Assembly (NCBI GenBank): GCA_965228475.1
Contig: OZ245817.1
Location: 2,400,001-2,464,000, forward strand
DNA: 64,000 nucleotides
Reading direction: 5' to 3'
From: Myxococcota bacterium
GTDB taxonomy: Bacteria; Myxococcota_A; UBA9160; JAFDDA01
Below the pieces are notes generated by a model. The model made no database searches. It was given only the letters and a program-made list of their open reading frames with translations, and was not told the DNA's origin. The translations under genes were made by a program, and so were the position numbers. The first letter of the stretch is position 1; each line of letters starts with the position of its first letter. This document shows, in pieces, positions 1 to 64,000 of the stretch.

Positions 1-199
1 CCTTCTCGCGGTCCTCGAGGCCTTCGACGTTGGCGTGGTAGTGCGAGAGCAGCGGTGTGTCGAAGTAGACGTTGTTCACGAAGCGCGGCGGGTGGAGCGT
101 CCGGAAGCCCGCGGGATGCTGGGCCACCATGCGCCGGACCTGACCGAAGGAGAGATCCTGGACGTGGGCCTTGCGCTCGAAGCGCAGGTCGTCGCTCAC
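1..199 (-). CDS. VTC (polyphosphate polymerase/CYTH-like) domain protein, 5' part; runs off window
   Basis: Not in the ORF track. Manual translation from GTG at 199 gives MSDDLRFERKAHV...PRFVNNVYFDTPLLSHYHANVEGLEDREK, with the RxExK and NxYFDT motifs of the VTC family. GTGA overlap with the stop of the upstream CotH gene. Confidence 0.8.
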   Translation of the reverse strand, partial: MSDDLRFERKAHVQDLSFGQVRRMVAQHPAGFRTLHPPRFVNNVYFDTPLLSHYHANVEGLEDREK

Positions 200-2808
200 G
201 GCGCGGCCGCCGCGGGGGGCGCCGGGTCGGCGTAGATCTCGTCGGCGACGTCCCGGGCCTTGCCGTCCAGCACGCGGCCATCGAGCTCGACGCGTGAGCC
301 GGTCTCGATGCGATGGGCCTCGGCCACGTTCACGCTGCGCAGCCCCGCGATCCGCAGCAGCGCCGGTCCGAACTCGGGTTTCTTCTGGAAGACGGCGAGG
401 CCGACCCGGCTCTCTTCGATCGCGAGGCGTTCGAGCGCGGCGAAGGAGTTGTCCTTCACGGCCACGCCGAACGCCGCGCCCCGCACCGAGAGCTCCCGGC
501 CCCGGACCTGGCTCGCCTCGCCGAAGGAGAAGGCCTTGTCGCCGGCGCCGTCGACGCGGACGTTGCGCAACTCGACGTGGCTCCCGGAGAGGTCGACGCC
601 ATCGTTCCCCGCGGCGACGAAGAGCGTGTCCACGAGGGAGCCCTCGGCGAAGTCGGCATCGAGGGCGTCGAAGAGGCTGCCCTGGAGGCGGGACCGCTCG
701 AGGGAGAACTTCGAACGCACGACGTTCAGCAGGTCGTCGCCGCTGTGGTTCGCGGCGAAGAGGCAATCGCTGAAGGCCACGTCGGACTCGTAGAAGGTGA
801 CGGCGCCCGTGAGCGACCAGCCCCGCTGGTCCGGGGCCCCGAGCCCGCGAAAGACGACGAAGGCGAGCCGGGACGCTTCCCCTGCCTCGAGCACGGCGAC
901 GCCCTGCCCCGTCCCGTCGCTCGAGGTGATGACGATTGGCTCCGCCTCGGTCCCGACCCAGTCGAGGGGCGAGCGTGAGAGCAGCATCGCCCCCTGCTGC
1001 AGATCGAGCGTGAAGCCCGGCGGCGCGTGGACGCGGTAGCCCGCGGGCAGGATCACGTTGCGCTCCGCGACCCACCGGCCGGGGAGCAGGTCGATCTCGC
1101 GGGCCTTCTCGCGCACCCGGACGAAGGGGATCGAAGCGAGATCGGCGCGGGCCCGCGGCGGGTCGCGCTGAAGGATCTCCGCCTGGAGATGGTTCCAGGG
1201 CGACACCGCGGCGGTCTCGATCTCGGGGAGCCCGGCGATCCGGTAGCGGATGCGCCAGCCCGGCGCCGCGGCGGAGGCATCGTCTGCGTTCTCGGAGTCG
1301 TCCGGGACCAGGACGACGCGGCCGTAGCGGGCGGGTGCCTCGGCGCGCTTGCCCGGGACGAAACCGCCTTCGGTCACGCGCCAGACCGTTCCGTCCGGCC
1401 CGCGCGCCCCGAGCAGCCGAAGCGGCCAGTGCTGGAGGCTCGCGACCTCGAGCACGGCACGGTCGCCCCCAGCCTCGGCCACGTAGGCCCGGACGGGGTG
1501 CAGCGGATCGAGCACCGTCCGGATCTGTTTCTGGAGCCCGACCAGCGCCCCCGGCCCGAAGCCGTAGTCCGGGAACTCGCGCCGGAGCGTCGCGAGCGCG
1601 CTCGCGAGATCCTCCTCGTGGCGTTCGAAGAAATCCGCGAGCCAGTCCGGGTCCGAGAGCCGCGCGAGCTCGGCCACGTAGTGCTCCATGAAGGCCGGAT
1701 CCGCGAAGAAGCGACGGGTGAAGGCTTCCATGTACGGACGCGGGCCGTCCCCCATCCACCAGCCCGGAACGGTGAGGGTCGGGCGGTGATGGATCTCGGC
1801 GACGATCGGCTGGAGCCGCCCGGCCACCGGGTCGTAGTAGAACTTGGTGTCCTTCCAGTCGAACTCGTAGGCCCCGAACACGGCCTTCAGCGCCATGGCG
1901 CGGGCCATCTTCTCGAGGTCGAACGCGTCGGCCGGCGCGGCGTCGCCGTTGCGAAAGGCCTCGAGCAGGCCCGCGGCCTTGCGATAGCGCTCCGCCTCGG
2001 GCGTGCCCGGGGTGAGTGCGCTCGCCTGGATGCCGTCCACCGGCGCCGCGTGGAAGGCGCCGTCGACGTTGTAGGGCACGACCTGCTCGCGGTTGCGCCG
2101 CCGGTACTCCGCCAGGAGGAGGTCCTTGTCGAAGCCGACGATCGGGCCTTCGCGGAAGCGGTTCGATTCGATCAAGCGCTTGCCGAAGTGTTCGGCCAGC
2201 GCGTAGATCCCGAGCTCTTCGCCGTTCACCACGACCTCGACGAAGCGGAAGCGCAGCGCCACGAGGCCCTCGTCGGCGACGGCGCGCAGGAAGAGCCACT
2301 CGTAGATGAAGTCGCGATTCATCGGGTGCTGGATCGAGAAGCGCTTCATCCCGAGCAGCGCGTGGTCGCCCTTCAGCTTCACCTGGAAGGACCACTTGCG
2401 GTCGTCGCGCCAGTGGCCCGAGTAGACGCCCTTCAAGCGCATGCGCACGGGGACGTTCTCTCCCCGCCAGCGGATGCTCGCCGGGACGTAGCTCTCGCCA
2501 TCGGGCAGGTGGATCCCGTCTCGGAGGGCCGTCTCGCGCTGATAGCGGATGCGCTGCCAGTCCATGTGGGCGACGTCGAAGACGAGCCGCTCGGGCGCCG
2601 TGGTCGCGCGCGCCCGCTGCTGCTCGACGAAGTTCGCCACCCGCGCCGGCGCTTCCTTCGCGGCGACCATCACGCGGTTCGCGCCGAGGAGCATCAGCAC
2701 CGCCAGGGCGAACCCCGCGGCCAGGAGCGCCAGCGCGCTCCCCAGGGTCAGCTCGAGCTGGCGGCCGCCCCGCGCGAGGCTGCGCCGTGACGGGCCCTTG
2801 ATCTGCAT
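196..2808 (-). CDS. CotH kinase family protein with N-terminal membrane anchor and C-terminal right-handed beta-helix
   Basis: Motifs RLKG...KWSFQVKL, FSIQHP, VNGEELGIYALAEHF and FYYDP..LQPI. C-terminal DALDADF/DGVDLSGS/DKAFSFGE beta-helix repeats. Confidence 0.8.
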   Translation of the reverse strand: MQIKGPSRRSLARGGRQLELTLGSALALLAAGFALAVLMLLGANRVMVAAKEAPARVANFVEQQRARATTAPERLVFDVAHMDWQRIRYQRETALRDGIHLPDGESYVPASIRWRGENVPVRMRLKGVYSGHWRDDRKWSFQVKLKGDHALLGMKRFSIQHPMNRDFIYEWLFLRAVADEGLVALRFRFVEVVVNGEELGIYALAEHFGKRLIESNRFREGPIVGFDKDLLLAEYRRRNREQVVPYNVDGAFHAAPVDGIQASALTPGTPEAERYRKAAGLLEAFRNGDAAPADAFDLEKMARAMALKAVFGAYEFDWKDTKFYYDPVAGRLQPIVAEIHHRPTLTVPGWWMGDGPRPYMEAFTRRFFADPAFMEHYVAELARLSDPDWLADFFERHEEDLASALATLRREFPDYGFGPGALVGLQKQIRTVLDPLHPVRAYVAEAGGDRAVLEVASLQHWPLRLLGARGPDGTVWRVTEGGFVPGKRAEAPARYGRVVLVPDDSENADDASAAAPGWRIRYRIAGLPEIETAAVSPWNHLQAEILQRDPPRARADLASIPFVRVREKAREIDLLPGRWVAERNVILPAGYRVHAPPGFTLDLQQGAMLLSRSPLDWVGTEAEPIVITSSDGTGQGVAVLEAGEASRLAFVVFRGLGAPDQRGWSLTGAVTFYESDVAFSDCLFAANHSGDDLLNVVRSKFSLERSRLQGSLFDALDADFAEGSLVDTLFVAAGNDGVDLSGSHVELRNVRVDGAGDKAFSFGEASQVRGRELSVRGAAFGVAVKDNSFAALERLAIEESRVGLAVFQKKPEFGPALLRIAGLRSVNVAEAHRIETGSRVELDGRVLDGKARDVADEIYADPAPPAAAAP

Positions 2809-2837
2809 CGGCTAGCGGATCCCCGGGAGCGGCACGG

Positions 2838-3518
2838 TCAGACGATCGCGCCGTCGAGGAGGCTCAGGCGGAGCGATCCGTGGCTCTCGGCCAGGCTTCG
2901 CCGCGCGGCTTCGAGGGCCTCGAAGTTCGAGAACTCGACCTGGAAGGTCGCCTCGAGGGCGCCGTCCCCTTCGTCGAGCCGCTTCAGGTCGAGCGTCTGG
3001 CAGTGGCGCCCGAGGATCTCCGAGAGTTCCGAGAGCGAGATCCCGGCGTCGCGGTCTCCCGAGACCGTGAGCAGCGTGCAGGCCTGCCCTTCGCGCGCGC
3101 GGGTCATGCCGCGGAAGACGACCGCCGCCGAGAGGATGGTGAAACCGACGAGGGTCACCTCGCGCTGCCCCGCGCCGAAGCCGAGGCCGACGGCGATGCA
3201 GATGAAGAGGAAGGCGAGCTCTTCGGGATCCTTGATCGCCGTGCGGAAGCGCACGATCGAGAGCGCGCCGACGAGCCCGAGCGAGAGCGCGAGCGAAGAC
3301 TTCACGACCGTGATGATCACCATGGTCGTGAGCGCCAGGAGCGGGAAGTTCCCCGCGAAGCGCTGGCGGTTCGAGTGAGCCTGGGCGAAGCGGCAGTAGA
3401 GCTGCTTCAGGATGAGGGCGAGCACGAACGTCAGGCCCAGGTTGACGACGAAGTCCACGAGCGGCACGCGGGCGGCCTCCGTGGCCAGGAATTCTTCGAA
3501 GCTCGGTTGCGAGTCCAT
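2838..3518 (-). CDS. DUF4956 domain membrane protein
   Basis: Signature VKSSLALSLGLVGALSIVRFRTAIKDPEEL, several TM helices and an ACT-like C-terminus. Start moved to ATG 3518 (AAGGA upstream). Confidence 0.85.
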   Translation of the reverse strand: MDSQPSFEEFLATEAARVPLVDFVVNLGLTFVLALILKQLYCRFAQAHSNRQRFAGNFPLLALTTMVIITVVKSSLALSLGLVGALSIVRFRTAIKDPEELAFLFICIAVGLGFGAGQREVTLVGFTILSAAVVFRGMTRAREGQACTLLTVSGDRDAGISLSELSEILGRHCQTLDLKRLDEGDGALEATFQVEFSNFEALEAARRSLAESHGSLRLSLLDGAIV

Positions 3519-3637
3519 CGCCGAAGGCGTCCTTTCGGCCGGGCGCAGCGGGGGCCCGACTGGGGGAATTCCCCTGGAGAATCGGCCGGGAAGCGCGCGC
3601 GCTTGAGCGATCGGCACCTTCGTCCGACACACCGGTC

Positions 3638-4570
3638 ATGGACCGCGTCCGAATCCGATCGCGAACCAGAGCCACCGTGCGAGCGCTCCTCCTCCTCGCC
3701 TCGCTGCAGCTCACCGGGGGCTGTGGGGGAGAAGACCCTCTCCCGCCGGTCGTTCGCGAGACCGTCTTCGTCGGCGAGGCCGGCTCGGCGCGGGGCACGC
3801 GCTTCGCGCTGATGGGCCACCTCTACCCGATCGCGAAGGATCCCGGCCGCCTGCGCGAGTTCCTCGGCGCCGTGAACGCGACGCGCCCGGACCTGATCTT
3901 CGTGCTCGGCGATTCGCTGCTGCACGATCCGGCCATCGTGGCGGTGTTCGAGGAGGTCCTCGAGGCGCCCTGGCACGTCACGCCGGGGAACCACGAACTC
4001 AAGCCCGAGCGGCGCGAGGCCTACCTCGCGCGCTTCCCGGATCTCGCCACGCGCGTCTTGGCGCCCGACTGCAACTTCCTGCTCGTGGCCTCGTCGATGT
4101 CCCTCGACCAGTTCCGCGGGAGCCTCGCAGGCGTGCTCGAAGGCCTCGAGACCGACCGCCCGACCGTGCTCCTGACCCACCACCGGATCTGGGACGACAC
4201 GCTGCTCAGCGCCGGCCCCTACCAGCACGACAAGTCCTACTGGTTCGACGAGATCCATCCGGTGCTCGCGGGACGGGTCCAGGCGATCTTCGCGGGGAAC
4301 TCGAAGCGCCAGTACTTCCGCGACCTCTCGACCAGCCCGAACTACGGGCCCCAGAACGTGAACAACGTCTTCTGGGCCGACCGGGTCGGCGGGCTCGACG
4401 CCTACAGCATCGGCATGGGCGACGGAGTGCCGAAGGCGACCTTCGCCGTGGCCGAGGTGGTCGGCGGCCGGCTCCTCGTCGAGCCCCACGCCCACGTCTG
4501 GGGCGGCCGGGACCCCGTCGACCGCAAGCTCCTGCAGCCCATCCGCCGCAGCCGGGCACCGCGGCGCTAG
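3638..4570 (+). CDS. Calcineurin-like metallophosphoesterase, probable lipoprotein
   Basis: Lipobox LTGGC; LGD, PGNHE and THH motifs. The first and last metal motifs diverge (MGH, AGNSK). Confidence 0.7.
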   Translation: MDRVRIRSRTRATVRALLLLASLQLTGGCGGEDPLPPVVRETVFVGEAGSARGTRFALMGHLYPIAKDPGRLREFLGAVNATRPDLIFVLGDSLLHDPAIVAVFEEVLEAPWHVTPGNHELKPERREAYLARFPDLATRVLAPDCNFLLVASSMSLDQFRGSLAGVLEGLETDRPTVLLTHHRIWDDTLLSAGPYQHDKSYWFDEIHPVLAGRVQAIFAGNSKRQYFRDLSTSPNYGPQNVNNVFWADRVGGLDAYSIGMGDGVPKATFAVAEVVGGRLLVEPHAHVWGGRDPVDRKLLQPIRRSRAPRR

Positions 4571-4604
4571 CGCGGACGCAGCGCATCCCGCGGGCGCCTT
4601 GGCG

Positions 4605-4610
4605 TAGAAT
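4605..4610 (+). promoter_or_regulatory. -10 element (TAGAAT) of a probable leaderless transcript
   Basis: TAGAAT followed by 6 nt and ATG 4617; no SD. Confidence 0.55.
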
Positions 4611-4616
4611 GGCGCC

Positions 4617-5855
4617 ATGCCGAGCCCCGAGCCCGACACCCGCCCCGAGCCCTACGTCGTCATCACCGCCGACACCCACGCCGGCGCGGCCATCGATACC
4701 TACCGCGAGTACCTCGAGCCCGGTGAGCGCGCCGACTTCGATGCCTGGCGCGGCCAGTACAAGAACCCGGCCAAGAAGCACGTCGGCGGGAAGAAGACCA
4801 AGAACTGGGACTCCGCCGAGCGCCTTGCGGACCTCGAGGGCGACGGGGTCGTGGGTGAGGTGATCTTCCCGAACACCGTGCCGCCCTTCTACGACCGCGC
4901 CTTCCACATCGCCCCGCCGCCGACGCCGGAGCAGTACCCGCGCTACCTCGCCGGCACCCGCGCCCACAACCGTTGGCTGGCCGAGTTCTGCGCCGAAGCC
5001 CCGGAGCGGCGCGCTGGGATCGGGCTGATCCACCCGAACGACGTCGACGATGCCGTCGCGGACGTCGAGTGGATCGCGCGCAACGGCCTGCGCGGCGGCG
5101 TGCTGCTGCCCCTGCCCTCCCCGAGCGACGTCCACCTCGCACCGCTGAACGATCCGAAGTACGACCGCCTCTGGGCCGCCATCCAGGACCACGAGCTCGT
5201 GATGAACCAGCACTCGGGCCAGGGGACGCCCGAATACGGCGCAGGCCAGGGTGCCAAGGCGCTCTGGGCGAGCGAGATGTCCTTCTTCGTGCAGCGCGGC
5301 TACACGCACCTCATCATGGGCGGCGTCTTCGAACGCTTTCCGAAGCTCCGCTTCATCCTGACCGAGAGCGGCTGCGCCTGGGCGCCGAAGCTCATGGCCC
5401 AGCTCGACGGCATGTGGATGGCCTGGAAGGCCGGCGCCATCGGCGAGATCGACACCAGCAAGGACCCGGCGCTGCCGAACCCGCCGAGCTTCTACGCCAG
5501 GCGCAACTGCTGGTACGGGGCGAGCTTCCCGAGCCCGCGCGACGTCGCCGGCCGCGAGACCGTCGGCATCGACAAGATCCTCTGGGGCAACGACTACCCC
5601 CACTACGAGGGCTGCTTCCCGTACTCGCGCGAGAACATGCGCTTCGCCTTCGCGGACCTCGAGGAGGCGGACGTGCGCAAACTCCTCGGCGAGAACGCGG
5701 CGGCGCTCTACGGCTTCGACCTCCAAGCGCTCCGCCCCCTGGCCGCCAAGGCCGACATCACCCCGGCGCTCGTCGCGGAGCCCCTCGAGGAGATCCCCGC
5801 CGACTCGACCTGCATCACCTTCCAGCGGGCGCGATTCGAGCGGGCCCGGGCTTGA
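4617..5855 (+). CDS. Amidohydrolase family protein (Amidohydro_2)
   Basis: ITADTH, AHNRWLAEFC, GVFERFPKLRFILTESG and WGNDYPH motifs. Confidence 0.9.
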   Translation: MPSPEPDTRPEPYVVITADTHAGAAIDTYREYLEPGERADFDAWRGQYKNPAKKHVGGKKTKNWDSAERLADLEGDGVVGEVIFPNTVPPFYDRAFHIAPPPTPEQYPRYLAGTRAHNRWLAEFCAEAPERRAGIGLIHPNDVDDAVADVEWIARNGLRGGVLLPLPSPSDVHLAPLNDPKYDRLWAAIQDHELVMNQHSGQGTPEYGAGQGAKALWASEMSFFVQRGYTHLIMGGVFERFPKLRFILTESGCAWAPKLMAQLDGMWMAWKAGAIGEIDTSKDPALPNPPSFYARRNCWYGASFPSPRDVAGRETVGIDKILWGNDYPHYEGCFPYSRENMRFAFADLEEADVRKLLGENAAALYGFDLQALRPLAAKADITPALVAEPLEEIPADSTCITFQRARFERARA

Positions 5856-6652
5856 TCCAGCGGCTTCGAGCGATCGCCGTGCTGGGCACCCTGGTCCTGC
5901 TCTCGGCCTGCAGCCGGGCGCCGTACTACGAGCCCGTCTTCGACGAGCATCGCCTGGTGCGCGGCGAAGACCCGATCGACCTCGTGTTCGTGCTCGACAC
6001 TTCCCAATCGACGAATCTGGCGAGCGGCGCCGACATCGACCGCGACGGCCGGTTGGGCGTGAACCCCAAGCAGGGCGGGACGGCCAAGCGTCAGCCCGAG
6101 TACGTCTTCTCGACGGACATCGGCGACACCCTGCTCGACCTCGCCGCCGACTTCGTCCGCCATCTGCTCGAGGACGTCGACTGGACGCGGGACCGCGTGG
6201 GGATTGTCACCTTCGCGGGCGAGGTCGACCCCGCGACGGGCTACGCGAAGCCGGGGCGAAGCCACGCGCGGCTCGAGCTCACGCTGTCCGGGGACCCGAT
6301 CCAGGTCGAGGGAACGCTCCGCAAGATCGCGAAGCACGGCGGGGACGGAGCAACCGACTTCCAGGCCGGCCTCGAGCTCGCGCGGGCCGAACTCGAACGG
6401 GACCCGCGGCCGGCGACCCGCCGCATGGTGCTCCTCTCCGATGGCCTGCCGACCCTGCCCTTCGGCAAGGGCCTCGTCATGGACGAAGACGACCAGCGCG
6501 CGGCCATCTTCGCCGCACGCGACGTGGTGGCGGCCGGGATCGATCTCGAGGTCTACTGGCTGGCCCCCGCCGGCCGCCCGGCGCCGTCGCTCGCGGGCTT
6601 CCCGGCCTTCGAGGAGGCAAAGACGATCGGCTTCCGCCGGCTCGTCCCCTAG
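5852..6652 (+). CDS. VWA domain lipoprotein
   Basis: TTG start overlapping the upstream TGA; lipobox LSAC; MIDAS DTSQS, GATDF, LLSDG. Confidence 0.75.
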   Translation: MIQRLRAIAVLGTLVLLSACSRAPYYEPVFDEHRLVRGEDPIDLVFVLDTSQSTNLASGADIDRDGRLGVNPKQGGTAKRQPEYVFSTDIGDTLLDLAADFVRHLLEDVDWTRDRVGIVTFAGEVDPATGYAKPGRSHARLELTLSGDPIQVEGTLRKIAKHGGDGATDFQAGLELARAELERDPRPATRRMVLLSDGLPTLPFGKGLVMDEDDQRAAIFAARDVVAAGIDLEVYWLAPAGRPAPSLAGFPAFEEAKTIGFRRLVP

Positions 6653-6944
6653 TCCGCGTCCGGCTCGGCCGGGTCGTCGGTCTCCGGGCCGTCCTCGGGC
6701 TTCGCGCGCCCCTCGAACGCCTCGATCGAGATGTAGTAGACGCCGGCGCTGTCGACGGCGACGTCCGCTGGCCGCTCCCCGTTGCCCGCGCTCAGGGAAG
6801 CTCCACCACGTCGGCGTTGCAGCCGGGCCGGCTCGGGTCCTCGGCCGTGAGAATCGACGTCCGGTCGGTGCAAGGCCGGTCCGGACAGCCGAGCAGGCCG
6901 AGGGCGACGGAGGCGCATGCGAGAAGCATCAAGAAGCGGTCCAT
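6649..6944 (-). pseudogene. Small lipoprotein split by a frameshift (6944-6792, then a -1 frame to 6649)
   Basis: Strong SD GAGAGGGAG, ATG 6944, lipobox LLGC, stop after 50 aa. The overlapping -1 frame continues with host-like G/C third positions to TAG 6649. Confidence 0.45.
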
Positions 6945-7018
6945 GGACTCCCTCTCTCGAGCCCCATGGTGCGATCCGGCGGCGTGAAGATCAACGCCCG
7001 AGCCCCTACCCTCGCCCC

Positions 7019-7159
7019 ATGCGCAAGCAGCAGAAGAACAAGCGGCGCTCCTGCAAGCTCTGCAAGCCCCACAAGCGGGGCTGGGCGAACCGCTGGAAGC
7101 CGAAGGAGCGACAGGCCCGCCGTCTGGCGATCGCCGAGATCCGCCGACTCGGCGGCTGA
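7019..7159 (+). CDS. Small basic CxxC protein (46 aa), hypothetical
   Basis: MRKQQKNKRRSCKLCKPHKRGWANRWKPKE... with host-like codons; TACCCT ends 6 nt before the ATG (leaderless pattern). Confidence 0.6.
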   Translation: MRKQQKNKRRSCKLCKPHKRGWANRWKPKERQARRLAIAEIRRLGG

Positions 7160-7317
7160 GCGCCTGCCCGATGCTCGCCCTGCGGCGCGAAACAGGCGCT
7201 TCGGTACACTTCGTCGCGACGGCCCGGTCTCCTTTCGCTCCGACATCGCGAACGGTCGTCCCGGACGCCCGACTCGGCGAGTGACCGCGTGGGCGAGCAA
7301 CCCGATAGGAGACCGAC

Positions 7318-7914
7318 ATGAAGCACTACTTCAATCCCATGAGCCGAGCTGCGTCCACGGCTTGGATGTTCGAGGAGCTCGACGTCGAGCGTGAGGACAT
7401 CCTCGTCGATCTGCAGGGCGATGAGCGCGAACGGCTCGCTTACCGTGCCATCAATCCGATGGGGAAGGTCCCGGCGCTGGTCGACGGCGACGTCCTCGTC
7501 ACCGAGACCGCGGCGATCTGCGCCTACCTGGCCGATCGCTTTCCCGAACGCGGGCTGGCGCCGGAGCCGGGCTCGCGAGAGCGCGGGCCGTACTACCGCT
7601 ATCTCTTCGTTCCAGGGACGACGCTCGAACCGGTGTTCACGTTGGCCGCCAGCGGCTTCGAGCATCCGGCGCCAACGAGCGCGGGCTGGGGTGACGTGCC
7701 CCGAGCGCTCGCCACCATCGAGGCCATGACGCCGGATACAGGGTGGGCTCTCGCCGAGCGCTTCACCGCCGCCGACATCGTTTTTGGCGGAACCCTCGAC
7801 GCTCTCGCCATGCTCGCTGGGCTCCAGCCGTCGCCGCGGGTCGCCGCGTACCTGGAGCGCCTCAGGCGCCGCCCGGCCTACCAAAGGTCGCACGCTGGGT
7901 TCAGTGCCACCTGA
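7318..7914 (+). CDS. Glutathione S-transferase family protein
   Basis: INPMGKVPALVDG, ETAAICAYLAD and FTAADI motifs; SD AGGAG. Confidence 0.9.
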   Translation: MKHYFNPMSRAASTAWMFEELDVEREDILVDLQGDERERLAYRAINPMGKVPALVDGDVLVTETAAICAYLADRFPERGLAPEPGSRERGPYYRYLFVPGTTLEPVFTLAASGFEHPAPTSAGWGDVPRALATIEAMTPDTGWALAERFTAADIVFGGTLDALAMLAGLQPSPRVAAYLERLRRRPAYQRSHAGFSAT

Positions 7915-7921
7915 CTGAGTC

Positions 7922-7998
<77 letters not shown>

Positions 7999-8048
7999 AG
8001 CGGCGGAACGTTAGCGGCCTCGCCGCGCCGGGGCCCGGACGGGCCCGA

Positions 8049-8570
8049 CTAGTAGTGGAGCAGCGAGTGGATGCGGTCCGCTTCCAGTCGTTTGCGGCCT
8101 TCCAGGAAATCGAGCTCGACCAGGAAGGTGCAGGCGACGACCTCGCCGCCGGCCGAGCGCACCAGCTCGACGGTGGCGCCGGCCGTACCGCCCGTCGCGA
8201 TCAGGTCGTCGACGATGAGCACGCGCTCGCCCTCCGCGACGGCGTCCGTGTGCATCTCGACGGTGTCGCGTCCGTACTCGAGCTCGTAGCTGACCGAGCG
8301 GGTCTTCCAGGGGAGCTTCCCGGGCTTGCGCACGATCACGAGCCCGGCTCCCAGCGCCAGGGCCAACGGGCCGCCGAGGAAGAAGCCGCGGGATTCGATG
8401 CCGACGACCTTGTCGATCTTCTCGCCGGCGAAGGGCTCGGCCAGGCCGTCGATGGCGGTGCGGAAGGCGGCCGGGTCGGCGAGGAGCGGCGTGATGTCCT
8501 TGAAGAGGATCCCTTCCTTCGGGAAGTCCGGGACGTCACGGATGTAGTCGCGCAGATCGAGGTCGGGCAC
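8049..8570 (-). CDS. apt: Adenine phosphoribosyltransferase
   Basis: [18 protein letters not shown] and [14 protein letters not shown] motif. Confidence 0.95.
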
Positions 8571-8603
8571 GGAAGCTCCAGCGGTGTGGCGGGTCGGGTC
8601 GGA

Positions 8604-9323
8604 TCAGGGCAGGAAGAGCAGCGGGTCCTGGGGCGTCCGGCCGCGTCGGACTTCGAAGTGTAGGTGCGGCCCCGTGGATCGGCCCGTCGAGCCGACCTCG
8701 GCGATCTTGTCCCCGCGCCGCACCCAATCGTTGCGCTTCACGTGGAGCTTGCGGGCGTGGGCATACACCGTGGTGTACTGCTTCGAGTGCCGGATCACGA
8801 CGACCTTGCCGTAGGCCCCGAGCGGCCCGCTGTGGATCACCCGGCCGGATTCGGCGGCTCGGATGGGGGTGCCGGGCCGGGCGGCGAGGTCGATGCCCTG
8901 GTGCTTCCGCCCCCAGCGCCGCCCGAACTTCGAGGTGAGGCGCCCTTCGCTCGGCCAGCGGAAGGAGAGATCCTCGCGGCGTGCATCGCGGCGGGCGGCT
9001 TCGCGCGAGGGCGCTTCCTTCCGTTCGATGCCGCGGATCACGCCGGGCGTCCCGGAACCGGTGCCCTCGGGCGGCTTCCCGCCCGGAACCCAGATGCGCC
9101 GCCCGGCGGCGACCTCGCGCACGTCGCGGATGCGGTTCGCGCGCACGATGCGCTTCACGCTCGTCCCGTAGTTCTGGGCGACGCTCCAGACGGTCTCGCC
9201 GGGCCGCAGGACGTGCCAGGCGCCCACGGGCTTCGGGTTGCTGAAGCAACCGCCGAGCAGCGGCAGCACGAAGCACCCGGACAGTGCGGCGAGACGAAGC
9301 TCGCGCCGGGCTAGGCGGCCCAC
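8604..9323 (-). CDS. LysM + M23 peptidase lipoprotein (NlpD-like)
   Basis: Lipobox LGGC, LysM (HVLRPGETVWSVAQNYG), HQGID and HLHFEVR. Start approximate (GTG 9323). Confidence 0.85.
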   Translation of the reverse strand: MGRLARRELRLAALSGCFVLPLLGGCFSNPKPVGAWHVLRPGETVWSVAQNYGTSVKRIVRANRIRDVREVAAGRRIWVPGGKPPEGTGSGTPGVIRGIERKEAPSREAARRDARREDLSFRWPSEGRLTSKFGRRWGRKHQGIDLAARPGTPIRAAESGRVIHSGPLGAYGKVVVIRHSKQYTTVYAHARKLHVKRNDWVRRGDKIAEVGSTGRSTGPHLHFEVRRGRTPQDPLLFLP

Positions 9324-10015
9324 CCGTCGGCCCCGACGAGATCCACGAACCGCGCGGGCCCGAGGATCTCGCGTTCGAAGAGTCCCTCGGCGGTGCGCCG
9401 GATGCGCACCAGACGCTGCTCGCCGCGCTCGCCGAAGGGGCCGACGAGCCGACCTCCCGGTGCGAGCTGTTCGAGCAGTGCCACGGGGACGCGCGGGCCC
9501 CCGGCCGTGACGACGATGGCGTCGAAGGGGGCATCGGCCGGGCGTCCGTGGGTGCCGTCGCCTTCGTGGACGACGACGTTCTCGATGGCGAGGGTCTCGA
9601 GCGCCGCTCGGGCTCGCTCGGCCAGCGCCGCGAAGCGTTCGATGGAGATGACCCGGCCGCACAGGTTCGCGAGCACCGCGGCCTGGTAGGCCGAGCCCGT
9701 TCCGACCTCGAGCACGGTCTCGCCGCCGCGCAGGCGCAGGGCCGCGGTCATGGCCGCCACGGTCCGGGGTGCCGAGATGGTCTGGCCTTCGCCGATCGGG
9801 AGCGCCTCGTCCTCGCGGTAGGCGCGGCCGCGCAGGGCCTCGGGGATGAGCAGATCGCGCGGGACGCGGGCCAGGGCGCGCAGGACCCGCCGGTCGCGCA
9901 GCCCATCGCTCGCCAGGCGCGCGACCATGCGGCGCCGCGCCAGGGCATAGCGCGCAAAACGCCGTTCGCGCCGCGCAGCGCCCTCGTTCCTCTCCACTTC
10001 CCAGTCCATGGACAT
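9311..10015 (-). CDS. pcm: Protein-L-isoaspartate O-methyltransferase
   Basis: C-terminal part of ORF 9311..12745: LPIGEGQTISAP, VLEVGTGSAYQAAVL, APFDAIVVTA. Start ATG 10015 or 10009. Confidence 0.92.
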   Translation of the reverse strand: MSMDWEVERNEGAARRERRFARYALARRRMVARLASDGLRDRRVLRALARVPRDLLIPEALRGRAYREDEALPIGEGQTISAPRTVAAMTAALRLRGGETVLEVGTGSAYQAAVLANLCGRVISIERFAALAERARAALETLAIENVVVHEGDGTHGRPADAPFDAIVVTAGGPRVPVALLEQLAPGGRLVGPFGERGEQRLVRIRRTAEGLFEREILGPARFVDLVGADGWAA

Positions 10016-10134
10016 GGGACGTCGTTCCCCCCGCGAGATTCGCAGCTTAGAGGGGAAGTCCGCGAAACGCCACGGGTTTTCGGCGTGAATCCGGGGCTCT
10101 TCGGCCCCAACCCGCGTTTTCCTGCAGCCGGGGT

Positions 10135-11325
10135 CTAGGCGGCGCGGGAGGCGGCGTCCGCGCGGGCGACGGCGTCGCGGACCTCCGCGCTGCGGAAGAG
10201 CTCGTGGACCGTCAGGGCCAGGGCCCGGGCCGCTTCGAGCAGGCCTGCCTCGCCGGCCGGCTTCGTCGTCGCCTCGGCCAGCGGCCGCGTGTGGAGCTGG
10301 AGCCGTTTGCCCGGAGCGGCGATCGAGAAGTTCGGGTGGATCGTCGGCACCACGCGCGAGACGTGGGTGATGTCGCTCGAGCCGATGTTCTGGTCGGGCG
10401 CGTGGCCGCTCTCCTCGAGGCCGAGCGCGTCGAGCTGCCGCCTGTAGGTGTCGGCCAGCGGCAGGTTCGGGCGCATCGCCGGGGACGAAGAGGCCAGCGT
10501 CTTGACCTCGAGGCGGGCGCCGGTGGCTTCGGCGGCGCCGCGCGCACAGGCGAGGACGCGCGCCGCGGCCTGGTCGAGCTCCGTCTCGTCGAGCGCGCGG
10601 ATCCAGATCTCGGCGGCCGCGTACTCGGGGATCACGTTCGCGGCGCGGCCGCCGTCGGTGATGATGCCGTGGACGCGGACGCCGCGCGGCAGCTGCTGGC
10701 GGAGCAGGCCGACGCCGCTCATCAGCTGGACGACGGCATCGAGCGCGTTGATGCCGCGCTCCGGGTACGCGGCCGCGTGCGAGGCGCGCCCATGGAAACC
10801 GAGCGCGAACTTCTTGTTGCCGAGGAACAGGCGGTGCGCGCGCCGCATGTCCGAAGCGTGGGCCATCATCGCGGCGCCGACGCCCTCGAAGACGCCCCCC
10901 TCGACGAGCCGCCGCTTGCCCACCCCCGTCTCCTCCGCCGGGCATCCGACCACGAGCAGCCGCCCGGCGCTCTCCGGGAGGACGCGCGCGAGTGCCGCGG
11001 CCGCCAGCAGGCTCGCCGGCCCCGAGACGTTGTGACCGCACGCGTGGCCGATCTCGGGGAGTGCATCCATCTCGGCCAGCAGCGCGGCGGTGAACCCGCC
11101 GTTGCCGCGGGAAGCCACGAAGGCCGTCGGCATGCCGGCCACGCCCGCCTCGACGGCGAACCCGCGCTGCCCGAGGCACCGGCGATAGCGCTTCGAGGTC
11201 TCGTGTTCTTCGAGGGAGAGTTCGGGATGCCGCGCCATCCAGCGCGAGAGCTCGAGGGCTTCGCCGGCTTCGTCGTCGATGGCGGAAAGGAGAGCTTCGC
11301 GGGAGGGGTCGCCAGTGGCCGTCAT
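10135..11325 (-). CDS. M20D family amidohydrolase/peptidase
   Basis: HPELSLEE, EMDALPEIGHACGHN and PAEE motifs. Confidence 0.88.
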   Translation of the reverse strand: MTATGDPSREALLSAIDDEAGEALELSRWMARHPELSLEEHETSKRYRRCLGQRGFAVEAGVAGMPTAFVASRGNGGFTAALLAEMDALPEIGHACGHNVSGPASLLAAAALARVLPESAGRLLVVGCPAEETGVGKRRLVEGGVFEGVGAAMMAHASDMRRAHRLFLGNKKFALGFHGRASHAAAYPERGINALDAVVQLMSGVGLLRQQLPRGVRVHGIITDGGRAANVIPEYAAAEIWIRALDETELDQAAARVLACARGAAEATGARLEVKTLASSSPAMRPNLPLADTYRRQLDALGLEESGHAPDQNIGSSDITHVSRVVPTIHPNFSIAAPGKRLQLHTRPLAEATTKPAGEAGLLEAARALALTVHELFRSAEVRDAVARADAASRAA

Positions 11326-11401
11326 GCCCCCCGCATCGGCCGGCGCGAGGCGGTCCTTGACGCAGCCCGCCCCGGCCCGCCCGGCGCCGTTGATTCGCGA
11401 G

Positions 11402-11430
11402 TCGACTTCGCCCGGGGCCCCACGTATACT
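11402..11430 (+). promoter_or_regulatory. Sigma70-type promoter for the hydratase-DUF35-ltp2 operon
   Basis: TCGACT-N17-TATACT. Confidence 0.5.
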
Positions 11431-11503
11431 CGCCGCCCGCCTTCAGGAGCACGAGCTCCTGCGGTTCAACCCCACGGGTTCCAACGCTTTTCAGGAGATT
11501 TCG

Positions 11504-12340
11504 ATGCCGATCGATCCGAGTGCCGTCGGTCAGACGGGTGGCCCCCAGACGCGCAAATGGGATTCCAAGGATGCCCTGCTCTACGCCCTCGGCGTGGGCG
11601 CCGGCACCGACGAGCTCGCCTTCACCACCGAGAACACGAAGGACACGCCGCAGCAGGTGCTGCCGACCTTCGCCGTGATCGTCGGCTCGGGCGGGATCCC
11701 CTTCGACAAGATCGGCAGCTTCAACCCGGCCATGCTCGTCCACGGCGAACAGCGCATCGAGCTCCTGGGCGCGCTCCCCGCCGACGGCGAGGTCGAGGTC
11801 ACGGGCCGCGTCGCGAACATCTGGGACAAGGGCAAGGGCGCCGTCATCGAGATGGAGTGCGAGGCGGTCGACAAGAGCGGCAACACCGTGATGAAGACCA
11901 TGATGAGCGTCTTCATCCGCGGCGAAGGCGGCTTCGACGGAGAGCGTGGCCCCTCGCCGACGTTCGCCGTGCCGGACCGCGCCCCGGACCACGAGGTCAC
12001 CTACCAGACCCGCGAGGACCAGGCGCTGATCTACCGCCTCTCGGGCGACCGCAACCCGCTCCACAGCGACCCGTCCTTCGCGGCCCTCGGCGGCTTCGAC
12101 CGGCCGATCCTGCACGGGCTCTGCACCTACGGCTTCACCGGCCGCGCCCTGCTCCACACGCTCTGCGGCGGCGATCCGGCGAAGTTCAAGTCCATGTACG
12201 GTCGCTTCTCGAAGCCCGTGCTGCCCGGCGAGGCGCTCACCGTCTCGATGTGGGTCGACGGGAACGAGGCGCTCTTCCAGACGAAGAACCCCGCCGGCGA
12301 CGTCGTCCTCGACCAGGGACGCTTCACCTTCGAGAGCTAG
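11504..12340 (+). CDS. MaoC-like double hot-dog (R)-enoyl-CoA hydratase (MFE-2 type)
   Basis: LLYALGVG, LVHGEQ, YRLSGDRNPLHSDP and ILHGLCTYG; SD AGGAG before ATG 11504. Confidence 0.9.
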   Translation: MPIDPSAVGQTGGPQTRKWDSKDALLYALGVGAGTDELAFTTENTKDTPQQVLPTFAVIVGSGGIPFDKIGSFNPAMLVHGEQRIELLGALPADGEVEVTGRVANIWDKGKGAVIEMECEAVDKSGNTVMKTMMSVFIRGEGGFDGERGPSPTFAVPDRAPDHEVTYQTREDQALIYRLSGDRNPLHSDPSFAALGGFDRPILHGLCTYGFTGRALLHTLCGGDPAKFKSMYGRFSKPVLPGEALTVSMWVDGNEALFQTKNPAGDVVLDQGRFTFES

Positions 12341-12358
12341 CCCGGCCGGCGCACCGTC

Positions 12359-12775
12359 ATGGCTCGCCCGCCGCGCCCGACCTGGGATCGCGACTCGGCC
12401 TTCTTCTGGGAGGGGCTCGCGGCGGCCGAGCTGCGCATCCAGCGCTGTACCGCCTGCTCGGCGCTCCGGCACCCGCCGATCCCCATGTGCCCGGGCTGTC
12501 ACTCGCTCGATTGGGATTGGCTCGTGGCGAGCGGGCGCGGCGAGATCTTCAGCTTCGTCGTCCACCACCACCCGCCGATCCCCGGGCTCGACCCGCCGTG
12601 CGTGATCGCGCTGGTGGAGCTCGAGGAAGGCACGCGGCTCGTGGCGAACGTCGGCGGCGTCGCCCCCGAGGACGTCCACGTCGGTATGCCGGTCGAGATC
12701 GAGTTCCGGCGCATCGAGGGCGAAGACGGCTGGACCGTGCCGCACTGGCGCCCGCGCGGCGGAGGCGCCTCGTGA
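12359..12775 (+). CDS. DUF35 Zn-ribbon/OB-fold protein (ChsH2 C-terminal-like)
   Basis: QRCTAC...MCPGC zinc ribbon, then VELEEGTRLVAN OB fold. Confidence 0.9.
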   Translation: MARPPRPTWDRDSAFFWEGLAAAELRIQRCTACSALRHPPIPMCPGCHSLDWDWLVASGRGEIFSFVVHHHPPIPGLDPPCVIALVELEEGTRLVANVGGVAPEDVHVGMPVEIEFRRIEGEDGWTVPHWRPRGGGAS

Positions 12776-13932
12776 GCGTCTCCTTCGCGGGGGCCACGGC
12801 CATCGCCGGCATCGGCGCCACCGAGTTCTCGAAGGACTCCGGGCGCACGCCGCTGAAGCTCGCCCTCGAGTGCGTGAAGGATGCCCTCGACGACGCGGGC
12901 ATCGCCCCGGAGGAGGTCGACGGCCTCGCGACCTTCACCATGGAGGAGAACGAGGAGATCGCCGTCGCGCGCGGCCTCGGGATCCCGGAGCTCAAGTTCT
13001 TCGGCCGCGTGCACTACGGCGGCGGGGCCGCCTGCGGGACGGTGCAGCAGGCCGCGCTCGCGGTCTCCGCGGGGATCGCCGAGGTCGTGGTCTGCTACCG
13101 CGCCTTCAACGAGCGCTCCGGGAAGCGCTTCGGCAGCGCCATGCCCTCCATGGGCAACGTCGAGGCTCCGACGAACTGGAACGTTCCCTTCGGCCTCGCC
13201 ACGCCGGCGGCCTGGGTCGCCATGCTCGCGCGGCGCTACATGCACGAGTTCGGCGCCACGAGCGAGGACTTCGGGCGGGTCGCCGTCGCGGACCGCAAGC
13301 ATGCGGCAACGAACCCCAAGGCGTGGTTCCACGGCCGGCCGATCACGCTCGAAGAGCACCAGGCCTCGCGCTGGATCTGCGAACCCCTCCACCTGCTCGA
13401 CTGCTGCCAGGAGAGCGACGGCGGCGTCGCGCTGGTGGTGACGAGCCTCGAACGCGCGCGCAAGCTCGGAAAGCCGGCGGCGGTCATCCGCGGCGCGGCG
13501 CAGGGCTCCTTCCGCGAGCAGGAGATGATGACGAGCTACTACCGGGAAGAGCTCGGCCTCCCGGAGATGGGGCTCGTCGGCCGGCAGCTCTGGGAACAGT
13601 CCGGACTGCGCCCCGAGGACTGCCAGACGGCGGTCATCTACGACCACTTCACGCCCTTCGTGCTGCTCCAGCTCGAAGAGCTCGGATTCTGCGGGCGCGG
13701 CGAGGCGCGCGAGTTCATCGCCGACGGCCGGATCGAGCTCGGGGGCGCCCTGCCCTTGAATACCCACGGCGGCCAGCTCGGCGAGGCCTACATCCATGGC
13801 ATGAACGGCATCGCCGAAGCCGTGCGTCAGATTCGCGGAACGGCGGCGAACCCGGTGCCCGACGTCGAGAACGTCCTGGTCACGGCCGGGACCGGCGTCC
13901 CGACGAGCGGGCTCGTCCTCTCGCGCGACTGA
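12772..13932 (+). CDS. SCP2-thiolase-fold lipid-transfer protein, Ltp2-like aldolase
   Basis: GIGATEFSKDSGR, LLDCCQESDG, IYDHFT and NTHGGQLGEAYIHG; GTGA overlap with DUF35. Confidence 0.88.
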   Translation: MSVSFAGATAIAGIGATEFSKDSGRTPLKLALECVKDALDDAGIAPEEVDGLATFTMEENEEIAVARGLGIPELKFFGRVHYGGGAACGTVQQAALAVSAGIAEVVVCYRAFNERSGKRFGSAMPSMGNVEAPTNWNVPFGLATPAAWVAMLARRYMHEFGATSEDFGRVAVADRKHAATNPKAWFHGRPITLEEHQASRWICEPLHLLDCCQESDGGVALVVTSLERARKLGKPAAVIRGAAQGSFREQEMMTSYYREELGLPEMGLVGRQLWEQSGLRPEDCQTAVIYDHFTPFVLLQLEELGFCGRGEAREFIADGRIELGGALPLNTHGGQLGEAYIHGMNGIAEAVRQIRGTAANPVPDVENVLVTAGTGVPTSGLVLSRD

Positions 13933-13946
13933 GCCGCTCCCGGCGC

Positions 13947-14570
13947 CTAGCGTCCGTACTGCTTGCGCAGCGCGTCGAGGTCCATCTGCGCGGGGCCCGG
14001 GATCTGGAAGCGGGAGTAGCCCGAGGGGATCTCGAAGTGGCCCGGATCGACCGCGCCCACCTTCAGGTTCGAGAGCTCCATGTGGACCTTCTCGGCCCCC
14101 TTCCCGGTGCGGATCCGGACTGGGATCTCCTGCTTCGTCATCCACATCGTGCCCTCGAAGGCCTGGCCATCGGGCGTCTCGCCGTGCACCCGGTACTTCG
14201 TGGCATCGACGCCGTTCACGGACTCCGTGCCGAGCTTCTCGCGCTCGAGCTTGCCGCCCGCGAACTCGTCCTGGGGCATGCCGTCCTTCCCGAGCGGGTT
14301 CTCGAGGTACATCTTCTGCTCGGGCATCAGTACCCAGGAGACGTTCTTGTCGCGGCGGACGATCATGATGTGCTGACGGCCGCCCATGTTGAATTCGCGC
14401 CGCTCCTTCATGCCGCTGGCGAAGACCTTGCCCCGCATCTGGCCCTGGCTGGCCTCCATCAGCGTGTCGGCCGTGTAGTCGGCCTGCGGCTTCAGCCAGT
14501 CGGCCGGCCCCGCCGCGGCGGACCCCGCCAGGAAGATCACGGACGCACCCACGAGAAACGATCGCAGCAT
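13947..14570 (-). CDS. Secreted DUF4412-like protein
   Basis: Signal peptide; IVRRDKNVSWVLMPEQKMY and KLGTESVNGVDATKY motifs. Confidence 0.7.
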   Translation of the reverse strand: MLRSFLVGASVIFLAGSAAAGPADWLKPQADYTADTLMEASQGQMRGKVFASGMKERREFNMGGRQHIMIVRRDKNVSWVLMPEQKMYLENPLGKDGMPQDEFAGGKLEREKLGTESVNGVDATKYRVHGETPDGQAFEGTMWMTKQEIPVRIRTGKGAEKVHMELSNLKVGAVDPGHFEIPSGYSRFQIPGPAQMDLDALRKQYGR

Positions 14571-14650
14571 CGACACCCCCCGTTCGCGGCGAAGCGCCGC
14601 GTCTCCTCTCGGACGAGGCGGGAGCCTACCGAATTCGACCGGGGCCGATC

Positions 14651-16036
14651 CTAGGGAAGCCGAAAGTGGAAGGATTTCGGCCGCGTGAGGTTCTCGAACC
14701 CGACGCGGGAGAGCGTCGCGCCGCGGCCCGAGTCCTTGACGCCGGTCCAGGCGAGGGCCGGGTCGAGGTAGTCGCAGCGGTTCAGGAAGAACGTGCCGGT
14801 CTCGACGCGCGTCCCGATCGCCCGCGCGGCGTCGACGTCCTGGGTCCAGACGGAGGCGGTGAGCCCGAACTCGCTGTCGTTCATGAGGGCGATCGCCTCC
14901 TCGTCGCCGGCGACCGGCATGATGCCGAGCACCGGGCCGAAGCTCTCCTCGTTCATGACCCGCATGCCGTGGTCCACCCCGACCCAGATCTGGGGCGCGA
15001 GGTACGGGCTCCCGGGCTCGTCCGCCGGGAAGTCGCCCGGGTCGACGAGCGGCCGGGCCCCGCGCGAGGCGGCCTCGGCGTTCTGGGCGCGGACCCAATC
15101 GGCGGCCTCGGCGCGGACGAGCGGGCCGAGGGTGGTCGCCGGATCGAGCGGGTCGCCCAGCCGGTAGCCGCGGACGATCGCCACGGCCGCCTCGACGAAC
15201 TCGTCGAAGCGCTCCCGGGCGACGTAGACCCGCTCGATGCCACAGCAGGACTGTCCGGCGTTGAAGAAGGCGCCGTCGATCACGTTCTCGGCGGCGAAGG
15301 CCACGTCGGCGTCGGCCCGGACGTAGGCCGGATCCTTCCCGCCGAGCTCGAGCCCGATTCCGATGAAGCGTTCCCGGGCCGCCTGCTGCACCCGTCGGCC
15401 GGCCCCCACGGAGCCCGTGAAGGCGATGTAGTCGATGCCCGGGCTCGCCACGAGCTTCTCCGTCACCGCGTGCCCCGCGTGGAGGACCTGGAAGACGCCG
15501 TCCGAGAGCCCCGCGGCAAGGAACGCCGCCGCGAACCGTTCGGCGCAGAGCGGGGTCTGGGCCGAGTGGCGGAGGATCACTGCGTTCCCGGCGAGGATCG
15601 CCGGAACGACCGAGTTCACGGCGGTGAGGAGCGGGTAGTTCCAGGGCGCGATCGTCAGCACCACGCCGAGCGGCTCTCGGCGGATGAACCGTTCGAAACC
15701 CGCGCGCGGTTCCGGAACGACGTCGGCGAGCGCCTCGCCGGCCTGGGCGATCATGGCGCGGGCGCGTTCCTCGAGCCCGCCGATCTCCCCCGGGCTGTGC
15801 GCGATCGGGCGGCCCATCTGCAGCGTGATCTCCTCGGCCGCTTCCGTCCGTCCGGCGACGAAGGCATCGACGAAGCGCGAACAGGCCTCGGCCCGATCCG
15901 CCAGCGGCACGCGCGCCCAGTCCGCCTGGGCCGCGCGGGCCCGCGCGACGGTCGCGGCCGCCTCGGCATCCTCGACGAGCGGCCGCTCACACACCACGCG
16001 GCCGTCGATGGGTGAGATGCAGCGCAGGCTCTCCAT
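14651..16036 (-). CDS. Aldehyde dehydrogenase
   Basis: PWNYP, FTGS, LELGGKDP, GQSCC and EESFGP; ATG 16036 overlaps the upstream stop. Confidence 0.92.
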   Translation of the reverse strand: MESLRCISPIDGRVVCERPLVEDAEAAATVARARAAQADWARVPLADRAEACSRFVDAFVAGRTEAAEEITLQMGRPIAHSPGEIGGLEERARAMIAQAGEALADVVPEPRAGFERFIRREPLGVVLTIAPWNYPLLTAVNSVVPAILAGNAVILRHSAQTPLCAERFAAAFLAAGLSDGVFQVLHAGHAVTEKLVASPGIDYIAFTGSVGAGRRVQQAARERFIGIGLELGGKDPAYVRADADVAFAAENVIDGAFFNAGQSCCGIERVYVARERFDEFVEAAVAIVRGYRLGDPLDPATTLGPLVRAEAADWVRAQNAEAASRGARPLVDPGDFPADEPGSPYLAPQIWVGVDHGMRVMNEESFGPVLGIMPVAGDEEAIALMNDSEFGLTASVWTQDVDAARAIGTRVETGTFFLNRCDYLDPALAWTGVKDSGRGATLSRVGFENLTRPKSFHFRLP

Positions 16037-17646
16037 CAGCGGTGGCCCTCGGCCGCGAGGGCCCACACGACGCCCTCGCACGGCTCGAGCTCGATCGAGC
16101 CCGATGCGCTCGGCGCCGCCGCACCCGGCTTCGTATGCACGCCCGCGGCGATGGCGCCTTCGGGAAGCTCGACCCGCGCCGGGGCATCGCCGAGGTTCAG
16201 CGCGACGACGGCACGCGACGAACCCTCGACCCGCTCGTAGGCGAGCACGTCTTCGGGCGCTTCGAGCCAGCCGAGGCTCCCGCGCTCGAGGGCCGGTGTC
16301 GCGCGGCGGAGCGCGAGCAGGTCGCGATAGAGACAGAGAAGCGAACTCGGGTCGTCCCGCTGGCGCTCGACGTTGCGTTCGGCCGCATCCTCGGCGAGCG
16401 GCAGCCAGGGTTCCCCGTCACTGAAGCCGGCGTTCTTTCCGGCGTCCCACTGCATGGGCGTGCGCTCCGGGTCTCGGGAGATCTTCGGGTGGATCGTCCA
16501 GGCCAGCGGGTCCTGGAGGCGGTCCTCCGGGACGGGCACGTTGCGCATGCCGAGCTCCTCGCCGTAGTAGAGGAACGGCGTGCCCCGGAGCGTCAGCAGG
16601 AGCGCGGCCGCGAGCCGCGCCCGGGCGTCCCCGAGCTCGGGGTGGTCGAAGCGCGTCGCGTGGCGTGCGATGTCGTGGTTCGAGAACACCCAGACGGGCC
16701 AGCCCTCTTCGGGCACGAGGGCGCTGAACTCTTCGACCTCCCGGCGAAGGGCCGCGGCCGACCACTCCTGCCGCAGGAAGGCGAAGTTGAAGGCGAGGTC
16801 GAGCTCGTCGCCCTGGCCGTAGTACGCGGCGGTCCGGGCCGAGGACGGCGCGGCCAGCGCGACCTCCCCCACCGTCATGCGCTCCGGGTACTCGTCCATC
16901 ACCTTCCGGATGCGCTTCAGGAAGCCGTGGACGTCCGGGTGGTCTTCGTCGTGCTCGTGGACCTGGCCGAGGAAGCCCGACCAGCCGTTCTCGTGGGCCG
17001 GGTTGTCGCGCAGCGCCGGATCCTTGGCGATGCGGTGGATCACGTCGATGCGGAACCCGTCGATGCCGCGGTCGAGCCAGAAGCGCAGCACGTCGTGCAT
17101 GGCGGCCTCGAGCTCCGGGTTGCGCCAGTTGACGTCGGGCTGCTCCTTCAGGAACGAGCGCAGGTAGTACTGCCCGGTCGCCTCGTCGAGCTCCCAGGCG
17201 GGGCCGCCGAAGACGGCCTGCCAGTTGTTCGGCGGCCCGCCGTCCGGCGCTGGATCGCGCCAGACGTACCAGTCGCGCTTCGCGGAATCCCGGCTCACGC
17301 GCGACTCCTTGAACCAGGCGTGCTGGTCCGAGGTGTGGTTCGGGACCCAATCGAGGATCACGCGGATCTCCCGGGCATGCGCCTCGGCGACGAGCCGGTC
17401 GAGGTCCGCGAGGCTCCCGAACATCGGGTCGACGTCGCAGTAGTCCGAGACGTCGTAGCCGAAGTCCTTCATGGGCGAGGGAAAGCACGGCGAGAGCCAG
17501 AACGCGTCCACCCCGAGCCAGGCCAGGTGGTCGAGCCGCTGGCGGATGCCCTCGAGATCCCCGATGCCGTCCCCGTTCGCGTCCATGAACGAGCGCGGAT
17601 AGATCTGGTAGACGACGCCGTGCTTCCACCAGAGGCGATCGGCCAT
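16036..17646 (-). CDS. GH13 alpha-glucosidase/oligo-1,6-glucosidase
   Basis: YQIYPRSF, DWVPNHTS, GFRIDV, VGE and FSNHD conserved regions. Confidence 0.92.
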   Translation of the reverse strand: MADRLWWKHGVVYQIYPRSFMDANGDGIGDLEGIRQRLDHLAWLGVDAFWLSPCFPSPMKDFGYDVSDYCDVDPMFGSLADLDRLVAEAHAREIRVILDWVPNHTSDQHAWFKESRVSRDSAKRDWYVWRDPAPDGGPPNNWQAVFGGPAWELDEATGQYYLRSFLKEQPDVNWRNPELEAAMHDVLRFWLDRGIDGFRIDVIHRIAKDPALRDNPAHENGWSGFLGQVHEHDEDHPDVHGFLKRIRKVMDEYPERMTVGEVALAAPSSARTAAYYGQGDELDLAFNFAFLRQEWSAAALRREVEEFSALVPEEGWPVWVFSNHDIARHATRFDHPELGDARARLAAALLLTLRGTPFLYYGEELGMRNVPVPEDRLQDPLAWTIHPKISRDPERTPMQWDAGKNAGFSDGEPWLPLAEDAAERNVERQRDDPSSLLCLYRDLLALRRATPALERGSLGWLEAPEDVLAYERVEGSSRAVVALNLGDAPARVELPEGAIAAGVHTKPGAAAPSASGSIELEPCEGVVWALAAEGHR

Positions 17647-18722
17647 CACGGGCGCGCCTCGTAGTAGGCATTCATCGGATGCTCGATCTCGCAGCGCCGG
17701 AAGCGGGTGAAGCCCGCGGTCTCCGCCATCTCCCGGCACAGGCCCTCGTGGAGACCGAGCGTGCCGAGCCCGGCGCCGCCCGGCTCCGAGAGCGCGCTCG
17801 ACATGCACGAGACCACCGAGAAGCCGTACATCATGGCGGCCATCGGGTTCTTCTCGACGTTCTCCTCAAAGCTCGGCAGCGCCTTGATGTCGGCGATGAA
17901 CCAGGTGCCGTCGGGCTTCACCGCCGCCCGGATGGCCTTCATCACCTCCTGCGGGTGGGTCATGTCGTGGAGGCAATCGAAGGTGGTGACGAGATCGAAG
18001 CGCGGCTCGGGCGGGAGCGGGTCGCTTCGCACGTCGTGGAAGGTGAGATTCGCGAGGCCCGCCTCGCGCTGGTTCTCGGCGGCGAGCGCCAGGGCGTGCT
18101 CGGAGACCTCGTAGCCGTGGAACTCGGACTTCGGGAAGGCCTTCGCCATCTCGATCAGCGCGACGCCGCTCCCGCAGCCGACGTCGGCCACCGCCGCTCC
18201 CGCTTCGAGCTTCGGCACCACGCCCTCGAGCTGCGGCAAGGCGAAGGGAACGAGCAGCGTGCGGAACCACGGCGCAAAGCCGCGCTCGACGCCGCGGTTG
18301 CCCTCGGGGCCGAAGGCGTCGTACGGCAATCCGCGGCCGGTCCGGAAGGCCTCCGGGAGCCGCTCGAGCACCTTGATCTGATCGGGCAGTCCACAGAACG
18401 TGCCCGCGGCGAAGGCCGGGTGGTTCTCCTCGGCCAGCGCGATGGCGGCCTCCGGGTAGAGCTCGAAGCGTCCCTCGCCGTGCGCATCGAGGAGTCCCGC
18501 AGCCGCCTGGCCATAGAGCCACTCGCGGACCCAGCGCTCGTCGAGCTCGGTCTTCTCGGCGAGCTCGTGGGAGGTCATCGGCCCGGCGCCGTTCATCGCG
18601 CGATAGAGCCCGAGCCGATCGCCCAGGTAGATCATCCCCGAAACCATCGCCCCCTGGAGCTGGCCGTAGATCCCGCGGACGGTCGCTTGCAGCTTCTCGA
18701 GATCGATCGGAGCGTCGGACAT
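17646..18722 (-). CDS. Class I SAM-dependent methyltransferase with N-terminal wHTH (Rv2258c-like)
   Basis: LGDRLGLYRAM, ERWVREWL, DVGCGSG and FDCLHD motifs. Confidence 0.88.
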   Translation of the reverse strand: MSDAPIDLEKLQATVRGIYGQLQGAMVSGMIYLGDRLGLYRAMNGAGPMTSHELAEKTELDERWVREWLYGQAAAGLLDAHGEGRFELYPEAAIALAEENHPAFAAGTFCGLPDQIKVLERLPEAFRTGRGLPYDAFGPEGNRGVERGFAPWFRTLLVPFALPQLEGVVPKLEAGAAVADVGCGSGVALIEMAKAFPKSEFHGYEVSEHALALAAENQREAGLANLTFHDVRSDPLPPEPRFDLVTTFDCLHDMTHPQEVMKAIRAAVKPDGTWFIADIKALPSFEENVEKNPMAAMMYGFSVVSCMSSALSEPGGAGLGTLGLHEGLCREMAETAGFTRFRRCEIEHPMNAYYEARP

Positions 18723-18748
18723 GGGCCCTCCCGTTGGGGAGGGCGAGT

Positions 18749-19927
18749 CTATCGCGTCCGGCGAAGCGCGGCGGCGACGATGGCCGCGAGCAGCAGCAGC
18801 GACGGCTCGGGAACCGTCCGCGCGAGGCGCTCGAGCAGGGCCCGCCGCGCGCCTTCGTAGGCGGGCTTGCGGGCATAGTCCTCGTCGAACGGGAGCGGGA
18901 CGAGGCCCGGGCCGAGCGTCCCGTCGATCCAGGTGTGCGCATCGGTGAAGCCCCAGAAGGTGATGCCTTCACAGGCCGTCACCGAGAGGCACGCACTCAT
19001 GATCTCGTAGACGGTCTCGCCCTGGAGGTCGACGTCGCCGGTCGGCATGGCGACGTCGAGCTCGGTGATCTCGACGACGAGGCCGAGGTCCGCAAAGGCC
19101 TGCACGGCGGCGCGGAAGGCCTCGGGGTCCGGGTCGACGATGTTCTGGATCAGGTGGCCCTGGAAGCCGACGCCGTGGATCGGGACCCCGTCCGCCAGGA
19201 GATCCACGACGAGGTCGTAGAAGTTCTGGAAGCGCGGCGTGTTCGGATTCTCGAGCAGGACCTCGTTCAGGAAGAGCGTCGCCTCGGGGTCGACTTCGTG
19301 GGCGATGCGGAAGGCCTCGGCGATGTAGTCGCGGCCGAGCAGGTCCGAGAAGACGTTGTCGAAGAAGTCGCTCGAGAAGTTCTCGAGGGGCTCGTTCACG
19401 ACGTCCCAGGCGTCGACGTCGTCCTTGTAGCGGCCCACCACGGTGCGGATGTGGGTGTCGAGCCAGCCGCGGAGGGTCTCGGCGTCGGGCGCCGTCTCGA
19501 CCCAGTCCGGGATGCGGATCGGGTTCGCCCAGAGGAGCGTGTGGCCCCGCATACGCTGGTCGTTCGCCCGGGCAAACGCGACGAGTTCATCGGCCGGGCC
19601 GAACTGGAAGTTCCCCTGGGTGGGCTGGAGCGCGTCCCACTTCATCTGATTCTCGGCGGTGATGGAGTCGAACTCGCTGGCGAGCGTGGGGGCGTAGCGC
19701 GGGTCGCCCGCGATCAAGCCCGGCTGGGTGGCGGCGCCGATCCGCACGCCGGCCGCCCGGGCGATCTCCCGCAGGCTGCAATCCGCGTCCTCGGCGAGGC
19801 AGGGATGCAGGGGCATGCCGAGCGCAGGGCTCGCGAAAGCCAGCACGGCCGCGGTGACAGCTTGCTTGAGAATCGATCGCCAAAGGCCCAAGAAACCCTC
19901 CGTCCTGCTCGAAGGGTGGGATCGCAA
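18749..19927 (-). CDS. GH10 endo-1,4-beta-xylanase-family hydrolase with PEP-CTERM tail (start uncertain)
   Basis: ENQMKW, RGHTLLW, WDVVNE, GFQGH and ITELD; C-terminus VPEPSLLLLAAIVAAALRRTR. Confidence 0.88.
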   Translation of the reverse strand: MRSHPSSRTEGFLGLWRSILKQAVTAAVLAFASPALGMPLHPCLAEDADCSLREIARAAGVRIGAATQPGLIAGDPRYAPTLASEFDSITAENQMKWDALQPTQGNFQFGPADELVAFARANDQRMRGHTLLWANPIRIPDWVETAPDAETLRGWLDTHIRTVVGRYKDDVDAWDVVNEPLENFSSDFFDNVFSDLLGRDYIAEAFRIAHEVDPEATLFLNEVLLENPNTPRFQNFYDLVVDLLADGVPIHGVGFQGHLIQNIVDPDPEAFRAAVQAFADLGLVVEITELDVAMPTGDVDLQGETVYEIMSACLSVTACEGITFWGFTDAHTWIDGTLGPGLVPLPFDEDYARKPAYEGARRALLERLARTVPEPSLLLLAAIVAAALRRTR

Positions 19928-19954
19928 GCCCTTGGGGTGTCAGGATTTTCCGAG

Positions 19955-20806
19955 CTAGGGCCGCCCTGCCCGGCCGGCGCCCACCGCGAGAGCCTCGATC
20001 CGGCCGGTCGGCTCGGCGCGGCAGACCGCGGGGTCGCTCGTCGCGGCGGTGCAGACGTAGAGGGTCTTGCCGTCGCTCCCGCCGAGCATGCAGGCGAAGG
20101 CCTCGGTCTCGAGCTCGATCCGGTCGAGGACCTCGCCGCCCTCGGCCACGCGCAGGATGTGGTGCCCGATCGGCGAGGCGACCCAGATGGCGCCCTCTTC
20201 GTCGAGGCAGATCCCGTCGGGCACGGCGCCCGAGAGCGGCGCCCAGACGCGGCGGTTCGAAAGCTCCCCGGTGGCCGGGTCGCGGTCGAAGGCGGTCAGG
20301 CAGGCCGAGAACGTCTCGCCGAGGATCAACGTACGCCCGTCGGGCGTGAGCACGGTGCCGTTCGGGAAGCGCAGATCGCGCGCGGCGACGTGGACGCTGC
20401 CGTCCGGATCCACCCGGCAAAGGACGGCCGGCACGAGTTCCCCATGCTCGCCGTGGATCTCCGAGCCGAAGTTCCCGACGTAGGCCCGCCCCTGCTCGTC
20501 GACCAGCATGTCGTTGCAATGCCAGGTGGCGTGGGCCGAGAGGTCCGCGACGAGGGCGAGCCCCTCCGGATCGAGGCGCAGGAGCCGGCGATCCTTCATG
20601 GAGACGACGAGCATCCGCCCGTCCGGCAGCCAGCCGAGGCCCGAGGGCTGGTTCGGCACCTCGACGATGCGCTCGGTCTTGCCGCCCTCGTCCATGGCCA
20701 GGACGACGTCGGCGTGCATGTCCGAGAACCAGAGCCGGCCCTCCCGCCAGCGCGGGCCCTCGGGAAAGGCCAGCCCCTCGAGGACGACGTCGGTCTTCCT
20801 TGCCAT
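19955..20806 (-). CDS. SMP-30/gluconolactonase/LRE family protein
   Basis: FPEGPRW, CNDM, FPNG and PDGICLD motifs. Confidence 0.9.
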   Translation of the reverse strand: MARKTDVVLEGLAFPEGPRWREGRLWFSDMHADVVLAMDEGGKTERIVEVPNQPSGLGWLPDGRMLVVSMKDRRLLRLDPEGLALVADLSAHATWHCNDMLVDEQGRAYVGNFGSEIHGEHGELVPAVLCRVDPDGSVHVAARDLRFPNGTVLTPDGRTLILGETFSACLTAFDRDPATGELSNRRVWAPLSGAVPDGICLDEEGAIWVASPIGHHILRVAEGGEVLDRIELETEAFACMLGGSDGKTLYVCTAATSDPAVCRAEPTGRIEALAVGAGRAGRP

Positions 20807-20810
20807 GCGG

Positions 20811-22808
20811 CTAGGCCTCCGCGGCGGGCGGCGCCGCCCCCGCGCGCTCTTCTTCGATCGAGCCGAGGAAGTCCTCGAGCTTGCTCTCGCCGAGCTCGCC
20901 GCGGTCGCGCGAGCGCACGTTCACCGTGGCGGCCTCGGCCTCCTTGGCCCCGACGACGATCACGTAGGGGATCTTCTGGAGGCTGGCCTCCCGGATCTTG
21001 TAGCCGACCCGGTCGTCCTTGAGATTCACCTCGGCGCGAACGCCCGCATCGAGCAGCGCCTCGTAGACACCCCGCGCGTAGTCGTTCGTCTTCTCGCTCA
21101 CCGGGATGACGACCGCCTGCACCGGCGCGAGCCAGAGCGGGAAGCGCCCCGCGAAGTGCTCGATCAGGATGCCGAGGAAGCGCTCGACGCTGCCGTAGCA
21201 CGCGCGGTGGATCATCACCGGCACGTGCTTCTGGCCGTCGGCGCCGACGTAGGTGCAGCCGAAGCGTTCGGGCATCGAGAAGTCGAGCTGGATCGTCCCG
21301 CACTGCCAGGACCGCTTCAGGCTATCGCGGATGTGGAAGTCGATCTTCGGGCCGTAGAAGGCGCCGTCGCCCTCGTTCAGCTCGTACTCGATCCCCGCCC
21401 CCTCGAGCGCGCCGCGCAGGGCCTCTTCGGCCTGGCTCCAGATCTCGTCGCTGCCGATGCTCTTCTCCGGCCGCGTCGAGAGCTCGATGCGGACGTCGTC
21501 GAGCTCGAACCGCCCGTAGACCTCGTGGAAGAAGCCGATCAGCATCTCGATCTCGTCGCCGATCTGCTCCGGGGTGCAGAAGTGGTGCGCGTCGTCCTGG
21601 GTGAAGGACTGCACCCGGAAGAGGCCATGTCGCACGCCCGAGAGCTCGCGGCGATGCACGAGCCCCATCTCCGAGTAGCGCAGCGGGAACTCGTTGTGGC
21701 TGTGGTTGCGGTCCCGATAGACGAGCACGTGCCCCGGGCAGTTCATGGGCTTCACGGCCATCGGCCGCTGCTCCTCGACGTTGTCGTGGATGGCTTCGGC
21801 ATCCGCCTCGTCGCGCAGCTTCAGCTTCGTGAAGAACATGTTCTCGAGGTAGTTGTCGTAGTGCCCCGAGACGTGCCAGAGCTTCTCCGAGAGCACGAGC
21901 GGCGTCTTGAGCTCGTGGTATCCCCGGCGTCGCAGCAGGTCCCGCATGAAGTCCGTCAGCGTGTTGAAGAGCACCGCCCCCTTGGCGTGAAAGAACGGGA
22001 AGCCCGGGGCCTCGTCCTCGAAGTGGAAGAGATCGAGCTGCTCGCCGAGCACGCGGTGGTCGCGCTTGCGGGCCTCCTCGAGCATCCGGAGATGCTCCTT
22101 CAGGTCTTCCTTCGTGAAGAACGCCGTGCCGTAGACGCGCACGAGCTGCTCGCGCTCGGCATCGGCTCGCCAGTAGGAGCCCGAGACCGACGTCAACCGG
22201 ACGTTCTTCAGGAACCCCGTGTCGGGGACGTGCGGGCCGCGGCAGAGATCGACGAAGTCGCCGTGGCGGTAGAGCGTGATCTCGTCCCCCCGGGCCTCGA
22301 TGTCGCCCACGATCTCCTGCTTGAAAGGGTTGCTCCCGCCGTCGATGGCCCGGTAGCGGGCGAAGGCCTCGTCGGCCTCCTTGTCCGCCACGGCACAGCG
22401 CTCGAAGGCGTGGGCCTCCTTGGCGATGGCCTTCATCTCCTTCTCGATGCGCGGGAAGTCCTCGGGCGTGATCGAGCCCTCGGGCAGGTAGATGTCGTAG
22501 TAGAAGCCGTCCTCCACGACCGGGCCGATCGTGAGCTGCGCGGCCGGGAAGAGCCGGAGGATCGCGTCGGCCATGAGGTGCGCGGCCGAGTGGCGCAGGA
22601 CGTCGAGGGCCTCCGGGTCCTTCTTCGTGAGGATCGCGACCTCGGCGCCATCGGGCAGCGGGCGGGCGAGATCGCGGACGTCGCCGTTCACGCGTGCGGC
22701 CACGGCGGCGCGAGCGAGTCCGGGTCCGATCTGTTGGGCGAGGTCGAGTGCGCTCTGCCCGGGTTCGAGCGAGCGCGCACTGCCGTCGGGCAGGTGCACC
22801 TGGATCAC
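20811..22808 (-). CDS. thrS: Threonine--tRNA ligase
   Basis: TGS domain, RHSAAH editing motif, DLCRGPH, KPMNCPGH, FYGPKID; SD AAGGAG. Confidence 0.97.
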   Translation of the reverse strand: MIQVHLPDGSARSLEPGQSALDLAQQIGPGLARAAVAARVNGDVRDLARPLPDGAEVAILTKKDPEALDVLRHSAAHLMADAILRLFPAAQLTIGPVVEDGFYYDIYLPEGSITPEDFPRIEKEMKAIAKEAHAFERCAVADKEADEAFARYRAIDGGSNPFKQEIVGDIEARGDEITLYRHGDFVDLCRGPHVPDTGFLKNVRLTSVSGSYWRADAEREQLVRVYGTAFFTKEDLKEHLRMLEEARKRDHRVLGEQLDLFHFEDEAPGFPFFHAKGAVLFNTLTDFMRDLLRRRGYHELKTPLVLSEKLWHVSGHYDNYLENMFFTKLKLRDEADAEAIHDNVEEQRPMAVKPMNCPGHVLVYRDRNHSHNEFPLRYSEMGLVHRRELSGVRHGLFRVQSFTQDDAHHFCTPEQIGDEIEMLIGFFHEVYGRFELDDVRIELSTRPEKSIGSDEIWSQAEEALRGALEGAGIEYELNEGDGAFYGPKIDFHIRDSLKRSWQCGTIQLDFSMPERFGCTYVGADGQKHVPVMIHRACYGSVERFLGILIEHFAGRFPLWLAPVQAVVIPVSEKTNDYARGVYEALLDAGVRAEVNLKDDRVGYKIREASLQKIPYVIVVGAKEAEAATVNVRSRDRGELGESKLEDFLGSIEEERAGAAPPAAEA

Positions 22809-22910
22809 GTCGTTCTCCTTCGCGAGACGGCTACGGTCCGCCTTGCATCACGACCGACGGATACGGCCCGCCGGCGAGACCGGGAGTATCGCGAAGCTTC
22901 GCGCCCGCGG

Positions 22911-23930
22911 CTAGCGCAGCGCCGCCAGGACCTCGGCGACGAGGGGCTCGTCCGCGGGGTCGTCGGGCAGCGGGAAGGTCAGGCGGTCGCACAGGCCGCC
23001 GAAACCCGTGCGCAGGAGATCGGGCATCTCCGCGTAGGTCCCGGCGGGAACGAAGGCCTCGAGCATGGCGTCGTCGACGAGGGCCGTCATCTCCTTCCAG
23101 CGCCCCGCACGGGAGTGCTCGCGCAGCTCCTCGCCGAGGCCCTCGAAGCCGTGGAGCGCGAGGCTCGGCCAGTAGGCCGGCGTCGAGTAGAGGAAGCCGA
23201 GCAGGCCGCGCGCCCATTCCCGCTGGGCGGCGACGGCCTCTTCGTCCCGGCCCGTTGCGATGAGCGGGCTCGCGAGCAGCGACACCGCCCCGGGTCCGCG
23301 GCCGGTGCGCGCCCCGCCCTTCTCGAGACGCGGCACGACGACCTCGCGCAGGTACCGGGGCGAGGTGTTCGTCGGGTGGGTGAAGAGGCCGTCGGCCGCT
23401 TCGCCGGCGAGCGCGGTCATCGCCGGGCCGATGCCCCCGAGCCAGATCGGCGGCGGGCCGGACTCGAGCCGGCCGGGATCGAAGAAGGGTTGCATGCGCG
23501 TGAAGCGGTAGTGCTCGCCCTCGAAGGCGAGCCGCTCGCCGTCCTGCCAGCAGGCGAAGATCGCGCGCAGCGAGCCCACGTACTCACGCATGCGCGGGAC
23601 GGGCGCCGTCCACGGCGTCGAGTAGCGGCCCTCGACGTTGCCGCGCACCTGGGAGCCGAGCCCGAGCGCAAAGCGGCCGCCGGAGAGCTCCTGGAGATCC
23701 CACGCAGCCTGGGCGACGGCCATGGGGCTACGCGGGAAGGCCACGAGCACCGCGGTCGTCACCGCGATGCGCTCGGTCGCGGCAACCGCCTGCCCCGCCG
23801 CGAGAAGCCCGTCGTGGGTCGCTTCGGGGACGCAGAGCCCGTCGTAGCCGAGCCCCTCGACGCGCCGGGCGTGGGCGGCCACTTCGGAGAGCGGCAGTCG
23901 TTGATCCGTCGTGGCGTAGACCTGGAACAT
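22911..23930 (-). CDS. LLM-class (probably F420-dependent) oxidoreductase
   Basis: AFPRSPM..A..AWDLQ..SGGRF.LGLGSQV and F.GEHYRFTRM motifs; ATG 23930. Confidence 0.85.
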   Translation of the reverse strand: MFQVYATTDQRLPLSEVAAHARRVEGLGYDGLCVPEATHDGLLAAGQAVAATERIAVTTAVLVAFPRSPMAVAQAAWDLQELSGGRFALGLGSQVRGNVEGRYSTPWTAPVPRMREYVGSLRAIFACWQDGERLAFEGEHYRFTRMQPFFDPGRLESGPPPIWLGGIGPAMTALAGEAADGLFTHPTNTSPRYLREVVVPRLEKGGARTGRGPGAVSLLASPLIATGRDEEAVAAQREWARGLLGFLYSTPAYWPSLALHGFEGLGEELREHSRAGRWKEMTALVDDAMLEAFVPAGTYAEMPDLLRTGFGGLCDRLTFPLPDDPADEPLVAEVLAALR

Positions 23931-24023
23931 GCCGCGAGGGTAACGCGGCCCGCCCGGTTCCGAGTGCGAGGAGACAGGCCAGATCCCGCGCCGGCCCCCG
24001 CCCCTGTCCGGTAAGCTCGGGCG

Positions 24024-24857
24024 ATGGTTTCCGCTGCGCCCCGGACCCTGCCCCTCCACCCGCGCAACCGCGCGTTTTCCTGGCGTGCACCGGCGCCGCC
24101 CTTCCGCCGCATCACCGCAGAGCAGGCGCAGGCCTGGGAGCGCGATGGCGGCTTCCTGCTTCGCGATGCCTTCGACGCCGGGGAGATCCGCACCGTCGTC
24201 GAGGCCCTCGACCCGCTCGAGGCCGAGGCGAGCGCCTTCCTGCGGACCCGCCCCGACGGCAAGCTCTTCATCGCCGAGGAAGGCAACCTCACCTTCGCCG
24301 TCCACGCGTGCCTGCGCGACGAACGGCTGCGCGCGTTCTGCGCGCATCCGGTCTTCGCGGACCTCGCCCACGACCTCGTCGGCCCGGACGTCCGCCTCTA
24401 CTGGGACCAGGCGGTCTACAAGAAGCCCGAGCGCCCGCGGACGTTCCCGTGGCATCAGGACAACGGCTACACCTACGTCGAGCCCCAGCAGTACCTGACG
24501 TGCTGGGTGGCGCTGACGGATGCGACCGTCGAGAACGGCTGCCCCTGGCTCGCGCCGGGCCTCCACCGGCGCGGCACCCTCGACCACGCGGGCACCGAGG
24601 CCGGCTGGCAGTGTCTCGCCGAGGACCCGCCCGACGCCTACCCCCTCGAGGTGCCCGCCGGAAGCATCGCAGTCTTCTCCTCCCTCACGCCCCACAAGAC
24701 CGGTCCGAACCGCAGCGGTTCCGTGCGCAAGGCCTACATCGTCCAGTTCGCGCCGGACGGCGCGGTGGCGATGCTGCCCGGGTCGGACGACCCGCATTCG
24801 CAGGACGACCCGGGCCGCCAGTTCCCGATCCTCGTCGGCGGAAGGGCGGTGGCGTGA
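24024..24857 (+). CDS. Phytanoyl-CoA dioxygenase family (2OG-Fe(II)) protein
   Basis: WHQD, CWVALTDATVENGC and H..G.N.S...R motifs. Confidence 0.9.
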   Translation: MVSAAPRTLPLHPRNRAFSWRAPAPPFRRITAEQAQAWERDGGFLLRDAFDAGEIRTVVEALDPLEAEASAFLRTRPDGKLFIAEEGNLTFAVHACLRDERLRAFCAHPVFADLAHDLVGPDVRLYWDQAVYKKPERPRTFPWHQDNGYTYVEPQQYLTCWVALTDATVENGCPWLAPGLHRRGTLDHAGTEAGWQCLAEDPPDAYPLEVPAGSIAVFSSLTPHKTGPNRSGSVRKAYIVQFAPDGAVAMLPGSDDPHSQDDPGRQFPILVGGRAVA

Positions 24858-25825
24858 CGATGCTGCGCGGCACCGTCGGCCTGGCGCTCGGCAGCGGGGG
24901 CGCGCGCGGCTTCGCGCACATCGGCGTCCTGCGCGGGTTGCTCGCGGCGGGGATCGAACCCGACGTCATCTCGGGCGCATCCGCCGGCGCTGCGGTCGGC
25001 GCGGTCTATGCCGCGGGGGCCCTCGACGACTTCGAGAAGTGGTCGCGCGAACTCGACCGCCGCGGCGTCATGAGCCTCCTCGACGTGTCGCTCCGCGGCG
25101 GCGCTCTCCGGGGCCGGCGCTGGATGGAGGAGATCGGCCGTTTCCTCCCCGAAGGCCCGATGGAGGAGTCGCTCGGAAAGCGCTTCGGCGTCGTCGCGAC
25201 GGACCTCGAGACCGGGCGCGAGGTCTGGCTGCGCGAGGGGCCCCTGCTCCCGGCGCTGCACGCCTCGGCGGCCGTGCCCGGCGTGGTGAGCCCGGTCCGC
25301 ATCGGCGAACGCTGGCTGATCGACGGCGGGGTCGTGGACCCGGTCCCGGTGGCGCTCTGCCGGGCGCTCGGTGCGGACACGGTGATCGCCGTCGATCTGA
25401 ACGCGGCGCTGCTCGCCCGGCGCTTTCGGGGCGAAGCCGCCCGGCCCGCGCCTCCCGAAGTGCCGGCCGAGACGACGCCGGGTTCCGACGCCTCTGCGGA
25501 GACGACCGAGGCCAGCGAGGCCTCGCGCACCCTGCAGAACGCCTGGGCGGAGCTCCGGCTCCGCCTCGTCGGGCCGAGCGAGCCCCGGCCCGCCCCCGGG
25601 CCGCCCGCCCCGGGGCTCTACGACGTCCTGAACAACACGCTCGAGATCATGCAGGTCCGCATCACGCGCAGCCGCATGGCCGGCGACCCGCCCGAGCTGC
25701 TGATCACCCCGCGGCTGCCCGACTTCACCTTTCTCGATTTCGACCGCGCGGCCGAAGCCATCGAGGAGGGGCGGCTCGCGACCCAGCGGACCCTGGCCGC
25801 CCTGGCCCGAGGAGAAGAGGCATGA
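24854..25825 (+). CDS. Patatin-like phospholipase (RssA-like)
   Basis: GSGGARG, GASAG nucleophile and DGG motifs; start GTG 24854 or ATG 24860. Confidence 0.9.
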   Translation: MTMLRGTVGLALGSGGARGFAHIGVLRGLLAAGIEPDVISGASAGAAVGAVYAAGALDDFEKWSRELDRRGVMSLLDVSLRGGALRGRRWMEEIGRFLPEGPMEESLGKRFGVVATDLETGREVWLREGPLLPALHASAAVPGVVSPVRIGERWLIDGGVVDPVPVALCRALGADTVIAVDLNAALLARRFRGEAARPAPPEVPAETTPGSDASAETTEASEASRTLQNAWAELRLRLVGPSEPRPAPGPPAPGLYDVLNNTLEIMQVRITRSRMAGDPPELLITPRLPDFTFLDFDRAAEAIEEGRLATQRTLAALARGEEA

Positions 25826-26640
25826 ATGCCCTGGCCGATTTCGTCGACACCGAACGCTATCCGGTGGCGGACCTCGGCGCGCCGGCCCTGCGCCGCGTGG
25901 TCGACGAAGCCCGGAAGAGCCTCGCCGGCCGAGGCGTCGCCATCCTGCCGGGCTTCGTGCGGGCTGCGGCCCTGCCAGACGCCGTCGCGCAGACCGAGGC
26001 TCTTCGCCCGAAGGCATTCCACGAGGACATCGAGGTCGGGACGCCGTACCTGGAGCTCCCCGACGAGTCCTTCCCCGAGGGCCATCCGCGCCGGACGTCG
26101 GTCCGCAGCGCCACCTGGGTTCTCGCCTACGACCTGGTTCCGGAGACGCACCCGGTGCGCCGGCTCTACGAATGGGACGCCTTCCCCTCGTTCCTCGCCG
26201 AGATCCTCGAGCTGCCCGAGGTGCACCGCATGGACGATCCGCTCGGCGCCCTGAACCTGGCGGTCATGACCGAAGGCCACGTCCAGGGCTGGCACTACGA
26301 CTCGACGGACTTCGTCGTGTCCCTGGCGCTCCAGAGCAGCGAGCGCGGCGGGCTCTTCGAGTGCGTCCCCTTCCTGCGCAGCGATACCGAAGAGCACTAC
26401 GACCGCGTGGCCCGCGTCCTGGCCCTCGAAGAGCGCGAGAGCGTCGAGGTGCTGCCGATGGTCCCCGGCACGCTCATGATCTTCGCCGGACGCCACTCGC
26501 TCCACCGCGTGACGCCCGTCGAAGGGCCGACGCCGCGCTTCGTCGCGCTGTTCGGCTTCGACCGCAAGCCCGGAACGAACAGCTCGGACCTGCTGAAGAT
26601 GGTGCGCTACGGGCGCACGGAACCGGTCGGCACCGCGTGA
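25822..26640 (+). CDS. BesD/HalD-family-like 2OG-Fe(II) oxygenase (hydroxylase-type HxD)
   Basis: C-terminal part of ORF 24520..26640: GWHYD...GG.FE..P..R...H.LHRVTP...R; ATGA overlap. Confidence 0.75.
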   Translation: MNALADFVDTERYPVADLGAPALRRVVDEARKSLAGRGVAILPGFVRAAALPDAVAQTEALRPKAFHEDIEVGTPYLELPDESFPEGHPRRTSVRSATWVLAYDLVPETHPVRRLYEWDAFPSFLAEILELPEVHRMDDPLGALNLAVMTEGHVQGWHYDSTDFVVSLALQSSERGGLFECVPFLRSDTEEHYDRVARVLALEERESVEVLPMVPGTLMIFAGRHSLHRVTPVEGPTPRFVALFGFDRKPGTNSSDLLKMVRYGRTEPVGTA

Positions 26641-27959
26641 AACACCTGCTCCTCGCCCTCGCCACCGGATTCCTCCTGAACGCCTGCGCCGCCGAGCCGC
26701 CCGAGGCGCCGCGGGCGCGCGGCGTGGTCTGGCTCGTGATCGATGCGACCGCCGCGGACCACACGAGCCTCTACGGGAACCCCCGCGCGACGACCCCGCG
26801 CATCGCCGCCTTCGCCGAGGACGCGACGGTCTTCGAGCGCGCGTACTGCCAGATCCCCTGGACGCTCGGCTCGGCGGCCTCCTACATGACGGGGCGGTAT
26901 CCGGAGAAGCGCGAGGCGAGCGTCGCGCCGGGACAGCTCCTCGCGGGGTTCCTGAAGCAAGCGGGCGTCCGCACGGCCGCCTTCTCGGAGAACCCCTACG
27001 TCACCGCCGAGTTCGGGTTCGACGAGGGCTTCGACCACTTCGCCGCCTATTTCCCCTACGACGAGATCGCGCGCTCGCCGCGCGACTACGGCCGCGTCGA
27101 CAGCGCGCGGACCGTCGACGAAGCCATCGCCTGGATCACCGAGGCCGCGAGCGACCCCTTCTTCGCCTACGTGCACCTGCTCCCGCCCCATGCGCCCTAC
27201 GACGCGCCGGCCCCCTTCGGCGGGACGTTCGCGGCGCCCGAGGGCATCGACGGGTCCGTCCCGACGCTGATGGAGATCCGGCACGGCAAGCGGAAGGCCT
27301 CCGCGGAGGACGTCGAGCGGCTGCGCGACCTCTACCACGAGAACCTGGCCTTCGCCGACCACCAGGCCGGCCGCCTCTTCGATGCGATCGAGGCGCTCGG
27401 GCTCGGCGAAGACACCCTCGTCATCGTGGCGTCGGACCACGGCGAAGCGTTCCTCGAGCACGGCTGGCTGATGCACGGCGAGACGATCTACGAGGAGGTC
27501 CTGCGCGTGCCTCTCGTCGTCCGCTTCCCGAAGGCCCACCGCGGCGAGCGCTGGCGCGGCGTCGTCGAACTCCGGCAGCTCTTCCCGACCGTGTGCGAGG
27601 CCATGGGTGCCGACTGTCCCGGCGGGCCCGAGAGCCTCGCCACGACCCTCGCGCGCCGCAGCGCGGACGAAGGCGTGGCCTATGCCGTGAGCGCCCAGGG
27701 CGGGAAGCTCGTGCGGACGGCCATCGGCCCGCGCTGGAAGCTCGCCCTCGAGGAGCGCTCCGGACGCCCCGTGGCGCTCTACCAGCTCGACGTCGACCCC
27801 GAAGAGAAACGGAACCTCGCGGCGCTCGACCCGGGCAGCCCCGTGCGCGAGCTCCGAGCGGGCCTCACCCGGCATCCCCTCGAACGCGTCCGCCTGCGCG
27901 AGCGCGGCATCTCCGCCGAGCGTCGGCGCCAGCTCGAGCAGCTCGGCTACATCGAGTGA
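26637..27959 (+). CDS. Sulfatase-like alkaline-phosphatase-superfamily lipoprotein
   Basis: Lipobox LNAC; VIDA.AADH, WTLGSAASYMTG, PHAPY and SDHGE motifs. Confidence 0.85.
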   Translation: MKHLLLALATGFLLNACAAEPPEAPRARGVVWLVIDATAADHTSLYGNPRATTPRIAAFAEDATVFERAYCQIPWTLGSAASYMTGRYPEKREASVAPGQLLAGFLKQAGVRTAAFSENPYVTAEFGFDEGFDHFAAYFPYDEIARSPRDYGRVDSARTVDEAIAWITEAASDPFFAYVHLLPPHAPYDAPAPFGGTFAAPEGIDGSVPTLMEIRHGKRKASAEDVERLRDLYHENLAFADHQAGRLFDAIEALGLGEDTLVIVASDHGEAFLEHGWLMHGETIYEEVLRVPLVVRFPKAHRGERWRGVVELRQLFPTVCEAMGADCPGGPESLATTLARRSADEGVAYAVSAQGGKLVRTAIGPRWKLALEERSGRPVALYQLDVDPEEKRNLAALDPGSPVRELRAGLTRHPLERVRLRERGISAERRRQLEQLGYIE

Positions 27960-29548
27960 ACCCGCCCGCCACGCGCGCGCCCGTGCGCTGGCCCGAGGGA
28001 GCGGGCCTGGCGCTCCTTCTCGTCGGTACCTTCGCGGCGCGCTGGCCCTTCCGGAACGCGCCCCTGATTCGGGACGAAGGTGAGCTCGCCCACCTCGCCC
28101 AGGCGATCCTCGGCGGCGCCACGCCCTACCTCGACGTCTACAACCAGAAGACCCCGCTCGTCTTCTACGCCCTGGCCGGCGTGCAACAGGCGGCCGGCGA
28201 AGGGCTCGCAGCCCTGCGCACCGCGACCACGCTCCACGCGCTCGCGACGACCCTCGTCCTTTGGTGGCTCGCCCGGCGCCTGTTCGGCCCGCGCGCGGCG
28301 GGGATCACCGCGGGCGCCTTCGCGCTGATGAGCTTCGAGCACGTCGGGGTCGTGCACAGCGCGAGCCTCGAGTTCTTCGCCCTGATCTTCGGCGCGGCGA
28401 CGCTCCTCGCCTGGACCCACGGTGGCGCACGCGCCGCCTTCCTCGCCGGCGTGGCGGCCGCCCTCGCCTACCAGACGAAGCAGAACGCGCTCGTGCTCCC
28501 GATCTTCCTCGCAGCGGACTTCCTCTGGCATCGCGCGCTCGCGCTGCGGCCGGGCGGCAACGCGGGACGCGGCGGCCTTCGCCCCGCCCGGGAGCTGGCC
28601 GCCGCCACCGCCGGCTTCGCCCTCGTGACGGCGGCGACGCTCGCCTTCTTCGCGAGTCAGGGAGCGCTCGCGGCCTATCTCGAGTGCACCTGGTCGAACA
28701 ACTTCGCCTACGTCGGCGTCCGGCAGACAGGCATCGAGGACGTACTTCCGCGGCTCGTCGCGGAGACCCGCTACGCGGATCTGGGGCTCTGGGCCTTCGG
28801 CGCCGTCGGCCTCCTGGCCCTCGGCGGCCGGGCCCTGCGAGGCGCGGACGGCGAGAGCCGGGGCTCGCGGGCGAGCGGCCTCTGGATCCTGCTGGCCGGA
28901 ACCGCCGGCCTGGCGGTGCTCGGCGGGAACGTCGTCGGGCACTACTACGTGCCGCTCCTGCTCCCGCTCTCGCTCGGGGTGGGCTTCGCGGGAGACGCCC
29001 TCCTGCGCGCGGCGGCCGCAGCGCCCGCGCGGCGTCTGGCGGTCGTCGCGCTCCTGGCGCTGCTCACCCTGCCCGTCCTCGTCTCCTCCGCCCGCCGCCT
29101 CGCCGACCCCGAGGCCACGCTCGAGCGCATCTACGCGACGCTCGTCCCCGCCGGCATCGCCGAGGAGGTCGCCCACGCGCTCGCCGAGCGCACCGAACCC
29201 GGTGAGCCCGTTCTCGTCGTCGGGTCCGAGCCGCAGATCTACTACCATGCACGGCGCCCCGCCGCCTCGCGCATGGTGTTCAGCTATCCGATGACCGGCC
29301 CGTATCGTTTCGCGGCCGATCTCCGGAGGGAGTTCCTCGCGCAGATCGGCCCGGGCGGAGTGCGCTGGGTGGCCTACGTGAACAACCTGCAATCGCTCGC
29401 GAGCTCGCCCGCCGACGGCCGGCGCTTCGCCGCCGAGGTCGACCCGCTCCTCGAAGCCCACTACCGCGAGGGGCCGCGCTTCCGCGCGAAGAACCCGGCG
29501 ATCCGTGCGGACATGGTGATCCTCTACGAGCTGCGGGAGGCGCCGTGA
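27956..29548 (+). CDS. GT-C (ArnT/PMT-2-like) polytopic glycosyltransferase
   Basis: RDEG acidic motif, PYLDVYNQKTP, many TM helices, TKQN; GTGA overlap. Confidence 0.8.
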   Translation: MNPPATRAPVRWPEGAGLALLLVGTFAARWPFRNAPLIRDEGELAHLAQAILGGATPYLDVYNQKTPLVFYALAGVQQAAGEGLAALRTATTLHALATTLVLWWLARRLFGPRAAGITAGAFALMSFEHVGVVHSASLEFFALIFGAATLLAWTHGGARAAFLAGVAAALAYQTKQNALVLPIFLAADFLWHRALALRPGGNAGRGGLRPARELAAATAGFALVTAATLAFFASQGALAAYLECTWSNNFAYVGVRQTGIEDVLPRLVAETRYADLGLWAFGAVGLLALGGRALRGADGESRGSRASGLWILLAGTAGLAVLGGNVVGHYYVPLLLPLSLGVGFAGDALLRAAAAAPARRLAVVALLALLTLPVLVSSARRLADPEATLERIYATLVPAGIAEEVAHALAERTEPGEPVLVVGSEPQIYYHARRPAASRMVFSYPMTGPYRFAADLRREFLAQIGPGGVRWVAYVNNLQSLASSPADGRRFAAEVDPLLEAHYREGPRFRAKNPAIRADMVILYELREAP

Positions 29549-30867
29549 ATCCGCTGCGCGTGCTCGCGATCGTGCTGGGCTTCGCTGCCGGAGGTTGCGG
29601 CGAAGCACCTGCGCCGCCCGAGCCGCTGGCCCGGAACGTCCTGCTGCTCACCGTCGACACGCTGCGCGCCGATGCCCTCGAGTGCTACGGCGGACCCGCC
29701 GGCTCCGGGCGCGCTCTGTGTTCGCTCGCCGAGGAAGGCCTGCGCTTCCACTGGGCGTTCTCCGCGGCCCCCTACACCGCGCCTTCCGTGGCCTCGATCC
29801 TGACCTCGCAGTACCCCTTCGAGCACGGGGTCCGCCAGAGCGCAGGCACGCTCCTGCGCGCGGAGGCCGACACCCTGGCCGAGGCCTTCCGCAGCGCGGG
29901 CTACGCGACGGCCGCCTTCGTCTCGAACCCCGTCCTCTCGCTCCCGAACATGGATCAGGGCTTCGACACCTACGACCTCGAGATGAGCCGCCGCGAGCGC
30001 AACCGCGACCTCGGCGAACGGGAAGCCGAAGCGACCACCGATGCCGCCCTGGCCTGGCTCGCCCAGGCGGGGGAGCGCCCGTGGTTCCTCTGGGTGCACT
30101 ACCAGGATCCCCATGGGCCCTACGAGACGCCCCATCCCTCCGCGGTTGCGGACGCGCCGGGCGAGCTCGAACTGAACGTGCTCGACAACGAGTCCGGCTA
30201 CGGCGGCATTCCGGCCTACCAGGCGCTCCCCGGCCTCTTCACGCGCCGCGCCTACCGGGAACGCTACGACGAAGAGGTCCGGTATCTCGACGAACACGTC
30301 GCGCGCCTGCTCGAAGCGCTCCCGGCGGACACGGGCATCGTCCTGACCGCCGACCACGGCGAGGCCTTCGGAGAGGACGGCTACTTCTTCGCCCACGGCC
30401 ACGGAATCGGCCTCGACCAGGTGCGGGTGCCCATGATCGTGCGCGCGCCCGGCGCCACGGCGGCGGTCCGCCAGACCCCGGTGAGCGGGATCGACGTCGC
30501 GCCGACCGCCCTCGCCCTCGCCGGGATCGAAGCGCCCGAGGGCTTCCGCGGCCGCTCGCTGCTCGCCGAGGATCTCGCGGGGCCCGTCTTCGCCGAGAGC
30601 CGGCACCAGCTCGCGACGATCGAGGCCGAGCGCTACGTCGCCGCGCCGCGGGGCGGCCGCGGGCAGGCGCGCCTACCGCGCTCGGCCGACCTCACGCCAG
30701 GCGCCGACCCCCCGCGCTACCGGCCCCTGCGCGAGCCGCCGGCCGGACACGCCAAGCTCTACGAAGACTTCGAGGCCCGGGCCGCCGAAGCTCCGCCTCC
30801 GCCCCAGCGCGACAACGTCTCGGAGGAGACCCGCGAGCGGCTGCGGGCCCTCGGCTACGTCGAATAG
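29545..30867 (+). CDS. Sulfatase-like alkaline-phosphatase-superfamily lipoprotein
   Basis: Lipobox [36 protein letters not shown]-terminal LRALGYVE. Confidence 0.85.
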
Positions 30868-30902
30868 TTCCCGTCAACGGCGCGCCGCGCCCCGGAGACG
30901 CC

Positions 30903-32345
30903 ATGCTCCACTACGAATCGGTCCGCGAACTCACGAAACGCCTGCGCGAGCGCTCGCTCGGCTCCCTCGAACTCCTCGACCATCTGATCAAGCGGGTCAG
31001 CGCCCGCGATGGAGAGCTGAACGCCGTCGTCGCACGCGACTTCGACCGCGCGCGGGAGCGGGCCCGCGCCGCCGATGCGGCCCTCGACCGCGGCGAATCC
31101 GGCCAGCCCCTGCTCGGACTCCCCGTCCTGATCAAGGACGCCCTCGAAACGGAGGGGCTCACGACGGCGTGCGGCGCCCCGGAGCTCGCCTCCCACGTGC
31201 CCGGCACGAACGCCGATGCCGTCCAGCGCTACGTCGATGCGGGCGCCATCGTCTTCGGGAAGACCAACGTTCCGCTCTACGCGGGCGACAGCCAGTCCTT
31301 CAACGAGGTCTATGGCACGACGAACAACCCCTGGGATCCGACGCGCACGCCCGGCGGATCCTCGGGCGGCGCCGCGGCGGCCCTCGCGGCCGGCTTCACG
31401 CCCCTCGATATCGGAAGCGACATCGGCGGCTCGATCCGCGTGCCGGCCCACTTCTGCGGCGTCTACGGGCACAAGCCGACCTGGGGAATCGTCTCCGACC
31501 TCGGGCACATCCCCGGCCCGCCGGGGCAGCTCGCCACCACGGACCTCGGCGTGCTCGGCCCGATGGCGCGCAGCGCAGAGGACCTCGCCCTCGGACTCTC
31601 GCTCCTCGCCGGCCCGCGGCCGACGAACGAACGCGGCGGCTGGCGCCTCGACCTGCCCGCGCCGCGAGCGACCCGGCCCGGCGGGCTCCGCGTCGCCGCC
31701 TGGTTCGACGACCCCTTCTGCCCGGTCGACGCCGCCTCGCTCGCGTGCCTCGAGGACTTCGCCGCGCGGCTCGAGAAGGAAGGCGCCAAGGTCGACCGCC
31801 GCGCGCGGCCGGAGATCGACTTCGCGAGCGCCCACGAGACCTACCTGAACCTGCTGCTCCCGATCATCGGCGCGGGCTTCCCCGCGGAGGTCATCGAGGG
31901 CCTGCGCGCGGTGGCCGCCGGCGCGGCGGACGACGACGAGAGCCCGCTCGTCCGGCAGGCCCGGGCGACGCTCCTCCCCCACCGGGAGTGGATCGTCCAG
32001 GACGAAATCCGCGCCCACCTCGCCGCCGCCTGGCGGCGCTTCTTCGACGACTTCGACCTGCTGCTGATGCCCGTCCACCCGACCGCGGCCATCCCCCACG
32101 ACCACGAACCGAACTTCCACGCGCGCACCCTCGAGGTGAACGGCGAACCGACGCCCTATCTCGATTTCCTGAAGTGGGTGAGCCTGCCGACCGTCGTTGG
32201 CCTGCCCGCAACGGTCTGCCCCGCCGGCCGCACGCCCGGCGGCCTCCCCGTCGGCATCCAGCTCGTCGGCGCCCGTTTCGAGGACTACACGACGATCGAA
32301 GCCGCGTCCTGGCTCGGCGAGTTCACGCCTCCGCCCGGGTACTAG
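30903..32345 (+). CDS. Amidase (amidase signature family)
   Basis: IKD, GKTNVP, GGSSGG and GSDIGGSIRVPA; SD GGAG. Confidence 0.92.
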   Translation: MLHYESVRELTKRLRERSLGSLELLDHLIKRVSARDGELNAVVARDFDRARERARAADAALDRGESGQPLLGLPVLIKDALETEGLTTACGAPELASHVPGTNADAVQRYVDAGAIVFGKTNVPLYAGDSQSFNEVYGTTNNPWDPTRTPGGSSGGAAAALAAGFTPLDIGSDIGGSIRVPAHFCGVYGHKPTWGIVSDLGHIPGPPGQLATTDLGVLGPMARSAEDLALGLSLLAGPRPTNERGGWRLDLPAPRATRPGGLRVAAWFDDPFCPVDAASLACLEDFAARLEKEGAKVDRRARPEIDFASAHETYLNLLLPIIGAGFPAEVIEGLRAVAAGAADDDESPLVRQARATLLPHREWIVQDEIRAHLAAAWRRFFDDFDLLLMPVHPTAAIPHDHEPNFHARTLEVNGEPTPYLDFLKWVSLPTVVGLPATVCPAGRTPGGLPVGIQLVGARFEDYTTIEAASWLGEFTPPPGY

Positions 32346-32397
32346 AACCGGAGAGGTTGGACAGAGCTGCGGCGCGGGTGGGGTGCGCGGCAGCGGA

Positions 32398-32474
32398 TGG
32401 TCGGGCCGGGGAGATTCGAACTCCCGACCTCCTGAACCCCATTCAGGCGCGCTACCAAGCTGCGCTACGGCCCG
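32398..32474 (-). tRNA. tRNA-Pro (GGG)
   Basis: CGGGCCGTAGCGCAG...CCTGA-ATGGGGT-TCAGG...GTTCGAATC...CGGCCCGACCA. Confidence 0.95.
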
Positions 32475-32550
32475 ACGGACCCATTCGTAGCCTTGTCTCG
32501 CGGGGGAGTCCACTCCGCGCGGGCTCGGCCCGTTCGAAACCGGGCCGCGA

Positions 32551-34932
32551 TCACTCGAAGCTGATGTGGCGGTTCTCGGCGGAGACTTCGACGGTCCGCA
32601 CGACGGCGCGGCCGCCGGGGAACTCCGCGCGGAAGACGTGGAGGCCGGGGCTCAGCTCGTAGCCGATCAGCGGGGTCTCGCCGGCCGTCTTGCCGTCGAT
32701 CAGGATCTTCGCCCACGGGATGGCGTGGATGTTCACGCGCACGGTGTCCGCGGCCGCGGCGCTCGGCGCGGGGGCCGGGCGGACGGCGGCGGTCCGGGGG
32801 GCGGGCTCCGGCGGCGGCTGGGGGGCTGCGGCCGTCGGCGCAGGAGTCGCGCGGACGGGTGCGGGCTCGGGTTCCGGCGTCGGCTCCGGAGCCGGGGCGA
32901 CGGGGCGCGGCGGCGCCGGCGTGGCCGCGACGACGGGGGCCGGCGCGGTGGCCGAGGTCGGCACGCGGGTGCGGGTCGAGGGCGCCGGACGCGGGGAAGC
33001 CGTGGTCTCGGGCGGCGCCGGACTCGGCGGAGCCGTCGCGCTTCGCGGAGCCGGACTCGGGGCGCGGGCCGTCTCGGAAGGTGCCGGGCGCGGGGTCGTG
33101 ACGTTCTCGGGCGGCGTGAACGGCGAGCGCGCGGGGCGCGGTTCGACGGCGGGCGCCGGCGGCGCGGAGGGCGTCGCCGACCGCGTCGGTTCGCTTCGCC
33201 GCACCGGGACTTCGGGTTCGTCGCGCGGGGGCGGCTCGGTGCGCGGAGCTTGCGCGGGCGTCGGCTCCGGCGCGGGGCGCCGAGCGACGGTGGGCGTTGC
33301 AGCCTCGGGCTCGGGCGATTCCGCACGGGCCGGGATCTCGGAATCCGGAGAGGCCGTTGCCGAGCCCTCGGCCGGCGCGGCTTCCGGCTCGGGCGCTTCG
33401 ACGAATTCGGGCGGATCCCCGGGCGCCTCCGCAACCGAATCGTCGACGACGGCCGCCGGGCCGATCGGCACCTTGGGCCGCTCGGCTTCGCCGGGCAGGA
33501 GGCCATCGATGCCTCGCAGCAGATACGGCATTGCGACGGCCAGGACCCCGAGGCCCGCCACGGCGAGCCAGGCCGTGCGCGTGCGGGAGCGGCGGCGGTC
33601 TCGCAGGGGCGCACCGCTCGCGGCGGCCGGCTCGGCGATCGGGGGCGGCTCCGGTTCAGGGGTCTCCTCCACCGTTTCGGCGGGCGCCGGGGCCTCCTCC
33701 GACGCCGCTTCGCTCGCAGCCACCGCGCCGACGTCCCGCAGCGCCGGAAACGAGTCTTCTTCGTCGGTGGCCGGCTCGGGATCCGCTTCGGGTTCGGCTT
33801 CAGGCTCGGGGGAAGCCCCCGCCTCGTCCGCAGGCGTGTTCGCGGCTACCGCGGCACCTGCCAGTGCTGCTGCGGCCACCGCGGGCTCCTCGACCTCCGG
33901 CTCGGGATCCACGGGCTCCATCGGCTGGGTGTCTTCGCCGGAGACGGCCACGGGTTCCGGCTCGGCGATCGGGGCCTCCGCCACGGGTTCCGGCTCGACG
34001 GGCTCGGCCGTCGCGGCGCGGACGGCTTCCGGCACGGGCTGCACGCCGCGCGTGCGCCGCGGCGGTGCGGCCTGTTCGGCGGCCAGCGCTGCGGCCGCCG
34101 CCGCGGCCGCGCTCACCTCGATCTCGGCCTCTTCCTCCTCGGTGTCGAGCGGCTCGGCCGGCGGTTCCTCGGCGCGGCCCTGCTCGTCGCGGGCCCACTG
34201 GTCGATCGCCGCCGCGGCGTCGGCGTCGGGTTCGAGGCGCCAGACCACCGAGGCCAGCTCGTGGATGCGCCGCGGGTTGCCGGCGGCCGCGCCGTGGATG
34301 CGCGCGACGGTGTCCGCATCGAAGCGGCCGGTTCGCTCGGCCTCCTGGGAACGCTCGAGCCGCGCGCGCACGTAGGCGGCCGTCTGATCCGCGGTCATCG
34401 GCGCGTCGTATCGCACCTCGTGGAGGTCCGGGCCGAGGGCGGCCATCACCGAACCGAGGCGCGAATCGTCGACGGCGCCGAAGACCGCACGCAGCGCTCC
34501 GCCCGAGGCGGAGACCAGCGTCGCGAGCTGGCGCGCGGTCGAGAGCGGGAGGGCGCTCGCGTCGTCGACCATCATCAGGATCTCGCGGCCGTCGCCCGCC
34601 GTGCGGAAGGCGCAGTCGAGGAGCGCGCCCTCCGGGTCCTCGGCGCGGGCGTCCTCGCCGAGGGCCTCGAGCACCCAGCGGCAGAGCTCCGGCGCCGAGA
34701 GCGCCGGGTACGGCACCCAGACCACGCGGAAGGAACCGACCAGGCGGTCCGCCGCCACGTGCAGGAGGAAGGTCTTCCCGAGCCCGACCGGGCCCGTCAG
34801 CGCCACGGGATGGGCCGAGTCGCGGACCCGCCGCTCGAGCTCCGCCAGGACCGCGTCGCTGTCGGGACGGGCCACGTAGTGGGCGGGGTTCGAGGTGCTT
34901 TCGAAGGGGTCGCTGGCAGCGGCCGTACTCAA
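32551..34932 (-). CDS. ExeA-like AAA ATPase with acidic linker, TM helix, Pro-rich stalk and C-terminal PEGA-like domain
   Basis: DPF, GPVGLGKT, MMVDDA and GNPRRI motifs; C-terminal NIHAIPWAKILIDG..GETP. TTG 34932 has GGAG 7 nt upstream. Confidence 0.78.
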   Translation of the reverse strand: MSTAAASDPFESTSNPAHYVARPDSDAVLAELERRVRDSAHPVALTGPVGLGKTFLLHVAADRLVGSFRVVWVPYPALSAPELCRWVLEALGEDARAEDPEGALLDCAFRTAGDGREILMMVDDASALPLSTARQLATLVSASGGALRAVFGAVDDSRLGSVMAALGPDLHEVRYDAPMTADQTAAYVRARLERSQEAERTGRFDADTVARIHGAAAGNPRRIHELASVVWRLEPDADAAAAIDQWARDEQGRAEEPPAEPLDTEEEEAEIEVSAAAAAAAALAAEQAAPPRRTRGVQPVPEAVRAATAEPVEPEPVAEAPIAEPEPVAVSGEDTQPMEPVDPEPEVEEPAVAAAALAGAAVAANTPADEAGASPEPEAEPEADPEPATDEEDSFPALRDVGAVAASEAASEEAPAPAETVEETPEPEPPPIAEPAAASGAPLRDRRRSRTRTAWLAVAGLGVLAVAMPYLLRGIDGLLPGEAERPKVPIGPAAVVDDSVAEAPGDPPEFVEAPEPEAAPAEGSATASPDSEIPARAESPEPEAATPTVARRPAPEPTPAQAPRTEPPPRDEPEVPVRRSEPTRSATPSAPPAPAVEPRPARSPFTPPENVTTPRPAPSETARAPSPAPRSATAPPSPAPPETTASPRPAPSTRTRVPTSATAPAPVVAATPAPPRPVAPAPEPTPEPEPAPVRATPAPTAAAPQPPPEPAPRTAAVRPAPAPSAAAADTVRVNIHAIPWAKILIDGKTAGETPLIGYELSPGLHVFRAEFPGGRAVVRTVEVSAENRHISFE

Positions 34933-35175
34933 GCCATGTCTCCTGGCCGACCGCGGACGTCGGGCGAGCGCAATCTTAGTGCACGCACCCCGGAGTTGTC
35001 CGTGGGCGCCGCCGCGTTCCGGACCGAGCGGGCCCACCGGACCTCCCCGAGCACCGCAGGGGTCGGCGGGCACCCGGCCGCCTCGGGCGCTTGACCCGCC
35101 GCCGGAACGCCCCCTACCCTCCCGCCGCATTCGCGCGCCAGCCCGCGTCCGGCCCGCGAAGCCTGGGAGGAGACC

Positions 35176-35649
35176 GTGGCCGCAGACCGTTCCATCGTGC
35201 GCATCGTCGTGGAAATGCGCGTGGGGGCAGACCGCATGGCCGCGACCGACGACCCGGTCTTCCTCGGCCTGCGCGGCCCCTCCGGCCGCGAGTTCCGCCT
35301 CGCGGTGGCCAAGGGGAAGTCCCTCCGCCGCAAGGGCGAGGACGAGTTCGTCTTCGGCGCCCAGGACGACGGACGCGTGAACGTCGCCGAGCCGCAGCTG
35401 AACGACCCGACGCAACCCATGATCGACGGGGACGGGGTGGCGAGCGCGTACATCATCAAGCGCCTCGATGCCTTCCCGAACGTGCGCGGCGTCGGCGAAC
35501 TCGACGACCGGCTCCAGCTCGAATCCGCCACCGTGAGCCTCGAGTTCGCCGACGGCAGCGTGCGCCGCTTCCACCGCGAGGGGCCGATCTGGCTCGGCCT
35601 GACCTGCGGCCTGCGCTTCGACCTGCCCCCCGCGGCCGAGGGCTCGTGA
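35176..35649 (+). CDS. Hypothetical protein, PLAT/LH2-like pattern
   Basis: SD GGAGGAG; ATDDPVFLGLRG..GREFRL...R..EDEF pattern resembles PLAT. Confidence 0.55.
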   Translation: MAADRSIVRIVVEMRVGADRMAATDDPVFLGLRGPSGREFRLAVAKGKSLRRKGEDEFVFGAQDDGRVNVAEPQLNDPTQPMIDGDGVASAYIIKRLDAFPNVRGVGELDDRLQLESATVSLEFADGSVRRFHREGPIWLGLTCGLRFDLPPAAEGS

Positions 35650-36263
35650 GACCGCGCGCGGGGCGCGCGGCCGCGCTGGCCGCCGCGGCCGCCCTGCTGC
35701 TCGCCGCCAAGGACCCGAGCGCGCCCGGCGCCTACTGCCCGCTCCCCAAGGAGGGCGAGGTGCCGAGCTGCCTGGCCGGCGCCCAGGAGCAGTACGAGGG
35801 CTTCTTCCTCGGCGTCGAGAAGGGCGAACTCGACGAGAGCGAGGTCGCGCGGGTCGAGGCGGCCGTGCGCGGGAAGGAAGGCACCGAGCGCTTCGACGCC
35901 CTCTCCTCCCTGTCCTACGGCTACTTCATGCTCGCGCGGGCCCAGGCCGCTTCGGAGAACCCGGACCCGAGGCTGCGCGAGCGGCTCGAGGCCTGGAACG
36001 GCGTCCTGACCGAGGCCTACCAGGAGAACGACGCGGACCCGCGCTACCGCGCCGCCGTTCGCGCCGCGGCCCTCGATCTCAAGGAGAGCGTGCCGGCCCT
36101 CGGCCTGCGCTGCACGGACGCCGAAGGCCACCCGACCGAGTGCGCCTCGACCGAAGCGGTGATCCGCGCCATCGACGCCGCGCGCCAGCAGACCGGCCTG
36201 CGCGGCGCCCTCTCGCGCCTGCTCGGAGCCCTGTTCGGCCCCGACCCCGAGCCCGCGCCTTGA
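35646..36263 (+). CDS. Secreted Cys-containing hypothetical protein
   Basis: GTGA overlap, signal-like N-terminus, 4 Cys, host codon bias. Confidence 0.65.
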   Translation: MRPRAGRAAALAAAAALLLAAKDPSAPGAYCPLPKEGEVPSCLAGAQEQYEGFFLGVEKGELDESEVARVEAAVRGKEGTERFDALSSLSYGYFMLARAQAASENPDPRLRERLEAWNGVLTEAYQENDADPRYRAAVRAAALDLKESVPALGLRCTDAEGHPTECASTEAVIRAIDAARQQTGLRGALSRLLGALFGPDPEPAP

Positions 36264-36844
36264 GCCAGTCCTTCCCCGTCCGCATGTGGAAGGCCTCGCT
36301 CCTCGACGCGGAGACCTACGAGGAGGTCGAGGCGGACCCCGCGTCGATGCCCCAGGCGGTCGCCGTCGTGCTGATCTGCGCCGCGGCCGGTGGGCTCGGC
36401 TCCTGGTGGCTCCACGCCGTACAGCGCGACATCCCGATGGACGTGGCGATCCTGCCGATCGCCCTCGAGGTGCTCGAGCCGCTCGTGCTCTGGGCCGGCG
36501 GGTCGCTCTTCGCCTACATGGTCGGCGCGACCTTCTTCCGCGGCCGGGAGACCGAGACGGACTACGCGGAGGTCCTGCGGACGGTGGGCTTCGCCTTCGC
36601 CCCGGGCGTGCTGCGCCTCGTGGGCTTCGCCCTGCCCCCGATCGCCGCGACCTTCGGCATCGTCGATACCGAGGTCCCCCGCATCGTCTTCAACACGGTG
36701 ATCGAGCTCTGGGTGCTGATGGCAGGCATCGTCGCGGTGCGGCAGGCGCTCGACTTCACGACGCTGCGCGCCGTCGGCACCTACGGCAGCGCCTACGTCC
36801 TGCTCTACCTGGTCGTGATCGGACTGTCCGCGACGCTCGCCTAG
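36260..36844 (+). CDS. YIP1-family-like membrane protein
   Basis: YEEVEAD...QA, LRTVGFAFAPG and VAVRQALD motifs; TTGA overlap. Confidence 0.75.
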   Translation: MSQSFPVRMWKASLLDAETYEEVEADPASMPQAVAVVLICAAAGGLGSWWLHAVQRDIPMDVAILPIALEVLEPLVLWAGGSLFAYMVGATFFRGRETETDYAEVLRTVGFAFAPGVLRLVGFALPPIAATFGIVDTEVPRIVFNTVIELWVLMAGIVAVRQALDFTTLRAVGTYGSAYVLLYLVVIGLSATLA

Positions 36845-36859
36845 GCGCCGGCGTGCGCG

Positions 36860-37348
36860 CTAGAGCAGCGCCCGGATCGCTTCGAGCTCGGTGCGGATCT
36901 CCCGCAGGTTCCCGGCCCAGTCGCCCGGATCCATCGGCATCGGCTCGGCCAGGGCGGAGGCCCGCTCGGCACCGCTGCCGAGCTCCTTCAGCCGCTTCTT
37001 CGCACCGGCGATGGTGAAGCGCTCTTCGTAGAGGAGGCGCTTGATCAGGAGGATCGTCTCGATGTCCTGCTTGCGGTAGAGGCGCTGGTTCGAACGGGAC
37101 TTCCCCGGCGCCATCCATTTGAACTCGGACTCCCAGTAGCGGAGCACGTAGGGCTTCACGCCGGTCAGGTCCGCGACCTCGCCGATCCGGTAGTAGATCT
37201 TGTCGCTGGCCTCGAGTTCGTGGCGCGAATCGCTCACGCTGCGCGTCGTCTCGGGCGCGGGCGGCGCGGGCTTGCGCGCTTCCGACTTCCGCGGCTCCGC
37301 CTTGCGCGAAGTGGGCTTCCGCTTCGGGGCGCGGGGCTTGCGCGCCAC
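36860..37348 (-). CDS. MerR family transcriptional regulator (ihfA-linked)
   Basis: KIYYRIGEV...YVLRYWESEF...QRLYR...LLYEERFTIAGA; GTG overlaps the ihfA TAG. Confidence 0.9.
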   Translation of the reverse strand: MARKPRAPKRKPTSRKAEPRKSEARKPAPPAPETTRSVSDSRHELEASDKIYYRIGEVADLTGVKPYVLRYWESEFKWMAPGKSRSNQRLYRKQDIETILLIKRLLYEERFTIAGAKKRLKELGSGAERASALAEPMPMDPGDWAGNLREIRTELEAIRALL

Positions 37349-37671
37349 TACTGGGCGCCGCCCGAAGCCTCGGCGGAACCGCCGTCGCCTTCGAAGCCCT
37401 CGTTCAGGACGTTCTTCAGGACCAGGCTCGGCTTGAACGTGAGCACGCGGCGCGCGGCCAGCCGGATCTCTTCGCCCGTCTGCGGGTTGCGGCCCTTGCG
37501 CGCATTCTTCTCGCGAACGACGAAGTTGCCGAAGCCCGAGATCTTCACCTTCTCGCCCTCGGCGAGGGTGTCCTTGATGATGTCGAAGACGGTCTCCACG
37601 AGATCCGCAGACTCCTTCTTGGAGAAGCCCACCCGCTCGTAGATGCACTCGACGATGTCGGCCTTGGTCAC
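37348..37671 (-). CDS. ihfA: Integration host factor subunit alpha
   Basis: TKADI, VKISGFGNF and GRNPQTGE motifs; follows pheT. Confidence 0.93.
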   Translation of the reverse strand: MTKADIVECIYERVGFSKKESADLVETVFDIIKDTLAEGEKVKISGFGNFVVREKNARKGRNPQTGEEIRLAARRVLTFKPSLVLKNVLNEGFEGDGGSAEASGGAQ

Positions 37672-37685
37672 CCCGTCCCCCGTCT

Positions 37686-40088
37686 CTAGCGCCGCTCGAC
37701 CCCGAGGGTCCGCGACAGCGCCGCAACCACCTTGTCGGTGGTCTTGGTGATCTCCTTGTCCGCGAGCGTCCGGTCCGCCGCGCGGAGGGTCAGCCTGTAG
37801 GCCATGCTCTTCTTCCCGGCCGGGATTCCCTTGCCCGCGTACCGGTCGAAGAGCGTCACCCCCTCGAGCCGAGACCCCGCCGCCTTGCGGATGGCGGCCT
37901 CGACCTCTCCAGCAGATACATCCTCGGGGGCCAGGAGCGCAAGATCTCTCTGTACGGACGGGAACTTGGGCGCCGCCCGGTAGCTGCGTCCGGCGGCCCG
38001 GACCTCGCCCAGGGCGTCGAGATCGAGCTCGACGACGACCGTGGCGGGCGGCAGCTCGTAGGCCTCGGCGACATCGGGGTGGATCTGCCCCATTTCGCCC
38101 ACGAGCTTCTTCCCGGCCCGCACGAGGCCGCTCGCGCCCGGGTGAACCCACGGGCCGGCCTCGCCCGGTTCGACCGCACAGGGCCGCCCGAGCGCCGCAC
38201 AGAGGGTCGAAACTGCGTGCTTGGCCTCGAAAAAGACCGCTTCCGCCGACGGCTTCGGGTTCCAGAGATCCGGCGCCTCGCGCGGCGTCGCCACCGCGGC
38301 AAGGATCCGGCGCTCGTTCGGGAGACCCTGGGAGAGCCGGCCCTGGAAGGTGCGGCCGATCTCGAACTGCCGGACGCCGTCGACCCCGTGGCGGAGGTTC
38401 CGCGCCACGCCGCGCAGGAGCCCGGGGAACATCGAGCCGCGCAGGAAGGCGAGCTCCTCGCCGATCGGGTTCGCGACGGGCACGGCCTCTTCGCGGGCCG
38501 GCGTGTCGGCGCCCAGGCGCAGCCGGCCGAAGTCCGCCTCGGCGTGGAAGGCGACGTTCACGCACTCGCTGTAGCCCGCCGCGCGCAGGGCTTCGCGCGC
38601 CTGCTCCATGCGATCGCGCTCGGGCGAGGCGGCCGGCGGGCGCTCGGCGCCCTGGGGCAGCGTCTCGGGGAGCGCTTCGTAGCCGCCGAGGCGCACGACC
38701 TCTTCGAGCAGGTCGGCCTCCTCGCGCAGGTCCCCGCGCCAGCTCGGCGGGGTCGCGAGCAGCGTCCCGTCGCCCTGGTCCTCGACGGTCATGCCGACGC
38801 GCTCGAGGCGGGCCACGACCTCGTCGTTCGGGAGTACGAGGCCGAGGAAGCGCTTCACGCGCTCGAGGCGGAGCCGCACGGGCGGGCGGGCGAAATCGCC
38901 CGAGGCCACGTCGACCACGCCCTTTGCGACCTCGCCGGCGGCGATCTCCCCGAGCAGGCGTGCGGCGCGGTCGAGGGCCCGAGCGACGCCCACCGGGTCG
39001 ACGCCGCGCTCGAAGCGGTACGAAGAATCGCTGCGGATCCCGTGGCGCCGGCCGGTGCGGCGCACCGTGCCCGGCTCGAAGCAGGCGGCTTCGAGGATCA
39101 CGTCGCGGGTGGTCTCACTGACGGCGCTCTCGGCGCCGCCCATCACGCCGGCCAGGGCGATCGGGCGCGCTTCGTCGGCGATCACCAGGTCGTCGCTCCC
39201 GAGCTCGACCTCGTTCTCGTCGAGCAGCGCGATCTTCTCCCCGGCCTCGGCCTGGCGCACGCGGATGCGTCCGCTGGGGATGCGGGCGGCGTCGAAGGCG
39301 TGGAGCGGCTGGCCGAGCTCGTGAAGGACGAGGTTCGTGACGTCGACGACGCTGTTGATGGGCCGCGCGCCGAGCGAGAGCAGGCGGCGCGCCAGCCAAT
39401 CGGGCGACGGCCCGACCGTAACCCCGCGCACGAGCCGCGCCATGTAGCGCGGGCAGCGCTCGGCGTCCTCGACGGTGACGGAGACGGCGTCGCCGAGGGC
39501 CGCGCCGTTCTCTTCGACGGCGGTCGGCGGTGGCGTGGCTTCGAGGTCGTAGAGCGCGGCCACTTCCCGGGCCAGGCCGAAGAGGCTCGCGCAGTCCCCC
39601 CGGTCCGGCAGCAGCGCGACCTCGAGGATCGCGCTCCCGAGGCCGAGCGTCCCGGCCGCGGCGGTGCCGAGCTCGGCGCCTTCCTCGAGGATGAGGATCC
39701 CGCTGTGGTCCGAGCCGAGCCCGAGCTCGTCGGCCGCACAGAGCATGCCCTCGCTCTTCTCGCCGCGGATCTTGCTCTTCTTGATGGTGAGGCCGCCGGG
39801 GAGCTCCGTGCCGGGCGTCGCGAGCGCGACGAGATCCCCGGCCTTCATGTTCGCCGCCCCGCACACGACCGGGCGCGGCGCCTCGCCGCCGTCCTCTATC
39901 GTGCACAGGGTCAGCCGGTCGGCGTTCGGGTGGGGCCGGGTCTCGGTGATCCGCGCGACGACGACTCCTTCGAGCGGGCGCTCGATCTCCTCGACCTCGA
40001 GCGCGCACAGCGAGAGCCGTTCGGCGAGGGCATCCGGGTCATCGGGGACCGGGACGTACTCGCGCAGCCATTCGTAGGGGACGCGCAC
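37686..40088 (-). CDS. pheT: Phenylalanine--tRNA ligase beta subunit
   Basis: HPNADRL, VVCGA, SEGMLC, GQPLHAFD, RFERGVD, C-terminal FDX-ACB; GTG 40088. Confidence 0.96.
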   Translation of the reverse strand: MRVPYEWLREYVPVPDDPDALAERLSLCALEVEEIERPLEGVVVARITETRPHPNADRLTLCTIEDGGEAPRPVVCGAANMKAGDLVALATPGTELPGGLTIKKSKIRGEKSEGMLCAADELGLGSDHSGILILEEGAELGTAAAGTLGLGSAILEVALLPDRGDCASLFGLAREVAALYDLEATPPPTAVEENGAALGDAVSVTVEDAERCPRYMARLVRGVTVGPSPDWLARRLLSLGARPINSVVDVTNLVLHELGQPLHAFDAARIPSGRIRVRQAEAGEKIALLDENEVELGSDDLVIADEARPIALAGVMGGAESAVSETTRDVILEAACFEPGTVRRTGRRHGIRSDSSYRFERGVDPVGVARALDRAARLLGEIAAGEVAKGVVDVASGDFARPPVRLRLERVKRFLGLVLPNDEVVARLERVGMTVEDQGDGTLLATPPSWRGDLREEADLLEEVVRLGGYEALPETLPQGAERPPAASPERDRMEQAREALRAAGYSECVNVAFHAEADFGRLRLGADTPAREEAVPVANPIGEELAFLRGSMFPGLLRGVARNLRHGVDGVRQFEIGRTFQGRLSQGLPNERRILAAVATPREAPDLWNPKPSAEAVFFEAKHAVSTLCAALGRPCAVEPGEAGPWVHPGASGLVRAGKKLVGEMGQIHPDVAEAYELPPATVVVELDLDALGEVRAAGRSYRAAPKFPSVQRDLALLAPEDVSAGEVEAAIRKAAGSRLEGVTLFDRYAGKGIPAGKKSMAYRLTLRAADRTLADKEITKTTDKVVAALSRTLGVERR

Positions 40089-41062
40089 TAGAACGAGTCC
40101 AGCACGCGCTGATCGTTCTCGAACAGCACGCGGATCGAATCGATGCCGTACTTGAGCATCGCGATGCGGTCGATGCCGGCTCCGAGGGCGAAGCCCTGGA
40201 CCTTCTCCGGGTCGTGCCCCGCGGCGCGCAGCACGTTCGGGTGGATCATTCCGCAGCCGAGGATCTCCATCCATCCGCGCTCGCCGAGGATGTCGACCTC
40301 GCCCGAGGGCTCGGTGAAGGGGAAGAAGCTCCGGCGGAAGCGCAGCTCGACGTCGCGGCCGAAGAGCTGGCGCGCCGTCTCGTAGAGGATGCCCTTCAGG
40401 TCCGCGAAGGTCGTCCGGTCGTCGACGAGAAACGCCTCCATCTGGTGGAACATCGGGCTGTGGGTCGAGTCCGCGTCGTGGCGGTAGACGCGCCCCGTCG
40501 TGATGATGCGCAGCGGCGGCTCGCGCCCCTCGAGGGTGCGGATCTGGACCGGCGAAGTGTGCGTGCGCAGGACGATCCCGTCGGCGAGATAGAAGGTGTC
40601 CTGCATGTCGCGGGCGGGGTGGTCGGCAGGGATGTTCAGGGCTTCGAAGTTGTAGTGCTCGGTCTCGACCTCCGGCCCGTCGACCCACTCGAAGCCGAAG
40701 CCGCGGAAGATCTCGATCATCTCGCGCTCGACGTGGGTGAGCGGATGGAGGTGGCCGGGCTCGGTGCCCTTGGCGGGGAGCGTCACGTCGAGGCCCTGGC
40801 CCGAGAGGCTCTCGGCCCGGGCCGCGCCCGCCAGCGCCTCCTGGCGCTCGGCGACCGCCGCCTCGATCCTGGCCTTTGCGACGTTCAGCGCCTTGCCCGC
40901 GGCGCCGCGCTCCTCGGCCGGGAGCTTTCCGAGCCCGCGCAGCTCCGCCGTCAGCGTGCCGCTCTTGCCGAGCAGCCGAGCGCGAACCTGGACGAGCGCG
41001 TTCGCATCACCGGCGGCGGCGACGTCGCGCAGCGCGTCCTCGACGAGTCCGTCGAGGTCCAC
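40088..41062 (-). CDS. pheS: Phenylalanine--tRNA ligase alpha subunit
   Basis: HPARDMQDTF, LRTHTSPVQ and FPFTEPS motifs. Confidence 0.97.
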   Translation of the reverse strand: MDLDGLVEDALRDVAAAGDANALVQVRARLLGKSGTLTAELRGLGKLPAEERGAAGKALNVAKARIEAAVAERQEALAGAARAESLSGQGLDVTLPAKGTEPGHLHPLTHVEREMIEIFRGFGFEWVDGPEVETEHYNFEALNIPADHPARDMQDTFYLADGIVLRTHTSPVQIRTLEGREPPLRIITTGRVYRHDADSTHSPMFHQMEAFLVDDRTTFADLKGILYETARQLFGRDVELRFRRSFFPFTEPSGEVDILGERGWMEILGCGMIHPNVLRAAGHDPEKVQGFALGAGIDRIAMLKYGIDSIRVLFENDQRVLDSF

Positions 41063-41105
41063 GGCTAGCTCGTGGGATCGTTGACGGTGGCCCCGCGAGC
41101 CACGA

Positions 41106-41465
41106 TCAGGCTGCGGAAGCTTGCTTCGAGACTTCGACCAGCTGGGCGAAGGCAGCCGGGTCGCGCACGGCGATCTCGGCCAGCTCCTTGCGGTCGATCT
41201 CCACCTGGGCCTTCGAGAGGCCGTTGATGAAGCGGCTGTAGGACAGGCCGTGCTCCCGGCTCGCGGCGTTGATGCGCGCGATCCAGAGGCGGCGGAACTC
41301 CCGCTTGCGCTGCTTGCGGTCGCGGTAGGCGTACTTGGCAGCCTTCTCCACGGCCTCGCGCGCCGTGCGCAGGAGGTTGCCGCGCCCGCCGACGTACCCC
41401 TTCGCCTTCTTCAGGATGCGGTTCTTGCGACGCCGCGCCTGGGCGCCTCGCTTGACTCGAGCCAT
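41106..41465 (-). CDS. rplT: 50S ribosomal protein L20
   Basis: MARVKRG...AKGY...[12 protein letters not shown]. Confidence 0.98.
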
Positions 41466-41473
41466 GATGTTCC

Positions 41474-41532
41474 TCGCTTCCCCAGTCGCCTGGGGGGCGT
41501 CGTTCGCTTCCCCGGGCTGCCGGGGGCGTCGT
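41474..41532 (-). repeat. Tandem pair of 29/30-nt hairpin units between rpmI and rplT
   Basis: + strand TCGCTTCCCC-N8-GGGGG(G)CGTCGT twice (41474-41503, 41504-41532). Confidence 0.8.
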
Positions 41533-41726
41533 TAGTACGGCAGAAGCTGGTTCAGGCGCTTCTCGTCGACCGGATCGACGAGCGCGCTCTGGCGCAGCTT
41601 CCGCTTCCGCTTCGTGGTCTTCTTCGTGAGGATGTGCTGCTTGTTCTTGCGCATCCGCGAAAGCTTGCCGGTGCCGGTGCGCTTGAAGCGCTTGGCCGCA
41701 CCGCGATGGGTCTTCATCTTCGGCAT
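41532..41726 (-). CDS. rpmI: 50S ribosomal protein L35
   Basis: [15 protein letters not shown]. Confidence 0.98.
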
Positions 41727-41729
41727 CGT

Positions 41730-42389
41730 CTAGTCCTTTTCGGCCTTCTCTGCGTCGGCCGGCTTTTCGGCCTTCCCTGCGTCGGCCTGCTTGCTCTCCG
41801 CCTCGGCGGCGGCCTGTTCTTCCGGGGCCTCTTCGGCCTCCTTCTTCGCGGCTTCCTTGATCGCGGCCCGGTCCGGCACCAGGATCATCGAGAGGAACCG
41901 GCCCTCCATGCGCGGAGCGCTCTCGGACTTCGCGATGTCCTGGAGGCGCTCCTTCACCACGTCGAGCTGCTCGTAGCCGAGCCGCCGGTGAACCATCTCG
42001 CGCCCGCGGAACATCAGGGTGACCTTCACCTTGTCACCTTCCATGAGGAACTTGCGCGCGTTGCGCAGCTTGAACCCCAGGTCGTGCTCGTCGGTACGGG
42101 GGCGGAGTTTCACCTCCTTCAGCGAAGCCGAATGGCCCTTGTTCTTGTTGGCCTTCTTCTTCTGCTCGTACTTGTACCGCCCGTAGTCCATGATCCGGCA
42201 GACCGGCGGCTGGGAACCCGGCGCGACCTCCACGAGGTCGAGTCCGTCTTCCTGCGCACGGCGCAGCGCATCTTCGGGCTGCATGACTCCGAGCTGTTCC
42301 CCATCCGCACCAATCACCCGGATCTCGCGTGCGCGGATCCGGTCGTTGATGCGGGTGACGTCCCGCTTGTCGCGCGTCGGAAAAGCGAT
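41730..42389 (-). CDS. infC: Translation initiation factor IF-3, probable ATC start, with C-terminal extension
   Basis: INDRIRAREIRVI, PPVCRIMDYG and GDKVKVTLMFRGRE; GGAGG 8 nt before in-frame ATC 42389. Confidence 0.93.
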   Translation of the reverse strand: MAFPTRDKRDVTRINDRIRAREIRVIGADGEQLGVMQPEDALRRAQEDGLDLVEVAPGSQPPVCRIMDYGRYKYEQKKKANKNKGHSASLKEVKLRPRTDEHDLGFKLRNARKFLMEGDKVKVTLMFRGREMVHRRLGYEQLDVVKERLQDIAKSESAPRMEGRFLSMILVPDRAAIKEAAKKEAEEAPEEQAAAEAESKQADAGKAEKPADAEKAEKD

Positions 42390-42591
42390 CAGGAATCCCT
42401 CCCCGGGGTGGATCTCGTCCGCGGCGCCTTCCCCGGGCGACGCTGCGGTTCCTGGCCGGTCTTCTTCGTTCGCTCCAAGAGCGTTTCGCGGCACTGCGGA
42501 GCTGCGGGCCCCGTCATCGGGTGCCCGAGCGAACCGCGGCGCCGCGAAAGCCGCTAGTAGAGCATCGCTAGAGCGTATGCGAAGAAGACGC

Positions 42592-42666
42592 TGGTAGGCA
42601 CGGGCGGGATTGAACCGCCGACCCCCACCGTGTCAAGGTGGTGCTCTCCCACTGAGCTACGTGCCT
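42592..42666 (-). tRNA. tRNA-Val (GAC)
   Basis: AGGCACGTAGCTCAG...CCACC-TTGACAC-GGTGG...GTTCAATCC...GTGCCTACCA. Confidence 0.95.
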
Positions 42667-42689
42667 GAAGGTCCGGTAACACCCGGCGC

Positions 42690-42718
42690 TAACTAGCCTT
42701 TTTACCAACGGGTGTCAA
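42690..42718 (-). promoter_or_regulatory. Sigma70-type promoter for tRNA-Val (possibly also the infC operon)
   Basis: TTGACA-N17-TAGTTA in an AT-rich patch. Confidence 0.6.
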
Positions 42719-42719
42719 T

Positions 42720-43430
42720 TCATCGCCCCCGCCGGGGTTCGCCGCGGACCCGGGCCCGGGCGACGCGGTCGCCCGCTTCGAGGGGTTCGAGCTGGAGCCC
42801 GGGCGGCGGCGAGGCCGCCAGGCGCGAAAGGAGCCGCTCTCCGTGCTCCCGGGTCACGACCTCGAGCACGACCCGGCCCCGGGCGAACTCGATCGGCAGC
42901 GCCGACTGGGCCTTCAGCTGGCCCACCAGGGTCTCCTGGATCGCCTCGTAGGCCGCGTAGGACGGCAGGGTCTCGAGCTCGAGGCGGACCCGCCGGAGGG
43001 CGCCCTGCCCCGGGGGAGCCAGCATGCCGGCCCGGACCAGCCGCTCGCGGATCGGGCCCACGTCGACCACCGCCCGCACGAGCACGACGTACTCGTGGGT
43101 CGCGCCGGAGAGCGTCGTGAGCTGCTTGGTCCGGGTGCCCCGGTCCTCGACGACCCGGAAGCGGGTCACATAGTCCCGGGTCTTCTTCGAGAACAGGCGC
43201 CGTCCGACCGCGCGGGCCTCCTCGGCATCGAGGGCCGGCAGCTCCTCGGAGACGACCCGGTAGACCGCCTCGGCCACGCCGTAGCGGACCGCGTTCTGCC
43301 GGGCACCGTCGACGGCATCCCCGGGCCGGATCCCCGCGACGCCGAGCGAGTCGACGGTCCGGAGTTCGGCCCCGGCGGACGCGGCGAAGAGCGTCAGCGC
43401 GAGAACCACGAAGGAACGAGCGGCGCGCAT
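42720..43430 (-). CDS. Exported hypothetical protein
   Basis: ATG overlaps the dnaE TGA; signal peptide ...ASAGA; host codon bias. Confidence 0.7.
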   Translation of the reverse strand: MRAARSFVVLALTLFAASAGAELRTVDSLGVAGIRPGDAVDGARQNAVRYGVAEAVYRVVSEELPALDAEEARAVGRRLFSKKTRDYVTRFRVVEDRGTRTKQLTTLSGATHEYVVLVRAVVDVGPIRERLVRAGMLAPPGQGALRRVRLELETLPSYAAYEAIQETLVGQLKAQSALPIEFARGRVVLEVVTREHGERLLSRLAASPPPGLQLEPLEAGDRVARARVRGEPRRGR

Positions 43431-46400
43431 CAGAATTCGAGCTCCGTCACCGGGCGGCCGAACAACCCGTTCAGCTTCTCGAGCAGCGCTTCGGTCGGCT
43501 GGACGCAGTAGCGGTCTGGCAGTGCCAGCAGCGTCTCGCTCTCGCCCGGGATGGTCATGTGGAGCACGACGGCGCATTCCCCTCGGCGGGTCGATAGCAC
43601 GTCTTTCAGGGCGGTGAGGCGGTCGCGCGAGAGCTCGCCGGCGAGCACCTTCACGTGGAGGTTCTTGCAGAGGCGCTCCTCGGCCGCTGACAGCTCCATG
43701 CCGTCGCGGACCAGGAGCTTCGGCGTGTCGCCCTCCTCGAGCGTCCCCGTCAAGATGATCGGATCCGGGAGCTGCCCCTCCTCGAGCTGGAGCCCGGCCT
43801 TCAAGAGCTCGCCGAGCCGCGCGTAGGCTTCGGAGAAGACGACGAGGTCGAAGCTCCCCTCCATGTCCTCGAGCGTGGCGAAGGCCATGCGGTCGCCCTT
43901 GCGCGTGCGGGTCTCACGGACCGCCGTCACGAGCCCGCCGACGCGCACCACGGTGCCTTCCTTGCCCTCGACGGTCGACGCCGTGGTGTCGGTGAAGCGG
44001 CGCAGGGCCGGCGCGTGGGGCTCGAGCGGGTGGCCGGTGACGTAGAAGCCGAGCACCTCCTTCTCGTGGGCGAGCCGCTCGCGATCCGACCACTCCGGAG
44101 CCGAGGGCAGCTCGGGCTCCGGCGCCGCGGCGCCGCCCTCCATGCCGAAGAGGCTCTCCTGCCCGATCTCGCGGTCGCGCTGGGCCGCGGCGCCGGACTC
44201 GAGGGCCCGGTCGAGGCCGGCCCAGACGGCGGCGCGGTTCTCGTGGAGGGAGTCGAAGGCGCCGCACTTGACCAGGCTCTCGACGACGCGGCGGTTCACC
44301 TTCTTGCCGTCCACGCGCGAGGTGAACTCGAACAGGTTCGGGTAGCGCTCGCCCTCGGCCCGGGCGGCGACGATCGCCTCGATCGCGCCCTCGCCGACGT
44401 TCTTCACGCCGGCCATGCCGAAGCGGATGCCCTCCTCGACCACGGTGAAGTTCCGGCCGGATTCGTTCACGCAGGGCGGGAGCACCTCGATCCCGCTCTC
44501 CCGGGTGTGGGCGATGAAGCGCGCCAGGCGGTCGTTGTTGCCCGCCTCGATCGAGAGCAGCGCGGCGAGATACTCCTGCCGGTAGTTGGCCTTCAGATAG
44601 GCCGTCTGATGGGTCAGGAGCGCGTAGGCCGCCGAGTGCGACTTCGCGAAGCCGTAGCCCGCGAACTCCGCCATCAGGGCGAAGACCCGGTCCGCCTGCT
44701 TCTCGTCGATCCCGTTCTCTTTCGCGCCGGAGAGGAAGCGCTCGCGCTGCTTCTCCATCTCCTCGGGCTTCTTCTTGCCCATCGCCCGGCGCAGCAGGTC
44801 GGCCTCGCCGAGGCTGTAGCCGGCGACCCGGTTCGCGATCTGGAGCACCTGGTCCTGGTAGACGATTACGCCGTAGGTCTCGGCGGTGAGCTCTTCGAGC
44901 TCCGGCAGCAGGTACTCGACCTTGGTGAGGCCGTGCCGCCGGCTGATGAAGTCGTCCACCATCCCGGAGCCGAGCGGGCCCGGGCGGTAGAGGGCGACGA
45001 TGGGGATGAGATCGATGAAGGCACTCGGCTTGAGCTTCACGGTGAGCTCGGTCATGCCGGCCGACTCCACCTGGAAGACGCCCTGGGTGTCGCCCTTGCA
45101 GAGGAGTTCGTAGGTCGGGCCGTCGTCGAGGGCGGTGTCCTCGATCGAGAAGTTCGGGTCCTTGCGCTCGCGGATCAGGGCCTCGGCGTCGGCGATCAGG
45201 GTCAGCGTCTTCAGGCCGAGGAAGTCGAACTTCACGAGCCCGACCTTCTCGACGCAGCGCATGTCGAACTGGGTGACGCAGTCGCCGGATTTCGGGTCGC
45301 GATAGAGCGGGACGGTCTCGATCAGGGGCTTGTTGCCGATCACGACGCCGGCGGCGTGGGTCGAAGCGTGGCGCGTGAGCCCCTCGAGCCGCTGCGCCGT
45401 GTCGAGCAGCTTCTTTACCTGGCCGTCGGAGTCGACCCGCGCGCGCAGCTCCGGGGACTGCTCGAGGGCCTCGCTGAGCGTGATGCCGAGGGTCTCCGGG
45501 ACGAGCTTCGAGATGCGGTCGACCTCGCCGTAGGTCATGCCCAGCACCCGGCCCGTGTCGCGGATCGCCGCGCGGGCCTGGAGCTTTCCGAAGGTGATGA
45601 TCTGCGCCACGCGCAGCTCGTCGAAGCTGTCGCCCTCGTTGTACTTGTCCGCGACGTAGCGGATCACCTCGTCGCGCCCGCGCATGCAGAAGTCGACGTC
45701 GATGTCCGGCATCGAGATGCGCTCGGGGTTCAGGAAGCGCTCGAAGATGATGTCGTACTCGATCGGATCGATGCCCGTGATGCCGAGGGCGTAGGCCACG
45801 AGGCTCCCCGCCGAGGAGCCCCGGCCCGGCCCGACGGGGATGCGGTTGCGCCGCGCGTAGTCGATGAAGTCCGCGACCACCAGGAAGTAGCCCGGGAAGC
45901 CCATCTTCTCGATCACGCCGAGCTCGTGCTCCATGCGCGAGACGTACTCGGCCTGTTCCTTCTTGAAGGGCTCGTCGGGCCCGAGGCCGAGACGGTCCCG
46001 CAGCCCCTTCCACGTCTGCTCGGAGAGCACCTGCTCGCGGCTCTTCCCCACCGGCACCTGGAACTCGGGCAGGTGGTACGTGCTCATGTCGAACTCGAGG
46101 TTGCAGCGCTCGGCGATCTCGAGGGTGTTGGTCACGGCCGAGGGGTGATCCGCAAAGACCTCCATCATGTCCTCGGCGCTCTTCACGTAGAAGCCCTGGC
46201 CGTCGAACTTGAAGCGCTTCGGGTCGTCGAGGTTCGTGCCGGTCCCGATGCACAGGAGCGCCTCGTGGGGCTCGTGGTCGTGGGCTTCGAGATAGTGGGC
46301 GTCGTTGGTGGCGACGAGGGGCAGATTGAAGTCGCTCGCCATCTTGACGATCTCGGCGTTCACCTGGTCCTGCAGGTCGATCCCGTGACGCTGCATCTCG

Positions 46401-46936
46401 AGGTAGAAGCGCCCCTTGAAGATCTCCGAGAACTCCTGGCAGAGGCTCCACGCGCGCTCGCGCTGCCCGCCGGTGATGGCCCGCGACATCATCGAGGAGA
46501 GGCACCCCGAGGTCGCGATCAGGCCGGCGTTGCGTTCGCGCAGGAGGTCGAGGTCGATGCGGGGCTTGTAGTAGAAGCCCTCGAGGTAGCCCTTCGAGAC
46601 GAGGTAGATCAGGTTGCGATAGCCCGTCTCGTCCATGGCCAGGAGGAGCATGTGGTTGATCGCGTCGTAGCCCGATTCGTCGCGCTCCCGCTTCTCCTTG
46701 TCGAAGCGCGAGCCCGAGGCGACGTAGACCTCGCACCCGATGATCGGCTTCACCCGGGCGCCGACGGCGACCTCGTAGAACTCGACCGCGCCGAACAGGT
46801 TGCCGTGGTCGGTCATGCCGACCGCGGGCATGTGCAGATCGGCCACGCGCTGGACGAGCGGCCCTAGCTTGATGGCGCCGTCGAGCAGCGAGTACTGCGT
46901 GTGGAGATGGAGATGGACGAACGGTGCGTGAGCCAC
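43430..46936 (-). CDS. dnaE: DNA polymerase III alpha subunit
   Basis: PHP HLHLH, GPGRGS, MPDIDVDF, KFDFLGL, OB fold. Confidence 0.98.
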   Translation of the reverse strand: MAHAPFVHLHLHTQYSLLDGAIKLGPLVQRVADLHMPAVGMTDHGNLFGAVEFYEVAVGARVKPIIGCEVYVASGSRFDKEKRERDESGYDAINHMLLLAMDETGYRNLIYLVSKGYLEGFYYKPRIDLDLLRERNAGLIATSGCLSSMMSRAITGGQRERAWSLCQEFSEIFKGRFYLEMQRHGIDLQDQVNAEIVKMASDFNLPLVATNDAHYLEAHDHEPHEALLCIGTGTNLDDPKRFKFDGQGFYVKSAEDMMEVFADHPSAVTNTLEIAERCNLEFDMSTYHLPEFQVPVGKSREQVLSEQTWKGLRDRLGLGPDEPFKKEQAEYVSRMEHELGVIEKMGFPGYFLVVADFIDYARRNRIPVGPGRGSSAGSLVAYALGITGIDPIEYDIIFERFLNPERISMPDIDVDFCMRGRDEVIRYVADKYNEGDSFDELRVAQIITFGKLQARAAIRDTGRVLGMTYGEVDRISKLVPETLGITLSEALEQSPELRARVDSDGQVKKLLDTAQRLEGLTRHASTHAAGVVIGNKPLIETVPLYRDPKSGDCVTQFDMRCVEKVGLVKFDFLGLKTLTLIADAEALIRERKDPNFSIEDTALDDGPTYELLCKGDTQGVFQVESAGMTELTVKLKPSAFIDLIPIVALYRPGPLGSGMVDDFISRRHGLTKVEYLLPELEELTAETYGVIVYQDQVLQIANRVAGYSLGEADLLRRAMGKKKPEEMEKQRERFLSGAKENGIDEKQADRVFALMAEFAGYGFAKSHSAAYALLTHQTAYLKANYRQEYLAALLSIEAGNNDRLARFIAHTRESGIEVLPPCVNESGRNFTVVEEGIRFGMAGVKNVGEGAIEAIVAARAEGERYPNLFEFTSRVDGKKVNRRVVESLVKCGAFDSLHENRAAVWAGLDRALESGAAAQRDREIGQESLFGMEGGAAAPEPELPSAPEWSDRERLAHEKEVLGFYVTGHPLEPHAPALRRFTDTTASTVEGKEGTVVRVGGLVTAVRETRTRKGDRMAFATLEDMEGSFDLVVFSEAYARLGELLKAGLQLEEGQLPDPIILTGTLEEGDTPKLLVRDGMELSAAEERLCKNLHVKVLAGELSRDRLTALKDVLSTRRGECAVVLHMTIPGESETLLALPDRYCVQPTEALLEKLNGLFGRPVTELEF

Positions 46937-48490
<1,554 letters not shown>

Positions 48491-48502
48491 CGTCGGCGGT
48501 CC

Positions 48503-49966
48503 TTACTCGACCCGGTAGTTCGGGGCTTCCTTGGTGATGATGACGTCGTGCACGTGGCCTTCGTGGAGGCCGGCCGGCGAGACGCGCAGGAAGCGGGACT
48601 TCGTGCGCAGCTCCGCCAGGGTGGCCGCGCCGCAGTAGCCCATGCCCGAACGCAGCCCGCCCATGAGCTGGTAGATGCTGTTCGTGAGCGAGCCGCGATA
48701 GGGAATGCGGCCCTCGATGCCCTCGGGCACGAGCTTGCTCGCTTCGTCGACGTCGCCCTGGAAGTAGCGGTCGCTCGAGCCTTCGCGCATCGCGCCGAGC
48801 GAGCCCATGCCGCGGTAGGTCTTGTAGGAGCGCCCCTGGTAGAGGATCACTTCGCCCGGCGCCTCGTCGGTGCCGGCGAAGAGCGAGCCAATCATCACGG
48901 CGTTCGCTCCGGCCGCGAGCGCCTTCACCAGGTCGCCCGAGAACTTGATGCCGCCGTCCGAGATCACCGGCGTGCCCGCCTTGCGGGCGACGGCCACGGC
49001 GTCGGTCACGGCGGTGAGCTGGGGGACGCCGACCCCCGAGACGGCGCGCGTCGTGCAGATCGAACCCGGCCCGATCCCGACCTTCACGGCGGAGACGCCG
49101 GCCTTGATGAGGGCTTCGGTGCCCTCCCCCGTCGCCACGTTGCCGCCGATCAGCGGCTGGTCCGGGAAGGCGCCGCGGAGCCGCTGCACCGCCTCGAGCA
49201 CGCCGGCCGAATGGCCGTGGGCGCTGTCGACGACGATCACGTCCACGCCGGCCCGGATCAGGGCCTCGGTCCGCTCCTCGAGCTCCGGCCCGACGCCAAC
49301 GGCCGCGCCGCAGCGCAGGCGGCCGAGGCCGTCCTTGGCCGCGTTCGGGAAGCGCTCGCTCTTCTCGATGTCCTTGATCGTGATGAGCCCGCGGAGCTGC
49401 CCCTTGTCGTCGACGACCAGGAGCTTCTCGATCCGGTACTCGTGGAGGAGCTCCTTCGCGCGGTCGAGGGTGGTCCCCGGCGCGACGGTCACGAGCCCCT
49501 CGGAGGTCATGTGCTTCGAGATCGGCTGGCTCGTGTCCTTCACGAAGCGCAGGTCACGGTTCGTGAGGATGCCGACGGCCTTGCCGTCGCGGACCACCGG
49601 CAGGCCCGAGATCTTGTAGCGGGCCATCACCTCGAGCGCCTCGTCGATCGGCTGCTCGGGCGCCATGGTGATCGGGTCCGAGATCATCCCCGATTCCGAC
49701 CGCTTCACCCGGTCGACCTCGCTCGCCTGGCTCTTCGGATCGAGGTTCTTGTGGACGATCCCGATCCCGCCGTTCTGCGCCATGCAGATCGCGGCTTCGT
49801 GCTCGGTCACCGTGTCCATCGCGGCCGAGAGCAGCGGCGCCGAGAGCTCGATTTCCGGCGTCAGCTGCGTGCGGAGATCGACGTCCCGCGGCAACACCTC
49901 GGAGTGCCCGGGCACGAGGACCACGTCGTCAAACGTCAGCCCTTCGGCAAGCTTCGAAACATCCAT
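48503..49966 (-). CDS. guaB: IMP dehydrogenase
   Basis: LTFDDV, CBS pair, [10 protein letters not shown] and YRGMGS; start ATG 49966. Confidence 0.98.
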
Positions 49967-50010
49967 GGCTGTGGGGACCCCCAACCGACAGGCCCGTCAG
50001 TTGGCGCCAA

Positions 50011-50039
50011 AGCTTAGTTAGCCCGCCCTTCTCGCGCAA
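50011..50039 (-). promoter_or_regulatory. Sigma70-type promoter for guaBA-dnaE
   Basis: TTGCGC-N17-TAAGCT. Confidence 0.55.
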
Positions 50040-50066
50040 TATGCGCAGGGGAAACGAGAAGGCGTT

Positions 50067-50603
50067 CTAGCGAGCCGGCCGGCTCCCTACGTACCCGCAA
50101 CAAGCGAGGGGGAGCAGCTCGTCGCAGGAACGGCCACCGGCCGCGCCGGTCGGGAGCATCACACCTCCGGAGACGTACTCCGAGGCGGACGACCAAGCGG
50201 TGAGCGGCTGTTCACCGGCCAGGCGGAAGGGGTTGCAGTCTTCCTCGCTCAAGCTTCCCCATGCGAACTCCGGGATCTCGTCTGGCAGCTTCGTCGTGAA
50301 CGCCAGGGTGCCGGCACTGCACATCCGAGTGCTCGGGAACTCCCGCTGGCACTTCCTCGTTGCCCCGACCAACCCGCCGAGGTTGCCGTCGTAGAGCTCC
50401 TCGGTGAATCCGACCACCTGCCATTGCGCGGGCGGCACGGGCTCTGGCGCTTCGACCACGCGCACGTCCTGCACCTCCGGAAGGTTCGTCACCTCGACGG
50501 CGCCCGTGACCTCGATGCCCTTCGGCGGCGGAATCGGCGGGATCTCCTGCTCGGGGCAGCGGACCGCCACGAGGGCCAGGGACGACAGGATGAGAAGACG
50601 CAT
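50067..50603 (-). CDS. Secreted/lipoprotein Cys-rich hypothetical protein (DUF1554-like)
   Basis: SD AGGAGG; signal peptide ending near Cys; GFT..YDGNLGGLVGA..KCQ motif; terminal SC..L.LACC. Confidence 0.6.
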   Translation of the reverse strand: MRLLILSSLALVAVRCPEQEIPPIPPPKGIEVTGAVEVTNLPEVQDVRVVEAPEPVPPAQWQVVGFTEELYDGNLGGLVGATRKCQREFPSTRMCSAGTLAFTTKLPDEIPEFAWGSLSEEDCNPFRLAGEQPLTAWSSASEYVSGGVMLPTGAAGGRSCDELLPLACCGYVGSRPAR

Positions 50604-50673
50604 GCGACCTCCTGGGGGAGAGCCGCTGCGAAGCTAAGGACTGGATCGCCCGAGCGCGAGGGCGGACTGCCCC

Positions 50674-52218
50674 CTAGGGAAGCACCCGCGAGAAGAGCCC
50701 GCGCAGGAGCGCCAGGGGCTCCTTGTCCCGCTCGAGGGGTAGGAGGAAGAGCGGGACCTCGTCGAACAGGCGGGTGTTCTCGCGCAGGTCGTCGGCGAGG
50801 GACTTCTCGCCCTTGCGGACGAGGACGACGTGGAACATGCGTGCGCGGGGCAAGGCGCGCAGGGTCTCGGCCAGGGGCCGGAGCCGCTCGGCGGCCTCGC
50901 CGATCGGCCCGCTCATCAGGAAGAGCGTGCCGATGGCGCCGTGGGCGGCCACGGGCCAGAGCGGCGCGTGCTGGCGCCCGGCCGGGACGTGGACGAGCTG
51001 GAGCGCCGTGTCGTTGTCGACCGGGACGCGGCCGATGCGCAGCAGGTCGTCGGCGTTGAAGTCTTCCTGGGTGAAGGCGTCTTCGAGCCGCGCGCCGGGC
51101 AGGCCGCGCAGAAGCCGCACGAAGTCGTGGGTGGCGCCCTCGTCCGCCGAGACCACGAGGAGCTTCGCGTGCTGGCCGGCGCGCGCCGCGCCGAGGCGGC
51201 CGAGCCAATCCCGCAGGCGGTGCGCCTGGGCGCTCGAGAAGAGCTTCTCCGCCTCCGAGAGCGGCGCCGCCGGGGCCGCACCCTGGCGGATCTCGACCAT
51301 GCCGCGCTCCGAAAGCGTCTGGAGCGTGCGGAGCACCTGGTAGTCCGGGTAGGAGCAGCGGTCCACCACGTCTTGCACCGTGCTGTAGAGCTCGAGCAGG
51401 AGCAGGACCTCCTGGGTCAGCGGGTGGATCGTGTTCGGGAGCTCGGCGGTCTTCACGCGCAGCTCGACCTGGGCGTCGCCCGTCGGGAAGGTCGTCCCGA
51501 GGCGCGCGAGCTCGTCGACCTGGCGCATGCCCTCGAGCAGCAGGCTCCGGGTCGAGGTCTGGATCTGGTGCGGCACGTCGCCCGAGCCGTGGCGGAAGGC
51601 GAAGCTGCCCTCGCCCCAGGTGAGCAGCCGGAAGAGCGCCTTCTCGCCTTCGACGGCGCCGACCGCGGCCTGGACCACGTCGCCGTTCGCGAGCGAGATC
51701 GTGCCCTCCTCGGTTTCGCCGCCGGCACCGGTGCGCGAGAGCTCGATCGTGCCGCTCTGGCGGTTGCCCTGGAAGAGCTGGATCAGGTCCGGGAGCGAGA
51801 TCTGCGTGAGTTTGCCGGTCACGCCCTTCTCGGTCTCGCGGCCGACGTCCTCGATCCGGGCGCGCCGGTTCACGATGCGCTCGATGCGGAGCGCGAGCTC
51901 GTTCGGCTCGACCGGGAGCGTCACGACCTCGTCGAGGTAGTCGCCCCGGGGCGCCGCGCTCTTGTGGTCGTCGAGAAAGACGAAGCGGATCTGGGCCGTG
52001 CGCGGGTTCGCGCGCAGGATCGAGGCGAGCTTGGTGGCGTCGATCAGCGGCAGGTCGAAGGGCGCCACGAGCACCGCGGGCGGCGTCTCGAGGGAGACCT
52101 CGAGGGCGCGCGTGCCATGGCCCACCGTGCGCGGCTCGAGCCCGTGGGCCCGGCAGGCCTCGGCGAACTGCGTGGCGCGCTCCCGGTGGTGGTCGGCGAT
52201 CAGGACGGAACGGGACAT
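50674..52218 (-). CDS. Pseudo-receiver + DUF4388 (PatA_N) + degenerate small-GTPase-like domain protein
   Basis: N-terminal REC fold; GKLTQISLPDLIQLF...GEKALFRLLTWGEGSF (DUF4388); C-terminal KLLVV...GRVPV...LQLVHVP...LW pattern. Confidence 0.75.
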   Translation of the reverse strand: MSRSVLIADHHRERATQFAEACRAHGLEPRTVGHGTRALEVSLETPPAVLVAPFDLPLIDATKLASILRANPRTAQIRFVFLDDHKSAAPRGDYLDEVVTLPVEPNELALRIERIVNRRARIEDVGRETEKGVTGKLTQISLPDLIQLFQGNRQSGTIELSRTGAGGETEEGTISLANGDVVQAAVGAVEGEKALFRLLTWGEGSFAFRHGSGDVPHQIQTSTRSLLLEGMRQVDELARLGTTFPTGDAQVELRVKTAELPNTIHPLTQEVLLLLELYSTVQDVVDRCSYPDYQVLRTLQTLSERGMVEIRQGAAPAAPLSEAEKLFSSAQAHRLRDWLGRLGAARAGQHAKLLVVSADEGATHDFVRLLRGLPGARLEDAFTQEDFNADDLLRIGRVPVDNDTALQLVHVPAGRQHAPLWPVAAHGAIGTLFLMSGPIGEAAERLRPLAETLRALPRARMFHVVLVRKGEKSLADDLRENTRLFDEVPLFLLPLERDKEPLALLRGLFSRVLP

Positions 52219-52230
52219 GCGATCGTCCTC

Positions 52231-54081
52231 CTACGCCGAGAGCGCGATGCCGAGATCGCGCTGCAGGCCGAAAGCCAGGTGTTCGACGAGCGCCCGGTCC
52301 GCGGTATGGAAGAGGCACTCGTCCCCCTCCTCGGCCGCGCCGCGCAACAGGGCATAGGCCGGGCCCTCGCCGTAGTAGAGGACGAAGGGATGCGTGATGC
52401 CGGCCTCCTCGGCCACGACCGTCGTCAGCGGAATGCCGGCCGGCGCCTCGGCCCCGTCGGCCACGAAGATCACCTGGGTGCCGAGCTCGACCCCGCGCAG
52501 GGCTTCGAGGCCTTCGCGCAGGGACGGCGAGAGCGGGCCCCCGGGCGCGAGGAACAGGAGGCCGCGGTCGCCCGGGCGCCGGACGAGCTCGTCGAGAAGG
52601 AAGCGCGTGGCCTGCTCCGCGGTGCGCGGCGCGCCCGGGCCGGCCACCCGCAGGAGGCCGGCGGCCATCTCCTCGAATGGCGTCTCCCCGCCGACGAGTT
52701 CCTTGGCGACGCTCGTGCGGGCCTCCTCGAGGCGGGCGTCGAGCACGCGGACGAGCGGTTCGAGCTGGTCGCCATCGCCCGGGAAGGTCGCCGCCGAGAG
52801 CGTGACCTCGGGCTGGAGGTCGCAGCCCTCGGGCTTCAAGACGGACTCGCGAGCGATCATGTCGCGGATGCGGCGCTTCAGGACGGCGGCGCCGAGGGCA
52901 TCGGTCTCCGGGAGCAGGATCCGGTAGCGCGCGTCGCTCTCGGTCGCGACGAGGTCCGTCGCACGCAGGGCGCGCCCGATGTGGAAGACGATCGACTCGA
53001 GCCAGTGGCCGAGCTCCGGGTCCGAGAGCCGCTGGCGCATGGGCGCCAGGTTCCCGAGCTCGAGCTTCAGCATCGAGAAGTGCCGGCCGAAGCGGCTCGC
53101 CTTGTTGATCTCGTTGCGCGCGAGGTCCTCGAAGTAGGCGAGCGTGTAGGCCTTGGTCGTCGGGTCCTTGAAAGAGCGACGCTCGAGGGAGCGGAAGCGC
53201 TGGGCGTTGCCGAGGGCGAGCCCCGAGAGGTCCACGAACTTCTCGACGGCGGCGCGGTCGGAGTCCTCGAAGGCCGCGCGCTCGAGCTTGTCCGTCAGCC
53301 GCGCGAGGGCCACGAGGCTCCCGTTGCGCACGAAGGGAACGTAGAGCGCGCCGGCCGCCTGCTCGTGCCCCGCAAGATCGTGGACGCTGTCGATCACGCA
53401 GCTCGTCCCCGCCGGATCGCTGAGATCGGAGAGCTCCGTCGGGAAGCGGCTCGGCAGGATCTCCTCGGGCTCGTCGACCATGCGCACGAGGCCCTTGGCG
53501 GCCACCAGGCGCAGGGTGTTCGCGTCCTCGCTCGGCTGGGCCCAGAGCACGCCGCCCTGGGCACCGGTCTCGAGACAGAGCCCGTCGACGATGCGCTCGG
53601 CCAGGGGCTCGAGCGAGAGCGTCGCGAACAGGCCCATGGCCCGCTCGTAGAGCGAGAGCTCGCCCATGTAGTCGAGGTTCTCTTGCATCAGGCGGTGATG
53701 CTCGTTCTCGAGCCGCCGCCGCTCGAAGAGCCGTTCGAGGGTGTGCTGGAGGGCGCCGCGCTCGATCGGCTTCAGCTGGTAGTCGAGCGCGCCCTGCTTC
53801 ATGCACTCGACGGCGGTCTTCACGTCGCCGCCGCTCGCGAGCACGACGATGCCGAGGTCCGGGTAGCCGTCGCGCAGGGCGCGGACGAAATCGGTGCCAT
53901 CGGCGTCGGGCAACAGCACGTCGGTCAGGACGACGTCGAAGTTCTCGCGTTCGAGGGCGCGGCGGGCTTCCGCGGCGGAGCCCGCCGTGCGGACCTCATA
54001 GCCGTCCTCTCCCAGGAGCTCTTCGATGAAGGCCCGGAAGTACGGTTGATCGTCGACTGCGAGTATTCGTCCGCTCGGCAC
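52231..54081 (-). CDS. Response regulator REC + GAF + degenerate GGDEF + DICT-like domain protein
   Basis: ILAVDD...LTD...LKP; GAF ending FEDSD; DPTTKAY...DLVATESDARYRILLPET. GTG 54081 follows GGGGGG. Confidence 0.78.
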   Translation of the reverse strand: MPSGRILAVDDQPYFRAFIEELLGEDGYEVRTAGSAAEARRALERENFDVVLTDVLLPDADGTDFVRALRDGYPDLGIVVLASGGDVKTAVECMKQGALDYQLKPIERGALQHTLERLFERRRLENEHHRLMQENLDYMGELSLYERAMGLFATLSLEPLAERIVDGLCLETGAQGGVLWAQPSEDANTLRLVAAKGLVRMVDEPEEILPSRFPTELSDLSDPAGTSCVIDSVHDLAGHEQAAGALYVPFVRNGSLVALARLTDKLERAAFEDSDRAAVEKFVDLSGLALGNAQRFRSLERRSFKDPTTKAYTLAYFEDLARNEINKASRFGRHFSMLKLELGNLAPMRQRLSDPELGHWLESIVFHIGRALRATDLVATESDARYRILLPETDALGAAVLKRRIRDMIARESVLKPEGCDLQPEVTLSAATFPGDGDQLEPLVRVLDARLEEARTSVAKELVGGETPFEEMAAGLLRVAGPGAPRTAEQATRFLLDELVRRPGDRGLLFLAPGGPLSPSLREGLEALRGVELGTQVIFVADGAEAPAGIPLTTVVAEEAGITHPFVLYYGEGPAYALLRGAAEEGDECLFHTADRALVEHLAFGLQRDLGIALSA

Positions 54082-54113
54082 GTTCCCCCCTGCCCGGCCG
54101 GCGCTTCCCGCGG

Positions 54114-55589
54114 CTAGTGGCCTTGCGACGCCAGACCCTCGGGCCCGGGATCGCCGGCTGCCGCGGGCCCACGCGGCCCGCCCCTGCGCAACCCATCGGC
54201 AGAATCGCCTCCGGGCTTCACTCCATCCAGTGATTTCGGACGTCCGATCATGGAGTGGGGGGTCGCCTCCACGATTTCGACGCGGGCCAGGGCCCCCGGC
54301 GCCAGCTCCGCACCGCCCTCGAGGTTCACGCGGCGATGGTGGGCGTCGCGCCCGCAGAGCTGGCGGCCTCCGCGGCGGCTCGGCCCTTCCACCCGCACCT
54401 CGACCGTCGTGCCGACCCGGCTGCGATGCGTAGCCAGCCGGAGCCGGGCCTGGAGCGCCTGGAGGCGTTCGAGCCGGTCCTGGGCCACGTCCTCGGCCAC
54501 CTCGCCGGGCAGCTCGGAGGCCCGCGTGCCCGGCCGCGGCGAGTACTTGAAGGAGAAGCTGTCGACGAACCCGACGGCCTCGACGAGCGCCAGGGTCGCC
54601 TCGAAGTCCTCCTCGGTCTCCCCCGGGAAGCCCACGATCAGGTCCGTCGTGAGGTCGATGTCGCTGCGCGCGGCGCGCAGGGCCGCCACGATCTCGAGGT
54701 ACTCCGCCGCCGTGTAGCGGCGCCGCATGAGCTCGAGCATCCGGTCCGAACCGCTCTGCACCGGGAGGTGGACGTGGGGGCAGAGCCGCTCGAGCTTCGC
54801 GTGGGCGGCCACGAGCGCCTCGTCGAAGAAGAGCGGGTGCGGGCTCGTGTAGCGGATGCGGTCGAGGCCCGGCGTCGCATCGAGCGCCGCGAGCAGCTCC
54901 GCGAAGGGCATCGTGCCGAGGGCCTCGGCCTTGCCCCGGCGCACGTCGTGCCGGCCGTAGGCGTTCACGGTCTGGCCGAGCAGCGTGATTTCGCGGACCC
55001 CCTGCGCGGCGAGCTGGCGCGCTTCTTCGAGGATCCCGGCGGCGGGCCGGCTGATCTCGCGGCCGCGCGTCGTCGGCACGATGCAGAAGCTGCAAAACAT
55101 GTCGCAGCCCTCCATCACCGTGAGGAAGGCGCGGCCCGGCGTCGTGCTCGAGAAGGACGGATGGCGCTCGGGCAGGTCGAAGCGGTCGAGCGAGCGCGAC
55201 TCTTCGGTGCGCACCGCCCGCTGGCCGTCGAGGGCCGCCTCCGCCAGGGCCGGCACGCGCACGAGGTTGTGCGTCCCGAAGACGAAGTCCACCTGGTCGA
55301 AGCGGTCGAGCAGGACGTCGCCCTCCTGCTGGGCCACGCAGCCTCCCACGCCGATCACGCGTTCGGGCCGGGCCTCCTTCCAGGCGCGGAGCTTGCCGAC
55401 GTCGCTGTAGAGCTTGTGCTCGACCTTGTCCCGGATCGAGCAGGTATTCACGATCAGGAGATCCGCCGAGTCCGGATCCGCTGCGGCCTCGTAGCCCGCA
55501 TGGTGGAGCAGGTTCGACACCTTCTCGGTGTCGTGGACGTTCATCTGGCATCCAAAGGTGCGGATCCAGAAGCGGCGAGGCTCGGCCAC
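54114..55589 (-). CDS. miaB: tRNA-2-methylthio-N6-dimethylallyladenosine synthase
   Basis: TFGCQMN, NTCSIR, GCVAQ, CDMFCSFC, VGFPGETEEDF, TRAM; start GTG 55589. Confidence 0.96.
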   Translation of the reverse strand: MAEPRRFWIRTFGCQMNVHDTEKVSNLLHHAGYEAAADPDSADLLIVNTCSIRDKVEHKLYSDVGKLRAWKEARPERVIGVGGCVAQQEGDVLLDRFDQVDFVFGTHNLVRVPALAEAALDGQRAVRTEESRSLDRFDLPERHPSFSSTTPGRAFLTVMEGCDMFCSFCIVPTTRGREISRPAAGILEEARQLAAQGVREITLLGQTVNAYGRHDVRRGKAEALGTMPFAELLAALDATPGLDRIRYTSPHPLFFDEALVAAHAKLERLCPHVHLPVQSGSDRMLELMRRRYTAAEYLEIVAALRAARSDIDLTTDLIVGFPGETEEDFEATLALVEAVGFVDSFSFKYSPRPGTRASELPGEVAEDVAQDRLERLQALQARLRLATHRSRVGTTVEVRVEGPSRRGGRQLCGRDAHHRRVNLEGGAELAPGALARVEIVEATPHSMIGRPKSLDGVKPGGDSADGLRRGGPRGPAAAGDPGPEGLASQGH

Positions 55590-55675
55590 GGTGGCTCCAG
55601 GGGCTGCGGGACGTTCGCGCCGCGCGGCGATGCGGCCCGTTCCGGGCATGCCGCGATGCGTTGCGAAGCCTCGCG

Positions 55676-55705
55676 ACGGTAACGGAGCGCGAAGACCTGC
55701 GTCAA
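55676..55705 (-). promoter_or_regulatory. Putative miaB promoter
   Basis: TTGACG-N18-TACCGT. Confidence 0.4.
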
Positions 55706-55801
55706 ACGCCACCCGGGGCCCATTCGGCCCGCAAATAGACGTGCAAAATCAGGGTCATCGGTCGGGAATCGTTGATGTTTTGCGGGCGAGGAAAAACGTG
55801 T

Positions 55802-55829
55802 TTGACAACGTTCGGGCCCCCTGCATAAT
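55802..55829 (+). promoter_or_regulatory. Near-consensus sigma70 promoter with no CDS downstream
   Basis: TTGACA-N16-CATAAT with an A/T-rich upstream region. Confidence 0.65.
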
Positions 55830-55836
55830 GGCTCTC

Positions 55837-55955
55837 GGAGGGCCGGTGGATTAGACATTTCGAGTTCGAAATGTCCAACCTCTCACCCCCCATAATCCGT
55901 CCACCGGACCTCCACGCATTCGAAAAGCCCCGCTGGGAAACCAGCGGGGCTTTTT
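55837..55955 (+). ncRNA. Putative ~120-nt small RNA
   Basis: Lies between the promoter and terminator. Closing stem GGAGG.CCGGTGGA/TCCACCGG.CCTCC, 9-bp hairpin GACATTTCG-AGTT-CGAAATGTC, C-rich linker. Confidence 0.65.
55922..55955. terminator. Bidirectional intrinsic terminator
   Basis: AAAAGCCCCGCTGG-GAAA-CCAGCGGGGCTTTTT; U-tracts on both strands. Confidence 0.9.
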
Positions 55956-55999
55956 CGTTCTTCGCGGTTCATCGGGTTCGGGAGCGCTAGGGCACGGGC

Positions 56000-56695
56000 T
56001 CACCCGTAGACCATCTCCGGGTACATGAGGTCGACGGCGAAGAAGAAGACCGGCATGAAGATCTCGTCGAAGATCCGCCACGCGATCAGGATGCCGATCC
56101 AACCGAGCATCGGCTCCCGGGTCACGTTCATCCACGCCTCGCTGGCGCGCTCGCTGAGGAGCAGCGGCAGCGCGCCTGCCCCATCGAGGGGCGGGACCGG
56201 GAGGAGATTCAGCACGAACAGCACCAGGTTCATGGAGAAGAATACGCCGACGATGTAGCCGACCTGCTCGAGGCCCGGCGTTGCCGCCGCGGTGATGGCC
56301 GCGAAGCGGATGGAAGGCGGGGGGAAGAAGATTTCGAGTGCGATCCCCGCGCGAATCAGCAAGGCCGCGATCAGCACGAGTGCGAGGTTCGCCGCAGGCC
56401 CCGCCAGCGCCATCCAGGCTGCGCGCCGCGGGTGAGCCCGCGCCCAATCCGGGTCGTACGGGGCGCTCGCAAAGCCGAACGGCCAGCCCGAGATCGCCAC
56501 CGTGATCAGCGGCAACAGCACCATCCCCACGGGCTCGCGCCGGATGTGGGGAATCGGGTCGAGCGTGACCTGCCCCCCGTGGTACGCGGTCGGATCTCCG
56601 CCGCGGAGCGCCGCCCACGCATGCGCCGCCTCGTGAACGGTCACCGAAAACAGGAACGCGACGTAGAAGACGAGGGCTCCGACCGGGTCTTCCAT
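56000..56695 (-). CDS. Site-2 protease family (M50) membrane metalloprotease
   Basis: HEAAH, GDPTA, LAGPAAN and NLLPVPPLDG motifs. Confidence 0.92.
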   Translation of the reverse strand: MEDPVGALVFYVAFLFSVTVHEAAHAWAALRGGDPTAYHGGQVTLDPIPHIRREPVGMVLLPLITVAISGWPFGFASAPYDPDWARAHPRRAAWMALAGPAANLALVLIAALLIRAGIALEIFFPPPSIRFAAITAAATPGLEQVGYIVGVFFSMNLVLFVLNLLPVPPLDGAGALPLLLSERASEAWMNVTREPMLGWIGILIAWRIFDEIFMPVFFFAVDLMYPEMVYG

Positions 56696-56704
56696 CGGCG
56701 CCGG

Positions 56705-58126
56705 CTACAGGATCAGGCCGTCGACGATCTTCGAGAGCTGGCGGAGGTTGCGGACCTCCTCGGCCACGTCGGTGTAGGGCAGATAGCGATCCATCACGGA
56801 GTCGCCGAAGCCCCAGGCGCCGGGGCTCTCCGGGTTCAGCCAGACGACGTTCTTGGCCTTGTCGTGGATGTCGCGCACGCACCAGGCCTTCGGGTCGTTG
56901 TAGTTGTTGCGGGCGTCCCCGAGGATCAGGACCGTGGTCTTGTTGTCGACCGCCGAGAGGAAGTCGCGCCAGAAGGTGTGGAACGCGAAGCCGAAGTTGC
57001 TGCGCGTGTAGACGTTGATCACGCCGCCGCCGTCGAGGGCGCTCTCGACGGCCTCGTTCACTTCCTTTTCCTGGAAGACCGAGGAGACCTCGCCGAGCTC
57101 CGCCACGAACACGAAGGTCCGGATCTTGGTGAAGGCTTCCTGCAGCGCGTACATGAACTGCAGCATGAAGCGCGAGACGTTCGCCACGGAGCTCGAGACG
57201 TCGCACAGGATCACGAGCTTCGGGCGGTCCTTCTTCTTCTGCTTGTAGACCACGTCGAAGGGCACGCCGCCGTGGCTCATGTTCTTGCGCAGCGTGTAGT
57301 GGAGGTCGAGCTTCCCCTTCTTCAGGCGGCGGCGGCGGATCGAGAGGATGTTCTTGATGCGCTGGGCGAGGCGGTTCACGACCTCGCGCATCTGCTTGAT
57401 CTCTTCCTCGGTCAGGTTGTAGAAGCTCTTCTCGAGCAGGCTCTCGCGGCGGAACTTCTCCATGTAGTCGAGGTTCTGCTTGCGCAGCTCGCGCTCGGTG
57501 AAGTTGCGCACGGTCTTGCGGAGCGCTTCCTGGATCCGGCCGAGGTGCTCCATCAGCCCCTCGACCTCCTCCTCGCCCATGCCCGCGTCGCGCAGACGCT
57601 GGGCCAGCGCTTCGAGCTGCCCCATCGCGCCCTCGGCGTTCATCTGCTCAAGGATGCGGCGCGTGAAGAAGCCGACCTGGAGCATGTTCTCGATGCGGCC
57701 GGTCCCCGCCTGCTCGGCGGCGTCGCGGATCATCTGCTCGAGCTGGTCGAGGTCCATGGTCAGGAGCGCCTGGGCGAGGTCGTTCAGGTCGATGTCGCCC
57801 GGGTCCATCTCGCCCATCAGCTCCTGGAGCCGCTGCATGAGCTGATCCATGTCCATGCCTTCGGGAAGGCCGCCGGCGGCGCCTTCGAAGTTCTGGCGGA
57901 GCTCGTCGTAGAAGCCCGACCAGAAGAGGTCGAAGAGCTGGTCGAAGGTCCCGATGTCCTCGTTCTTCTTGACCATGGACGCGCGCAGGGCGTCCTTGAA
58001 GATCTCGCGCTCGTCGAGCGAGAGGCGGTCGAGGGCGTCGAAGGCGTCGATCGACTCCGCCACCGACACCCGAACGCCGCTCTTCCGAAGCAGATTCCCG
58101 AACTCGACGAGCTTCTTCTGCATCAA
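56705..58126 (-). CDS. CoxE-like VWA domain protein
   Basis: LCDVSSSV MIDAS, ILGDARNNY and VWLNPE motifs. Confidence 0.9.
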   Translation of the reverse strand: MMQKKLVEFGNLLRKSGVRVSVAESIDAFDALDRLSLDEREIFKDALRASMVKKNEDIGTFDQLFDLFWSGFYDELRQNFEGAAGGLPEGMDMDQLMQRLQELMGEMDPGDIDLNDLAQALLTMDLDQLEQMIRDAAEQAGTGRIENMLQVGFFTRRILEQMNAEGAMGQLEALAQRLRDAGMGEEEVEGLMEHLGRIQEALRKTVRNFTERELRKQNLDYMEKFRRESLLEKSFYNLTEEEIKQMREVVNRLAQRIKNILSIRRRRLKKGKLDLHYTLRKNMSHGGVPFDVVYKQKKKDRPKLVILCDVSSSVANVSRFMLQFMYALQEAFTKIRTFVFVAELGEVSSVFQEKEVNEAVESALDGGGVINVYTRSNFGFAFHTFWRDFLSAVDNKTTVLILGDARNNYNDPKAWCVRDIHDKAKNVVWLNPESPGAWGFGDSVMDRYLPYTDVAEEVRNLRQLSKIVDGLIL

Positions 58127-58133
58127 CCGGCTC

Positions 58134-59126
58134 CTAGTGGAGGACGCCCTTCTTGGCCTTGTCCGTCGGCGCTTCGACGGGCTTCTCGGCGGCTTCCTTG
58201 GCGGTCTGCTCCTCGGCCTTGCGCACGATCAGCCGGCCGAGTTCGCTCTCGGCCTTCCGAATGTCGCCCTCGTACTTGAGGATGATCGAGAGCGTGTCCT
58301 TGACGATCGACTCGTCGAGCTCGTTCGAGTTCAGCACGAGCAGCGCCCGCGCCCAGTCGAGCGTCTCGGAGATCGAAGGCGTCTTCTTCAGGTCGAGCTT
58401 GCGGATGCGGTGCATCACGCCGACCAGCTCCTCCGCCAGCCGGTCCGCGATGCCCGGCACCTTGGCCTCGAGGATCTTCTGCTCGAGGGCTTCGTCCGGG
58501 AAATCGATGAACAGGTGGAGGCAGCGGCGCTTCAGGGCGTCGCTCATCTCGCGGGCGTCGTTCGAGGTCAGGATCACGAGGGGCGTCTGCTTTGCCTCGA
58601 AGGTCCCGATCTCGGGCACCGAGACCTGGTAGTCCGAGAGCACCTCGAGCAGGAACGCCTCGAACTCCGGATCCGACTTGTCGACCTCGTCGATCAGGAG
58701 CAGGACCGGATCCTCCGAGGTGATCGCCCGCATGAGCGGCCGCGGCACGATGAACTGGTCCGAGAAGAACACGCTGTCCTGCTGGCCGACGCGGGCCGCG
58801 GCCTCCTGGATGGTGCTCGCCCCCTCCATCGACTCCGTGAAGCGCTCCTTCAGGATCTGGGTGTAGAGGAGCTGCTTCGAGTACTCCCACTCGTAGAGCG
58901 CCTTGGCCTCGTCGAGCCCCTCGTAGCACTGGAGGCGGATCAGCTCGCGATTCGTCGCCGCGGCGACGACCTTCGCGAGCTCCGTCTTTCCGACGCCGGC
59001 CGGGCCCTCGACGAGCACGGGCTTCCCGAGCTGCTCCGCGAGGTACACCACCGTGGCGATGTTCTTGCCACAGATGTAGCCCTGGGCATCCAGGGAAGAG
59101 ATGACGTCGTCGACCGATTCGAACAT
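58134..59126 (-). CDS. MoxR family AAA+ ATPase (CoxD-like)
   Basis: GPAGVGKT, LQCYEGLD, LLIDEVDK and DALKRRC motifs. Confidence 0.92.
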   Translation of the reverse strand: MFESVDDVISSLDAQGYICGKNIATVVYLAEQLGKPVLVEGPAGVGKTELAKVVAAATNRELIRLQCYEGLDEAKALYEWEYSKQLLYTQILKERFTESMEGASTIQEAAARVGQQDSVFFSDQFIVPRPLMRAITSEDPVLLLIDEVDKSDPEFEAFLLEVLSDYQVSVPEIGTFEAKQTPLVILTSNDAREMSDALKRRCLHLFIDFPDEALEQKILEAKVPGIADRLAEELVGVMHRIRKLDLKKTPSISETLDWARALLVLNSNELDESIVKDTLSIILKYEGDIRKAESELGRLIVRKAEEQTAKEAAEKPVEAPTDKAKKGVLH

Positions 59127-59135
59127 GAAGCGCTC

Positions 59136-60413
59136 CTAGCCCCTGAGGTGAAGGACGTGGCCGAGCTTTTCCTTCTTCGCGCGGAGGTAGTCGAGGTTGC
59201 GCTCGTTCGGCGCAATCTCGATCGGCACCCGCTCGACGATGGTCAGGCCATAGCCTTCGATTCCGGCACGTTTACCGGGGTTGTTGGTGATGAGTCGCAT
59301 GTGGCGCACGCCGATGTCCCGGAGGATCTGGGCGCCGACGCCGTAGTCACGCAGGTCCGGCGGGAAGCCGAGCTTCTCGTTGGCCTCGACCGTGTCGAGC
59401 CCTTCGCCGTCCTGGAGCCCGTAGGCCGCGATCTTGTTCTTGAGGCCGATCCCGCGGCCTTCCTGGCGCATGTAGAGGATCACGCCCTTGCCGACGTCGT
59501 CGATCATGCGCATGGCGGCTTCGAGCTGTTCGCCGCAATCGCAGCGCAGGGAGCCGAAGGCATCGCCGGTCAGGCATTCGCTGTGCACGCGGACGAGCAC
59601 CGGCTCCTCGGGATCGATCTCGCCTTTCACGAGCGCGACGTGGTCGACGTGGTCGATCGCGTTCTCGTAGACGTGGGCGTCGAACTCGCCCCCGGCGGCA
59701 GTCGGGATCTTCGCGCTCGAGGCCCGCGCGACGAGCGTCTCGTTGCGCAGCCGGTAGTCGATCATGTCGGCGATCGTGACGATCTTGAGACCGTGCTCGC
59801 GCCCGAACTCCACGAGGTCGGGCATGCGGGCCATGCTGCCGTCGTCGTTCATGATCTCGCAGATCACCGAGGCCGGCTTGAAGCCCGCCATGCGGGCCAG
59901 GTCGATGCCGCCTTCGGTCTGCCCCGCCCGCCGCAGGACGCCGCCTTCGCGGCCCCGGAGCGGGAAGATGTGGCCCGGCCGGACGATGTCGTAGGGCTTC
60001 GTGTCGTCGGCGATCGCCGTGAGCACGGTCCGGGCCCGGTCCGCGGCCGAGATGCCCGTCGTGACGCCCTCGCGGGCCTCGATCGAGACGGTGAAGGCCG
60101 TGTGGAAGGGGGTCGTGTTCTCCGCCTCGGGCACCATCATGTCGAGGCGCAGCTCCCGCAGGCGCTCCTCGGTCAGGGGCAGGCAGATCAGCCCGCGGCC
60201 GTACTTGGCCATGAAGTTGATCGCTTCGGGGGTGCAGGCCTCGGCGGCCATGCACAGATCGCCTTCGTTCTCGCGGTCCTCGTCGTCGACGAGGATCACC
60301 ATGCGCCCGGCGCGGATCTCCTCGATCGCCTCCTCGACGCTGGCGATCGAATCGCTGAAGTCCGGCTTCTGCAGGGAGCCCGGGTCGGGCCGTTCGAGGG
60401 TCTCGTCCGCCAT
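59136..60413 (-). CDS. ribBA: Bifunctional DHBP synthase / GTP cyclohydrolase II
   Basis: [33 protein letters not shown] and QEGRGIGL motifs. Confidence 0.96.
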
Positions 60414-60515
60414 CCGTATTTCCTCCCGTACGGACCCCCCTGGAGGTGGCGTCCGTCCAGTGGAGTGGGTTCCGTCGGCTTCCCCCGTCGCGGACCCTGT
60501 GAAGGGAACCCGACG

Positions 60516-60544
60516 ACGCTATCAGCCGTTGATTCCAGTGTCAA
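60516..60544 (-). promoter_or_regulatory. Sigma70 promoter for the ribBA operon
   Basis: TTGACA-N17-TAGCGT with extended TGn. Confidence 0.7.
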
Positions 60545-60575
60545 ACCGGCAACCCATCGGAACCAAAAGCGTTCC

Positions 60576-60596
60576 CGCCAACCTGACGCCAACCTG
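60576..60596. repeat. 10-bp direct repeat with 11-bp period upstream of the ribBA promoter
   Basis: CGCCAACCTG-A-CGCCAACCTG. Confidence 0.7.
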
Positions 60597-60600
60597 GGCG

Positions 60601-61580
60601 CTACTTCCGGAACAGGTCGAGGAGCAACCGGGCGGCGCTCGCCGGGGCGATTCGCCGAGCCGTGACCTCCTCCTTCAGGCTCGGGAGACGCGCGGCGACC
60701 TCGGGATGGTCCCGGAACGCGCGGGCGAGGCCCTCGTCGACGAGGCTCTCCATCCAGGCGAGATCCTGGGCCTGGCGGCGCGTCTCGAGCTCGCCGCTCG
60801 CCTCGATCTGCGCCCGGTGCTCGAGCACGGTCTGCCAGAACGCATCGATCCCGAGCCCCGAGAGCGCGCTCGTCTTCAGCACCCGGGGCTGCCAGCTCGA
60901 CTGGGCCCGGAACAGTCCGATCGCCGCCTCGTGCTCCGCCGCCGTGCGGTCCGCGAGGCCGGCCTGGGGCCCGTCGGCCTTGTTCACGACGAGCACGTCC
61001 GCAATCTCGAGGACGCCCTTCTTCATGCCCTGGAGTTCGTCGCCCGCACCGGGCTGGAGCAGCACCGCGAAGAAGTCGACCATCGAGGCCACGGTCGCCT
61101 CGGACTGGCCGACTCCCACTGTCTCGACGATCACCGCGTCGTAGCCCGCCGCTTCGCAGACGAGCATGGCTTCGCGGGTCCGATGGGCGACGCCGCCGAG
61201 CTCGCCGCCCGAGGGCGAGGGCCGGATGAACGCCTCGCTCCGGTGCGCGAGCCGCTCCATGCGGGTCTTGTCCCCGAGGATGCTGCCGCCTGAGACCTGG
61301 CTCGAGGGGTCGATGGCGAGAACGGCCACGCGCTTGCCAGCCTCGATCAGGTGGAGCCCCAGGGCCTCGATGAAGGTGCTCTTGCCGACGCCGGGCGTGC
61401 CGGTGATGCCGAGCCGCACGGCGCGGCCGGTCTCCGGCAGGAGCGCCTCGAGGACCGCCTGCCCGCCCGCCGCGCGGTCTTCCCGCGTGCTCTCGAGCCA
61501 GGTGATCGTCCGGGCCACCGAGCGGCGGTCGCCCGCGCGGACCCCGTCGACGAAAGCGGAGACCTCCTCGGCCCCGGGCT

Positions 61581-61584
<4 letters not shown>
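60601..61584 (-). CDS. meaB: Methylmalonyl-CoA mutase-associated GTPase MeaB/ArgK
   Basis: [29 protein letters not shown] and NKAD; ATGA overlap with scpA. Confidence 0.94.
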
Positions 61585-63731
<2,147 letters not shown>

Positions 63732-63821
63732 CGTGTCGTCTCCATCCGTCCGCGGGAACCCGTCCTGGCGGCGGCGGCAAATTAGCTCACATGGCCCGGC
63801 GAGACTGGCCCGGCGGCCGGA

Positions 63822-64000
63822 TCACATGGCGCGCCGGTACTGGCCTCCGACCTGGAAGAGCGCGTCGCTGATCTGGCCGAGGCTCGCGACCTGCACCGTC
63901 TCCATGAGCTCGGCGAAGACGTTCCCGCCCGCCAGGGCGACTTCCTGAAGCCGCGCGAGGGCCGCCGGGGCATCCTGCGCATGGCGTGCGTGGAAGGCGG
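63822..64000 (-). CDS. C-terminus of a fused isobutyryl-CoA mutase (IcmF-like), partial
   Basis: Manual translation ...GGNVFAELMETVQVASLGQISDALFQVGGQYRRAM*, resembling the IcmF C-terminal GGQYRRxM. Confidence 0.75.
   Translation of the reverse strand, partial: AFHARHAQDAPAALARLQEVALAGGNVFAELMETVQVASLGQISDALFQVGGQYRRAM

Follow-up and report, generated by a model that had tools for sequence, protein, structure and literature searches.

Which messages, if any, are addressed by the short interval upstream of miaB in this Myxococcota genome? Within the window (the whole stretch of DNA that was analysed, 64,000 nucleotides), the original prediction had placed an orphan small RNA with a C-rich loop at this position and had proposed an undescribed trans-acting regulator. 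The predicted regulator is supported by sequence conservation and covariation, by a strand bias and by target sites kept among relatives, and the likely targets, as read from sequence, are ftsA and ftsZ, both of them outside the window; the term orphan had to be given up, since the RNA is class-wide and syntenic and has phage copies too.

Transcription unit, fold and covariation

Promoter, stem, hairpin, loop and terminator were all recovered where they had originally been placed (Table 1). The unit is non-coding, has its own promoter and terminator and lies on the strand opposite to its neighbours, i.e. the genes for MiaB, an M50 peptidase and the VWA-CoxE protein are all on the minus strand as first described. 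The promoter (TTGACA-16 nt-CATAAT) matches the consensus at 11 of 12 positions, shuffled sequences yield 0.2 such sites, and the pattern TTGACA-16..18-YATAAT has its sole occurrence in the 5.0-Mb genome here, which extends the earlier claim of a near-consensus promoter from the window to the whole genome. Of 119 homologues with a promoter, 87-92% have A at the positions of the upstream A-tract. The RNA is single-copy, with no paralogues found in its own genome. Among the sequencing runs listed for this sequence none is of RNA, which counts neither way as to expression; three contig runs confirm the DNA and may be where it came from. A leader peptide starting at an internal AUG was rejected, as indels of +1 and +2 disrupt its frame in two homologues (L008 and L020). 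The M50 peptidase gene (window 56000-56695, minus strand) between the RNA and the VWA-CoxE gene is present in this genome only among the 30 loci L001-L030 and is a local insertion. In the homologue alignment the terminator stem carries double changes at 8 of 14 pairs; the terminator is probably bidirectional and would also end the minus-strand AAA-VWA-M50 transcript. It did not appear in the output of a simple terminator scan, probably because its A-tract pairs with the U-tract.

Table 1. Features of the small RNA locus and related genes, in window coordinates.
Feature	Position	Strand	Basis
A-tract, putative UP-like element or factor site	55793..55795	+	9-7 nt upstream of -35 box
-35 box TTGACA	55802..55807	+	promoter scan
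-10 box CATAAT	55824..55829	+	promoter scan; 16-nt spacer to -35
Predicted small RNA, ~120 nt	55837..55955	+	fold, conservation; putative 5' end 7 nt past -10 box
Closing stem P1, 5' arm	55837..55851	+	covariation
Inner hairpin P2, 9 bp, variable loop	55854..55875	+	pairs 55854-62/55867-75; covariation
Invariant single-stranded seed AACCUCUCACCCCCCA	55877..55892	+	complement of ftsA/ftsZ ribosome-binding sites
Closing stem P1, 3' arm	55899..55913	+	covariation
Intrinsic terminator	55924..55955	+	fold; stem 55927-50, U5 55951-55
miaB-type radical SAM gene, divergent neighbour	54114..55574	-	Pfam UPF0004+Radical_SAM+TRAM
VWA-CoxE gene, convergent neighbour	56705..58126	-	domain search
pcm, weaker candidate target	9311..10015	-	NCBIfam; G-run RBS

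The RNA folds with a z-score of -7.3, and none of 200 shuffles was equally stable. The closing stem (55837-50/55900-13) consists of 13 pairs with one G.A mismatch, to which the minimum free energy structure adds U55851.G55899, and in two copies (L667 and G018) the sequence of P2 is replaced with its pairing retained. The loop at 55876-98 is unpaired, the computed cost of opening the 16-nt seed is 0.24 kcal/mol, and the seed is invariant in both alignments inspected (A1 and A3). Among 45 copies from both orders of the class in which the RNA was aligned, 97.5% of the alignment cells pair, compared to 40-51% in slid registers, and double changes occur in 5 of 16 core pairs, a value reached by none of 500 shuffles in a test that is inflated by the relatedness of the copies. 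Since the core stems contain 30 G-U and no A-C cells, the plus strand is the RNA, and an RNA from the minus strand is ruled out. The covariation analysis suggested along with the first description shows covarying stems, an invariant seed and a structure conserved across the class. The alternative GGATTA/TAATCC register proposed for the closing stem is present here, but as a suboptimal fold only, and its 3' half is variable among homologues.

The promoter pattern was found in 119 of 138 distinct copies at 7-172 nt upstream of the core. The 103 long-leader copies carry U at positions -4 and -3 before GGAG in 93% and 95% of cases, and in the six short-leader copies, which include that of our own genome, position -3 is never U. 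RNase E cleaves at U-rich sites, and this distribution fits trimming at such a site: in most relatives, a longer precursor would be trimmed at the conserved UU just 5' of the stem. GGAG or GAGG was seen in 65 of 79 leaders of at least 35 nt (L001-L190), a count taken without a chance control. Judged by complementarity, base-pairing of these motifs to the seed may mask it in the precursor until trimming.

Distribution in the class and in phages

Allowing one mismatch at most, a search for the 16-nt loop was positive in 198 of 225 class genomes and in 111 of the 118 near-complete ones, whereas a reversed control pattern matched 11 genomes in the same search; among the class-genome matches listed, the seed is nearly always single and perfect. 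We take this class to be GTDB class UBA9160, from labels such as UBA4427 and UBA6930. BLAST returned a strong single match in 56 of 60 relatives, and a covariance model built from 45 copies was positive in 13 of 14 class genomes. Outside the class, the model detected none in 67 genomes of the phylum, a zero obtained with strict filters that drop weak matches and thus short of proving absence, and the seed gave one-mismatch matches in 5 of 51 genomes, none of them perfect (control, 3 of 51). A scan of named-species genomes yielded at least 120 loci, 118 of those listed having the whole architecture; all loci listed come from metagenome assemblies, mostly labelled Myxococcota or Deltaproteobacteria. 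In two sets of loci the RNA is divergent from miaB (29/30 and 27/28) and convergent with the VWA-CoxE gene (25/30 and 28/28). Two genomes (G001 and G025) without a match also lack the miaB-upstream region in their assemblies. In two others (G015 and G157) the seed occurs perfectly on two different contigs, reflecting either duplication or bin contamination. Complete RNAs were also observed in L073, L089, L100, L141 and other records labelled Spirochaetales, Anaerolineales, Opitutales or Gemmatimonadales, which are probably mislabelled or misbinned.

Four of 52 IMG/VR loci containing the 14-nt seed core show the architecture of the family, with scores of 51.8, 32.1, 30.5 and 27.5 bits and the next locus at 18.5 bits; as all viral loci share the seed, their E-values are inflated. 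The remaining 48 matches lack this architecture. Two carriers (L611 and L665) are related T4-like contigs encoding clamp, clamp loader and Hsp20, in which the RNA occupies the same intergenic place with the same seed and different stems, and the flanks of the L611 RNA resemble those of the f10 host variant. The other two contigs, one with terminase and scaffold genes (L604) and one with terminase, portal and capsid genes (L610), carry the seed in other RNA scaffolds, the stem in L610 being the least family-like of the four. A stem-plus-seed pattern retrieved two known and five chance-like matches in the viral search, and no copy was found in 80 further T4-like relatives (56-70% identity) or in 50,697 GenBank phage records. 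From their sequences, the phage copies look like captures of a host RNA. A viral contig of 5.9 kb (L609/L638) contains GUGGAU, the seed and an f10-like AUGAGUC with the closing stem absent, and represents either a decayed copy or chance. About ten related low-GC viral contigs (L613-L661, 37-41% GC) have ACCTCTCACCCCCC within a longer pyrimidine tract with repeats upstream; these loci were rejected as copies of the RNA.

Complementarity to ftsA, ftsZ and further genes

Target sites were sought between -30 and +10 of the 4205 genes called in the own genome by a purpose-written script. The longest perfect complement of the seed among them belongs to ftsA (11 nt), and ftsZ, the next gene, has a perfect complement of 10 nt. 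When the 16-nt seed is paired with positions -22 to +3, the duplex energies rank ftsA first and ftsZ 12th of 4205, a narrower setting that was chosen after a wider one; with the wider loop and window the hybrid energies place ftsA at rank 6 and ftsZ at rank 63, and when accessibility is added to this wider setting they stand at 127 and 15 within the top 250. As the ranks shift with the settings, one genome alone is not decisive.

The comparison of genomes is more telling, with the reservation that the genomes are related and the site counts therefore not independent. In the own order, a perfect complement of at least 9 nt (GGGGGGUGAGAG) is present at 32 of 50 ftsA and 43 of 50 ftsZ loci, as opposed to 0 of 33 ftsA/ftsZ starts outside the class and, across 20 complete dcw clusters, a single one of the 218 other starts, the genes other than ftsA and ftsZ being those that we took for dcw members by position and recognition. 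The two genes are the top two of their own cluster in 17 of these 20 genomes, from seven families; outside the class they are the top two in none of nine clusters, and ftsZ alone comes first in four of nine. GGGGG precedes 97 of 100 ftsA/ftsZ starts in the own order and GGAGG none, although GGAGG is the commoner motif genome-wide (867 versus 231 of 4205 genes); outside the class, GGGGG precedes 4 of 33. The site coincides with the Shine-Dalgarno (SD) sequence, and 0-9 nt separate it from the start codon in most loci.

Beyond the G-run, the sites discriminate between the small RNA and the ribosome. The base following GGGGUGA is G in 58, A in 17 and U in one, and after GGGGUGAG the sites continue with A in 41 of 58 and then with G in 32 of 41. 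The 3' tail of the own 16S rRNA is canonical. Pairing with the small RNA needs G after GGGGUGA and pairing with the 16S tail needs U, indicating that the sites spell the complement of the small RNA and not that of 16S rRNA. The seed duplexes with ftsA and ftsZ (-25.2 and -21.6 kcal/mol) are 7-9 kcal/mol better than those of the 16S tail (-15.8 and -14.5 kcal/mol). An accessible seed that is conserved, along with conserved complements in mRNAs encoded elsewhere, is what marks the RNA as a putative trans-acting sRNA. In a second order (f13), the seed is identical, yet 0 of 25 ftsA/ftsZ starts have a complement of at least 9 nt; 18 of 25 have five consecutive G (G5), and the sites are mostly plain G-runs.

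G5 sites were also frequent among relatives at dnaB (16/20), lpxC (14/19), pcm (15/18), pilC (9/19) and one hydrolase-like gene (7/16), against 6 of 129 at nine neighbouring control genes, with pcm and pilC having been chosen from genomes that are also within their own test sets. The dnaB G-run is found in four of four f13 and none of four out-of-class genomes. The pilC sites are patchy, with none in four f13 genomes, and the pcm G-run, noted originally and now seen to be kept in relatives, also occurs in the sole out-of-class orthologue examined. A search for 11-nt sites in five f13 genomes revealed no shared long target and one match at dnaB. An unbiased site screen covered 140 listed matches (110 plus 30), most matches from genome G024 and 24 others being set aside, and led to open reading frames for 103; beyond ftsA and ftsZ, recurrences among those listed were pilC in three genomes and pcm, a 562-aa gene, a Lys/Ala-rich protein and two gene pairs in two genomes each.

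Two further genes had been singled out originally. The REC-GAF-GGDEF gene (52231-54081, minus strand) does have a G6 run before its GTG start. For the DUF4412 gene, the ribosome-binding site CACCCCCC (14574-81) does complement the seed over 8 nt, but the own genome contains GGGGGGTG 100 times and duplex energy places this gene 61st of 4205; being a weak target, it was dismissed as a key one. Several side observations concern further genes. Two genomic loci from different families (L395 and L460) have a Lys/Ala-rich histone-like protein downstream of a GGGGGGUGA site. A G6 run before the start was listed for 63 genes of the own genome, among them what we take from their N-termini to be rpoB, csrA, ddl, tolQ, lpxD and lipA, and, by NCBIfam, a PBP1A-family gene and topoisomerase III; from these sequences, a wider regulon is possible. 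A G5+ site precedes mraZ in four of seven f13 genomes (L351-L358) and in none of 20 of the own order, so that mraZ is perhaps a lineage-specific target in f13.

Natural variants offer single-case contrasts. Family f9 lacks the class seed. The syntenic element in genome G010 (22.6 bits, expected strand) has new stems and the loop AAUC9, and its ftsA site GGGGGGAUU pairs at -19.8 with its own loop versus -15.9 with the class loop. Its ftsA, ftsZ and dnaB sites pair 4-6 kcal/mol better with the own loop than with the class loop, and for pcm the reverse holds. In this one case, loop and ftsA site appear from their sequences to have changed together. The C-run of G018, a small genome, forms its own hairpin, which no terminator hairpin follows, and ftsA and dnaB have canonical GGAGG sites there.

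Proposed action, alternatives and known RNAs

We consider it probable, from complementarity and conservation, that the RNA is an Hfq-independent repressor of the anti-SD type acting on division and replication genes, similar to 6C/B11 and DicF and a member of neither. The sigma-70-type promoter would give rise to an RNA of ~120 nt, whose closing stem and inner hairpin would keep the 16-nt C-rich seed open. The seed would form 9-14 nt of pairing with GGGGGGUGAGAG(G), the SD region of both ftsA and ftsZ; looser pairing would occur at the G-runs of dnaB, lpxC and, probably, pcm and pilC. Pairing over the SD excludes the 30S subunit; the sRNA would out-compete the 16S anti-SD and block initiation without Hfq, which was not found in the own 96%-complete single-contig genome. 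As the seed would pair with G-run SDs better than the 16S tail does, division, replication and envelope synthesis would be damped together, with lowered levels of division, replication-helicase and envelope proteins, while mRNAs with canonical GGAGG would be mismatched and largely spared. Some phages would have acquired the RNA, and the simplest purpose would be to arrest division and replication of their hosts. If essential genes are repressed by an RNA made from a near-consensus promoter, some further control is required, and none was found in this analysis; regulated processing, decay or titration are candidates, and 6C provides an example of an abundant RNA acting in such a way. The invariant AACC end of the seed, seldom matched by target sites, and the P2 stem are left unexplained by the targets and may bind a protein.

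The same sites could have another outcome: the RNA might set the FtsA:FtsZ ratio, direct or block cleavage of the dcw mRNA, stabilise or activate it, or act as a constitutive buffer. ftsA and ftsZ form one operon with a site in each, the promoter nearest to consensus in the genome suggests constant high levels, and StsR acts on dcw mRNA via RNase E cleavage (PMC8266604, accessible part). We nevertheless regard these outcomes as unlikely compared with repression, given that the sites lie on the SD next to the start codon, that lytic-type phages retain the seed and that 6C is described as abundant in exponential growth (PMC5014011, in part) and yet represses (PMC6486639, in part).

Rather less credit is due to the notion that the G-runs are strong SD variants or a protein site, that the loop binds protein as a sponge or mini 6S-like RNA and that the complementarity is incidental. 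GGGGGUGA does pair with the canonical 16S tail via one G-U (-15.8 kcal/mol), no Rfam 6S RNA was found in the own 96%-complete genome, the f13 sites are mainly plain G-runs, and the targets do not account for the invariant AACC end of the seed. Against incidental complementarity, GGAGG is avoided at all 100 ftsA/ftsZ starts of the order despite its use by 867 of 4205 genes, the site extension (GAGAG) matches the RNA and not 16S rRNA, and loop and site co-change in G010; the rod of 77 nt with a 9-bp upper stem is far short of 6S RNA (187-position model), and the G-U bias excludes a minus-strand sponge. That the region is merely a conserved DNA element or terminator between operons with no functional transcript is highly improbable, for although the terminator appears bidirectional, the covariation is of RNA type with a G-U strand bias, the promoter is kept at varying distance from the core, the targets lie in trans, and phage copies have new stems around the same loop.

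Building on the anti-SD repressor, we tentatively entertain a broader picture, which goes beyond what we would call probable: the class may use a two-tier SD code, with growth genes (ftsA, ftsZ, dnaB, lpxC and others) on G-run SDs, and the RNA, mimicking the 16S 3' end (UCACCCCC versus UCACCUCC), would silence this tier as one switch and spare GGAGG, while unrelated phages including T4-like ones would independently have captured it as a protein-free halt of host division and replication. Apart from this picture, the RNA is of interest as a class-wide one in an Hfq-free genome, with a seed that matches ftsA and ftsZ and, in one instance, has apparently changed together with its target; the lineage is widespread and known here from metagenome assemblies alone. 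The predicted targets are unusually clear, and the candidate phage-captured copies mean that the seed could mark hosts of such phages. To our knowledge, core-genome sRNAs with targets readable from comparative sequence alone are rare, and the ftsZ-directed sRNAs that we know of are accessory or indirect.

At the locus, no Rfam model came close to its gathering score (the best, RNAI, at 22.1 versus 47 bits, was driven by the terminator), nor did any in six homologue loci, so that the Infernal search proposed with the original prediction left the locus without a known family. Neither the seed nor its complement occurred in any of the paper texts searched, and no description of the sRNA was found in the literature searched; supplementary catalogues of ncRNA motifs may contain one. 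It represents a novel family of sRNAs whose type of regulation is already known, with predicted expression and repression. 6S RNA (RF00013, a rod of ~180 nt with a central bubble) is discarded given the 77-nt core and the absence of an RF00013 match in the genome. Pxr of Myxococcales (RF01812, threshold at least 80 bits) scores at best 15.6 bits, elsewhere in the genome. It shares with our RNA an origin on the deltaproteobacterial/myxobacterial side and long plus short processed forms (PMC5684412, accessible text); it differs in lying behind pxrK/pxrR with a sigma-54 promoter, in its three stem-loops and in having direct targets described as unknown in the available part of PMC11928866, whereas our RNA lies between miaB and VWA-CoxE with TTGACA/CATAAT. 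The initial reluctance to claim Pxr homology was well founded, the model being negative and promoter type and neighbours being different.

StsR/UpsM of Rhodobacter sphaeroides likewise represents conserved sRNA control of the dcw cluster, but StsR, which RpoH induces, targets the dcw 5' UTR via RNase E (PMC8266604, accessible part), whereas the sites here coincide with the ftsA and ftsZ SD sequences at the cluster's distal end. DicF, from an E. coli cryptic prophage, represses ftsZ by pairing at its ribosome-binding site and resembles our RNA in complementarity and phage association (PMC5069750, in part). DicF is prophage-borne, accessory and Hfq-dependent; here the locus is core-genome and syntenic, Hfq is absent, ftsA is matched too and there is no Rfam match, which speaks against membership. 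The closest likeness is to 6C/B11 of Actinobacteria, whose C-rich loops repress the G-rich ribosome-binding sites of panD and dnaB without chaperones (PMC6486639, as far as available). Shared are the status of a clade-wide core sRNA, a six-C run complementary to G-rich ribosome-binding sites and a strong primary-sigma promoter, and, here as predictions, the dnaB target, chaperone independence and a link to division (PMC6486639; PMC5014011, both in part); two features of 6C-like action, seed complementarity to ribosome-binding sites and absence of Hfq, are apparent from the genome. Unlike 6C, with its two C-rich hairpin loops, the present RNA has a single C6 run in a 23-nt internal loop, belongs to a different phylum and carries a long UCUC extension that matches ftsA and ftsZ, and the 6C model (RF01066, at least 47 bits) had no match at E<=10 in the own genome. 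The resemblance is likely convergent: the 6C strategy probably arose a second time, independently, and with dnaB again among the predicted targets.
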